DNA from: Eledone cirrhosa | Lineage: Eukaryota | Length of the DNA stretch: 64,000 bases | NCBI GenBank assembly: GCA_964016885.1 | Contig: OZ024742.1 | Span: 91,574,001 to 91,638,000 of the forward strand | Direction: 5' to 3' | Shown here: in pieces, positions 1 to 64,000 of the stretch | Layout: each line of letters begins with the position of its first letter | Position numbering within the stretch: position 1 is the stretch's first letter | Notes under the pieces: model-generated | What the model was told of the DNA's origin: nothing | The model's input: the letters and a program-made list of their open reading frames with translations, nothing else | Databases searched by the model: none | Made by a program: the position numbers and the translations under genes

Positions 1-3000
1 TGGCGTTTTGCGTGGTCGTCCACGTGGTCTTCGAAAAAGTTGTTTTACATCTTTGGTTTTTCCAGTACTTGAGCTTACAGTTGTATTCGCTAAACCAATA
101 TTCACCAACTGTTTTTTACTGGAACACTTACCGACATCATAAAGATTTCTGGAATTAGAATCCCAGTTATCAATGAGCAAACTCATCAATGGCCTACCAT
201 CATTATTTGATTCTGAACCATTGTCATATTTGAAACTATTTTCTTTTTGAAGTCCAGGTTTCTTTACATATTTACCTTTGTTGATTTCGAAATCACTGAT
301 CGACTCAGCAAGCTGATAAGCTGTTTTTGATGTGCATCGGTCCGAAAACCTTTTTGTAACTTCTGGATCATAAAATGAAATTTTCTTTTGTTCTGACACC
401 AACGCTGACGAGCCATTTATAGACCCAGCACTCTTGCTTCTTCTTTTGGGGGTATGTGGATTACTATCGATCCGTGAAATCATGTCCGTTGCGTATAAGG
501 TTTGTCCCGGAGAACATTGGTAGGTTGCCCTTTCACTTGGATATCTTTGGCTCATAATTCCACTTTGTGTTGTAGGATATACATGGGTGCAAACTGGATG
601 TTTTAGTGATGAACAGATGCCCTCACTTTGATTTTTGGAATACTTCATTTGGTTATCATATTGAAACGCTGACTTATAACCATCGTTTGTAGACACAGAT
701 GTAGCATAAAAGGAGGTGTTGGAAGGGGTTGGATTAGGGGACATATTGATATGCTGGTTGTTCGCAGAATGGTGGGTCATGAAACGATCTGGCGTTTGGG
801 TAGTATTTCCAAAATTCGAGACAAGCTTTTCGATATAATCATTCTCTTTTTGAACATTATTCGCAGAAGTTATAGACGCAGCATCCTCAAAGCTTTCATC
901 AAAGGCCGAGTTGTAATCGTGGTAGTAGTCAAGATCATTTGTCAGGAGACTGGCCAAGAAAACAGGATCATAATCTGAAAGCAAGAATGATTCATCAGCC
1001 ATCATGTCCGCCGATTGATCTCCCTTAGACCCATCAGGTGTTAAAAGGTGCTTATCGTCAACTAAACCGGGCTCAAGAACGTCATTATCTGAAAAAATAA
1101 AATTGGAATCATTAAGATCTTTCAAAGGATTTTCTGCTCCACACCGCTTATATTTTGATATTTGCTGAGCGATTGAAGGGTCGTTTATGTTTTGAAAATC
1201 TTTTCCAGTTTGTTCACGAGGAACTGATGGATATTCTGACAGAAAGCAATTACCTTGAGACGCTTGTGAACTGACTGAAGGTAGACTGCCTGTAGTAAAA
1301 GCGCTCAAATTCGGACGCTGAATATTATCATTTGTTATTGATTTTGTAGTCATTACCATATTATTTTGCTCATTATGTTGAAATCCTATATTTTGGTTTA
1401 AAAGAGGCTGAGTGATGTTGTACAACTGCTTTTGCAGAAACTGGCCGTTCTCGGAAACATTTCCATTATCTTTTGGTTCAGATGTCGGCGCCGATAAACT
1501 GGAGCGGATTTCTTGTTGCTGGACTAGGTGACATAGTTTTGCTGAGCCTCCCATATCTTTGTCGACATTCAGCAGGCCACAGGAATCATTGCTAGTGGGT
1601 ATTGGAAACCACGGTATAATGCTTTTAAAATTATCTTCATGAATATTTTCTGTGTTATAATGGGATTGTGTAAGCGATTTCTCTGAATTATTGGCAGGTT
1701 TGAAAGATCTATGCATATTATTTGCCGTAGAACCAACTTGTATATAATTATTCGGGTTCAGGCTAGATTGATTCTTTCTGTTGATTTTCTTTTCTTTTAA
1801 AGAACTTTTCGAAAAGCGAGACGTTTTATTACAGACATCATTTTCAGCATGGTTTCTGACTTGATTTTGTTGTAGATATATATTGGAATTCGATCTCTCA
1901 TTAGTACTGTTGTGTTGTGATGTGGGCTCTAATCTTGGTTGGAAACTGCTTTCGGTCAAATATTGTTTTGGTGAGATTCCATTGTCTGTTCTTACATTCG
2001 AAATAATATATGATGTATTACGTGTATCGTTATTACTTGGTGGAGGAATCTGAATAGGCTGAACATTAGACGAGTGCTTGGATTGGTAAATGTCTGGATT
2101 ATAAGGATTACTAGAAGGTTTCACAATGGGATTATCGATCTGTGAATTATGGTCTTGTGCTGATATAAATTGATTAAATCTGTTCATGTAATTATTGGGA
2201 TTGGGAATTAAACTGTTATTCTCATAAATCATATAACCCGCTTGGTCATTACCTTTATATACATTTGGGCCAAATTGCTGCCCTCGTTGAGCTGGTGTTA
2301 AGACTGCATTTTGTAAGACTGTGTAGTGATTCTGATTACTCATTTCTGGTATATTGGAGCTTTGCAGAGGGTGGCATATTTCTAGAAAGTCATGTAAACC
2401 ATTTATGTTAGTCTTTTCTTTACTTACTAATTTGTTTCCGTGAGTTACCTGTAAACACATATAAGGAGAAGTGAAAGGGTTTGTGTTCGGTCTTAGTTGG
2501 TTGCTGAAGATATTGGATGGCATGGCCACGTCGTCGTTAGTTTTGCTGATATAACTTTTTACTGGGCCACTTTGAAACTGGGGAGAATAACAAATACTTG
2601 AATACCCAGAATTCACCAGATTAGGGTAAATGACGTACTGTTCATTTGAGGATCTGTTCATTGATATATTTGCATAATATAGCGATTGTTCTGGAACCTG
2701 CCGACATTTTGTTTTGTCGGAATATTGCCTGAGGTTTACGAATGAGTCCTTGAAATGACTGTTATCATAAACTGAAGAGTAATATGGTACACTACTTGTG
2801 GTGGTGTATTGCTCAGTTACAACACAGGCGGGTTTTGAGAAATTTGATTTAATGGTCATTATCGGGGATGTTTTAAAGCCTTTTATAGGATCTTCCAGAT
2901 TTGTATAGTTTGGACGTGCTTTAGATAGCTTTTTTCCTTGGCGTTTGATTAACACTTCTTCCGACTCTTGTATTCCAGTCTGATCTGCCGATGTTTTCTG

Positions 3001-4251
3001 GTTTATATTGTTTACAAATGAAGAAAAGCTACAGTGGTGTTCTTTCGAACTTATATTCTGCAACGGATTTTTTCGTGCTATATTCTGAGTTTTTTCAATA
3101 ATGTCTGATGTTGCGTGTCTGTGTACAGAACTGGAACTAGAGTCCCTTACATAGTTGATATCAGGGTTTAACACTTTACCTACACATTGAATACTATCAT
3201 TGTTGGAATTTAAAACAGTCTGTGCAGTATTATTCTGGTATAAATTGGAACCGATTTCTTTATGTTCCAGAACGATTAAAGATTCTGACTGATTATTAAT
3301 CATCTGAGGTGATCCACACTGATTGATTTCATCATCTTTAGTGGTTATTGGTTGAATTAACCCAGTGGAGTTTGAAGTCGACTCAATCTGTAGACATGTT
3401 GGAGCATCCTTAATTCCTGGTAAGGGACAGTCAAAATTAACGGAAGAGTTTTCTGAGTGATACAAGTCTTCAGTAGGTATTTTATCACTATCAACTTCAG
3501 TGACAACATTATCCAGTGATTGCTTCACAGAAGTTTTGCTAGCATCAGAATCTTCCAATGAAATAATTGAATTGATTTCTGTGGTATTTTCGTCCGTGAC
3601 AACCAATTCTGATGTAGAGATCACTTCATGTTGGTCATCAGAAGAGCAAGAAGGATTATCTGGTGTTTTACATTCAGCATTAAAGATGATTATATTGTCC
3701 TTATTCTCCTCTTTATTACTACAATTCTTGCCAGTGGCAAGATTCTCTGATATCTCAGTAACATTCTCTTGCAGTGCATAATCATTTACAGAAATGTTTT
3801 CAGAAATAGATTCTGAACAGGCAGAGGTATTTGAAGTCTGTACATCAGATACTTCCACACCCTGCTTAACATTAACCTGGTTGGAATCACTGCACGTTGA
3901 GTTTGCTGAAGAGCAATCTATCTCACAGATGCTGCTATCCTCGAAAATGCCGCTATCTGATTTTCTTTCATCACAGTTTCCATTGACAGGTGTGGATGAT
4001 GGAGAAATACTCATATCTAAGCAATTGTTTAAAACAACAGGGAACGAATTACGACACTGGCCTTTCTCCATTGGATTATTTCCGAACTGCTTTGGGTTGC
4101 TGCTATCTTCACAGGATAGCTCTTTTGGGGTGGATGGGTTAGGAAGATCGATTATTAATGGTGGAGAATCTTGCTGCAATTTACTCCCTTGGTAAGACTC
4201 GAGCCATTTTAAGATGTTCAACAAGCGTGTCTTAGAATCTTCATTGCTCAT
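1..4251 (-). CDS. Large low-complexity (S/N/Q/T-rich, probably disordered) nuclear protein with an AT-hook; partial, continues beyond the left edge of the window
   Basis: Manual translation from ATG 4251 (MSNEDSKTRLLNILKWLESYQGSKLQ...) showed no stop down to base 1 (1417 codons). It ends ...KQLFRRPRGRPRKTP, with the AT-hook core PRGRP inside 33..7. An in-frame TAA lies upstream at 4275..4273. Splice acceptor TATTTCCAG| puts the exon start at 4321. The + strand ORFs 3500-4195 are antisense shadows. Confidence 0.9.
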   Translation of the reverse strand, partial: MSNEDSKTRLLNILKWLESYQGSKLQQDSPPLIIDLPNPSTPKELSCEDSSNPKQFGNNPMEKGQCRNSFPVVLNNCLDMSISPSSTPVNGNCDERKSDSGIFEDSSICEIDCSSANSTCSDSNQVNVKQGVEVSDVQTSNTSACSESISENISVNDYALQENVTEISENLATGKNCSNKEENKDNIIIFNAECKTPDNPSCSSDDQHEVISTSELVVTDENTTEINSIISLEDSDASKTSVKQSLDNVVTEVDSDKIPTEDLYHSENSSVNFDCPLPGIKDAPTCLQIESTSNSTGLIQPITTKDDEINQCGSPQMINNQSESLIVLEHKEIGSNLYQNNTAQTVLNSNNDSIQCVGKVLNPDINYVRDSSSSSVHRHATSDIIEKTQNIARKNPLQNISSKEHHCSFSSFVNNINQKTSADQTGIQESEEVLIKRQGKKLSKARPNYTNLEDPIKGFKTSPIMTIKSNFSKPACVVTEQYTTTSSVPYYSSVYDNSHFKDSFVNLRQYSDKTKCRQVPEQSLYYANISMNRSSNEQYVIYPNLVNSGYSSICYSPQFQSGPVKSYISKTNDDVAMPSNIFSNQLRPNTNPFTSPYMCLQVTHGNKLVSKEKTNINGLHDFLEICHPLQSSNIPEMSNQNHYTVLQNAVLTPAQRGQQFGPNVYKGNDQAGYMIYENNSLIPNPNNYMNRFNQFISAQDHNSQIDNPIVKPSSNPYNPDIYQSKHSSNVQPIQIPPPSNNDTRNTSYIISNVRTDNGISPKQYLTESSFQPRLEPTSQHNSTNERSNSNIYLQQNQVRNHAENDVCNKTSRFSKSSLKEKKINRKNQSSLNPNNYIQVGSTANNMHRSFKPANNSEKSLTQSHYNTENIHEDNFKSIIPWFPIPTSNDSCGLLNVDKDMGGSAKLCHLVQQQEIRSSLSAPTSEPKDNGNVSENGQFLQKQLYNITQPLLNQNIGFQHNEQNNMVMTTKSITNDNIQRPNLSAFTTGSLPSVSSQASQGNCFLSEYPSVPREQTGKDFQNINDPSIAQQISKYKRCGAENPLKDLNDSNFIFSDNDVLEPGLVDDKHLLTPDGSKGDQSADMMADESFLLSDYDPVFLASLLTNDLDYYHDYNSAFDESFEDAASITSANNVQKENDYIEKLVSNFGNTTQTPDRFMTHHSANNQHINMSPNPTPSNTSFYATSVSTNDGYKSAFQYDNQMKYSKNQSEGICSSLKHPVCTHVYPTTQSGIMSQRYPSERATYQCSPGQTLYATDMISRIDSNPHTPKRRSKSAGSINGSSALVSEQKKISFYDPEVTKRFSDRCTSKTAYQLAESISDFEINKGKYVKKPGLQKENSFKYDNGSESNNDGRPLMSLLIDNWDSNSRNLYDVGKCSSKKQLVNIGLANTTVSSSTGKTKDVKQLFRRPRGRPRKTP

Positions 4252-4321
4252 TATTTTTGTGGGGTTATTGCATTAATTAGACAATTTTCTGCCATTTCAG
4301 GTGAATATCTCACTTCATTGA

Positions 4322-4340
4322 CTGGAAATAATAAAAGTAT
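4322..4340 (-). promoter_or_regulatory. 3' splice acceptor of the giant exon
   Basis: Minus strand reads ATACTTTTATTATTTCCAG|TCAATGAAG. Composition switches sharply to AT-rich/TA repeat beyond 4330. Confidence 0.75.
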
Positions 4341-4440
4341 AATAACAGTTTAATATTTATATATATATATAAAAGGAAAAAAGATGAAATCGAAAATGAA
4401 ACTGGAGTCTTTTTTTTTAAAGTATATATTTATTTGGTTC

Positions 4441-4476
4441 CTTTACCGGTTTCGCAGTTCTTCTGCTTTTCAAAAC
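4441..4476 (-). ncRNA. Minimal hammerhead ribozyme motif, U3-A8 core variant (left palindrome arm)
   Basis: Minus: GTT-TTGAAAA-GCAG(AAGAA)CTGC-GAAA-CCG-GTA-AAG. Stem III is the palindrome ACCGGT, the cleavage triplet is GUA, and AATAAA follows. Stem I is weak. Confidence 0.55.
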
Positions 4477-4702
4477 TAGAATTGAGATGGAGGGTTTGTG
4501 GTTTTTCTCATATCTGGTAGGTCTTTGAATGTTACTTCTGTTTTATACGGAAAAAAGTGGGTTGAAATGCTAGGTTTTTAGAGAAGTAATTATTTCTCTA
4601 AAAACCTAGCATTTCGAGCCACTTTTTTCCGTATAAAACAGAAGTAACATTCAAAGACCAACCAGATGTGAGAAAAATCACAAACCCTCCATCTCAATTC
4701 TA

Positions 4703-4738
4703 CTTTTGAAAAGCGGAAGAACTGCGAAACCGTTAAAG
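4703..4738 (+). ncRNA. Mirror copy of the U3-A8 hammerhead motif (right arm, GUA mutated to UUA)
   Basis: CTT-TTGAAAA-GCGG(AAGAA)CTGC-GAAA-CCG-TTA-AAG, then AAATAAA. Confidence 0.5.
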
Positions 4739-4867
4739 GAACCAAATAAATATATATTTAAAAAAAAAAAAGACTCCAGTTGCATTTTCGATTTCATGTT
4801 TTTTCCTTATACTTTCACTCATGTAGGACACCTCGGTTTTCTTTTTCATTTTGTAAAAAAACCTCAC

Positions 4868-4900
<33 letters not shown>

Positions 4901-5689
4901 GACCACCCTAAAAACAAAATGATAATCTTTAATAATGCATATTTGGAAATGGAGATTTGAAAAGATACGCTTTCATGGTGTATATTACGATTATGTTAAT
5001 GAAATTAAGAAAACAAATTAATTTGATTTTTGTTTTATTCCATTCATTATTGTATAGTTTCGTTCGCTAATGCTGTCATTTATCGAATACTTTTGATTTG
5101 TGTTAGTATGGCACAAAACGTAAACTCAGATTATTTTCTTAATGATAATTTCATGTTGATAATAAATATAACCAATATCAATTAGAATAATGTCATCGAT
5201 GGTATACATGACTGCAATATCATGTTGCCAACAAGGGAGTGTGTACAAAAACAACAACAACAAAAAACAAACAAACAAAAGAAATCCTCCAAAATGAAAT
5301 AAAATAATATTACAAAAATCTTGTTTTCAAATTTCACCAACAGAATTTAATCTACATCGTTGCAAGCGTATCTGCAAAATTTCATTTAAAAATATGTATT
5401 GTTAGGAAACTAATGAGAAAAAACAATTCGGTCTGGGTGGGTAGTCGTGGGGCTGGGTTTGACTAAACTGCAGTTATCCCACATTTGAGTCCCACGGTCT
5501 GTGTTTCAAGTGTCATTTGTAATGCATTGACACTTAGTTAAAGAAAGAACAGATTGTATTTCACAGCTTTATAGACGCGCCCCAATTTTCATTTTAACAT
5601 TTTGAAAAAACAAAAGCAAAACCAAAAAAAGAATCGAAAAACACGAAACACTTTACCAAGATTTTTTCGTATTAACTTAATAATATTCA

Positions 5690-5980
5690 GATCCTGTGGA
5701 TCACTTACAGCTAGTGCCATAGTGACATATAAATCTTGTTAATCACTTATAATTAGTGTGGTGATAATAAATGGATCCCGTTGATCACATATTAGTTTAG
5801 TGACTCATAGTTCCTATTGATCCCCTATAGCTGGTGGTTTAGGGATATATAGATCCTGTTGATCACATATAGTTAGAGGCCAAATAATATATATATCTTG
5901 TTGATCAATTATAGGTGTAATTATATGTTAATCCCGTAGTTAGAGGCTTAATGATATATATATACTAATAACTTATAGTT
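5690..5980 (+). repeat. Degenerate ~38-40-bp tandem repeat
   Basis: Recurring GATCCTGTTGATCACWTATAGYTAG-like units at roughly 40-bp spacing. Confidence 0.6.
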
Positions 5981-7871
5981 TGCATTTGTTTTTTAAACTT
6001 TTACAATATATCGTTTCTTAACGTACCACAATTTGACGTCTTTTGTCACTTGTTAAAATGTCTAATCGAAGTCACAAGTGGATACAGAAAAGATGGAAAG
6101 CAATCATCAACCCCACCCTCTCAGAGAAATTTAAATAAGAAAATATAGGAACGTTAAGTGAATAAAGGTAATTTAAAACAGCCGTTTCAGCATTTCCCTA
6201 CTTCACTGCTATAGTGATAAGATTGAGGATAGGCATGGTACCTAGTTTGTAAGTGAAATTTGTTTAGTGTTCAAGTGGACCTGTGGAGTTTTGTCGAATT
6301 GCTAGAGTCATGTGTAGGATGGATCAAGCTAACGGCTAAGTCCATCATCATCATCATGCGGCTTTCATCTAACTGGTTGCTATGGCAACAAATGTGGTTG
6401 CATGAGACTAAACAAATTCAAGACAAATATTTTCCTCTTCGGTTGGACTCTCATCGACCTTTTAAGTTTTACTTGGTGAGAGGTGTGAGTGCGAAGATAG
6501 AAGGTGTCTTTTCCATTAAATTTAATGAAAGGTGGGTTGAGTGTCGAACATGGACTAAGTGACTGGACCTACTCTTATCATGAACATGTGAGCCAGAAAA
6601 CTCAGTTAGGAGAGAGCACTTAGTCTTGGGAATTAGGGTAATAATAGATTTGTAGCCCAGGTGGTAGTTGTTTTCATTGAATATTAACATATCAATCAAA
6701 CCGTGTGTTTGTATATTTTCATATATGTCTGTAATAATGCATTTCCTATGTCAGTCATGTTTTTCAATAAAAAGTTCGTTTTCTAATCACAAGGTCTTGA
6801 TTCTAACCCGACATTTATCCCTGTAAATAAATGTTCTCCGAGCTAATTCTGTATGTTATTTATACATATATGCTGAAAATTTATGTAATTATATCATAGA
6901 AATAAATTAGTAACCTATCACTTTTATCTTTAAATCACTTCCACTTGACAGTAAGCAACATAAACCATAAGTCTATCAAAACGCAAATTTCAGAGTTAGC
7001 ACGATTGTTCATATAAACTGTAAACCGGGTTATATGATGTACCAATGCTGGACTCCCAAAATTAAACATGCTCAACACTGTTGCTGTCATTTGTTAGACT
7101 ACACTGGTCCAATAGTTTTTATATAACGTGTTTCTAGTGACATTTGATTTCATTTGATTTCAATGTAAACATCAACACGTTTTGTAACACGCTACTCTAA
7201 TGTTCTTGCATTCATCGTACACGTGGCAATAAAAAACGAATTATTGTTATTACACTGTGATGGCTTGCAGATCAGTATAATGTAGGACAAAATTCATTAC
7301 GGTATTTAGGTATTTAGTTATGTTCTTAATTTACATCTCGCTGGCGGCGAATGTGCTTTCTCCAACCTTACAGTGTTGATGAAATATGTACAAGTTGATT
7401 AACCCCTCCCTTCAATTTTGTGCCTTTGTGTTTAAGTTAGAAACTATTACTTTACCAATTCTAGTGTCAATCCACTGCAGAAGGTTTGATCAATTCCCTT
7501 TCAGAGTCGATAAAATAAACTACTAGTTAAGTTAGTTGAGTTCTCTGGTCTTGTTCCTCTCAGAAATTATGGCAGTAATTACTGTTATGTCATTTCTCAT
7601 ATATATCTGACTCCTCTAATTTCTTCAGCTCAGAAACCTTGAGACACTGCTCACATTCGTCCCAATCAACATTAAGCAATATATTTTCCCAGATAGAAAT
7701 TGAACACAGAATCGCAAATTTACTATTTTCACGTCAACCTTTTCAGTGAAAACGAGAATTATTTACTTATGGCGAATTGGCAGAGAAATTGCAGCGTCCG
7801 AGTAAATGCTTTGCAGCATTTGCTTTGCCTCTTTATGCTCTGAGTTTAATTTTGCATTTTATCCTTTTAGA

Positions 7872-9560
7872 TTATTTATTTACAATAGTTGATAACTTTG
7901 CCTATTAATCCGTATGGTGAGCAAATAGGGTCCCCACAGCTCCGGTGGACAGGATGGAGAAGGCATTTCCTCGGAGGATGGTAAGGGATATGCGCTAGAA
8001 GAGCCATTCCAACTCGCGAGGCTCACACCTGCGGCTAGCCAGCTCAGCGCCTATAGAGGTGAATAGAGAGGTAGCCCTAGGGCCAAGGACACCAGAAGTC
8101 TCCACTGCCAAGGGCACGACCACAAACTTATCGGAGAGCGACCGGTACTTGGAGAGTTTGGCCTCCTCAGCCCGACGTGCAGCAGTACCTGGGTGAGTCG
8201 CAGACTGTACGAGGTTACGGCTGGAGAAAGTGTCGCTGCAAGTGGCATCCCAGATGAGGAGTTTGCCACCGCGGAACGGGAAGATAGTCATACCGTCTGG
8301 CCTTTTGCCATCCCCTCGCTCCAGCTCCATCGGCTCGAGCTGGGAGGGGAAGCCTGTAGCGTCCAAGCCATGCTTAATGACCTCGTTGAGGGCAGCATGG
8401 CGTGGAAGGTGGCCGGCACTGCGGTGACAGGAAAGCGGGTGGAATCCGAAAGACTCCACGGTATATCCACAGCGACATTTATGTGGCTCGCAGATCCGGA
8501 GTCCCAGCTTCAAGGAAACGCCGATGAACAGGCTATCGTTATCCAGCTGCGTGCCAGTGCAGAAGGATGGCAAGGCATGGAGCCAGACACTACTGTGGGG
8601 TTTGGAGGCCGCGCGAAAACAGGCAAGGCGGTGCTGGTCGAGCTGGCGCGTGAGCCTGTCTGAGGCCAGGCTGCACTGGATGGCATCACATACGCTTTGG
8701 GGGGACTTGATGTTAGCAGGTGGAGAAGGAGGAGGGCCGTCTACCGGGCTATTCCCCAGCCTGTCCCACGTCTCACAGGCGACCTCACGTTCCCTGAACA
8801 CAGGGTTCTATTGTTTTGGAGAACCTTGCTGACGAGGACGTGGCAGGAGGTTACCGATGAAAGGAACGCCGGCAAAGCCAGCGAGATCGGGGACCGGAGG
8901 CCAAGTCTGACAGGTAAAGTGGCCTGTTGCCATCCAATGTCGTCAAACCGGACGTTACATATCTCCTCAGCTGCCGCTCGGATATAAGTATCGAGGTCAG
9001 CGAGGAGAGATGCGTGGCTGTAGCACGGAGCGTTGCAAAGGGTGTAGAGGAGTTTCGGCATGGCGTAGCAGTTCCTCAATAGGAAGAGAGCTGGGTGGCC
9101 GTCGATAAAGCCCAGTCGGCTCGTGAGGGTCTGGAGTTGCTGGAGCCTAGACCTGATGGTAGAGCGGATGGCCGGCGAGTGGATCGGTGACCCGAGGATG
9201 AGGACATCCTATTTGGGGGTCACCTGTACCTGTTGGAGAATGGACCGCACGTCTAAGACGGAGGTTGCAAAGCTCTGAGCATCATAGCTGACATTCACCA
9301 CCTCCGACTTGGACGAGTTGACCTGGAGGCCGATTCCCGCCAGGGCAGGAACCATCTATTGAATGTCATGGCAGACAGTCTCGACGGGCCCGCCCAGCGT
9401 AGCATCGTCCAGGTACCAAACGTTGAGAGGGGCTCCGATACTCCGGGCAATGTGGTCTATACCAAGGGCAAACAAGAGGGGCCAGAGGGTCGCCCTGTTG
9501 GACCCCAGTGGCCGAAGTTATGATTGTGTCAGCAGATCAATCCAGGGGCGGTGGAACTGT
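7872..9560 (-). mobile_element. CRE-clade non-LTR retrotransposon, 5'-truncated: RT C-terminal part, zinc knuckle and RLE endonuclease; frameshifted
   Basis: RT motifs GVQQGDPL (~9507-9484) and LNVWYLDD (YLDD 9415..9404). Zinc knuckle CRCG...HPLSC...RH. RLE motif DGKRPDG...WDAT. C-terminus ELEWLF*RISLTILRGNA has a premature TAG at 7997. AATAAA near 7880. GC-rich relative to the flanks. Confidence 0.88.
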
Positions 9561-10714
9561 TAAAGCATCGAATAGGATGTTTTGCAATATCTGTTTTGAA
9601 TCTGTAGGTTCTGAGTTCAAATGCTATTAGCAAAATAGCAGTCATATTTCTGCCAGAAGTTGCGACCCACAGATACTATCGGCAATGGAAAGACTAGTGG
9701 AAACAGTTTCCTTAGTTCGATCTAACGATCGCCTTGTTTCCTGTTCCTTGTGGTACCTACTTGTATTAGTGGCCAGCGGTTTTGGCTGGTTGGTAAAGTG
9801 TCTTAGCCATTGACAGATCGGCAGCACCAAGAGCTACCAATCCATTCTGTACCATATATCTAATGAAAGCCATTGCCTATACTTTTCAAATCATTTTGAA
9901 TTTTTAGAGAGGCTTAGTAATATGATTAATTTTTTCATTAATTAGCTTAAATGTTATTGCAACTTAAATGTTATTGCATAAAATGATGTAAGAAGATTTT
10001 TGTATAGATAAATATAAACATTTTAAAGACCTAAAACCCGGGGCAGTTTCAGACGGTTTGGTTATCAACATTGTTAAGAATAAACCCACAGACCTTCTAA
10101 ACTGACTAGTTATTCTTTTATACACTAACCTCCCGTCGCAGCCATTCCGTCTACATTTTTCCTAAAACACATTTCTTGTCTAGGAAATGATGACAGCGCC
10201 TTTTTCAGAATCACACTAAACGACTTTGTTATTTTAAACCATCTTATGACCTAAAAAACAAAAGCAGATACCCATCATATTAGCTGGGTGGTCTAAATTA
10301 ATTTGTCTCCAGCATTTTGTCCGATAGTGTTGGATAGTGGTAAAAAGGTAAAAGCACCCCATTTTTGCGGTTTCTTACGCAAACAAGTTGCTATTTATTA
10401 CATATGTTACGAAAACGAAATCCGTTTGTGGAATGTTTTCCAATGTTATATGTTGCTAAGATTGATAAAATCTGTGAAAGTTTAGAAGGATTAATTATTA
10501 TTATTGTTATGTAAATTCCGACACTGACAAATATAGGCATGCGTAGACACGCCCACACACATAATCTTACGTGTCTTTTTTTCTCTCTCTCCTCCTCTCT
10601 CTCTTTATATATATATAACCAAAAGTTAAACAAGGTTCATTGATTAATCAATGAATATAGTTTTACAATAGATTAGAAGCACTCAACAGTGAAGTTTTCA
10701 GATAAAATACATGC

Positions 10715-10778
10715 ATTTTATCTGATGAGGACGTACTGAAAAAACAGCACAGTTGCTCCGAAAAATATATAATAAAAT
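10715..10778 (+). ncRNA. Hammerhead ribozyme motif (type I, Penelope-type), slightly degenerate
   Basis: ATTTTAT-CTGATGA(10722-28)-GGA...TCC-GAAA(10760-63)-A ATAT ATA-ATAAAAT. Stem I is 7 bp. Stem II is GGA/TCC plus an inner ACTG/CAGT. One stem III mismatch. Confidence 0.6.
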
Positions 10779-10944
10779 ATATTTTGATTACGTGAATGTC
10801 TACATTTATTAATATTTTGAATTAATATATATACATATATATATATATATGTATGCCCCAAATGTACATGTAAACACAAAATTGTATAGAAACATGCGCG
10901 CATATATATCCACATATATATATACTCATATACCAAATACACTT

Positions 10945-11050
10945 ATTACCCAATCGCTGATTACCCAATCGCTGATTACCCAATCGCTGATTACCCAATC
11001 GCTGATTACCCAATCGCTGATTATCCAATCGCTGATTATCCACTTATCCA
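10945..11050 (+). repeat. 15-bp minisatellite (ATTACCCAATCGCTG)n, ~6-7 copies
   Basis: Direct inspection; contiguous units with no spacers. Confidence 0.95.
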
Positions 11051-11115
11051 CACGATTACTACACACACACACACGTGGAATTTGAACTGCTTCTTACGTC
11101 AACCGCTTTCACATA

Positions 11116-11192
<77 letters not shown>

Positions 11193-11737
11193 AAAACAAA
11201 GGGCTTTTTGTTAGAGCGTTTTGAATTTTTCTTCGGAAAATATGACGTCTGTATTGTGCTCTTCTGGTAAGCGGGCGCGCGCATAAACATAATAATAGAA
11301 CAAGACATTACAATAACACTACATATGTGTGTCTGTGTGTTCATAGATACACACACATACTTGTAAGATATATTGTATATATTTTGTGTATCCGATTCGT
11401 GGTTGTTCATGTTTAACTTAGTTAGGTGGGATCTGTCATCACTGTTTCTGTTCCGGCACCACCAGCTGCAAGATTAGAACCCGCTCCCTACATTCCCACC
11501 TGCGTTGAGTGTAGTTGACGTCATATAGAAAGGAACGAGTCAAGACTGTCTGCTTTAAAACAGTCTATCATCACCTTGTATTAGTTCAACTAACATTTCT
11601 TACGAAACTGAACCGTTGGTTAGTTGACTGGCTGAATATTAATGTCAATGCTGTTGTTAAACCTGATTGAAAATATCCATCATCAAATCCGTTCCAGCCG
11701 TGACCACGATTTCCTATTTTTTTTTTTTTTTACAGAA

Positions 11738-11900
11738 AATGGCTAGGTGGTTAAGAGGTTCCCTTCGCAACCATGTAGTTCCGAGTTCAATCCCACTGTA
11801 TGGCACTTTGGGGAAGTGTCTCTAATAGCCTACTGCTGACCAACAATTTCTGAGTGAAATTTTATAGAGGCAAACTGGTGGAAAGCCCTTCGTGTGTTCA
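11738..11900 (+). mobile_element. tRNA-derived SINE, family B, degenerate
   Basis: A-box TGGCTAGGTGG and B-box GAGTTCAATCCC. Related copies at ~36310-36460 (+) and ~39850-39990 (-). Confidence 0.65.
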
Positions 11901-11912
11901 TTATGTGTGTGC

Positions 11913-12098
11913 GCGGTGGATTGGCAGTATCGGTAGAGGGTCGGACGCCATGCTTTGACGCATAGAGTTACGGCCCTTGCCATTCTGAGTTCAAATCCCG
12001 CCGAGGTTAACTTTGCCTTTCATCCTTACGGGGTCGATAAAATAAAGTACCAGTAATGCACTGGGTAATTGCTGGCCTTGTGCCAAAAGTAGAAACAA

Positions 12099-12100
<2 letters not shown>
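11913..12100 (+). mobile_element. SINE family A (internally deleted variant)
   Basis: GCGGTGGATTGGCAGTATCGGTAGAG...CTGAGTTCAAATCCCGCCGAGGTTAACTTTGCCTTTCATCCTTACGGGGTCGATAAAATAAAGTACCAG...GAAACAATT. More than 12 related copies in the window. Confidence 0.9.
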
Positions 12101-12136
<36 letters not shown>

Positions 12137-13240
12137 ATCCATGTGCATACGCTTACTGTCTGGTTATGTTTTGCAGTTCGACAGATAAAATCGATAAATT
12201 ATGTACCAGACATGGAAAAAAAAAAAAAAAAGTCATGAATTCAATATGATCCTCAAGAAACTTTTCAAGGTGGTGCTCCAGCATGGATGCATTCTAATGA
12301 CTGAAACTAGTGTAAGAGAAAAAAGTGAGTATCTAGAACTATATCATTATATATGACCTTCCATCTTTTGAAGGGTCACTTACAGTTAAAAACAGACCAG
12401 CTCTTTAACAAACCAGCACTTTGTGTTTTGAGTTCAAATATTAACGAGGCCAACTTTGAATTTCATCCTTCCAGGGTCGATAAATAACATACCAGTCTAA
12501 AATGGGGGACTGGCAGAATCATTGGAGCGATGGACAGGACGCCTTCCGATATTTGCTCCACCGTTTTGTGTTACGAGTTCAAATTCCACACAGGCCTATC
12601 TGCTTAAAGAATTAATTGACCACCCTTTTCAATATCAGGACCTGACGTTTGGATGTTTTTAGTAGAGTCCATCCTGTTGCAAGTATTCGAGCTAGGTCTG
12701 TGGTCTGTAGATAATTTCCCCTCTCCCTTCCTCTATCCCCACCGTTCTTGTAGACCCCTGAGAAGGATCAAGGATACTGTCTTCTCTTATGTCTCAGCGA
12801 TACAAAATAATTTAATATGTTTTAAGCTCTTTCTAGTAGGTCGAGCGACCACATGTCTTTTTCATTGGCTCCTCTGGTAAATGCTGTTGGTTGTTATTCT
12901 TGTTTTTATTGGTACAGTAGTGTTGGTGGGGTGGTGAGAATGGTGGTAGATGTGTAGTCAGATGGTGGTGGTGTTGGCAGTGGTGTTGTCGTCAGATGTG
13001 ATAGGGGCGTTGGTGTAGTCAGAATTAGTAATACTTGAAATCTTCTTTAACGTGTCTGTCACATATCTACTACACGAATATAACATTTCAAAGTGTTGCA
13101 ATGTTCTCATACCTCTAGATAACTCCATCAAATATTACAGGCATCCGTCGTTTCTGTGGCAGATAGCACTTGAAATGGGTTTGGCTACGGTGATAGGCAG
13201 TGTGGGTAAGAAATATACCATATGGTAATAGCGACGACAA

Positions 13241-13312
<72 letters not shown>

Positions 13313-13318
<6 letters not shown>

Positions 13319-13805
13319 GTAAGAACGCCGACGGCTGAGCTCCGGCCGTCTCGACAGCTAGATTCGAGCTAATCCAGCAGTATCCTGCTGGATTAGTTCG
13401 GATCTAGCTGTCGAATCTAACTCTTTTCCCATTAACCAGTCTACTACCCTAAGTATCGAGTACTCTGGTGCATTATGGTCCACCTGGTTCCTTACCACAC
13501 TTTCTTTGTTGTGTATATATATATGTGTGTGTGTCTGATGGTAGCTAAGGTGCTTCCATAAGCGGTATGCCGGTTGAGCACTCTATGCTCTTACAGAGCA
13601 GAGTATCATATAATATAAAACAAAAAATTAGTGATGCATCTGAACTCTATTGTGTGTTACAATTGTTTCGCCGGCGGACAGCTCGAGGCACGATCATTGT
13701 GTGGATCTGTCTGATTCTGGATCTGCAGGTTTGACGGACACGTCTAATGATTTCGGAGCAAATTCCTTCACGTATATCACGATGGTGCCCCGACAACTCT
13801 ATCAG

Positions 13806-13808
<3 letters not shown>
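13313..13808. mobile_element. Non-coding structured element bounded by (TA)n on both sides, probably Penelope pseudo-LTR-derived
   Basis: Flanked by TA tracts at ~13250-13312 and 13809-13838. Contains a 30-bp hairpin (13351-13414) and a minus-strand HHR-like motif. Confidence 0.5.
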
Positions 13809-13841
<33 letters not shown>

Positions 13842-13876
13842 CTGATAGAGTTGTCGGGGCACCATCGTGATATACG
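13781..13876. repeat. Perfect inverted repeat centred on (TA)n
   Basis: CGTATATCACGATGGTGCCCCGACAACTCTATCAGTGAA-(TA)n-TTCACTGATAGAGTTGTCGGGGCACCATCGTGATATACG. Confidence 0.95.
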
Positions 13877-16034
13877 GCATTTAAACTTGTGTCTTGGACA
13901 TTTAAACTTAGTAGAATCCATCCTCTTTCCAGGTCCGAACACAGTCGATTTCTTTAACAGAGAGAGAGTTGACCCTAATACTTGACTGGTAGTTTATCAA
14001 CCTCGAAAGGATGAAATGCAAAGTTGACTTCACCGTGATTTGAATTCACTGTGTAGAGCGGCAGAACAAATCACGGGAAATATATTTCCAACATTCTAAC
14101 GACTTTACCAACTCGTCGATTGAAGAAGTCATAGTGAATTGGTACAGTATGATAGGGGAGGGGTAATATGCTGTGAAGACATTCTATGCTGATGCAGTGT
14201 GGTTGTAAAGACATTGGATGTTAATAGAGCGTGGTAGCGGAAACATAGCTTGGCAGTGAAGATATAATTGTTAGTATAGTGTGGCAGAGTAAACAGTGTG
14301 GTACTGAAGACACAGGATATTAGTATAGTTTGGTAGCAGAGGCTGTAGTGGTGTCGTGTGGTGGTGAAGACATTGTGCTGGTAAAGTTTGGTAGCATAGA
14401 TACTAATCATCAATATAACTACTATTCTCCATCAAAAATATGAACGCCAGCACACATTACCAGCAACATAGGAATACTTTACGCGATCACTTGGTATGTT
14501 AAAAATAGCAGCCTAATCTCTCTCAAATCTTACTATTCAAGAAGTAAAATCACATTAGATAATGTCTGATTAAAATACAGAATAGTAACAGATGGAGAAT
14601 ATCATAAGTTTATATAACGAGGATTGATTTAGGATTTTAGCAACAACACTTACCTCTACCACCAGTCTAGTCCGCTCTTCTAGAAAAAATGACTTTTATC
14701 TCTATGTGTAAGTACAAAGACGGGTGGGTGGCATAATTCAAAGGTTTCACCTGTCAATATATTCAACCAAGCTGATTCAGCTTCGAAATTATATTCAGAG
14801 TATATGTGTATGTATTACTCAGCCACATACACGTTAATTCATGAGTCAGCGCTCAGTTGATCGAACAACGGAACGCTCATCGTCGAAACCAATTGATGTT
14901 CCATCTTCATAAGCCTCAGCGTGATATCTATTGATAAATACCTTGTGAGCGAAACTTTTTAGACGGAAAGTGTGCGGAAGTCTGTCATTATATATATATA
15001 TATATATGTGGGGCGGAGGGTACGTTTACTATATGTTTAGATCCCGTAAACTAGCATTTCGACAAAAGAGATCGATAAAATATGAACCAGATATAAATAT
15101 ATGTATTAGGGTTGTTATGATCGACAAAATCCCTGAAAAACAGTTCACCACTATGTTGGCAAACTTATAACGGAAACCTGTAAAATAAATTGGTAATTGA
15201 AACATAGCATTTCATACTTTTTATACGACAAACTATGTGCATAATCTATGGAAAGGCTTGAATACCTCGAAATCTAGTGCCTACATTAAGATATTTGTGT
15301 GTGTGCATGCGCGTACGCACTCTACCAGAAATTGAAAATGAGAAATTGACACTGCTCTCGCTAAAGGTCGAAACCATTGATCACAACTACATCAGCGCTA
15401 ATTCGAAATACTTATCATCAACACAATTTGCACTAAATATTGAAGATCACTGCATGCATTTTAGCAAATATACAAAAAATGGAATTGAATCGGACCATCA
15501 AGTATATTTTTTAACAATTTCTGTTCAGAAACAATATATATGTGATCATCAGATGTACTTTAATGTTTTGTGACAAATGAAGAAAATAAAGGAGAATTTA
15601 CAATGTTGTTAGAACATCAGATAGAAGACTTTGCAGTGTTCACTTCAACTCGCAGTGCTATGAGTTTATATTCCGCTGAAGTCGTTAAATAATATACTAG
15701 TGAAGTATTGAGGTCGATTCTTCCACTTTGCCCTATCCCCTCTCTTTCTCTCAGGAAGAAATCGGTTGTGTTTAAGCCTGGTGTAAATCACAAGACATGT
15801 CGTTTATCACTACAGCGTCCTTACGATTCAACCAAAGTTAAGCACCCATACATATATGTATGATAGAGTCGTAGGACCACCATAGTGATATATACGTTGT
15901 GTCTTGGGCATTTGAAAAACCTGGCGGTGTTCATCTCTCCATGAATGAACACAGTTGATTTTTTTCGAGTTAGTGACAGGAAAAATGATAGCTAGACTCG
16001 ACTGATAATTTTTTTGTCGACCTTCAACGTACAC

Positions 16035-16370
16035 TATGTCGTCTGCAAATTCCAGTCAGAGATCAGAGATTCACTCCAGGTAGAGCCGCAACTTCTCCAA
16101 ATTGAGAGATCACAGCTCCGATACTATGGGCATATGGTTAGAATGTTTCGGGAAAGAATCGCTGGACAGATTTTACGGGCGAAACCAACAGGTAGGACAC
16201 CCAGGTGTAGACCGAGGAAAAAGGTTGGATAACATCCATGAGTATAGTGGGTCGCGCTTGGAGATCCAGCCAGATCAGTTGGAGACGGTTTCCTCTGACA
16301 GGACCCGTTGGAGGGAGTGTTTGAGGACTCCGCCCCCACAACCCTCTCAGGAATAAGTGGGCAAAGAAGA
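16035..16370 (+). mobile_element. RTE-clade LINE 3' fragment
   Basis: SEIRDSLQVEPQLLQIERSQLRYYGHMVRM...KPTGRTPRCRP, followed by DRTRWR. These match the RTE C-terminal LRWxGHVxRM and GRP motifs. Same family as 51640-52130. Confidence 0.8.
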
Positions 16371-16738
16371 CCTTCAGGGTATGACAGGTTATGTTGATCT
16401 CGTCAAATTTTGAATTCAGGACGCTAAGAGCCGGAATGAATACCGCAAAGAATTCTATACGATGTTTATAAATATACACTATACTATAGTTTATTCCATT
16501 TTTTTTTCTTCTATTTGACAGGATGAAAGACCCGGTCATAAGTTGCAGTGTTTGTTTTCGTTGCAGTGCATTTCACCCTCCAATACCAATAGTGGCGATG
16601 ATATAACTAATATACTATCACCATTATTTATTTTATAACGAACATATAAAAGTATATAAGAAAATATCTACTATCACAAGGCATTGTAAGGAAAACTTGA
16701 TAGAGTGGAAAATGTGCAGAGGTTCATCGTTTACGTGC

Positions 16739-16777
<39 letters not shown>

Positions 16778-16849
16778 GAGAGAGAAAGGGGAGTGTGTGT
16801 AAATCCCGACAGCGGTGCCAAGCGGTTACGATTTTCAAAAGCTTGCTGA

Positions 16850-16968
16850 ACACAAGACGACACCGCTTGGTGCCGCGGTCCGTATTCAACATCTCTATGC
16901 ACTCTACATCTCCCCATATAACGAGTACTCATTGATTTGTGGCCTCCTCGGTCTCCGATCCGCAGACT
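16850..16968 (+). mobile_element. Tc1/mariner transposase remnant
   Basis: QDD followed by WPPRSP (16940-16957), matching the WPPxSPDL motif of IS630-Tc1-mariner transposases. Confidence 0.45.
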
Positions 16969-17044
16969 TTATATATATATAATATATATATATAGAAATG
17001 ACCTCTACAAAACTAAAACTTGGTTAACTCCCGACACAACGCGG

Positions 17045-17402
17045 GAATCTACATTATATATGGTAAAGACCCCCTTCAGTCACGAATGGCAAAGGGATTT
17101 GCACCTAGAAACTTCCCCTCTGAGGCACCAGTCTGAGCAATGTTGTTTGTGGAAGACCAGAAGTCGCCCATGCGTACCAGTTTCCCCCTCTCCAAGCCAC
17201 CGATGTTGTACAAGAGAAAGGCAATAGTCGATGCTCATGGAACCAGTGGCGTCGCAACTCATTTCTATAGCCGAGTTAACTGGAACAACGTGAAATAAAG
17301 TGTCTTGGTCAAAGACACAACACATCGCTCGGTCCAGCAATCAAATTCAAAACCACTCGACTACAAGCCCAACGCTCTAACTGCTAAGCCATACACCTTC
17401 AC
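17045..17402 (-). mobile_element. tRNA-derived SINE, family C
   Basis: Minus head GAAGGTGTATGGCTTAGCAGTTAGAGCGTTGGGC...GCTGGACCGAGCG. Related heads at 60335-60620 (+), 25365-25560 (+) and 57240-57370 (-). Confidence 0.65.
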
Positions 17403-18337
17403 ATGTATATGTGTGGGCGCGCACGTGTGTGTGTGTTTGTGTGTTTGTAGCACGCAATTTAGCGGCTCGATAAAAGTAGCAGGCTAAAAAAAATGCACTA
17501 AAGTTAAAATGATCGATTAAATTCCTTGAACGTGTTGCTCCAGTGACCGCAGTCTAATGAAATAGATCAGTAATATATATATTAGGCCTGTTTATCCCGA
17601 TGTAACAGTTTACGATAAACCAAAATGCATTCGATATGCAGCTGAACACGTGCATACACGACCTATGTAAAAATTTAAACCATTATCTATATTAAAACTA
17701 CAATACCACCACTATATCAGTAGTTTTTCAATATTTTGTGTACACTATCGCTTTTGGTGCAGCAGTACATTATGCAATTGCATTTCTGAGCCACCAAATT
17801 ATGTATGCATGTATATACTAAAGTTTATCCAGCTTATTAAATTTGTCCAAAAGTTTTTTTTAAATATATTTTTCTTCTTAATGATATTTACATCAATATA
17901 AAAGTTGTACACTATGACGCTCGTGTATTAACGGTTATTTGCATTCGTTTGTTCTGTAAGAACATGAGCCAAAATAAAGTTATACACTTTCTATTCTTCA
18001 AAATATAGTATTGCTTTTAAAACAAAAGAGAGCAGCAAATATTTATTGAAATTCTTCCAAAAAATAATAAAACAATTCTTTGGGAGAATATCAATATGAA
18101 TGTTGAAAAAAATTTCATGAACAGAATAGGAAATTTCATTACGCTTTGAAGGTGATATTAAAGAATATTTTCGACTGTTCTTGCAGCAACGTGCGTTAGT
18201 ACGAGAAAGAAAAGAAAAACAAACAAAAACGTTCAATTTATATTTTAAATGTACAGTAACGTTGTCTACTAGCTATAAAATAAAATACTCAAATGCAGAT
18301 AAGAAGAAACGTAAAACCAAAATAATTTGAAACTCAC

Positions 18338-18445
18338 TGGTGCGAAGATTCGAACTTCATTTATACAATCTCCCGTATCGCTAAAACACGTCGGTATATC
18401 TTTGGAGACAGCAAAAAATCAACAAAATGGCGACAGCCTTGCTTT
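18338..18445 (-). promoter_or_regulatory. Candidate promoter/first exon of the AT-hook gene
   Basis: YY1-type CGCCATTTT at ~18424-18432 in unique, CpG-bearing sequence. Consensus donor CCA|GTGAGT with the intron starting at 18337. Short ATG at 18360 (MKFESSH). Confidence 0.45.
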
Positions 18446-20415
18446 AAAAGGTATGGCTTAATTTGAATAGAGACCACAGAGCCACACAGTCCTCAGCCGT
18501 TCTAATTGATTTAATAAACTTTAGGCAATGCATGCATTTCTAAAATTTGGTAAACAGTTTACCTTATGAATTATTTAAAAAAAAATTAAACAAACAAAAT
18601 ATGCATTGAATGTATAAAAATATTACACCTTTTAATGTCAAAACTTCAATATTTAATTTTACAAAATTAAATTCCAGCAGAGGTGTTAAAATAAAATTAA
18701 TTTCCAAAAACAAAAAAAAAAAAAAAAAAAAATAGTAAGTTTACAATTTATTAATATAGGATATTGATAGAAATACAAAGTTGGAAAAAATGTATGTGTG
18801 TGTGGAAATTAATAGTAAACATGTTTGATTTCGTAAACAAGTCGCTGGTTTATAATATTTCTGTATGTTTTCTTCAGCCGATGAAATTTAACGTATGTTT
18901 CTGGTCTCCAATTATCATTGCTATTGGCTAACTAAAAAACTGTTTATGTGTGAGTCCTTGGTTTGTGTCACAATCAATTCAAATGTTCACTATTGCTTCA
19001 AAAAGTTCTCATTGCAGCAAAGAAATAGGAATCTGGTGAAACAGAGGATGGTCTGCGCCTGTAAAAAAAAAAAAATAATAATAAAGCGCAGTACACCGTT
19101 TTTACTCAACTTCTAATGAAACTCACAATTTTCAACATTTTTTGAATAACAATAATCAAGAATTAAGAGGTGTTTAATAGTCGCTTTTTAATTATTAAGC
19201 TGGTGGTTTGAACATATCATAGCATAGGTTCTTACATAAGATTAGCATGAAAGGATCAATATATACATTTAAAGTAGATATTTTTGTATCATATAACCAA
19301 GCGCGTATTTCAGATGTTTTGCTATCAATTGTGTTTGAGAAGTTCGTGTGCCATGAGGAGATATTAGTACTTGAGTGAGAAGGAGACGACGAATGATAAT
19401 AAGACCCTACCGTTTGACACTCATTTGAACAAAGGCTGTTTAAACCCCGTTTACTCGCGAAAGAATAACGATTTCTTCTTTAGGTACAAGGCCAGTAATG
19501 TTTGGAGAAAAGGAATGAATGAATGAGAGTATGTTCAAAATTGTAATCCAAAGGTTTGCAGCCAGGTAGCTGGATAATTGGATAGGGGTGTACCTAATGA
19601 AGCTCAACTTGAACAATTTTCAGAACTGCATGAATCCATCAATGTCTTTCTACAGCAACTTATCCAAAATATAATGAATTCGCAGTTATATTTATCTTAA
19701 GTATTACAGGCAATGAGAGATACTGCTGCTTGTTTATAATATGTGCGCCCTAACCTCGGTACAAGGCTACATATTTATTAGTATTAGTGGAGGGGAAATT
19801 GTTTAAAATGACCACATTACTCGACAAGTCTTTATTTCATCCACCCACCCAGGAAGATGTAAAAGCAGAGCTGTTGCGCGATTTGAACGCAAAAGCAACA
19901 TAATTATCGTACAGAATGTTGCGTACTATTTTACCAATTTCACTATCCATTAACTTTAGATTTTATCCTGCCTAGGTCAGTAAAATGAGTACTGGTCTAC
20001 CTAGTCTTGCTTCAACGAATCTCCCATGAATTTTTAATCATGTTCAGATTACCAGAAGCTAAAATGAAATTGATTTGAATCTATTCTCTTGAAAGTTACT
20101 TTATTCTCTATGATTTCAGATTGCACCCTCAAATCATTCTCCAATTGCACTCCAATTGCTTTATACAATAAATGTATTATAGGTTGTAAGCATTATAATT
20201 TATCATATCTAAATAAAAGGTTATAGAATTTGAAATCAGTTCCAGGCTAGCTCCGGGGTTAATATGAACGCGATTTCAAATTGGTAGGAGGTAATATCAA
20301 ATGAGGTGGGACTATAGCTTGAAATCTTTTGACAGGGGTTTCACATCATTGACTGTTTATTCCTCATAAGCATATACACTTAAGCTTAAGTTATATATAA
20401 TTGTCATCATTATTA

Positions 20416-20591
20416 TTGGCAGTATTGGTAGAGGGTAAGACATGCTTTCCAGCGTAGTTACGTCCATTTACGATCTGAGTTCAAATCCCTCCGAGGTTAA
20501 CTTTGCCTTTCATCCTTACGGGGTCGATAAAATAAAGTACCAGTAATACACTGGGTAATTGCTGGCCTTGTGCCAAAAGTAGAAACAATTA
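20416..20591 (+). mobile_element. SINE family A (deleted variant)
   Basis: Near-identical to 11913-12100. Confidence 0.9.
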
Positions 20592-20997
20592 TTAATATAA
20601 AGAAGTGGTAGAAACGGAGTTTACATAAGTTCTTCTGTGTTCTTAGTTGAAATGCTGCAAAGTCGATAAACTAAACAAATCTAATACTTATTGTACTTCA
20701 CATCGGTGAAGGTCCGTGGCCTTGTAGGTAAGAGTTCTAAACCAAGTGGCACATTGTGTTTCTTCACATTATAGGACGATTGGATTCAGCCCCTTACCAA
20801 TAAAACAACCCAGAAATTTCCCATGGGATTTAACTTCGCAAGAGGCCAGCTAAACTTACATAGGTATTAGATGTAAACTAAATTTTATATTCCCCTCATT
20901 CACAATCTGTGACATTATGGTAAAGTTATTAATAATTTGTAAACTGGTCCGTCGCTTACAGAAATGCATACATATGCACCCACAGAGACATGTATGC

Positions 20998-21054
<57 letters not shown>

Positions 21055-21269
21055 GGTCTTCACTGACAATCGACTATGATTTAGTATTATAATATGGTTT
21101 TACTCAAGATTATATGTGCACGTGCAGTCATGAATAGAATCAAACACCCTCACAACCCGATTTCCCGCTCTCTTTCTCAAAGATGCCTGATGTACACATA
21201 TATACACATACAGGCAGAGAAAGAGAGTGAAAACATATATACAAAATTCAAACTAACTATTTAGGAGGC

Positions 21270-22200
21270 CTACGCACTGGTGGCGCAGGCGGACAGAATG
21301 GCGCAGGCGGACAGAATGGCGCAGGGGAACAGAATAGAGCAGGCGTTTCCCCGGAGGATAGTGAGCGTGACGTGCTGGAAGAGCCATTCTAGCTCGCGAG
21401 GCTCATACTTGCAGGTAGCCAACCCTGTGCCGATGGTGGTGAGCAGGGAGGTGTCCCTAAGGCCAAGGACACCAGAAATCTCCACTGCCGCGAGCTCGAC
21501 CGCAAACTATCGGAGAGCGACCGATATTTGGAAAGTTTACCCTCCTCGGCCCGAAGATCAGCAAAGCTTGGTTTAGTCGCAGATTGCACCAGATTGCCGC
21601 TGGAGAATGTTTTGCTGCATGTTGCATCCAAGATGAGGGGCTTACCACCGCGGAACGGGAAAATGGTCATGCCGTCTGGACTTTGCCGTCCCCCTCAGAC
21701 CAGCATCGCGGGCTCGAGCTGGGAGGGGAAGCCTGCAGGATCCAAGCCATGCTTTATGACCACGTTGAGAGCAGCATGTTGTGGAAGGCGGCCGGCATTG
21801 TAACAGCAAGACAGCGGGAGGACACCCAAAGTGTCTACGGTGGGTCTGCAGCGACATTTGTGCGGCTCGCTTGTCCAGAGGCCGAGCCTCAGGGAAACCC
21901 CGATTCGCAGGCTATCATTATCCAGCTGTGTGTCAGTTGAAAAGAAGGGTAAGTTATTGAGGCTGACTCAAAACATGCCAAGTGGTGGTGGTCGAGCTGA
22001 CGTGCTAGCCTGTCCGTGGCCATCTGACACTGGACGGCATCCCATATGCTCTGGGGGGATTTGATGCCAACAGGGAGACGAAGAGATGAGACGTATCCTG
22101 GCCGGAGTCCACACCGGTTCCAAATCTCGCAGACGGCCCCACGTTCCTCGATTACAGTGGGTTCCGTTGTGTTTTGGAGAACGCTCTTGAGGACACGGCA
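21270..22200 (-). mobile_element. CRE-clade retrotransposon 3' fragment, degenerate paralogue of 7872-9560
   Basis: MTIFPFRGGKPLILDATCS...RAEEGKLSKYRSLSD and ELEWLFQHVTLTILRGNA. An 18-bp tandem duplication occurs at the 3' end (21282-21325). Confidence 0.88.
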
Positions 22201-22422
22201 TGAGGTCCAGATTTCACATCAGTATAGCAGGGCTGGAAGAACTTGCACAGAGAGCTTTGTTTCTCATGATACCCTATCTGACCATATATATGTGTATTAT
22301 TCTAATACAGACTGAGACCATGTTAGGACTCCGCCCTTTCGATGCTTCGGAACACCAAGGGCGGAGTGGGATGGAAGCGATAACGGAAAAAAAATCGCCG
22401 ATGTTGCCCTGACACCGCCGTT

Positions 22423-22470
<48 letters not shown>

Positions 22471-22699
22471 TACATACATGATGGCTGTCTCCTCGGTATC
22501 GAATATGGCCATTGCACAATATACCATTATTAATGATAATTAATTCTATCGTGCAATGCCTGTGCGTGAAGATATTTTTTAAAGTGAGGAAAGACTGTGC
22601 ACTGAGCCAATCCCACTCTCTGAGCGACAGTAGCTATAACCCGAAAAGAAGAAAATATCAACATCATCGGTAATTACTGAGCCGCAGTTTTTATATCGG

Positions 22700-22978
22700 A
22701 GTTATCCCAGTTTCCTGAGTTGCCTTCTCCTAGAAGAATGCCCTGACAAAGGCTAGGGGTCCTTCCCTCCCAGTGGTTTAACCTCGCGGTACATGTGTAT
22801 ATTCATATTTACACACTTTTGGATGGCCGTTGACTCTTATGAGTTCATCCGTCCTTTGTCAGGTTTTGTTTGTTGTCCGGCAGGGTGTCCAAAATCACCC
22901 TCCTCACCAAGTAAACTTGGTGGGGTTGCCGGTTTAGTCGCTGACGACCCGACCATGCGACAGGTTGTACTGGGTTAC
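22700..22978 (-). mobile_element. Probable RTE 5' UTR fragment with a highly structured leader
   Basis: Minus AGCCTTTGTCAGGGCATTCTTCTAGGAGAAGGCAACTC resembles the RTE 5' UTR motif. Multiple short stems; abuts (TA)n at 22980. Confidence 0.45.
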
Positions 22979-22981
22979 ATG

Positions 22982-23032
<51 letters not shown>

Positions 23033-23177
23033 TACTCATATGCACATACATTCATATATACACACACATATATATATATGTACACATACATACACACACA
23101 CACATATATATGTACACATATGCACACATATATACACACATATGTACACATACATACATACACATACATACACATGT

Positions 23178-23225
<48 letters not shown>

Positions 23226-23479
23226 ACACACGCACATACAGTATATATATATATATATACATATATACACACATACATAAATATGTGCTGATTGCTTCCT
23301 CTTTGCAGATGATTACCATTCCCAATGTACCGCCATCAACTGTCACTGCTCAAAGGCTCCGTTCATGGCCTCTTAGGTGGTGTTTAAGTCCAGGTGAAGA
23401 TTTGCACGGTCTGCAGCAAATGTGACAGACAAAAGATGTGGCCTATATTGGATTGATTGGGTCAGATTGTGGGATATCA

Positions 23480-24630
23480 TCCTTATGTACCCTCATATTC
23501 TTTTTAAAACCAGAAATTGTTTTGCAGACTGTTTTGCACACCACGCATGTTGGAGAGATAGTGCTGAATACATTGGCATTTCATGTGATTCTAGTTGTCC
23601 ATGGTCAAGACATCTCTCTTTAAATATTCTGCAACCTTCCTCTGCGAGTCTTCTCCATTCATCCCTCTTTAAAATAAGCATTTCCCAGTTCTGAACTTCA
23701 AACTGTCGACCCGAAGAGTACAACAGAGAACTCAGAATGTAGGCCTTGTACACCAATCCTAGATACACGGACCATTATATTTGGCTCAATATATGCTTCC
23801 CTTGGTGATGGGGGGAAAAGTACCTTAGTCTTTTCAGATTAACTTCCATGCGAAATTCATTACAAGAAGCTTCAAAACAATCCATAATGTGTTGCATGTC
23901 TTCTTGTGAGTGAGCCAGAAAGTCAACATCGACTGCATACAGGAGTATTTCGAACACCTTGAGTATTTCGAACACCTTGAATTTGAAATCGAACCTTCTC
24001 AGGACAAAGATGCTTTCTGTAGTTCTAACGTGCAATAGAACACCTTTTGCACAACCCTGGAACGCATGAGTCTGCATCACAGTAAAAAATATTGAAAGCA
24101 GTGTGGGAGGCGGGATATCCCCCTGCTTCACGCCATTATCCATGTAACATCAAAGTCAATATGAAATAATTCATAGAACGACATAATACTTTCTTCAATC
24201 TCCTGGAGAGTTGGACCATAAATTGACAAAATTGTTGCACATCGCCCACGTGCAAGTGGAAGGCTCAACTTTATTATACGTCACTGATTCTAAAGGGACG
24301 CTCTAAATGTTGTGCTAGAATGTCTTGCTCTGAAAAACCAACACCACCATCTCACCGTTTCCCTTTTGGTTTCCCTGTACAGAAAAGTGTGAAACCTGAT
24401 GAAGCTTCAGTCAGCTGATCACACCATGAGAGACGTGTTTCTAACGTGCGGTTCTTCTTTCTGGTCGGTTTGATGAATTTTGGTCCAAAAGGGTTCTAAC
24501 ATTCCAGCAGCAAATATTGAGTTTCACTCAAATTTTCATAATTTTTTTACCGTATCCTTTACTGTTTGTTTTCCTGCCTCATAGTCGCAGTAAACTACTT
24601 CATTCTTGCTTCATTCTGCCGATAACCGCA
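23480..24630 (-). mobile_element. RTE (BovB-like) LINE with multiple internal deletions
   Basis: APE endonuclease LNICCWNVRTLLD...RPERRTA..ETR...GGVGF (~24525-24335). RT motifs GVKQGD..PTLLSIFF and LLYAVD (degenerate YADD), then VYKAYILSSLLYSS. Confidence 0.8.
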
Positions 24631-25263
24631 GTAAAATTATTAAGCAGTTCTCAATGCACCTTTTCTACCACCTTCCCAAGAATTTGAATGAGCTGTGCAC
24701 AGTTGTAAATGAGTTGCAAAAATTCGCTGACTTTTTCATAAATGAAAGTTAAAATATTAAAATGGTTATAAAAAAGTATATATAAAAAGAATTATTTAAA
24801 AGGTTTTTAAAAAGTTAAAAAATGTTATATATATATATATGCACACACAGATACGCGCGCAATCACCCCCCCCCGCCCCACACACACACAATATATATAT
24901 ATATATAGATATACATAGATTGAATTGAAGTAACATTGTAAACTTTATATAAAATATTGCAATAAATAGTAAAGTAACTTTGATATAAAATTATTGAAAT
25001 ATGAAAGAGAAATAAAAACATTAATTGAATAAATTATGAACATTTGTAAAAAAATTGAAACATAGTAAAATGATTTCATGAAAGGGAAACGAAAATATTA
25101 TCAATATAATTTTGAAATATCAAAAATTATGAATATTGTCATTGCTATAATTCAAACATACAATTAGAATTCTTAAAATTAAATCATAGTTGCTACAAAA
25201 TGAAAACAATGAAAAACATATAAGCTGGTATTCTGATGTAAAAATGAAGTAAATCTAGTATTA

Positions 25264-25356
25264 TCCCGCCGAGGTTGACTTTGCCTTTCATCCTTACGGG
25301 GTCGATAAAATAAAGTACCAGTAATGCTGGCCTTGTACCTAAAGTAGAAACAATTA
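25264..25356 (+). mobile_element. SINE family A, 5'-truncated
   Basis: TCCCGCCGAGGTTGACTTTGCCTTTCATCCTTACGGGG...GAAACAATT. Confidence 0.85.
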
Positions 25357-25694
25357 TCAAAGTGGTCGGGGTTGGGCTCACAAAGTCATGAGTTCAATCC
25401 TCGGACCGAGCAAGGCACTTCATTTCAATCAGCTAAAAAAACAAACAAAAGGAAGTGCACCAACAGCTTGGACTTAACGCTGCAATAGACTGACATCCGT
25501 TCCAGGCGGAGTTTTGTACTTTCAGTTGATTAACCTCCCATGAAACTGGAATAACCTCCGATCTGGACACATAACCAACATTAGCAAATAAACATTTGCG
25601 ATAGTAAGGTATGATATAAAGTGGTCGATTCAACGTGTAGATATTTCTATGACGATACGACATATTGTTAGTTGAGTATTGTTATAATTGAGTA

Positions 25695-25890
25695 GCCCCA
25701 AGTATATATCAGCTGCATCTATCGGACAGAATGGCGAAAGCATTGTCACGGAGAACGGCCAGCAACAAACGCTGCATCAACCACTCCACCTCACCGGGAT
25801 CTTCCTGAGGTGTGATGCACACATCCCAATCTTCTGGGGGAAACCGACAGTGCGGCGATCGAGGACACAAGATCTCTCAACGGCATGACT
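25695..25890 (-). mobile_element. CRE-clade 3' remnant
   Basis: Minus translation PQEDPGEVEWLMQRLLLAVLRDNAFAILS matches the CRE C-terminal motif. Confidence 0.7.
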
Positions 25891-28269
25891 TAGCTCCATT
25901 TATTAAATAGATAATAATCATGTTCTAAATAGTGAAACTTCAGCACCGTAATCTTTTAAATTTAATAAAAGTACTTACCTTACATGTTAATGTTCCGATT
26001 CGCTTTGCGAAGATCAAAGATTTGGTGTTGGTTTGGCGATGAAGCAATTTTTAGGCGATTTACAAGATTAATAGATCCTCCGTTGGTTTTGGAGATGGGC
26101 ATACACTAGTTCGATTAATTGAACGTCCACCTCATGAAATTAACATGCAGATGGTAAACTATTCTTCATACTTGTGCACCTTTAACGTAATTCCCAGGTA
26201 CAATTAGGGTGATAATTATAAAACTTAGAATTACTGGTACAATCCAATCAAATAAGCTTCCATAGATTCCGTCTACATGATTTCACCTCCAAGACTTGGC
26301 TCGACTCGAGTCTATAGTAATTGACACTTGCCCATGATGTCATGTTGAATAATCGAACCAGGGGTCGTAGGGTTGGGAAGCAATCATTTTATTCACTTTT
26401 GTTCACTACACAACATCAGTTCACAATGGAAGAACAGTACACAATTGGTTCTTGATTAAATGTAATGCTGAGAAAATCTGTTCACATTGCAATTTCTAAT
26501 AAATGATCCTTAAAGGTGGGTTGTTTCGTATATAAATAAAGAATTAAAGGTTGTTGATGGGTAGAATTGGTGAAGCGTCGGATAAAATGCCATTGGACTA
26601 TAAGTTGGGTAGACAGAAACTGTATGGAAGCCCAACGGATGAATTATACACGTAGCTCAAAGTCTGACTTCATCCCTTTTTGTTATTTTGATTCCCTTTA
26701 TGAATTATGTCAAGCGTTAACGTTATTATTGAATACCTAACTACCTACAAGCTAGAGTTTAACTTTCGATGGATCAGATGACTGAATGCCCATCGTAGAA
26801 ACCGATGGAAAATCCATCATTATCCAACTATAAATGAATTACATTGAGATGCAAGGAATCAGAACCTTCCTCTGGCATTACCTCAAACGAAGTTTAATAT
26901 ATTCGTATTTCGTAGCAGCAATTTTACAAACCTAGAAACCTTTATTGAAACTCGGCCAAAAAATTGAAATAATAATATATTCACTCCACAATCAATTATC
27001 ATTTGTTTTGCAGAGACGTACTTGAAAATATACCCTTTACTTAGCCAACAAATCTAACAATGGTTTAATGTTCTCCATTAGTTCCTTTTACTCACTTTGA
27101 CGAAAGATTTCCATTCTGAATGATTGCAAGCCTTATCACGAGTTTGCTCCCCTGCCAGATATCTGCTAATTGTTTCTGTAATAATCTTGATTCATAGATG
27201 TAAGGTAGCTAGCCTCATACATCATCCTTCCTCTCTTCTCAACACAATGGGAAAACTAACCTAGCGTTTTGAAGTCATGGAGGGGAGGCTGCTGGGTCCC
27301 TGGATTGCGACTCTTTTCGGGTATTGTTAGCGTACGACTCTTTTCCTTCATTCTAATTTCAAGGGAACATTAGATAACGCTATGTCCAGTTTTGAAAATA
27401 TCTTTCTTTAAATCATTTCACTACTCTCAAAAAGCCAGTAGGTAATGGTACATCCAGTTTTTAAATAATGTTTCTGTATATACTTGGATTGAAATAACGT
27501 TTCTTCAAATAATTCTATTTTCAAAATGACAGTAGATAATCCTATGTCCAATATTCTGCTTCCAGTTCCTTCAAACCTTTTTTGGATTCTCTCTTGTTGA
27601 AAAAGAAAATGAAGTTAAAACATTGTGTACCCCTTTCATCACATTCTTGGAGAATGTGCACATATATTCCAATTGGTTTCGATGAAGATTGTTTAAATTT
27701 CGATCAACGGAGCATCCAGCTCTTGATTTTAACGTGCAAGTGGTTGGTCATTACACTTAAGGTAATTCACATTATTATTCAGCGTGACACTGTGACAAGA
27801 CTAACTCTTTGAATTACGATAAAATAATGAACAAGCCCAAGAAATGGATTGGTGGAATTGTTAAAATAACATATGATATGGCTTGCAGTATTTGTTTCGG
27901 TTCTTTGTGTTCGTTATTTGGTAGACTGAATCCTGAGACTTATGTTTTGAGATACCTGTTTTCGACGTTGAGCATTCAGTTGTTCAAACAGTCGAATTCC
28001 TAGTAATAAAACTAATTTCACAAACGAATATCTTATGACGTATCAGAGTGATAAAACCTGACAAAAGTTGAACCTTTGAATTAAATGTATAATCGAGAAA
28101 GAGAGAGGTGGGGGTAGAAGATAAACGAAGTCTATATTTGAATTACCTTAGTTGATCAACCCGAAAGAAGCAAAGGCAATGTTAACATCGCTGAGTAATG
28201 AACGCGAAGTGTAGACTGTTGGAACAAATACTAAAGTCTATTAATTCACAAACTTAATATATAAATTTG

Positions 28270-28740
28270 TTTCTAATTTAGGCACAAGGGGAGAAAATAA
28301 AAACAAATGAAAAATCGATTATATCGACCCCAGTATTTAACTGGTGCTTCATTTCATCGACCCTGGAAAAACGAAAGGGGAAGTTTATCTCGGGAGGGAT
28401 TTGAACTCAGAACATTAAAACCAGTAAAAACACTGTTAGGCATTTTGTCCGACGCCCAAATGATTCTGTTAACCCACCGCCCCATATCTCTTTCATATAA
28501 TGGTTTCTAATTTAAACAAAATACTAAGGGTCGTGGATTGGCGAAATTGATATAGCGTCGAATAGAATACCCCTGTGAGATTTGTTTCGGCTCTTTACAT
28601 TCTGAGTTCAAATCCTACCAAGATCAATTTTGTTTTCCATCCTTTCGGGATCGATAAAATATAGTATCAGTCAAATAATTGCATTCTATCAACTTTTCTG
28701 TTCACCCCAATTTCCTGGCTTTGTGCTTAAATTAGAAAGC
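28270..28740. mobile_element. Two older SINE-A copies in head-to-head orientation (28270-28482 minus, 28527-28740 plus)
   Basis: GGATTTGAACTCAGAA on the first copy, CTGAGTTCAAATCC on the second. Confidence 0.7.
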
Positions 28741-29766
28741 AATTTAGGCATAGAGCTCGCAATTTGAGGCAAAAGAAAGTTTAACAATTTTGCCAATCCG
28801 GTGTGTTCTACTGCTTAAATATAAAAATACACAATATATATGTTAATTCGTAGTTATATCATATTAAGTGTAGCGTAGCAGAATTGATCCCAGATGGTGA
28901 ATTGACTGAGAGAAAACTAGAAGATAGATTGTTAATGATGTCATGAATATATACAAGCATTACACATACATGCATCCAGCATAGCAAATGGTTTCTGGCA
29001 TATCAATTATTACACACACATATAAATGAGTATTGGAAGGTGCGAAATATGTTTTGTGTTGGTTTCATTATGGTGTAACTGTGGTAGATAATTTACTGCA
29101 GTTTGAATTTACAAGGATGTTGAATACATAAAGAAAGGACTATAAATGCCATAAATACGAGGAAAAAAAGTAATAAAAGGTGAAGGGGAGAGGCTGACAG
29201 ACTACACTTTGGTCAGAGAAATGTTTCGGCTGCGCCCCGCGGACAAAATGGCAAATACTATATTTGGAAGTCTAATTCTTTGAGCGCCTGTTTGTTGTAT
29301 GGAACCAACTGGAAAATGGATGATGTAACGTTAACTATGCCTCAATAGTTTTCAAGTTCAAGCTTGAATTTTATATTAAACGACAAATTTCCTTTACATT
29401 TATTCTCCTCTCTTTTTAAGGATCCCTTCAAAGTAAATATAGTTTGATATGGCGGACAACTGATCCGCTGATAAGATTACCACACCAGGTAATAACTAAA
29501 TGCTGGACACAGCATTACATATTGCCTATCATGAAGTAATTCCATTTAACAGCCTTTGAATAAAGTTAGCAGAGCAGTTATTGTATTAGCAAATAAATAG
29601 CTTATTTAACGATGAAGGTAAAAAGTGATCCAATGAAGAAAATATCGAAACCAATGAGATTATTGCAACCCCCCACCCCACACACACACACAAAACGGTT
29701 CACATAATCGAGCATCCACCATCGTTTGCACATCACCCTACCTGGGTCGATTTTGCGTTTTATTAT

Positions 29767-29930
29767 TTGCAGTATCGGTAGAGAGTCGGACGTCATGCTT
29801 TCCAGCATAGTTACGTCCCTTTACGGTCTGAGTTCAAATCCCGCCGAGGTTAACTTTGCCTTTCATCCTTACGGGGTCGATAAAATAAAGTACCAATTGC
29901 TGGCCTTGTGCCAAAAGTAGAAACAATTAT
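29767..29930 (+). mobile_element. SINE family A
   Basis: Matches the family consensus. Confidence 0.88.
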
Positions 29931-30430
29931 TTGCAGGCTGTGATTTCAAATTCCGCCTTTCATTCTTACGGGGTTAATAAATAAAGGACCAGTCCCGTTT
30001 TGGGGGTAGATTCGTCCTCTATATTTCTTTTTCTCTCAGTCTCAATATTTATTTCCTTGGAGTGATCGGCTGTATTTACACTTGAAGAAGGACCGCTGAC
30101 TTTAAGTCCTCATGATACGCCGTAAATCATTGGGACACCCATACGACTCAATCAGGAGTTAAGGCCTCATGCATGCAATATGTTTATGATGAACGCCACT
30201 TGCCCGTTAATTCCGCGAGGAAGCTGTTCTGTTGATCGGATAACTTTAACACTTATCGTCGAAACAGACGTAAGCTCAATTTATTTCGTCTATGACCACA
30301 TTGTACAATTCCCCTTTCTCTAAAACAGTAAGGTGTTATTTGATGGTTGGTGGCTGTTCTTTTTGCAGGTTGTGTGACTACATACATGTTTCTTATTGCA
30401 GTGAATGTTTAATTTTATTATTCAATTTAG

Positions 30431-30641
30431 GAAGGGTGGTGGATTGGCAGTGTCATTATATCAACAGACAAAATGATTTGCAGCATTCAGTTACAACGTT
30501 TTGTATTCAAATCGCTGAGATTAGCTCTGTCTTTCATCCTCACGGGGTCGAAAATATAAAGTACCAGTAATGCACTGCTTTCGAATTAATCGACCCCCCC
30601 CCCCCTAATTGTTAGCCTTGTGCCGAAATCAGAAACCATTA
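30431..30641 (+). mobile_element. SINE family A, older full-length copy
   Basis: AAGGGTGGTGGATTGGCAG head and CATCCTCACGGGGTCG core. Confidence 0.7.
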
Positions 30642-32819
30642 TGTAAAGGGGTGGTGGATTAGCAGCATCGTTAGAACATCGGACAAAATGACTTGTGTAA
30701 TTTGTTCCGTCTCTTTGCGTTCTGAGTTCAAATTTCTCCAGAAGTCAAACTTCATTTTAATTATTTACCGGCAGAGTACCTTGCTTGATCTAAATGAATG
30801 TTAAACTCCTCCTTACCAATTTCGTGTCTACTAAGACAGCATCGTGAATATGAGTCAACTATGCTCGGCGATTGTACTGTGACGTTTGCTTTGTTATTTC
30901 TGCTTTTTTTTTTATTTTACACACACATTACATTGCATACTGTTTTATTGGTTTCAGTCAATTGACTATGGCCATGTGGGAGCAACCAAAGTACATATTT
31001 TTTCCCGCCTGGTATTCATTTCATCAATATCTATTTTATCGAACCAGACAAAAACGTAAACGCGCGCGCGCACACACATACACGTGTATTTAAGATAGAA
31101 CAAGACAAAGTAGTTGGTGGCAACATTTTCACATCGTTATTTTCCTATATGTTTTTAATGACTTAGAGGAGGATGGTACTTAATTATTTTCTTGAGAGGG
31201 TCATATAGCACCCTCTCCCTTCGTTCAACCAACCACGGCATACGTAGATTACGATTGGGCACCTTCAGCCAGTGTGGGCCTCTGCGCAACTAGCTAATGT
31301 CCATGTGCCTTAAAATGGTACTGGAGCCGACTCCAGCTAGAGAATCTATAGAATTGTGAAAAGGAGTTAACTACGCTCGGCGATCATAACCGTCCAGTGT
31401 AGTCTGTTAAACCAGTCGTGATTCCCCGTCAGGCTCCAGATATATGTGGACAGGTTATCAATTCAAGTGCTGGCTTCATCATACTATTCTATGTTTTTAG
31501 CGACCCACTTTGTCATTTCCGCCATCCTAAGATGGACACAATTTCAACTGTATCGCAAAGAATTTCGCCTCCAGAGTGAAATCACACATTTTTGAAAAAT
31601 TCAGAGGAGGAAAGACAGCAGTTTCTATAGTCTCCGTGACGGGTCGGAAGAAAGGAAAACTTTACCCTTAGACCGTAGACATGGGTCAAATACTTTCAAC
31701 GGATTAGTCTCTGCCAAAGTCACTTATGGACCGGCGTGGTGGTGGCATATTATTATGGTGTAAGAAATTAAGTCTTCCATACAGACAATGGAACAACACA
31801 TTAAAATACCGATATAGTGTGTCAAGCTGACATTGCCGCGTTGTTGCTCAAATTTAGGTCATTATTTACTTTAAACTCCCTTCTTTGTTATAAGCGAACA
31901 AATTAAAATGTTACTGCTTTCTGGGAAATAATTGTCACAATCAATGATTATATTCATTTCTCTTTTTCATACAGTCAAACACACTAAACGAGCAGTAATG
32001 GCCATTTCCTTTATGAAAGTGTCACCCTGTTAGATTTGAAAACCTTAATGTTTAGCACGACATCTACATATTATTTAAGACGGCAAATTGTTAAATTCGT
32101 TACAGTGTCGGATTAAATATATTGGTATTTGTTCTAGTTCTCTGTGCTCGGAATCCAAATCTCACCGCCGCCAACGTTACCTTGCACCCTTTCAGAGATC
32201 GATAAATAAATACCAGACCAAGGCCGGTGCATTGCTAGCATTGATAAGGAGTTGGTCGGGATCTTGGCAGTATTTTTCCAGTTCAAATTCTGTCTCTTGT
32301 AATAGTAAAAGCGGTGGCACTTCTGTCAAGAGTTGCTACAGGTTGATAGTATCAGCAATGATTTGCTCAGGGAAACATTGTTTCTTTAGTCAAATTTAAT
32401 GATAGGCTCTTTTCCATTCTTTCATTATTGAAAATATAGTTCAATATCTTCGATGCTTTATATTTTAATTAGCAAATACAAAAACTTGTAAGAGCTCATT
32501 TTACATGTAATATACAGGGCAGTTCATAGGACGCTATTATGTGTTCTTGACTGCGAGTGACGTTCTACTCACTGCTTTCTATGTTCATGGTCTACATACA
32601 AATCGATTGTGAATTTCCAAGGTGTATTAGAATCTGATGACCGAATTTATACTACTTGGGTTCGGTATTGTTGCGTCTCTCCTGTTTAAATATTTGACAA
32701 ATTTTCAGTCATTAGTTCTGAGAGAATTGCTTCCCAAGCTCTGATTTTGACAGAATCTAATTCTTTTATATGATAGACCATTATCTGCCATGTGTGATGA
32801 TATGATTGAAACAGAAACG

Positions 32820-33006
32820 TTCCTCTCTAAGGGACAGGCGGGGAGATCTCCCAACCACTTTGGGGTGGGTGAGAGATGTTTTCTCTTGTGAAAATGAGTA
32901 TAGCTTTCATTATGTAAAATCTCCCCATTTTGCCTCATTTCTCCCCGTTTGAGGCACTTTCTTTCATGGTACTCTCCGTTTGGGTTTTTAGAGGTTAGCA
33001 GGTCTG
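32820..33006 (-). mobile_element. MITE (CAGACCTG TIR family), left end degraded
   Basis: Highly similar to 38984-39175; ends GTTAGCAGGTCTG. Confidence 0.8.
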
Positions 33007-34609
33007 GTGATATTCTTCAAGTGGAATGCGAAAGCCAATAGAACCTGGCAGCAGTGACGTCACAAGACAACTCAGAAGGCAAAGTACAGAAAGATATACT
33101 ACAAAGCATTACATTGGATGCTCTAACAACCCACTGCTCAGGACTGGCATATTATTATAAAAGACGAAGAGCAAAGTTGACTTTGGAGGGAGTGGATATT
33201 CATGACGTAGAGAACCGGGCAAATATTACGAAGCATTTTAATCTAATACTTAAATAAAGCTGCTAATTCACATAACTACGGTATATATAGACGAGAAAGA
33301 TTCAAATGTACTTATATTGTAAATTACATTTGTTCGAAACAAAATTAAAACAGTTCAAAATACTTTAACAACAAAAAACGCTACGTCACATTTCAGTGAA
33401 TATTCTTAAAACTACTGCTGTAATTATAAACTATTATACAAGTTTGAAATTGGAAGTTCTTTACCTTTTGTTGTATTTCGGTTTAACAAATTACTGCAAA
33501 TATATTCAAGTATCTGAATAAATGATATAGCAGTTTATCCACGAGCAGAATTCCGCACATACTCGTCATCGCCAGGTTCATTTAGTCAGTTTCAATGACT
33601 GGGGAACATCTGAAAATATAAGAGTAGAATGTGAGCACAGGGCAGAGAAGTTTAAATAATGATTTGTAATGAATGTTTCATTAAATTGGCGTATTCTGCT
33701 AATGGTTAGGTCACCCTAGCTGAACATGAAAAACCTAGCTTGAAGTTTGGTATGTACAGGAAATCAGTAGCTAATAAAAGTAATACAATAAAAATATAAA
33801 GAATTACTGTAAAACAATCAATGAACAAATAGAAATACCTTTTTAAAAACTGTTGTTCGTTTTTTTTACTCCTTTTTCCAATAAAGAGATTTGACCGAAA
33901 CATAAAAAATAGATAGAAGGATTTCATTGTCAGCGTTTATAACATTAAAAAATTATGATTTATGCGGTATACAATTAAGGGAGAATAAAATAAATACCAA
34001 AACAAAGGCGGTGAAATTAGACATTCAAATTAATATTGTTGTTGCTTAACTTTGTTTAACTTTAGGTCAGTCCTAATCGAGCAGATCTATCATCAAAGGT
34101 TTTCCAGCTTTGATACTTCTGTATTTTGTTTTCAGACTATAGAGTATCCAGAACTATATTATTCAACATTCTTAAAGTCAGTAGGGTGTGCTTTGACAAC
34201 CATATAAAAAAAAAAATCTTCCTTTTATCGCAATCAAAATGTTTCAACATTATTATTCTCCTACCAGAACATTCCTTGTGTAAAGGAATTTAAAAGAAGA
34301 ACAGTGAAAAAACAAAATTCGAATATAAATAGGATAATAGAAAAAGAAAACAAAAAACAATATCATGTTGATGATACCACGAGTTTGATAAGAAAGGGTC
34401 AATAAATATGTTAATATGTTTTGAAATAAAAAATAAAAAAAGGTGCTGCGCTTTTTAAATAATTTTTCCTGTACTAATCTTTGGTTTGATCTCAAACAAT
34501 TTTATAGCTTGTTAATAGTGAATAATATAGTTCTGCTTCTTCTTAGGAACTGTTTTGACCGCTAATGAATTCCTCTAATCCTGATATATATTATTATAAC
34601 ATCCCAGAA

Positions 34610-35058
34610 ATTTGAAGGGAAAGAGAAAGTCGATTAAATTGATCCTAGTGTGTAACTGATACTTTATTTTATCGACCTCGGTAAGATAAAAGGCAAAGCT
34701 AGCCTCGGCGGTATTTGAACTCGGAACCTAACAAGAGGCAACTTTATGCTGTAGAGCATGTTGTCCGACGCTCTACCAATCAAAAGCCCTAAAATAATGG
34801 TTTCTGATTCAGACGCGAGACCAACAATTTCGGAGGAGGGTAAAGTCGATTAAATCGAATTCAGTGCATTACTGGTACTTATCGACTCTGTAATAATTGT
34901 TTCTACTTCAGGCACAAGGACAGCAATTACCCCAGTGCATTACCGGTGCTTTATTTTACCGACCCCCGTAATGATGAAATGGATTTGAACTCAGACCGTA
35001 AAGGGCCATAACTATGCTGCAAAGCATGGTGTCAGACGCTCTACCGATACTGCCAATC
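34610..35058 (-). mobile_element. Cluster of SINE-A copies (34610-34781, 34894-35058 and an intervening fragment)
   Basis: Reverse-complement consensus motifs TTTATCGAC...GATTTGAACTC...CTCTACCGATACTGCCAATC. Confidence 0.8.
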
Positions 35059-35109
35059 AATAATAATAATAAAAAGAAGAAGCAGAAGTAGAAGAATTTC
35101 AAAAATTCA

Positions 35110-35530
35110 TTGGCTGATATTACATTCAGGCCTGTGTTACCTGTTCATGAGCGGCTGTACAGGGATAGAAGTGCCAGCAGCCGAACCAGTTCGAAATGCA
35201 CGCAGGTCAACGAAGCCGTTCTGCACGGTATCGTTCCATGTCTGTGCATTTGTGGGTTTGTGCAAAACTGCTGTTATAGCATGCTGATCACATCCAGATG
35301 TGAGTCGAAGCTATATTGAAAATCGAAACGTCATATTCTCTTGGCCAGGAAAGGCAGCAATTGTTTTTCTCTGCACAGTGACTATAGCAAAAGAAGCTGT
35401 GTGGTGGACATGATTGTAAGGCACCACTGGAAAAGGAAAGTGATGGTAGAGAAGGAGGTTCTGTATTTAAGCCTTTTTCCCGAAAGTGGGGTTTGGTGCA
35501 GCTGAATAGTCCTATTCTGAGTATGCTTTT
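35110..35530 (+). mobile_element. L1/Tx1-type LINE C-terminal (zf-RVT-like) remnant
   Basis: LPVHERLYR...SKC...EAVLHGIVPC resembles LPVxxxL..C..C...ETxxH...C. Downstream TIAKEAVWWT. Confidence 0.55.
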
Positions 35531-37430
35531 CTACACGGGAAAAAGAAGCAGGAAAAGACGTTTTTGAAGCTTTTCACCCTAATTATTCTGGTAATGCCCC
35601 TTGGAAAGACGTAGGCATTAACAGCACAACTTTCCATTTGTTACCTTCTAAAACAAGAATGAGAAAACTTTTTAGTACCAACTGCAACTTTTAAAACTAT
35701 ATGAACCTGTGGAGATGAATGTGAGGTAATAAATTACAGAAACTGTAATTTTACACATATATGCAGACAACTCATGCACACATACACACACACACACATA
35801 TGTATATATATATATAGTACACAATGTGATTCCGATTTGAAGTAGTGTCGACCCAGGGGACGACTTCTCGTTTCCTCTGTAACGTAGGAACGAGAGATAA
35901 CTGCTGTGAGGCGTGAGACTGTACCATTACATAATGTTACGTAATTGAGAACAGTTTTGAACCGTATTATTAGCAAAACACATTGAACGAAATAAACATA
36001 TGTTAAACAGATCTATCTTTCTCTTTTGTTATATTTGATTTGCAGTGGAAAAGTGTCATTGATCCATCGCAAAAAGTGTTAACACCAGGAAAATAAATGT
36101 TAAACGCAAATATAATCTAATAATTTTGGTGTTTATGAATATCTCTTCCATGAAGTTATTGCATTTATATATCTATGTGTTTATTTTCATGTGTACATTT
36201 AGAGATGATTTTTCGGTGGGCAGATTCTAAATTTGAATGTGGGCAAAATTTCGCCCGAGGCTGAGGATTTCCTCTTTTTCTAAAGAAACAAAAGCACACA
36301 GTGAGAGCTGTGGATGCAGTATGGTCAGCTGTTTAAGAAGATCGCTTTACAATCATATGGTCTCAAGTTCAATCCCACTACGCAGGATCTTAGATAAATT
36401 TCATTTACCAAGCTTTGTAAGTGAAATTTGGCTAGACGACAACTGTTTGGAAGCCCGTCAAAAAGACTTCACCTGTAATTTAAAGGGCCAGTCCTGCTCC
36501 CTGAGCTGGGAAAATGTACATTACGGATAAAAATCGTATATCGTGAAAGGATCATCTTTAAATTACCAAGGGAAATAATTCCCCTTAAGGTATATTGAAG
36601 AACAGGACGGACCTTTTTCTTTTACATATATCTATGTATGAAGGTCGTTTAAGCAGCTATGAATAAAAATGTATATATGCTAACTTGTGTTTAATGTAAT
36701 TTTGTAAAACCTAAACCTCTTTTTAAAAGACTTTTTCTAAACAATTCTTAAAAATCAAATGGTTAATACTCTAAAATATATAAATATATATCTTTATATA
36801 CCTCTTATTGAAAACTTGTACATCCTGAACCGTTCATTTTACATGAAAGAATAGAAAAGAGGACGAAATCCTAGATCACATATAATTTAGAAATTCGAAT
36901 ATCAGTAAATTTAAATGACAAATGCTTCAGTCTACATTTTGACCGAAGATAAGAAGAAAATCTAGAATAGATAAAATTCCTTTGGCATTTGTAAATAGTT
37001 TTAGATAAAGCGTTTAGCATTTGATAGACAATATGACCGTATCTGATACAGGGCATATTGGTTATCTTTATGGTATGGCGAATTGAGTGACATCCATATA
37101 TGTGATATAGCGAGTAGGCTGAGTTGCTGATTCGTGGCAAAAGTTGGTTTCCGGCTCCTTCCTGTTTCAAGAAACCAAATATTTTCTCGTTTATTCTACC
37201 AAGAAATTAATCTTATATCTGTTTAGTTTTCGAAATGGCACAGACACTCACAATAACACACACAAATGCAAATAATATACAAACATACACAACGCACACA
37301 CACACAACACACATATATGATTATATCATACATGCAAATGTATAGAAAGATCTTTATATATTAGATATTAATTTAACCATGAAAACAATAACAAAGTCAA
37401 GTTATTTTACCTATTCATATATCACGAAGA

Positions 37431-37471
<41 letters not shown>

Positions 37472-38983
37472 CATTATTCTTTGAACCTACAAGCCAAGGG
37501 TAAGATAGTTATAACATTTGCAATATTTCATTTATACAAAGATGAATGAATGAACAAATTCTCTTCCACCCTAACCTTGCCATACCATCCCTCAAAAAAG
37601 CCCACTACCAAAGGTAACACTCCTCCCTAATAAATGTTATTTTAAAGTATTGCTGTCTTATGGTGTCATTAGTTTGACATTCAATGACTTCTCTTATCAA
37701 TGAGAGGCAACGTCATGTTAAAATTATTTCTCACTCTATCAACTAATACTACAGCAGTTGAAACAATGGTGCCATGGTCGGCTAAGTGTTTAGATATGTT
37801 GAGGCATCTTATTCTATATGGCTGAGGTTTACTTTATTTTTTCCTTTGCAAACTAGAGCCATTTCACACATTTTAATCAAATCTAACGTTGCTTTCCCCT
37901 GTTCTCATCTAATGTTCTACTACACTAAATAAGTAAGGCTGGCAACCACGTATGTACCAGTATTGGCCAGACCCACACACATCGCTAATGCGAGTCTCTT
38001 TTTTATATCCAGTCGCTTGATTTGATGAAAGTTAAGGGCCCTTTACTTTTGATGAAGTCGTAAGGACGTCGTTTAACATGGCTTGTCTTCAGCATTTTGA
38101 ACAAGGAGGGACCCATCCCTGTCCAGTCGAAACTCATATGATTTCTTCCGGAGAAAATAAAGAATAAGAGATAGTGAGTGAAAGAGGAAGAACCAACTCC
38201 AGTACTAAGCTGGGACTTTATTTATCGACTATGAAATGATGAAAGGCAAAGTCAACCTCGTTGGGATTTAATTTCATAGCGCAGTCACCCGGAACTAATA
38301 CCGAGGCATTTGTGATCCGATGCTTTAAACACTTCGTAAATTCGCGACGGGATTTGCTGAAACTAAAAGCCAAATATCCCTCACACCACACACACAACTG
38401 TTTTACGAAATAGGACACACTGAATAAGGCAGATCTGGAATGTAACTAATCTACGTCGGTTTCGACTCTGTGTTTCAGTTGCACGACCAGCCAAACAGCC
38501 AACTCGTGAAATCAACGTGCATGTGTTTGAGCATTCCACAGACAAATGTACTCTTGATGTAATTCTCAGAGAGGATTACAGTTACAGCCCAAATAGTATT
38601 ATACAGTAAGAGGCAGAATATTCCACATATATGTACAAACTTAAGGACATTCTCAGGGATATACAGCGTGGAACAAGTTTGACCCTTTTACTTATAGTTC
38701 GTCTGACAGGCTTCCAAACAATTTCCGTCTACATAATTTCACTCACAAAGCTTGCTCACCCAATGACTGTATTAAATGATACTTGGTCAAGATACCATAT
38801 AATGTGATGGAACACGGGATCCTATGTTTTCGAAGTAATTTTTTAACTATTCAATCATGCTACGTCCACTATGTAAATCTAAAGATACTGTGCCTGACTA
38901 AAATATTGAAGGATGAACACCACAAAGCATTCTATCTATCAACCATAATGATTTTGCCAATTCGCTTCCTTACAAAACAACAT

Positions 38984-39175
38984 CAGACCTGTCAACTCTC
39001 CCGTCCGACAGGGAGATCTCCCACCCACTTTGGGGTGGGTGACAGATCTTCTCTAGTGAAAATGGGTATAGCTTTCATTATGTAAAATCTCCCCATTTTG
39101 CCTCATTTCTCCCCGTTTTGGGGCCCTTTTTTTCATGGTACTCTCCGATTGGGTTTTTAGAGATTGGCAGGTCTG
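38984..39175 (-). mobile_element. 192-bp MITE with 13-bp TIRs and 6-bp TSD
   Basis: Ends CAGACCTGTCAAC ... ATTGGCAGGTCTG. Flanked by CAACAT at 38978-38983 and 39176-39181. Confidence 0.9.
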
Positions 39176-40299
39176 CAACATAAATAATTAATATTATTTG
39201 ACGAGCACGGGAAGGCTCACACTACATAAGTCTAATATTGTACAAATACTAAATTAGATCATTTAGTGAATTATGCCTTTTCGCCCTATATTTACAATAA
39301 AAGCCATAAAAATGGTAAAACATAGCTATTCACATTAGCACACACTGCAGGCTGACTAAACCATACATCTCATTCACAAAATAATAAAACTATATGATCC
39401 GTTATGTGTCCACTTTACATTCTTGAAATAACTTCCAATTACTCTCAAAGCACACCTTACTGTATTATCTAAAAAAGGAAGGACAAATTTGATAATGTAG
39501 CTATAAACATGTTTCAACATAAAAAGAGGTATTGGTGGCTGGAAGAACTTTAACCAGAGCACAGCTGACCTGGGATTAAATAGCAATAACAGCAGTTACA
39601 ACAAAAATCTATCTGGACATAATTTATTGCTGCAATAAATTACGTGTTCAATCTTCACCAAACACAGAGACACATCGATAACACCACAGAACACCATAGT
39701 AATATCACTCTAAGAACACCTCCTTTCCTCCAGAATCCATGCAATTGGAATGGAACGGATTCTTGTCGTGTGTTTCTGGTGTTAGATCATTAGTACAGCA
39801 TTCCAAAGACCCGCGTATCCTTAACGTAATTCTCAGGGCGATTCAGTGTGACGGAATAGTTTCCGCCAACCCAATTTCACACACAAAATATGGGTCGGCT
39901 CGAAGCTCTGGCACGTGCTCAAGATGCCATGCAATGGGATCGATCCCGAGACCTGATGATTGCGAAGAGAACTTCTTGACCATTCGGCGATACTGGCCCC
40001 CACGAGGCAAATATAAAAACACATATACACACAACACTATGCTAGGATACGCAACAGTAATGATAAAAACAAATCAACTGTTTTTTCATTAAATCAAGCT
40101 TGGTGCCGCTACTGTGGGCAACACTAAAACCTATAGGCATACAGGTGGGTTAACAAGGAAGCCTGTATGCGATCATTGAAGTTGCTGGAAATAGTAGCCA
40201 AAGACCCATCACGTCACCACCGTATTGTCAATAGAAAAAAATACATTGAATAGGTTACCGCCGCAACCATCAGCACTGCGTTCACAATGCAGATCTAGA

Positions 40300-40484
40300 T
40301 AGGAGAGTCGGCGGAAAAGTTCATAGGCTGACTATGAAGGAGTGATGTTAGAGCTGTGAAATTATGCATGCATTAATTTCAACTGCATTGTTTCGTTTCA
40401 TGGATTATGTTGAAAAATAAACCTCATTTGGTCATTCTATGAAAGTGTGTGGTCAGCGTATGAACTTTTCAGCCGACTCTCGTA
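40300..40484 (+). mobile_element. Tc1/mariner-type MITE (TA target, ~30-bp TIRs)
   Basis: TA-GGAGAGTCGGCGGAAAAGTTCATAGGCTGAC ... GTCAGCGTATGAACTTTTCAGCCGACTCTCG-TA. Confidence 0.85.
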
Positions 40485-40897
40485 TACAATATGCTAAACA
40501 TCTCAAAGCAAAAACAAAAAATACAGTTATATGTTTAGATAAAAAAAGTAAAAAAATGAGATTCCTTATCATTGCCCCGTCCTTCCAAAAATGGCGACGC
40601 CCCACCAATGTGTCTGACAGCTGTTTTATTTCTTTTTTTCCATGTGGCTGATATTCAAAAAGGTGTTGTTGCGCTATTTTCATATCAAAGCAACTAAAAT
40701 ATGTTAGTTAATCTTTGCTAACATTAACCTTTTCCCTCTCTCCTTCATCATTCACCTCCCATTCTCTCTTTTCTTTAGGCACGTGTCATTTTTCTTTACC
40801 CCGCTCTTGCTTTCCTCCGTTTAGTCTCTCTTTTCTGCTAACTCACTTTTCCTCCGAACTTCTTGACACTCCCACCCTGTCTCTCTCTCTCTCTCTC

Positions 40898-40973
<76 letters not shown>

Positions 40974-40979
40974 CACACA

Positions 40980-41213
40980 CAGGTGCCGGTCGGGTAGGAT
41001 CAATATCATACGTTCGGTCGGCTCTCTGTATCAAGAAAAGAAAGACATTCTCGAAGAAACTATTGGATTTTTCCAAACTTTGAAGGTTTTTATAAACTTT
41101 CATTGTTTTATAGGTTCTGCCGTTTGAAGAACTCAAGCTATCATACCTGAGAGTCCTCAGTGAAATATATATAAGGGAATTTAAATAAAACTGACTATGA
41201 CCACGGACATTTT

Positions 41214-41220
<7 letters not shown>
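40980..41220 (+). mobile_element. Penelope-like 3' end fragment with a degenerate hammerhead (41120-41177)
   Basis: Lies between two (TA)n tracts. CCGT-TTGAAGA-ACT...AGT-GAAA-TATATA-TA-AGGG followed by AAATAAAA. Confidence 0.55.
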
Positions 41221-41248
<28 letters not shown>

Positions 41249-41251
<3 letters not shown>

Positions 41252-41445
41252 GAAGGTTGGCTGAAACGTTCATAGGCTGATCAAAATACTCTCATGTAAT
41301 GACCAAACAAGGTCTATTTTCAACACAGTCCCTGGAAAGAAACTATGAAGTTATTCATAAGAGTTGAAATTATTGCATGCAAAATTTAACAGCTCTAGCA
41401 TCACTCATTTATAGTCAATTTATGAATTTTCAGCCATCCCTCGTA
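41249..41445 (-). mobile_element. Tc1/mariner-type MITE, same family as 40300-40484
   Basis: TACGAAGGTTGGCTGAAACGTTCATAGGCTGA ... TTTTCAGCCATCCCTCGTA. Confidence 0.8.
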
Positions 41446-41592
41446 TATAGTCAGCTTACTAGTTAATTAATTAGCTGGCTACTTGATTTGATGATTATTT
41501 AACTAGCAAGCTAATTGACTAACTAGCCGGTTAATTAGCTAACTTACTCGATAGTTCTTGTTGTTTTTTCTCAACTGGTCTTTTTGTTATAC

Positions 41593-41785
41593 CAGACCTG
41601 CCAACCTCTAAAGACCCAAACGAGGAGTACCGTGAAAAAAGTGCCCCAAAATGGGAAGAAAAGAGGCAAAATGGGAAATTTTACATAATTAAAGCTATAC
41701 CCATTTTCACACGAGGAGACGTCTCTCACCCACCCCAACTTGGGTGGGAAATCTCCCCGTCCGACGGGGAGAGTTGACAGGTCTG
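41593..41785 (+). mobile_element. MITE (CAGACCTG TIR family)
   Basis: CAGACCTGCCAAC...GTTGACAGGTCTG. Flanks TTATAC/TAAAAC look like a decayed 6-bp TSD. Confidence 0.88.
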
Positions 41786-41884
41786 TAAAACATTGTACGA
41801 TTTAACTATCGCACACTTGTTAATATATTTTGCTTTGGTGATGTTTCTTCAGGTTTGTCATTTATTTTCGTTTTCATATCCCTG

Positions 41885-42182
41885 TTCAAGCGTCCTACAA
41901 GATGGTGTAGGACATAACAAAGGAGAGACACAAAATAAAAATCCAGTCACTGAGGAGGTCACAGAATGTATGATGAAAGATCTTCGACAATATATAAACA
42001 ACCATCCGGTTATCGAACCAACCAACCAGCCAACCAGCCGGAAATTTATGATAAATTGAAGTGAAAACCAACAGATGTGTGTGTTTTTATTGGCAACATG
42101 ACCCTCCCTAATTATAAAAATATATGTTTTAACACACGTTTTTAGATAAGAAATCTTGCAAAACAAATTCGAAAACGAAGTG
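41885..42182 (+). mobile_element. Non-coding HHR-bearing element (Penelope pLTR-like), homologous to 47796-48264; HHR motif at 41946-41988
   Basis: GTCA-CTGAGGA-GGTCACA...TGAT-GAAA-GAT-CTT-CGAC. Shares the AACC repeats and the TTGGCAACATGACCCTCCC end. Terminates at (CA)n. Confidence 0.7.
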
Positions 42183-43979
42183 TACACACACACGCACACG
42201 CACACGCACACACACACACACACACACACAGAATTAATTATATATTTACCGATTTAGTTCTCTCACCATCACTCTCAATGTTTGTGTAACTATTGTTTTA
42301 TTCACCAGGTTCAACGAATCATATTCATTTTTTCTTTGTGTAATATTTCAGAGAACAAACCTTTGCTTCCTCCTCACTGATTAACCTTTTAAACAGACTC
42401 TTCAATCCATCGTTAAATTATCGACAAGACACCACTCATTTCATTACAGCAAATATTGTAAATGAAATCGATTGCATGTCGTACCCTTATTATATGTATC
42501 AATTAAAGGAAGTCCACGTTAGGATGTCACACACGTGTTACCCAGCCAGGGAAACATTCATCCGTAACATAATTCTCCCATTCCTTACTAGAGTAAATTG
42601 TAAGTACCCCCTCCCCCCACACACACGCAGTTATATGCATTATATACATGTATTGTTTGATCTGGATTAGGGATCAGCAATTTTACTTGTTTTACCCATA
42701 GTCCACATATCTTTCATAGGATAATTTTGAAAAGGCTCCTACAGAACACTTCAATGGGGTACATGTGCGTTACACTCTACCTGTTGCCGGACCCTGGTTT
42801 TGGTGATCGACGTTGTTGATGGAGACAAGCTATCTATGATTTTATTTATGTTTGTCACTTAATCCCATGTTATTTCATACATGCACATACAATAGTATAT
42901 CCTGGGGTTTAAAAAAGGGGTCTCGAACTCAAGAACTCAAAAGGCCCACTACGTCTTGGAGGAGAGGCACAGCGGACCCAAAGTGAGATGAGTGGTGGCA
43001 TGATTTCCACCAGTTATAATACTAATCTGCAATACAGCTGATAGACTGTTATTCATTATTTCTGCACCAAAATGACTACACATATGACAGTAAGTGGGAT
43101 ATGGGAATTAATACAATATGTAGTGGAACAAATTTTCCATTTCAAATTTTCCTGATTCCTATTTTTACTTTTAGTAAATTCATGTTTTTCTATTTATTGT
43201 ATTTCATGGGTAAAATACTATAAATTGTACTAAAAATATTATTTAAAAAGCGACAAATTACCGAGTTGTAGGAAAATATTAGTCTCAAACATTGTTCTGC
43301 TACGGGATAAGTGGTTTGCGGGGCGCATGATTGAGATCGTCCTGTCTTCAACAACAAACACTGATGTAACCTATAATTTCTTTGTTGATGATCAAACAAT
43401 CCACAATGGAAATATCTACAAAATAAATAAAAAATAGCTGATTTTAATAACAAAGTTTTCACCTGATGTAGTTAAACCTTAATAGTTGAACCTGGGAAAT
43501 TTACTTTCAAAACCAAAACAACTTTATGACAATGGTTTTTGTGAATGGATGTTAGAAACTTTTCAGTTTTAGAATCACCAAATCATGAGCAACTCCATGA
43601 CACCACCGACTTATTCGTTTGTACTTCCCTCATTACCTATGCTGTATCCACCATACTAATCATGTTATTATTCATTTTAACATGTAAGTGCCAACTTGTA
43701 GGTGTACACGACACTTTTAGAAGATTTAATATCTGAGACATTCACTTCAACGTGTTCTTTTTATTTGTCTACTTTCTTATTACTTAGGCCATGTTACCAA
43801 ATACGCATTGTCGGGCTTCCAAATAACTAAACTTATCTCTTATGTGTATTTGTATCCCATTCCACAATGCTTCAAGCAAACACCTTATTACAATCATTGT
43901 GTTTTCAGTTACAAGTGTGAGTAATGTTGGTCGGGTTTTGTCAGCATTTCAATGAGAGTAAATGGGGGTAGCGAATACA

Positions 43980-45464
43980 TTTGTCCAATACAGTGATGAT
44001 AGGAACCATGGGCGGGATACAGTGAGAAATGTGTTTCTGTAATCAATTCCACGCAGTCCGTCAATAAATCGACAGCTGGATGAGCGGGGACTGTAGTGTA
44101 GAGGGAGACAACCTCGAGGCTAAAGCCGTATCTATTTAGTTTAAGTTGTTCTGGCTGGAGTTGGTGTAGTCTACGTATGACTTCGTCGGAGCTACGGACA
44201 TGCCCGGGAAAGGTGGAGAGTAGAGGCTTGAGGACCTGGGAGAGGAGCCAGGAAATTTTGTATAGGGGTCCTTCTATGCTAGAGACGATGGGTCTTATTT
44301 GTGTCTGTCTTAGTACGATTCTTGTGGGTCTTGATGAGGTGGTAGAAAGTGGGCAGTCTGCTATTTCTAGTGGTGTAGTTGAGCTTAACTTTATTTGGAA
44401 GTTGTCTTCTTCTACAGATGTCGAACCAGATGAAGTTGGTCTGTTATTCGATCTGGGCTGCAGTCATGTCCGGGATCTCTGTATATAGTACATTGTCGCT
44501 TAGGTGTTCAAAGTCTAGGTTGTTGTATGTGGCTTGAGAGATGACGCAAAACTCTTTACCTTTGTCGGATGGTAAGTATATAAGTTCCCTATTCCGTAGG
44601 TTCTTCAGGGTGAGTTGTTGTGTCCTGGAGAGGTTTGGGGCTATCTTCTTCTGTTTCTGTAAGATGTTAAATACGGAATGTTTTAGCCTCGAGAGTTTTT
44701 CTTCAAGCTCGCGGTTGGCAGGCGGTGGACAGAGTGGGCGATCCAGTTGGTATATCGGGAATCTGGGTTTGTTAGATTCCGTGGTGTTGTTGCCGAGAGT
44801 CGATATCCATTTTAGTTGGTAGGCAGCCCGACATAAATTTGTTTCTATGTCGAGCCATAATTTGTCGTCCAGTCTCTGTTTCAATATGAACTTGGGACCC
44901 AGGCTGAGGAGGTCTAATTCCTCGCGGGAGAGGGATCCTGTCAAGTCTGTGACGAGGTGTTTTGCGTCAGGTGTGTTGTTGGTCGGGGCGCCGCTAGGCT
45001 AGGTGTTGGTACTGTCTTGTTCGCCTCTTCTTAGAGTTGGGATGTTGTTAAAACGGTTAGCCGTGCTGAATTTGAGAAATTTTTGCGTTAGGCGTATTTT
45101 CTCGTAGTCTCGGCGATGGTGGTATGACCTGTCTATAGCGGCGGAGATAACTCTGGACGGAAGTTCTGGGGTTTCAGCGAGTTGTGGTACAAGGCTGGAA
45201 ATAGTCCGTATGTGTTGTTGTAGCGTGCGGTGTAGGTGTTGTATGTGTTTTCTTAGGCAGAATTTTTGTATGTAGCTAAGTGATCGTTTGAGGCCTGGTG
45301 ATTTGAAGCATGTTGGTAGGTGCAAGTTTTTGATAGTTTTGGGGATGATGTTGTTATTCAGGCATCGTTTTAGGAAGTTTATTTGGCAGCCGGCTTTGGC
45401 GCCATTTCAGATAGCTGGAAGAGTTTCTTTACAGTTGTGAACTAGGCCTAGCTCAGGCGTAAGG

Positions 45465-45466
<2 letters not shown>
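43980..45466 (-). mobile_element. Penelope-like element, N-terminal and RT-proximal part, with stops
   Basis: QINFLKRCLNNNIIPKT N-terminal motif, then LLSLGPKF, LIYLPSDKGKEFCVI and IRPIVSSIEGPLYKISWLLSQVLKPL. Starts directly at a (TA)n tract. Confidence 0.85.
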
Positions 45467-45522
<56 letters not shown>

Positions 45523-45675
45523 CCGATATAAAAGACACAGAAGCGAAAACCAACCAAACAGTGAGTGTGTTCTGTTATTAATTCTGGCAATATTATTACA
45601 CAAATATGACCCTTCCCATATATATATATATATATTTAATATAAGTGTAGTTTTTATATTGATATTGCCTGGGCA

Positions 45676-45798
45676 TCCACTGATGAATTATAAGAGCACA
45701 CTTGCATAGATATCTATGGATTATATGCAATCTTCTACATAACTTGGACATTATTTTTCCCACCTTGTAGAAATCTTATAACGAAACGATCGTATGGA
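45676..45798 (+). ncRNA. Hammerhead ribozyme with a long branched stem II
   Basis: TCCA-CTGATGA(45680-86)-A TTATAAGA...TCTTATAA C-GAAA(45783-86)-CGATC-GTA-TGGA. Stem III is the palindrome ACGATCGT. Inner helices are TTGCATA/TATGCAA and TCTACA/TGTAGA. Confidence 0.75.
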
Positions 45799-45979
45799 AA
45801 GAGAGATTTATTTAATTATGTCTCATATAAAATAATACGCCCAACTATCCACGAAATACAATATAGTTAGCACCCCAAACGTATAATTGGGATTATACCT
45901 AGGTATATCCTAATGTTTGTTGAGTGAGATGGGAGTTTGTCGGAGTATCGCTAAAACCTTTCTCTGTTAATGTATTAAG

Positions 45980-47795
<1,816 letters not shown>

Positions 47796-47803
<8 letters not shown>

Positions 47804-48208
47804 ATACTTTGGGAGGGTCATGTTGCCAATAAGAAACACACGCACCAGTTGCTTTCACTTCAATTTATTATTATAATAAATTTATAATAAATTTATAAAT
47901 TTATAAATTTCTGGTTGGTTGGTTGGTTCCACAACCAGATAGTTGTTTATATATTGTCATAGTTCTTTCGTCACACACTCTGTGATCTCTTCAGTGACTG
48001 GGGATTCCTTTCTTTGTTTCTGTGCCTCTCCTTTGTTCTGTCCTACGCCATGTTGTTTCTGTGTGTGTGTTGTGGAACCAACCAACCAACCAGAAATTTA
48101 TAAATTTATAAATTTATTATAAATTTATTATAATAATAAATTGAAGTGAAAGCAACTGGTGCGTGTGTTTCTTATTGGCAACATGACCCTCCCAAAGTAT
48201 AACAATAT
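47796..48208. repeat. Perfect 140-bp inverted repeat (47796-47935 / 48069-48208) with a 133-bp spacer
   Basis: Arms are identical by inspection, including the internal ATAAATTT and AACC repeats. Confidence 0.95.
47956..47998 (-). ncRNA. Minimal hammerhead motif inside the inverted-repeat spacer
   Basis: GTCA-CTGAAGA-GATCACA(GAGTG)TGTGAC-GAAA-GAA-CTA-TGAC. Stem I is GTCA/TGAC. Confidence 0.65.
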
Positions 48209-48262
48209 CGGTTTCAAGACACGATTTCAGATAATGAATCTTGCTAAACAAATTCAGAAACG

Positions 48263-48314
<52 letters not shown>

Positions 48315-48394
48315 GTTATTCCGGGTTGAATCGGAGGTAACCACAGTAAGTAAGGTACTCAATACATTGCAGAGTATAAAAGTTTTAATATAGA

Positions 48395-48449
48395 TGAGAT
48401 TCTACAGGACTAGAACTGTTTCATTCTTTAGAAATCATCAGGAATCTCA
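48395..48449 (-). ncRNA. Intact canonical type I hammerhead ribozyme
   Basis: TGAGATTC-CTGATGA-TTTC(TAAA)GAAT-GAAA-CAG(TTCTAGTC)CTG-TA-GAATCTCA. Stem I is 8 bp, the core is complete, stem III is 4 bp and the cleavage triplet is GUA. Confidence 0.8.
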
Positions 48450-48590
48450 GAGATTCCTGATGATTTCTAATCCTGTAGAATCTCATCTATATTAAAACTT
48501 ATATATATATATATATATGAGTGTGTGTATTTAATATAAAGATGGCTTCTACAGGACTAGAACTGTTTCATTCGGGCGAAATCAAATATT

Positions 48591-48747
<157 letters not shown>

Positions 48748-48755
48748 TTATATAC

Positions 48756-48812
<57 letters not shown>

Positions 48813-49199
48813 TATGTATAAATATATATGTGTGTGTCTGCGTTTGTGTATTTTCTAATGGTAATTTTAATAATATTTTAAATAATTGCACTGGCACGTA
48901 ACGTCTATAGTATTCTCAGCTAATAATTATATTCCATAATATATTGATAATGGAATAAATAATAAAACTAAGTGCAAAACAATAAAACAACTTTAAATGG
49001 AAAAGATAATTTATAAATTTAATAAAAAGTACGGAAATACAAAAGATATTTTTTTTTTTCCCGTCAACGTTCAGTTCCCAGTAAATTCAGTCGAACATTT
49101 AAGTTTTTCTTCGTTACTTTTTCAGCCATTTATCTTGCTTACTGTATATGAACCCCGCCAATTCAACTTTGATATTCTCTGGTTATTAGTTTACTGAAA

Positions 49200-49595
49200 A
49201 GAGACTTGTACTCCGCCTCTAGTCGTGTCACTTTCGCCATATACCCGCATTTCGCTGCCCGCAACGCGGAGGAGAGGAAGATAGTCAAATACTGTGGTCA
49301 TCCCGACCGCTTTCTCTTTGCACCGATCTCTGTTGATACCTCTGGCGTCCTTGGTCTCGGCACTGCTGATTTCCTCCGAGTGGCCCGCTTGAGGAGGAAG
49401 CCACAAGAGGTGGCGTGGCTGTCATACTGGGTGGCTTTGGGTCATTACCCGAGGTAACATTTTTGCCGTTTTGTCCGCGTGACGTGGCTGAGGCACCACA
49501 CAGACTGAGATGTAGTGACTGTCCCTCCGCTTCTCCCTTTCTTTCGTTGCTTGATCTTTCTTTCTTTTTCTCCTTTTCATTTTCTTTGTGGTTTC
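49200..49595 (+). mobile_element. CRE-clade 3' fragment plus 3' UTR (second subfamily)
   Basis: AARNAEERKIVKY...FAPISVDTSGVLG...EVAWL. The UTR is shared with the 56555-56955 copy. Confidence 0.8.
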
Positions 49596-50037
49596 TTATT
49601 TAGGCACAATGCCAGCAATTTTAGGGGAGGGGAAAGTCGAATAAATCGACATCAGTGCGTGACTAGTACTTTATTTTATCGACCCCGTAAGGATGAAAGG
49701 CAAAGTTAACCTCGGCGGGATTTGAACTCAGATCATAAAGGGCCGTACCTCTCTGCTGCAAAGCAGGTCGTCAGACTCTCTACCGACACTGCCAATCTAC
49801 CGCCCTCTTCCTGTTCTCTTTAATAGTGTTTTGTTTTTCTTAGATACTGCTCAATATATACTTGTAATCGGTAGAGGGTCGGACGCCATGCTTTCCAGCA
49901 TAGTTACGCCCCTTTACGATCTGAGTTCAAATCCCGCCGAGGTTGACTTTGCCTTTCATCCTTACGGGGTCGGTAAAATAAAGTACCAGTAATGCACTGC
50001 GTAATTGCTGGCCTTGTGCCTAAAGTAGAAACAATTA
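49596..50037. mobile_element. Two young SINE-A copies in inverted orientation (49596-49805 minus, 49868-50037 plus)
   Basis: Both match the consensus and lie ~60 bp apart. Confidence 0.88.
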
Positions 50038-50234
50038 ATTAATAAATATATTTAATTGAAAAATAGAATTGGTATTAGTTTTGAATAAAGCCATATGTAG
50101 ACAGTTGTCTTGCTTTGTTTCGTGTTTATGGAGTCTAATTATTGTACAATAAGTTTCCCATGAAATGACTTTCGTAAGTTAGTGGGGTAAATGCTAATGT
50201 AGTAGAAGTATTTATTTACCATATGTTAAAACAT

Positions 50235-51005
50235 CTGTTGTTGTTGTTACTGTTGTTGTTACTGTTATTGTTGTAACTGCTGTTGCTATTGTTGTTGTTG
50301 TAACTGCTGTGACTGGTGTTGTTGTTGTTGTTGTAATTGCTGCTGGTTAAAGTGTTATTATCGCTGTTGTTACTGGTATTGTAACTGCTGTTTCTGTTGT
50401 TGTTGTTGTTGTTGTTAAAACTGAAATTGCTATTGTGTTGTTACTATTACTATTATTACTGTTGCTGTTGTTGTTGTTGTCGTTGTTGTTTTTATTGCTC
50501 TTGTTAAAACTGAAACTGCTATTGTGTGTTATTGTTACTATTACTATTATTGCTATTATTGCTGTTGCTGTTGTTGTTGTTGTTGTTGTTTTTGTAACGG
50601 CTGCTGTTATTGTTGCTGTTGTTGTAGTAGCTGTTATAATAGGTGCTGGTGCTATTGTTAGTATTGCAGTTACTAATACTGATGTTGTAACTGTCGTAGC
50701 TTCTATTGTTATATTTGTTATTGTTGTTGCTGCTGTTGTATCTAATGCTATTGGTATTGTTGTTGTTACTGTTGTTATTGCTATTGTTGTTATTGTTGTT
50801 ATAATTGTTGCTCTATTGCTTCTATTGTTGTTGTTGTTATTGTTGTTGTAACTACTTCTTTTATTGCTCTTGTTATTGTTGTAACTGCTTCTGTTATTGC
50901 TATTGTTGTTGTAGTTACTGTTGTGATATCTGCTTCTATTGTTGTTGTTGTAACTACTACAGCTGCTGTTCCTGATTTTTTTGTTAATGTTGTTTTTATG
51001 GTTGT
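50235..51005. repeat. Degenerate (TTG/CTG/TTA)n trinucleotide low-complexity tract
   Basis: Direct inspection. Confidence 0.9.
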
Positions 51006-51639
51006 TCATTTTACTGTTTAGACTCGGGACAGTCATATAATTAAAGGCGCTCCAGTCGTGACAATTCCATCTAAACTTCAGTTATAGTGTAATTCAAAAT
51101 ATATTATCTTAAGTGTCGTTTCTTTTTCATGCTGTAAATTTCGATTCAAGGGAAATTTAGCTGCTGTTACTAGCTTCTTAAACTGCCAGTTGGCGAAACT
51201 TTAGTTGTCTCTATTCCTGTGGCTGTTTTTTCGGTAAATGTTGTTATTGTTTAGCCGCAGGTCAACCCAGATTTAGCAAAAATATGATCAAAGACATTCC
51301 ATCCATAAGCCACCCGCCCCTTTTTATAACAACATCATTTCATGTGCCCTATCTTATGAAGTTAGTGTGGGGGTGATTTGTGGATGGGGGAGGTGATTTG
51401 AGGAAGATTTGGTTGCTATTTCTAGCAGTACGACCAACTACGTAGAAAGCTCCTTCTGTTGTGATTGTTGCTTGTCCTACTGTTGTTGTTACATCTTAGA
51501 CAAGTGCCATAGGGTTGATCCCATGCCTTGTGAGTGAAATTGAGTAAATGGTAACTGTTTGGAAGCCTCTCGGATAGTATGTACGCCGATTCTCCCTGAG
51601 TATTTCCTTAAGAGTACACGTGCTTGGGGAATGTTCAGC

Positions 51640-52130
51640 GGCTTGCATGTTAATTTGCAGGATAGGCTGTTCGCTATCTTCAATTCGGTATTCGTGCCAG
51701 CCAATACCTATGGTCACATATATTGGGAAATAGTTGAAAGAATACGATCGCGAATATATACGGCCAGAATCGGGCTCCCCCAAAGGGTCTTTGGAGTAAC
51801 GTTTCTTGATAGAGTCCGTAATTCGGAGATCAGAGAGTCGCTCCGGGTAGAACCGTTATTTCCCCGAATTGAGAGATCACAGCTCCAATATTACGGGCAT
51901 ATGTTTAGAATGTCCCAGGAAAGAATCATTGGACACCTTTTACGGCCAAAATCCACTGGCAGGAAACCCAGAGGTATACCCCGGTAAAGAAGGTTGGATA
52001 GCATCCATAAGCTCGGCAGGTCTCGCTTAGGGATCCAACAGGATCAATTGGAAACGGTTACTTTTGAGACGACCCACTGGACGGTGTGCTTGACGACTCT
52101 GCCTCCACAGGAATAAATGGGCGAAGAAGA
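51640..52130 (+). mobile_element. RTE-clade LINE 3' fragment
   Basis: GVTFLDRVRNSEIRESLRVEPLFPRIERSQLQYYGHMFRM...KSTGRKPRG. The 3' end GAATAAATGGGCGAAGAAGA is shared with the 16 kb copy. Confidence 0.82.
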
Positions 52131-52308
52131 GAAAGACTGCGGTGACTGTTCCGGGGATCAAACAACTTGAACACTTATTGCTCAAACCGTTTTCTGGTTA
52201 TTATTTTCTAGTTAGTATATTTTTATAGTTCTTCTCATTGTGTTTGTTGCTAAAACTATTGCTGTTGTTTTTCTAGTTATTATTGTTGATGTTATTATTG
52301 TTGATGTT

Positions 52309-52499
52309 AAGGGCGGTGAATTGGCAGTATCAGTAGAGGGTTGGACGCCGTGCTTTCTAGCATAGTTACCTCCCTTTACGGTTTGAGTTCAAATCCCGTC
52401 GACGTTAACTTTGCCTTTCATCCTTACGGGGTCCATAAAATAAAGTACCAGTAATGCACTGGGTAATTTGCTGGCCTTGTGCCAACAGTAGAAACAGTT
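52309..52499 (+). mobile_element. SINE family A (deleted variant)
   Basis: Matches the consensus; flanked by TTATTGTTGATGTTA on both sides. Confidence 0.88.
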
Positions 52500-53194
52500 A
52501 TTGTTGATGTTATCGTTGTTGCTATTGTTACATCCATTTTAGCTGTTGTTAACAATTCTTCTTCTTCTTCTTCTTCTTCTTCTTCTTCTTCTTCTTCTTC
52601 TTCTTCTTCTTCTTCTTCTTCTTTATTATTATTATTATTATTATATTTTAACTACTTCAGCTACTATTGTCGTAGTTTTCACTACTGGTTAATTGTTATT
52701 GTTGTTTTTACTACATCTATTTTAGCTGTTATTGTGTATGTTAATTAATCTATTTGTGTAGTTATTGCTGTTATTGAGTTTGTAATTGCATCTATTATAT
52801 GTGTTAATGTTGTTATTATTGTTGTTGTAGTTATTATTCCATCTATTTTAGCTGTTGTTCTCTGCTTATTGCTGTTGCTGTTAGTACATCTATTTTAGCT
52901 GTCGTTAATTCATATTTTAGTTGCTATTTTTGTAGTTAATAGAACTATATTTGTTTTGTTATTGTAATTGTTTTTGTTGTCGTATGTCCATTGTTGATAT
53001 TATTGTTGACATTGCCGTTGTTGATGTTGATGTTGTTTTTGTTGTTGTCTAGTCTACACTGCATTATAAATATTCAAGTGGGGCTGAAGATTAAGGAGAC
53101 ACAAAGGAAAGCCAGTTATTATGACCTGTCTGCTTTCATTATTGGTTGTACTGGTGTTGGTGGTGTCGTTATTGTTGTTGTTATTATTGGTGTA

Positions 53195-53785
53195 GATGGT
53201 GTTGAGGGCGGGCTGGTGTAGGTGGTGGTGAAGGCGGGCTGGTGTAGGTGGTGTTGAGGGCGGGGTGGTGTAGGTGGTGTTGAGGGCGGGGTGGTGTAGG
53301 TAGTGTTGAGGCCGAGTGGTGTAGGTGGGGGTGAGGGCGGTCTGGTGAAGGTGGTGGTGAAGGCGGGCTGGTGTAGGTGGTGGTGAGGGCGGGCTGCTGT
53401 ATGTGGTGGTGAAGGCGGGCTGGTGTAGGTGGTGGTGAGGGCTGGCTGGTGTAGGTGGTGGTGAAGGCGGGCTGGTGTATGTGGTGGTGAAGGCGGGCTG
53501 GTGTAGGTGGTGGTGAGGGCGGGCTAGTGTATGTGGTGGTGAAGGCGGGCTGGTGTAGGTGGTGGTGAAGGCGGGCTGGTGTAGGTGGTGTTGAGGGCGG
53601 GGTGGTGTAGGTGGTGGTGAGGGAACATGGTGTATGTAGTGGTGAAGGCAGGCTGGTGTAGGTATGGTGGTGAGGACGAGTGGTGTAGGTGGCGGGGTGA
53701 GGGCGGTGTGGTGTAAATGGGGTGAGGGCGGTGTGGTGTATGTAGTGGTGAGGGCGGCGTGGTGTAGGTTGTGGTGAGGAGGTGT
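53195..53785 (+). repeat. G-rich 26-bp minisatellite (GGTGTAGGTGGTGGTGAAGGCGGGCT)n, ~22 copies
   Basis: Direct inspection; units diverge toward the right end. Confidence 0.92.
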
Positions 53786-54364
53786 TTAGATGGGGTGTAT
53801 GATTTAATTTTTATGTATTTTTTGTATAGTGTGTGTGTAGTGTGTATGTATATTTGTGTATATGTGTTTGTAGTGTGTATGTATGTTTTGTGTAGTGTAT
53901 TGTACATGTATTTTTAAGTGATACTTTGTGTATGTGTGTGTTTGTGTCGTGAATGTACGTGTTTTGTAAACATTGTGGGGTTTGTGTAGGGCAGTGTGCA
54001 GTATATGCGTGTGTATGTTAGTGTATGTGGGTAGTGTATGTATAGTGTGTGGATACTGGGTGTGTATGTTACATAGGAGCTAGTTTGAGTAGTATATGTG
54101 TGTAGTGTGTGGATGTTGGGGGAGTATGTTTCTTCTATCGGTGGGGTGATGAGGTGGGGCTAAATGGTGGGGGTGGTGGTGGTGGGGGGGGGGGTGCTTA
54201 TAATTCTTATCTTTTTGAATTAATATTTACGTATTTTGTGTATGGGATGTTTGTGTGTGTGTATATGTGTGTAATGTGTTGTGTGTGCGTAGTGTGTGTG
54301 TCTGCAGTGCGTGTATGAGTTCATATATGTGTGTTTGTATTGTGTATGTGTTTGTATTGTGTGA

Positions 54365-54625
<261 letters not shown>

Positions 54626-54895
54626 TTTGTCTCTTTTTCTTAATAGCGACTATATTTTTGACCAGCCACCTTATCAGTGACAAGATTTGTAAAGCGAAAG
54701 AAATTTCCTCCGTCACTTGTGCAATCGTTCATCCTCTGAATCATAAAAAAATGCTTTACATACTTAGAAGCTTCCAGATATCGTGTCCATTTGTAGCTGA
54801 TGAATTAAGGAATGGCGTTATTTCTCCAAGAATCTAAGTTCAGTCATATTCTGGTCGAGGTTTGTTTATAAATATATTTAAGATCCAATAATAAT

Positions 54896-55080
54896 TGTTT
54901 CTACGTTTAGCACAAACCCAGCAATTACCCAGTACGTTACTGGTACTTTATTTTATCGACCCCGTAAGGATGAAAGGTAAAGTTAACCTCGGCGATTTGA
55001 ACTCAGATCATAAAGGGACGTAACTCTATGCTTCAAAACATGGTGTCCGACTCTCTACCGATACTGCCAATCCACCGCCC
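54896..55080 (-). mobile_element. SINE family A with 18-bp TSD
   Basis: TTAAGATCCAATAATAAT at 54878-54895 and 55081-55098. Confidence 0.92.
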
Positions 55081-56554
55081 TTAAGATCCAATAATAATGA
55101 AACTAATCGCATAATTTAAATATTGGATATGCAAACACTCATAAAAGTCTCACTCTTGTGTCTTTTTATTATGTTAATTTCGAGTGGGCACCTGACTTCT
55201 ACAACAGAGCATGCTTTCAATCTGTGGTTCCAAGCAATATCACGCCATTTAAAAAAAATATATTTTGTAGCTGTTTTTCATTTGTCTGTCTTTCCGCACA
55301 TTGTTATATAGTCATGTGAATACTCAGTCATATAATAAATGAATACTTAAACTCTACTATTGAGTACTCATTCTCACGTCCGTCAATAACATAGGTATAT
55401 ATATATATATGAACATTTAAGCATGAATGTATATATAAATATTTATATGTGTGTGTATGTGTGTATTTACATATATATAAAAAATATACACACTAAACTT
55501 TATACATGTATATATGTACGTGTGTTTGTGTATAAATATCTATTTATATATACTAAACATTATAATTGTTTTTAATTTCTTATAGTGGAAGCATTTCCGT
55601 CAGATTTCCTTGGTTTCCTGCCAATCCATTTTTCTTTATTTTATCATACATTACCACATTCAGCTTTGACGTTGTCTGGAAGGAAGTAACTTCATCTTAC
55701 TGTGATTTTATCAATAGAATATTGCCCCCCCCCCCCCTCTCTCTCTCTCTGTTATATTAAGACACGACCGTGTTCAAGTTGCTCTTTTTATTTAATAATT
55801 ATTTGATATTTCCTTACAAGTTTTATATCTTTAGTTTCCCACAAAAGCTTTCCTTGTTACATAAATTATATCAACGTTTTGAACCCTATACTCCACTAAT
55901 ACTAAAATTCTTATTTTATCCTTAATAAAATAAAGTTGATACTTGCATACATACATATATTTCAACATAAAGTTTAGAAGAAGAGATGTATCCTATTTTA
56001 ATCAATATATGGAAAAGTTTATAAGAAAACCAAACTGCCAGAAAATGTTAGAATATAAAGTACTTATTATATAAGATTGCAATCTCCTGCTCCTGAACTG
56101 GAAGGATGTAGGTTATCGTCTTAAGATAAAGGGATAAAATGATCGTTAGCTTCATAATGGTTAAATACACACATCAATATAATTGATTTTCTTCTGTGCA
56201 TGTCCATATATATGTAGTTGTGAAAGGACTGCTGGAGTTGTGATGAAAACGCTTCTTTCTTGGCCCCTTCACAAAGCCGAATAATAGAGAGTGAGAGAGA
56301 GAGAGGGGTAGCAATCGACTCCAATTTTGTTGGTACTTCATTTATCGATCTAGATGGAATGAAAGTTAAGGTTGGCCCCGGGAAGATTTAAACTCCGAGT
56401 ACATAGAACCAGAAAGAATACCGAAGAACAGTCTGTTAACCGACACCCTAATATCTCTGCTAATTCACCGGTTATACAATTGTTGGAAGATGCTTAGTTA
56501 GATTCTAACATATTCAGTATTTTAATAGGTGTATCACTTATGAAATCGCGACGT

Positions 56555-56955
56555 GCAGCGACTCGTTCTCCGCCTCCAACCTTGTCGCTTCGGCCACAAA
56601 CCCGGGCTCCGATGCCCGCAATGCAGAGGAGAAGAAGATAGTAAATACCGGGGCCTGACCGACCTGACCCCACACTGCTTATTTCTTCCGTAAAGCTGGA
56701 AAGGCAGAGGCTCGCTTGAGGGGGTAGCCCCACGAGGTAGGAAGGCTGTTGCAGAGGGTGTCCCTGGCCATTCTCCGAGGTAACGTTTTTGCCGTTTTGT
56801 CTGCGGTGTGATGCTGAAACCCCACTATGACTTAGGTGTAGTGATTGTCCCTCATACGCTTGATCCTTCTTTCTTTTTCTCCTTTTTATTTTCGTTTTCT
56901 TCTTCCTTTTCTGTTTCCTATAGGAATGTGTTTTGCTTTTATTAGATACTGCTCT
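56555..56955 (+). mobile_element. CRE-clade 3' fragment plus UTR
   Basis: ARNAEEKKIV...HEVGRLLQRVSLAILRGNVFAVLSAV*. The UTR is homologous to 49500-49590 and 49840. Confidence 0.8.
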
Positions 56956-57875
56956 ATTCTTTTTATATAATGTCAATGGCCTTTCATGACACTGTGAGAT
57001 TTTGTCTATTGAATAAATTGCACATATAATTGAATAAAAATATTATTGAAATGCCTTTCTTTGTGTAACCAAGAGATTATTTTCAACCATGCGAGATGTA
57101 TAAGTGTTCCAATTATTTGATGAACGCCACAGTCTGCTCGCGAAAATAATGTGCAAGTGGCTGAGCATTCCTCAGAAATATGTACCTTTAACGTAGTTTT
57201 CAGTGAAATGGAACGTAACACATTATATAAGTCACAAGAACTTCTTTTTTACAAACTGAGTAAATTGGAATAACAGGAAATCAAGTCACTTGATCAAAGA
57301 GACAACTAACCCTTGGGAATCGAACTCACGATGTGAGCCGAACACCCTACCCACTATGCCACGAGCCTTCACACTATTAGATATAATTCGGAGATAATGT
57401 TTAACCATGGTTGATACTATCATTATCTTCTAGAAAATTCTACTATGGCACATTACATTGATATTGTGCTCTTTAAATATGATTAAAAGAACCATAAACA
57501 AGCATTGTTTTTATATTCCTTACAAGTTTTTTTTATAAATGTTTCATATTTTTATTCACCTTTAGTAAGATAGAAGACTAGTCTCTTCCTGATAAGTATA
57601 TACGCCGCATAGAATATTGTTTGAGTTAGCTTAATGTCCCTTTCAGTGAAGGCTCCCTTAATGATAACATCACTTCACAATGTTGATTTTTGTATGGAAT
57701 TGAGAAAATGGAAGTAAATAATGGTGTCTATTATCTTTACATCAAACATTGAAAGTTGTTTCTAGAATATATCTAATTATGTATATTTGAAAATGTTGAT
57801 ATTAATGCCAATACATACTACACTATGTAATGAAATAGAAATAGAAACGACGTGTAATATTTTGACTACATATTA

Positions 57876-58094
57876 AGGGCGGTGGATTGGCAGTATCGGT
57901 AGAGAGTCGGACACCATACTTTGCAGCATAGAGTTACGGTTCTTTACGGTCTGAGTTCAAATCCCATTGAGGTTAACTTTGCCTTTCATCCTTACGGGGT
58001 CGATAAAATAAAGCATCTGTAACGTACTGGGGTCGATTTAATCGACTTTCCCCATTCCCCCAAAATTACTGGCCTTGTGCCTATACTAGAAATC
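57876..58094 (+). mobile_element. Full-length SINE family A with 20-bp TSD
   Basis: AATATTTTGACTACATATTA at 57856-57875 and 58095-58114. Confidence 0.93.
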
Positions 58095-58255
58095 AATATT
58101 TTGACTACATATTATAGTCTAATAATGGGGCTTATAACGGGAAAAAGGGATATCAGCTCACATGGGAATGAACCCCACACATCTTCGTTATTTTTAGAAG
58201 TTACAATTTAAAAGTGATATGTAAACAAAGAATATATGTTTAGAACGCAACGAGC

Positions 58256-58479
58256 GAAAATTGAAATAGAAATAGAAGCGTCGCTGTAATATTTCCACTA
58301 CATAATATAGTCTAATAATTGGGTGTATAAACCCACTGAACGGACAAAAAGAATGGATATCAGCATTCATGGGAGTTGAACCTACAATTCTCGTTTGCAG
58401 GACGAGCACGCTACCCTTACGCCAAGATGTAGTCAGAATATTATGGCGGCGCTTCTATTTCTATTTCTATTTCAATTTC
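58256..58479. mobile_element. ~220-bp TIR element carrying a tRNA-like sequence; a second, SINE-interrupted copy lies at ~57830-58190
   Basis: Left GAAAATTGAAATAGAAATAGAAGCGTCGCTGTAATATTTCCACTACA vs right TGTAGTCAGAATATTATGGCGGCGCTTCTATTTCTATTTCTATTTCAATTTC. Internal minus-strand A-box TGGCGTAAGGG, anticodon arm CTCGT-CCTGCAA-ACGAG and B-box GGTTCAACTCC. Confidence 0.65.
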
Positions 58480-60334
58480 ACACTGCTAGAAACTGCAGGC
58501 AAAATTAAATTCAAAATTAAGTCCAAATCCTTTTAAAAAGAGAGAATAAGGTGTAATCCTCGAAAAGTTATGTCAGAAAAAAGAGAACAGAAACGTCAAT
58601 GGACGGGGTGGTAACATCTAGAATGCTTTTAGTAAAAAATATGCTCGGTTTAAAAAACAATAAAAAACAATACCAAGAATAAAACAATAATAAAACGCAT
58701 TTAACTCGAGTTTCGCACATATACAGTACAGTATAGAAATATGAATAGGCTCGCATGTTTATCAATTTTCCCTCATTACGCAATCTATTTTGCCCAAGGA
58801 AAAAGAAAACCTGGTACAGTTTGGCACAAGTGATGATGCAGCTGAACTTAGAACGCAAAGGACTGAAAGTGATACAAGACATCGCTTCGGTACTCTAGCA
58901 ATTCTGCAAATCTAACGCCTTGGCCTGGTACTTTATTTATCGGCTCCGAAATATTAAGTTGACCTCGTTGGTATTTGACATTAAAGCGCACAGCGCTAGA
59001 ACAAATACATAAATACTTTTAATCGGCTGCTCTAACGACTCTACCAATTTTCCACCTAGCGAAGAATTAACCGCAAATATAAATAGAGTGAAGATATAAA
59101 TATTGTTGTGAATCACAACGGAAATAACTCAACATTAGACGGAAAACAACAAGGAAAAGAGATGTCTGAACATTGCTTCACTGAATATACAGAAACATTT
59201 GCTGTGAGAAATATTTTATCGGTAAGACACAGGGAAATGAAGCTGTATCTTAGAAGGGATGGGCAGTTAGTCTATATTTTTGTTGTTGTCCTAAATATTG
59301 ATATCATTGTACCTGTTGTTGCTGTTATTATTTAATCCAGGTCAACCTTGATTGAGCAGATTTATTCAGAATATGATTCCAGCTAAAGCAATCTATCATA
59401 AGCTACGTTATTGAGAAGGAAGGTAAGATATAATTTAAGAGAGATTTGGCTGTTGCTGCTGTAGATGTAGTTGTAGCGATTCTAGTTGATGGTTAGAGCC
59501 AGGTCATTTTCATTGAGGCTACCCATGGTCATGGACGTTCCCAACGTAGACTGTCTTGTATTTTTTATATTTCTAGATCTTACGTTGTTCAATGTGTTCT
59601 TTCTTGTTTAAGAAGATGGGATGTAATTTTAAAGGGACATGTAGCTAACATGTTTAGCAAATCAAATGTAGGCGTAAAATCGACCACCATGGTTCATATT
59701 GTGTAACACTGTGTAATTTAGTACTATTTTACTTAGCCCCAAGTCAGCTCCGATCGAACAGATTTGTGATCAACGTCATTCTAGCTGTGTCCTATCGTCA
59801 TTTTCGCATATCTGTAATGGAATTAGTATCGCAATTGTTCGATCAACAGAACGGAATATTTATGAAATTAAATTGCAAGTGACTGAGCATTCCGTCAACA
59901 CGTGTCCCCCTAACGGAATACTTAGGTAGAATAAGCGTGCCATAGTGTGGCGAAGTTGGCCCTTTGAATTACAAGTTCAATACACCCGAAGGACTTCCGA
60001 ATAGTTTCGGCCAGCCCGATTTCATATAAAAAACCCAGGTCAGCCCAACGTTGTGGAAATAGTACTTGTCAAAGACACCAGACAATGAGATAGAACCCGG
60101 ATATTCATATCATCTTTGCATATCTGATTATAGTGTATACTTCCTTTTTAACAGATTGTGGCGTGATTTGGAGAAAATATGGCTGAACGACAGTATATTT
60201 TAGGAAAACAACAGTTTGCCACAGTACTCCTACATGTATGAAGTGTGTTATGTTAAAAAAATGTAAGGTCGCGAGTTTTATTACCGGCGGTGCGTTGTGT
60301 CAAAACCTTAAGACACCTTTCCTACTATATAAGT

Positions 60335-60620
60335 GGAGGCGCGTGGCCTAGTGTTATGGGTGTTGAACTTATGACCATAATGTGGTGGGTTCGATTCCTG
60401 GACTAGGTTGTGTATTGTGTTCTACAGCAAAACCCTTCATTTCACGTCGCTCCTATATACTCAACTGAACATGATTACCAGTGATAGCTGGAGGTTTAAA
60501 CCTGCGATGGAGTAGCCTCTTGTCCAGGCGGACTGTTGTACTTCCAGTCGCTGCATTCCACTGAAACCGAGATAATCACCGGCATGATGAACATCTGCGC
60601 TCGGCACAGACTTTAGACTT
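60335..60620 (+). mobile_element. tRNA-derived SINE, family C
   Basis: GGAGGCGCGTGGCCTAGTG...GGGTTCGATTCC. Confidence 0.7.
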
Positions 60621-60811
60621 ACTATATCAAGCATGGTTAAACATTATCTCAAGATTACATTTAACAGTGAGGATGTTTGATTAACCATTCATTATAAGGT
60701 AATATGTTCGATTTCTGGCGACACGTTGAGTACTTTCGGCGGGCAAAAATTAGTTGTATTGCAATTAAAACGGCCTAGCTACTTTATATCACGCTAAATC
60801 TTCCCGATAAA

Positions 60812-61002
60812 TACGAGGGTCAGCTGAAAAATTCAAACGCTGACTATGCGGGGCTGATGCTAGCGCTGTGAAATCCTGTATATATTAATATCAACTCTTA
60901 TTATTATTAACTTCAATATTTCTTTTGAGGGACTATGTGAAAGATGAACCTCATTCAGTTATGCCATAAGAGTATCTTGGTCAGCCTATGAACTTTTCAG
61001 TC
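60812..61002 (+). mobile_element. Tc1/mariner-type MITE (third copy)
   Basis: TACGAGGGTCAGCTGAAAAATTCA...TCAGCCTATGAACTTTTCAG. Confidence 0.75.
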
Positions 61003-61298
61003 TATCAAATGTTTAGCCGACATATTGTACGTTAAAATTGGACGTATTTGTGAAATGCTCAGCCACTTGTATGTAATTTTTTAAAGCATGTTTCGTTTTC
61101 GGAAACGACGCATATTCAGAGACTCACAAGACATCCTCCAAGCATTGTGGCTCTTATGATTAAATGTGTTTTCGTGATCGGGAGGTTAGACCTTAACATG
61201 TGTAAAATTTCGACTGTGGACGCAAAGTACCGAACCAGATGCCGAGAGGCACCACGTTCAACGCTATAACAATTACTCCATTCTATGGAATGGACTGT

Positions 61299-61334
<36 letters not shown>

Positions 61335-61367
61335 ATATATATTCTTCTTCTTCTTCTTCTTCTTCTT

Positions 61368-61405
<38 letters not shown>

Positions 61406-61753
61406 TCGTAGGGACAGAGTCCTCAAACACTCCTTTCAGCGGGTCGAGTCAGTTTTGGTAGTATTATTTGCGCCAGTTGCCAATCAGGTAAATTCTCAAA
61501 CCCAAGAAATGTAGCCCATTCCAGAGGCTGCTTTAACTCGCCTCGTTTTAACTACATCACTGAGTTGTGAGAGTTTTCCTGGGAGCTACATGTGTCACCC
61601 TTGTTTCACTTCCCCTAGTAGTTTACCGCTGTTGTTTCGGGGTAGCTTATTCATTCGTCCTGCAGCTTCCCGCTTATATAGCAACTAATCATCATATCTG
61701 GTGGCCGTATCGCTATCCTCCACCTGCGACACGTTCTCCAGCAGAACATCAAG

Positions 61754-61791
<38 letters not shown>

Positions 61792-61793
<2 letters not shown>

Positions 61794-61809
61794 CAGATCA
61801 ATTGTACCT

Positions 61810-61847
<38 letters not shown>

Positions 61848-61865
61848 AGGTACAATTGACCTGTA
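61792..61865. repeat. Inverted repeat centred on (TA)n
   Basis: TACAGATCAATTGTACCTTATG-(TA)n-CATAAGGTACAATTGACCTGTA. Confidence 0.9.
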
Positions 61866-62091
61866 CTTTATATTAAACGGCACTCTAATGATTCTGGCAA
61901 ATTGTCACCAATGTAGGATGGTAGAACCGAGCATATCTCATGATATTCTAATACAAGTATAAATTCGTATTCGTTAAAAAAGTGAGGGTGTACATTACTG
62001 ACGTAAGCAGGACACATGTTCTGTGAACACATGTTTTTAAACCATCGCAATAATACGGAGGCCTCCTTAACCCATGCTAGCGTGAAAGATA

Positions 62092-62134
<43 letters not shown>

Positions 62135-62293
62135 CACATAAGTTCATATAGGTATGCATTCAATTAGAAGTATTTGAGAAACGCGATACACCAGCCTCCA
62201 CTAAACACGCTTTTCACACACTAACTTTCCAACACACTGATATGCACACATGCAAATGCAAACAAAAATCTTTAGACAAAACTTGACATACAT

Positions 62294-62294
62294 A

Positions 62295-62329
<35 letters not shown>

Positions 62330-62359
62330 AACCACCACCACCACCACCATCACCACCAG

Positions 62360-62425
<66 letters not shown>

Positions 62426-62452
62426 AACCACCACCACCACCATCACCACCAG

Positions 62453-62503
<51 letters not shown>
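62294..62503 (+). repeat. Compound (ACT)n/(ACC)n microsatellite with a higher-order duplication
   Basis: Two (ACT)n-ACA-(ACC)n-ATC-ACC-ACC-AGC blocks followed by a third ACT run. Confidence 0.92.
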
Positions 62504-64000
62504 CGAATCATGTAATAATACTGTTTTTTAATTGGTACACCATTTTTTTGACCTCAAGAAAAGTGAAATGCAAAGATATCTTCGGGTGTCTGTAGACAAG
62601 ACATTTTGTCCGATGCACTTAGAATTCTGTCAACCATAGTACCTGACTGGGACCTTATTTTACCGACCCCGGAAGAATGAAAAATAAAATTGACTGCGTT
62701 GGTATTTGAAGACGGAACGTGAAGAGCCGAAAGACATAGTGTAAATGATGTCATCAATCACCTTAATATAGGATTCTAATGTTGATACAATGCTAGCAAT
62801 TTTGTAGAAGGTTGGCAAGTAAGCCCTATGAACGAACCATAAGTATTCAAGATTACCCAAATTTTAAAGGCAAGATCCCACTACAACCTGTGTCCTTCGG
62901 TCGACAAGTGAATGCTGACAGTACGACATTTCACGAGAGCTCTTCTCAGCAAATGGGGTGAAAACAACTTCCTCTTTACACTTACCTTCATTTTTTGTGG
63001 AATGAGAAGAATTTGGTAATAGCCTGGCTGTATAAGAACGTGTATGATTTCAGTCTTTTGAATTTGATCAACAAATATTTGTCATGGGAATCAGAGGAGA
63101 AAATTGCCTGCCCTTCCTCACTAAAAGAAGTAAGCAGTAAAATTCTCACGGTGGACTCGGTTCTTTACTGGATCTGACCTACATACGATAACAGTTTATC
63201 GGTATACTACCAAAAGACAGTAATGCTCGGATACTAAAGAAATGCTTGCAGAAAGGAAACGTCAATGACCTCGGTATAACCGCCAAGATAGATTTTGAAG
63301 GAAATTGTCCACAGCGGTGGCGCTGAATATACTCCCAAATATAAGCTATTCGCTTGATCACACTTGCATACCTGGAACCTAATTAGTAGAATGCTGTGAG
63401 AATGGACATCCCTCTAAATGTCAAGTGCCCAAACTTGGTTTTCTCTCTACTCCGGACTGCTGCTCTGTCGTACTGAGAAATTATAAGAAAATATGCCTCA
63501 CAGACGTCATCTCACCACATGCCAGCATATTAACAAATGCGGCATATAGACACACCAACACAGAGTGTTTATGTGTCTATATGCTGCTGATTGATCTTCT
63601 TTCTGACTGGTGAAACGCATCCTTTCGACAAGATAAAACAGCAAACATGCTAAAGTGGTCACATGAAAAGTGAGGTACATCACGACAGTCAGGTGGAAAT
63701 GAATTTAGGAGGCGATGTATGCATTCACTCCACTTTCTCCGCCGCGTAGTGGGGATAGCTTTCTCTCAATCTTGTATATATATATATATATAGTAGACTG
63801 CCCCATTTTTGGTCAGTAACAGCCCAGTTCAGACGTGTTTCTACTGCTATATTGTTTTCTTTTATCTATCTACCATCATCATACCAACAGAAATTGTCAT
63901 TATTTTATAGCTATTTTCGTGTTTGAGATTCCTACAATCCCAGGAAACTTATTACTCACCTATCGCTCCACATTATTTGGATTGGCAGTATTGGTAGAGG

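What the first reader, a model, noticed from the sequence alone, without database searches (positions are those of the whole stretch)
48381..48583. Intact monomer-competent hammerhead facing a crippled mirror copy
Seen: the minus-strand HHR 48449..48395 has all core bases, an 8-bp stem I and a 4-bp stem III, with predicted cleavage between 48403 and 48402. The adjacent inverted copy (48450-48500) lacks 18 nt including GAAA. A third, 5'-truncated copy (48545-48583) has a different stem II (TTCG-CC-CGAA vs TTC-TAAA-GAA) that keeps the pairing. This is the best candidate in the window for a live ribozyme.
Basis: partly seen in the sequence, partly recalled or inferred. Interest (0 to 1): 0.75.

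Follow-up and report, generated by a model that had tools for sequence, protein, structure and literature searches.

The report
Penelope retrotransposon stub with buried hammerhead
This is one of about 2,800 tiny mirror-image insertions of the front end of a Penelope-like jumping gene; its hammerhead (self-cutting RNA) motif is real but of a described kind, is predicted to be locked inside its own mirror copy here, and was likely copied from an RNA that had not cut itself.

Summary
The hammerhead core, helices and predicted cut site (48403/48402) are as described. But position 10.1-11.1 is U·U, the native stem I is 6 bp (two pairs come from the insertion junction), and copy 3 differs only in loop II. 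The long arm is 134/134 identical to the end repeat of a Hydra-clade Penelope-like element with an open 713-aa RT/endonuclease frame. The genome holds 2,805 such head-to-head stubs. The 18-nt gap is a private slippage lesion. This copy has no promoter and folds into a -73.8 kcal/mol hairpin, so it is a poor candidate for a live ribozyme; conservation across subfamilies suggests the motif works in the parent element. Junctions stop at a TATA-defined +1 with an extra C (76 of 100). Both arms share variants (25 of 2,805 discordant), and neither arm consistently reaches further. This favours two cDNAs made from one capped, uncut RNA and joined head to head, rather than the published self-priming idea. 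The scan reached this model before on other DNA of this genome. Side finding: a 377-kb satellite of 78-bp hammerhead units on C28.

The parts
48265..48313 (.). (TA)n tract, left target of the insertion
   Evidence: sequence
48314..48447 (-). Long arm: bases +1 to +134 of the element's end repeat (pLTR), hammerhead plus tail
   Evidence: 134 of 134 identical to promoter-linked copy L064
48314..48379 (-). Tail, present on this arm only (+69 to +134)
   Evidence: 48 of 50 junction loci have one long and one short arm
48397..48447 (-). Native type I hammerhead motif: 6-bp stem I, core 48441-48435, U·U at 48434/48423, 3-bp stem II with 4-nt loop, GAAA 48422-48419, 4-bp stem III with 8-nt loop holding a CUAG palindrome
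48402..48403 (-). Predicted cleavage site after GUA (+45)
   Evidence: hammerhead numbering applied to the sequence; cleavage untested
48448..48450 (.). Head-to-head junction: three letters that are not in the parent element; the outer two are the extra C of each arm's antisense strand (likely cap-templated)
48451..48500 (+). Short arm, +1 to +68, with an 18-nt deletion (+21 to +38) between 48470 and 48471, in register with two TTCTA repeats 18 nt apart
48501..48518 (.). (TA)n tract, right target
   Evidence: sequence
48530..48584 (-). Separate single-arm fragment of a sister subfamily (stem I 3' strand GAAGC, loop II GCCC), cut within the core; cannot form a hammerhead
   Evidence: sister forms

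Best explanation
48314-48500 is a young, promoterless, head-to-head insertion of the first 134 and first 68 bases of a Hydra-clade Penelope-like element in a (TA)n tract, likely made when both ends of a cut target primed reverse transcription on one capped, uncut element RNA, and its hammerhead is predicted to be locked in a hairpin at this locus. Shown: identity with the element's end repeat, an open RT/GIY-YIG frame behind other copies, the one-long-one-short arm rule, junctions at +1 with an extra C, and matching variants in both arms. Inferred: +1 is the transcription start (TATA box 30 bases upstream, initiator-like letters); the extra C copies the cap; the two arm ends (+134 and about +60 or +68) are two internal priming sites; the two cDNA 3' ends anneal through 1-6 bases and fill in. 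The hammerhead is the very 5' end of the parent RNA. It likely cuts slowly and conditionally (as a dimer or with protein help); a cut would remove the cap and 45 bases, and at the 3' repeat would separate the priming sites from the reading frame, so it would act as a brake or processing step rather than a requirement for these insertions. The 18-nt gap is a slippage lesion private to this copy.
For: Element: L061 carries an open 713-aa frame 182 bases behind +1, with RWR, DKT, YRDD, CxCx5C, IVY..YIG, CxxC, CxH and no GxKF/Y, the Hydra diagnostics of PMC8557442 section 11. 3,233 copies carry the TATA box upstream. Junctions: 2,805 head-to-head loci of this family at the hammerhead 5' end against 39 in a similar span at the cut site. 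Of the first 50 listed, all fetched: 48 have one long and one short arm, 27 distinct junctions, 1 reaches into upstream DNA, long arm reaches further 5' in 23, short arm in 21, equal in 4 of the 48. Non-native base after +1: C 76, A 13, T 11 of the first 100 of 2,298 (hand count); none of the 20 C loci among 30 fetched continues into promoter DNA. Loop II variants disagree between arms in 25 of 2,805 loci, where random pairing at the 30:20 split of the first 50 would give about 48%. In vitro, an anole PLE cuts and extends both strands, starts at two internal sites, uses uncut RNA, and its hammerhead needs the protein (PMC11167929). Folding. Selection on the motif in parents: loop II varies while 70 of 100 rows keep stem and loop III exactly (hand count); a compensatory stem I change in L013 and L128.
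Against: +1 and the cap are inferred from DNA only. The cut-site pattern misses short arms that end near +60 (17 of 50), so 39 is an undercount. 11 of those 39 junctions fit two cDNAs ending exactly at the cut site (hand count; 7 loci inspected), so some templates may have been cut; the same junction can also arise by microhomology. Cut RNA may simply decay or bind poorly, so the ratio says nothing on cleavage rate. The commonest short junction splits 7:3 in the direction that a fold-back from the long arm would give. The extent score counts shared microhomology on one side. The loop III palindrome is not exceptional among permutations of its letters (12.5% of 840 pair as well). Pfam gives only a weak GIY-YIG hit (E 0.012) and no RT hit. 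Clade placement rests on motifs; no tree was built.
Confidence: 0.75

Rival explanations
1. One reading: this locus makes a live, monomer-acting ribozyme, with a disabled mirror copy beside it.
For: All core bases are present and stem III has an 8-nt loop. An isolated 55-mer has two extra stem I pairs. The axolotl HHR_Amex2, also with U·U at the base of helix II, self-cleaves 22% in an hour as a monomer (PMC7229834 passages), so a synthetic 55-mer may well cut slowly.
Against: No promoter at this copy (against 13, 71). The mirror arm gives a -73.8 kcal/mol hairpin and a predicted hammerhead share of 4e-30. The motif is letter for letter the family form, with thousands of equal copies. The deletion variant is 1 of 11 in the genome and unique in its letters.
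Confidence: 0.06
2. The mirror arm arose by fold-back or self-priming (the hypothesis of PMC3846280: self-priming on an antisense template, or a cDNA that folds back on itself).
For: It explains matching variants in both arms and junction palindromes; published for rotifer PLEs. The 7:3 skew at the commonest short junction leans this way.
Against: The short arm reaches further 5' than the long arm in 21 of 48 loci, which copying of the long arm cannot give; the short arm lacks the tail and cannot template it. Junctions stop at the sense-strand +1 with an extra C, in this locus on both arms. Several junctions would need a 1-nt hairpin loop.
Confidence: 0.15
3. The two arms come from two RNA molecules held together as a hammerhead dimer through stem III.
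For: Stem III duplex -12.8 against hairpin -1.4 kcal/mol; loop III is kept across subfamilies; metazoan PLE hammerheads are described as dimer-acting (PMC4209133).
Against: Only 25 of 2,805 loci have arms of different loop II variants, about what point mutation could give; two transcripts from one source locus are not excluded.
Confidence: 0.04

Closest known systems
Hydra clade of C-terminal endonuclease Penelope-like elements (Craig et al. 2021, PMC8557442; passages, section 11 and supplement parts 1, 2, 52 read)
   Same: Single RT/GIY-YIG frame with RW(K/R), DKT, CxCx5C, CxxC and CxH; (TA)n target; type I hammerhead in the end repeat; U·U at 10.1-11.1 with a short stem II in 14 of 26 Hydra rows of File S2 (hand count); inverted truncated copy and one-sided tail.
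   Different: Loop III is 8 nt with an inner palindrome (1-3 nt in the S2 rows); the tail is about 66-75 bases (30-40 in the paper); the inverted unit shrinks to 190 bases and its junction peaks at one base.
PAc, Poseidon element of the green anole (Frangieh et al. 2024, PMC11167929; parts 1-2 of 4 read)
   Same: Two adjacent internal priming sites matching the tail, both strands cut and extended, uncut RNA used, AT-rich target.
   Different: There the hammerhead overlaps the start codon; here it lies at the predicted RNA 5' end, 182 bases before the start codon. Head-to-head joining was not addressed in the parts read.
Inverted pLTR insertions of Adineta vaga Penelope elements (Arkhipova et al. 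2013, PMC3846280; passages read)
   Same: Head-to-head inverted end repeats, junction palindromes, optional tail, TATA plus initiator-like letters in the end repeat.
   Different: That paper favours self-priming on an antisense template; the junctions here point to a capped sense template copied twice.
Axolotl HHR_Amex2 and non-LTR retrozymes (Cervera and de la Pena 2020, PMC7229834; passages read)
   Same: Type I motif with U·U at the base of helix II; weak as monomer, stronger as dimer.
   Different: Retrozymes are tandem units of about 220-350 bp in the passages read; this locus is not tandem. The 78-bp array on C28 resembles them in layout only.
Untemplated 5' guanine of full-length LINE-1 insertions (PMC9341517; passages read)
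   Same: Extra G before +1, read as a copy of the cap.
   Different: One arm only in LINE-1; here it appears on either or both arms.

Membership tests
Type I hammerhead ribozyme | Core C3 U4 G5 A6 N7 G8 A9, G12 A13 A14, A15.1-U16.1, H17 | tested here: met
   core definition as in PMC3088659
Type I hammerhead ribozyme | Three helices around the core, stem I open | tested here: met
   stem I 6 bp native (8 here), stem II 3 bp, stem III 4 bp; not the lowest-energy fold
Type I hammerhead ribozyme | Paired 10.1-11.1 (consensus G-C) | tested here: not met
   U·U; a described natural variant (PMC3088659; 14 of 26 Hydra rows)
Type I hammerhead ribozyme | Conserved loop I / loop II tertiary contact | tested here: inconclusive
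   loop II takes 19 forms in 100 rows and stem I starts at the predicted RNA end; no 3D test
Type I hammerhead ribozyme | Site-specific self-cleavage | not testable with these tools
   needs a bench assay
Hydra-clade Penelope-like element | Single frame with RT and C-terminal GIY-YIG | tested here: met
   713 aa, YRDD at 347, IVY..YIG at 585-604; Pfam GIY-YIG weak, E 0.012; 1,403 unnamed homologues at E <= 1e-20
Hydra-clade Penelope-like element | RWK motif, DKT, no GxKF/Y | tested here: met
   RWR at 38 (R for K), DKT at 116, no GxKF/Y
Hydra-clade Penelope-like element | CxCx5C linker; CxxC and CxH in the endonuclease | tested here: met
   566, 666 and 694
Hydra-clade Penelope-like element | (TA)n target and hammerhead in the end repeat | tested here: met
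Hydra-clade Penelope-like element | Generally under 3 kb | tested here: inconclusive
   frame is 2.1 kb, but the two +1 sites of L061 lie 5,966 bases apart, with long simple repeats between
Hydra-clade Penelope-like element | Placement in the RT tree | not tested
   no tree built with the published Hydra proteins
Non-LTR retrozyme | Hammerhead units in direct tandem | tested here: not met
   this locus is head-to-head; a tandem derivative exists elsewhere
Non-LTR retrozyme | Circular monomer RNA | not testable with these tools
   needs RNA data

The most novel reading that the evidence does not exclude
Penelope-like elements build their mirror-image insertions by copying one capped, uncut sense RNA twice, from both ends of the cut target, and joining the two cDNAs head to head; the hammerhead at the RNA's very 5' end is a slow, dimer- or protein-gated decapping brake, and the same motif has been amplified into a 377-kb satellite of about 4,800 hammerhead units.
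Probability: 0.5. Interest if true: 0.6.

Novelty: new member of a known kind. Interest (0 to 1): 0.33.

Why it matters
As a single ribozyme the locus matters little: it is one of thousands of equal copies and is predicted to be buried. The family matters more. How Penelope-like elements form inverted insertions is named as open in PMC8557442, and PMC3846280 proposes self-priming on antisense RNA. Thousands of junctions here give sharp predictions (cap dependence, one RNA, two primed ends) that the in vitro system of PMC11167929 can test. They also extend to a genome scale the in vitro result that uncut RNA is the template. I did not find the two-ended, cap-marked model in print in searches; the scan's own notes already hold it for this genome.

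Tried and rejected
Rfam: no hammerhead family matched. Solved structures: 3 weak, unrelated hits for the 713-aa protein. RNA runs: no RNA holder listed, so expression and RNA ends were not examined. Contigs of four runs laid on 48312-48500 showed no piece spanning the stretch, so the 18-nt gap is not confirmed outside the assembly. Retrozyme reading for this locus: rejected, not tandem. Designed 'crippled' partner: rejected; the mirror arm is complete in other copies (a set biased towards the query) and the deletion falls on either arm among the 6 of 11 loci fetched (4 short, 2 long). Compensatory stem II change in copy 3: rejected, loop only. Selection on the core inside the C28 array: not seen (core 2.8% against 1.7-4.9% elsewhere, 797 of 817 sampled units kept after dropping 20 with over 8 differences). 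Lunse et al. on dimeric PLE hammerheads could not be read; only its title was seen, and it may already describe this architecture. The supplements of the bioRxiv retrozyme preprint were not seen and may bear on the smallest known unit size. Searches found nothing on this family's hammerhead or on such a satellite.

Full report
Observation. The minus strand at 48449-48395 carries a complete hammerhead core with a GUA triplet; the cut is predicted between 48403 and 48402. It is the only match in the window to a type I descriptor, against a mean of 0.09 in 100 shuffles. The mirror copy lacks 18 nt and the third copy lacks the start of the core, as reported. Three details differ. The pair closing stem II is U·U and stem II has 3 pairs. 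Only 6 of the 8 stem I pairs are native. The third copy keeps the same stem II pairs and differs in the loop only. Rfam does not recognise the motif.

What it belongs to. The window lies in a 3.0-Gb genome. A 31-letter piece of the motif occurs 10,993 times and a looser pattern 39,243 times, with 1 control hit; a few thousand of these come from one tandem array (below). Many copies have a shared upstream region with a TATA box 30 bases before the first base of stem I (3,233 copies), and some run on into a reading frame. L061 holds an open 713-aa frame that starts 182 bases behind that base. It has RWR, DKT, YRDD, a CxCx5C linker, a GIY-YIG-type motif, CxxC and CxH, and no GxKF/Y. These are the features given for the Hydra clade in PMC8557442 section 11. 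Pfam support is weak and I built no tree. The window's long arm (48447-48314) matches +1 to +134 of promoter-linked copy L064 at 134 of 134 bases, so the insertion is young.

The motif is a described kind. In File S2 of PMC8557442, 14 of 26 Hydra rows have U·U at this position with a short stem II (hand count). PMC3088659 reports U10.1-U11.1 as a natural variant (passages). What differs here is loop III: 8 nt with an inner CUAG palindrome, against 1-3 nt in those rows. The hairpin is weak (-1.4 kcal/mol) against a two-strand duplex (-12.8), and the hammerhead fold has a predicted share of 8e-4 in the 55-mer (tertiary contacts and Mg2+ are not modelled). The palindrome is not exceptional among permutations of the loop (12.5% of 840 do as well). 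Across subfamilies loop II takes 19 forms in the first 100 rows while 70 rows keep stem and loop III exactly (hand count), and stem I shows a compensatory change in L013 and L128. So the fold is likely under selection in parent elements. Metazoan PLE hammerheads cut poorly alone (PMC4209133, parts 1-2 of 4 read); a U·U axolotl motif cuts 22% in an hour as a monomer and better as a dimer (PMC7229834 passages).

This locus. It has (TA)n on both sides and no promoter. A minus-strand RNA entering from outside would contain the mirror arm and fold into a -73.8 kcal/mol hairpin, with a predicted hammerhead share of 4e-30. A plus-strand RNA would carry only the deleted copy in sense. The deletion removes +21 to +38, in register with two TTCTA repeats 18 bases apart. 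Eleven such deletions exist genome-wide and this one is unique in its letters. Of the 6 fetched, 4 are on the short arm and 2 on the long. It is a slippage lesion.

How such stubs form. There are 2,805 head-to-head loci of this family with the junction at the hammerhead's 5' end (4,803 with sister families), against 39 in a similar span at the cut site (an undercount, as short arms ending near +60 escape that pattern). I fetched all of the first 50 loci listed. 48 have one long arm (+133/134) and one short arm; the short ends fall in two classes, scored +73 (25) and +60 (17), scores that include chance matches into (TA)n, so the true ends are near +68 and +58-60. There are 27 distinct junctions and 1 extends into upstream DNA. 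The first non-native base after +1 is C in 76 of the first 100 of 2,298 hits (hand count), and none of the 20 C loci among 30 fetched continues into promoter DNA. An extra G before +1 is read as a copy of the cap in LINE-1 insertions (PMC9341517 passages). The two arms disagree in the loop II variant in 25 of 2,805 loci, against about 48% for random pairing. The long arm reaches further 5' in 23 of 48 loci, the short arm in 21, equal in 4. Together this fits two cDNAs primed from the two ends of the cut target at two internal sites of one capped, uncut RNA, and joined by their 3' ends. PMC11167929 shows both-strand extension, two internal start sites and use of uncut RNA in vitro. The published alternative is self-priming on an antisense template (PMC3846280 passages). 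Against my reading: the commonest short junction splits 7:3 the way a fold-back would predict; 11 of the 39 cut-site junctions fit cDNAs ending exactly at the cut, though microhomology can give the same; and nothing here measures RNA.

Earlier notes. The wording 'two-armed, both ends of a break' came from notes seen, before I ran the junction tests. I had the cap reading before one search showed a note with the same model for another locus of this genome. These notes are not independent evidence.

Side finding. The strand excess, and joints, led to a tandem array on G000:C28, about 30,496,750-30,873,750: about 377 kb of 78-bp units, each the whole hammerhead plus short flanks, roughly 4,800 units by length (ends and interior sampled, not read through). 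It begins with a long arm set head to head against the array. 202 of 382 sampled units keep core and stems, and changes fall on the core as often as elsewhere, which points to DNA-level expansion. In two adjacent units the dimer fold scores -12.5 against -5.7 for two monomers, but a misfold scores -20.4. A 7-unit copy lies at C1:350.2 Mb. Growth of satellites from PLE end repeats is discussed in 10.64898/2026.07.22.740005 (part 1 of 5 and passages read).

Verdict. Real motif, known kind, ordinary decayed locus; the family's junctions make a standing question on Penelope integration testable. Interest 0.33.

Noticed in passing
G000:C28:30496750-30873750 (L215-L223, L234-L236, L239-L245): About 377 kb satellite of 78-bp units, each a whole copy of this hammerhead, all on one strand, starting head to head with a long arm; 202 of 382 sampled units intact; no sign of selection on the core. 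No note naming a 78-bp array was among the 8 shown.
   Followed up: partly
L233 (G000:C1:350200300-350200850): Seven 78-bp units with the C28 array's spacer variants, without tail or (TA)n flanks; likely moved from the array.
   Followed up: partly
window 47796-48208: Perfect 140-bp inverted repeat of another family, (TA)n on the left and an extension on the right, with a CUGAAGA..GAAA core on the minus strand near 47994 that does not fit the type I descriptor; a relative lies at 41950.
   Followed up: no
window 46102-46773: Endonuclease end of another Hydra-type element, 48% identical over 226 aa to the L061 protein.
   Followed up: partly
window 10722-10790: Hammerhead-like core with a (UA)-rich stem III, from another repeat family; decayed.
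   Followed up: no
window 49653-49999: 98-bp inverted repeat at 92% of a different dispersed repeat.
   Followed up: no
window 43909-45406: Broken reading frames that look like another reverse-transcriptase element (recalled resemblance; no Pfam match).
   Followed up: no
L061:6784-6603 (minus): The 181-base leader between +1 and the start codon holds four upstream ATGs, three inside the hammerhead, which a cut at +45 would remove.
   Followed up: no
L193 (G000:C1:17059500-17059950): A head-to-head stub of the sister family whose arms differ in loop II and at other sites; possibly two templates.
   Followed up: partly
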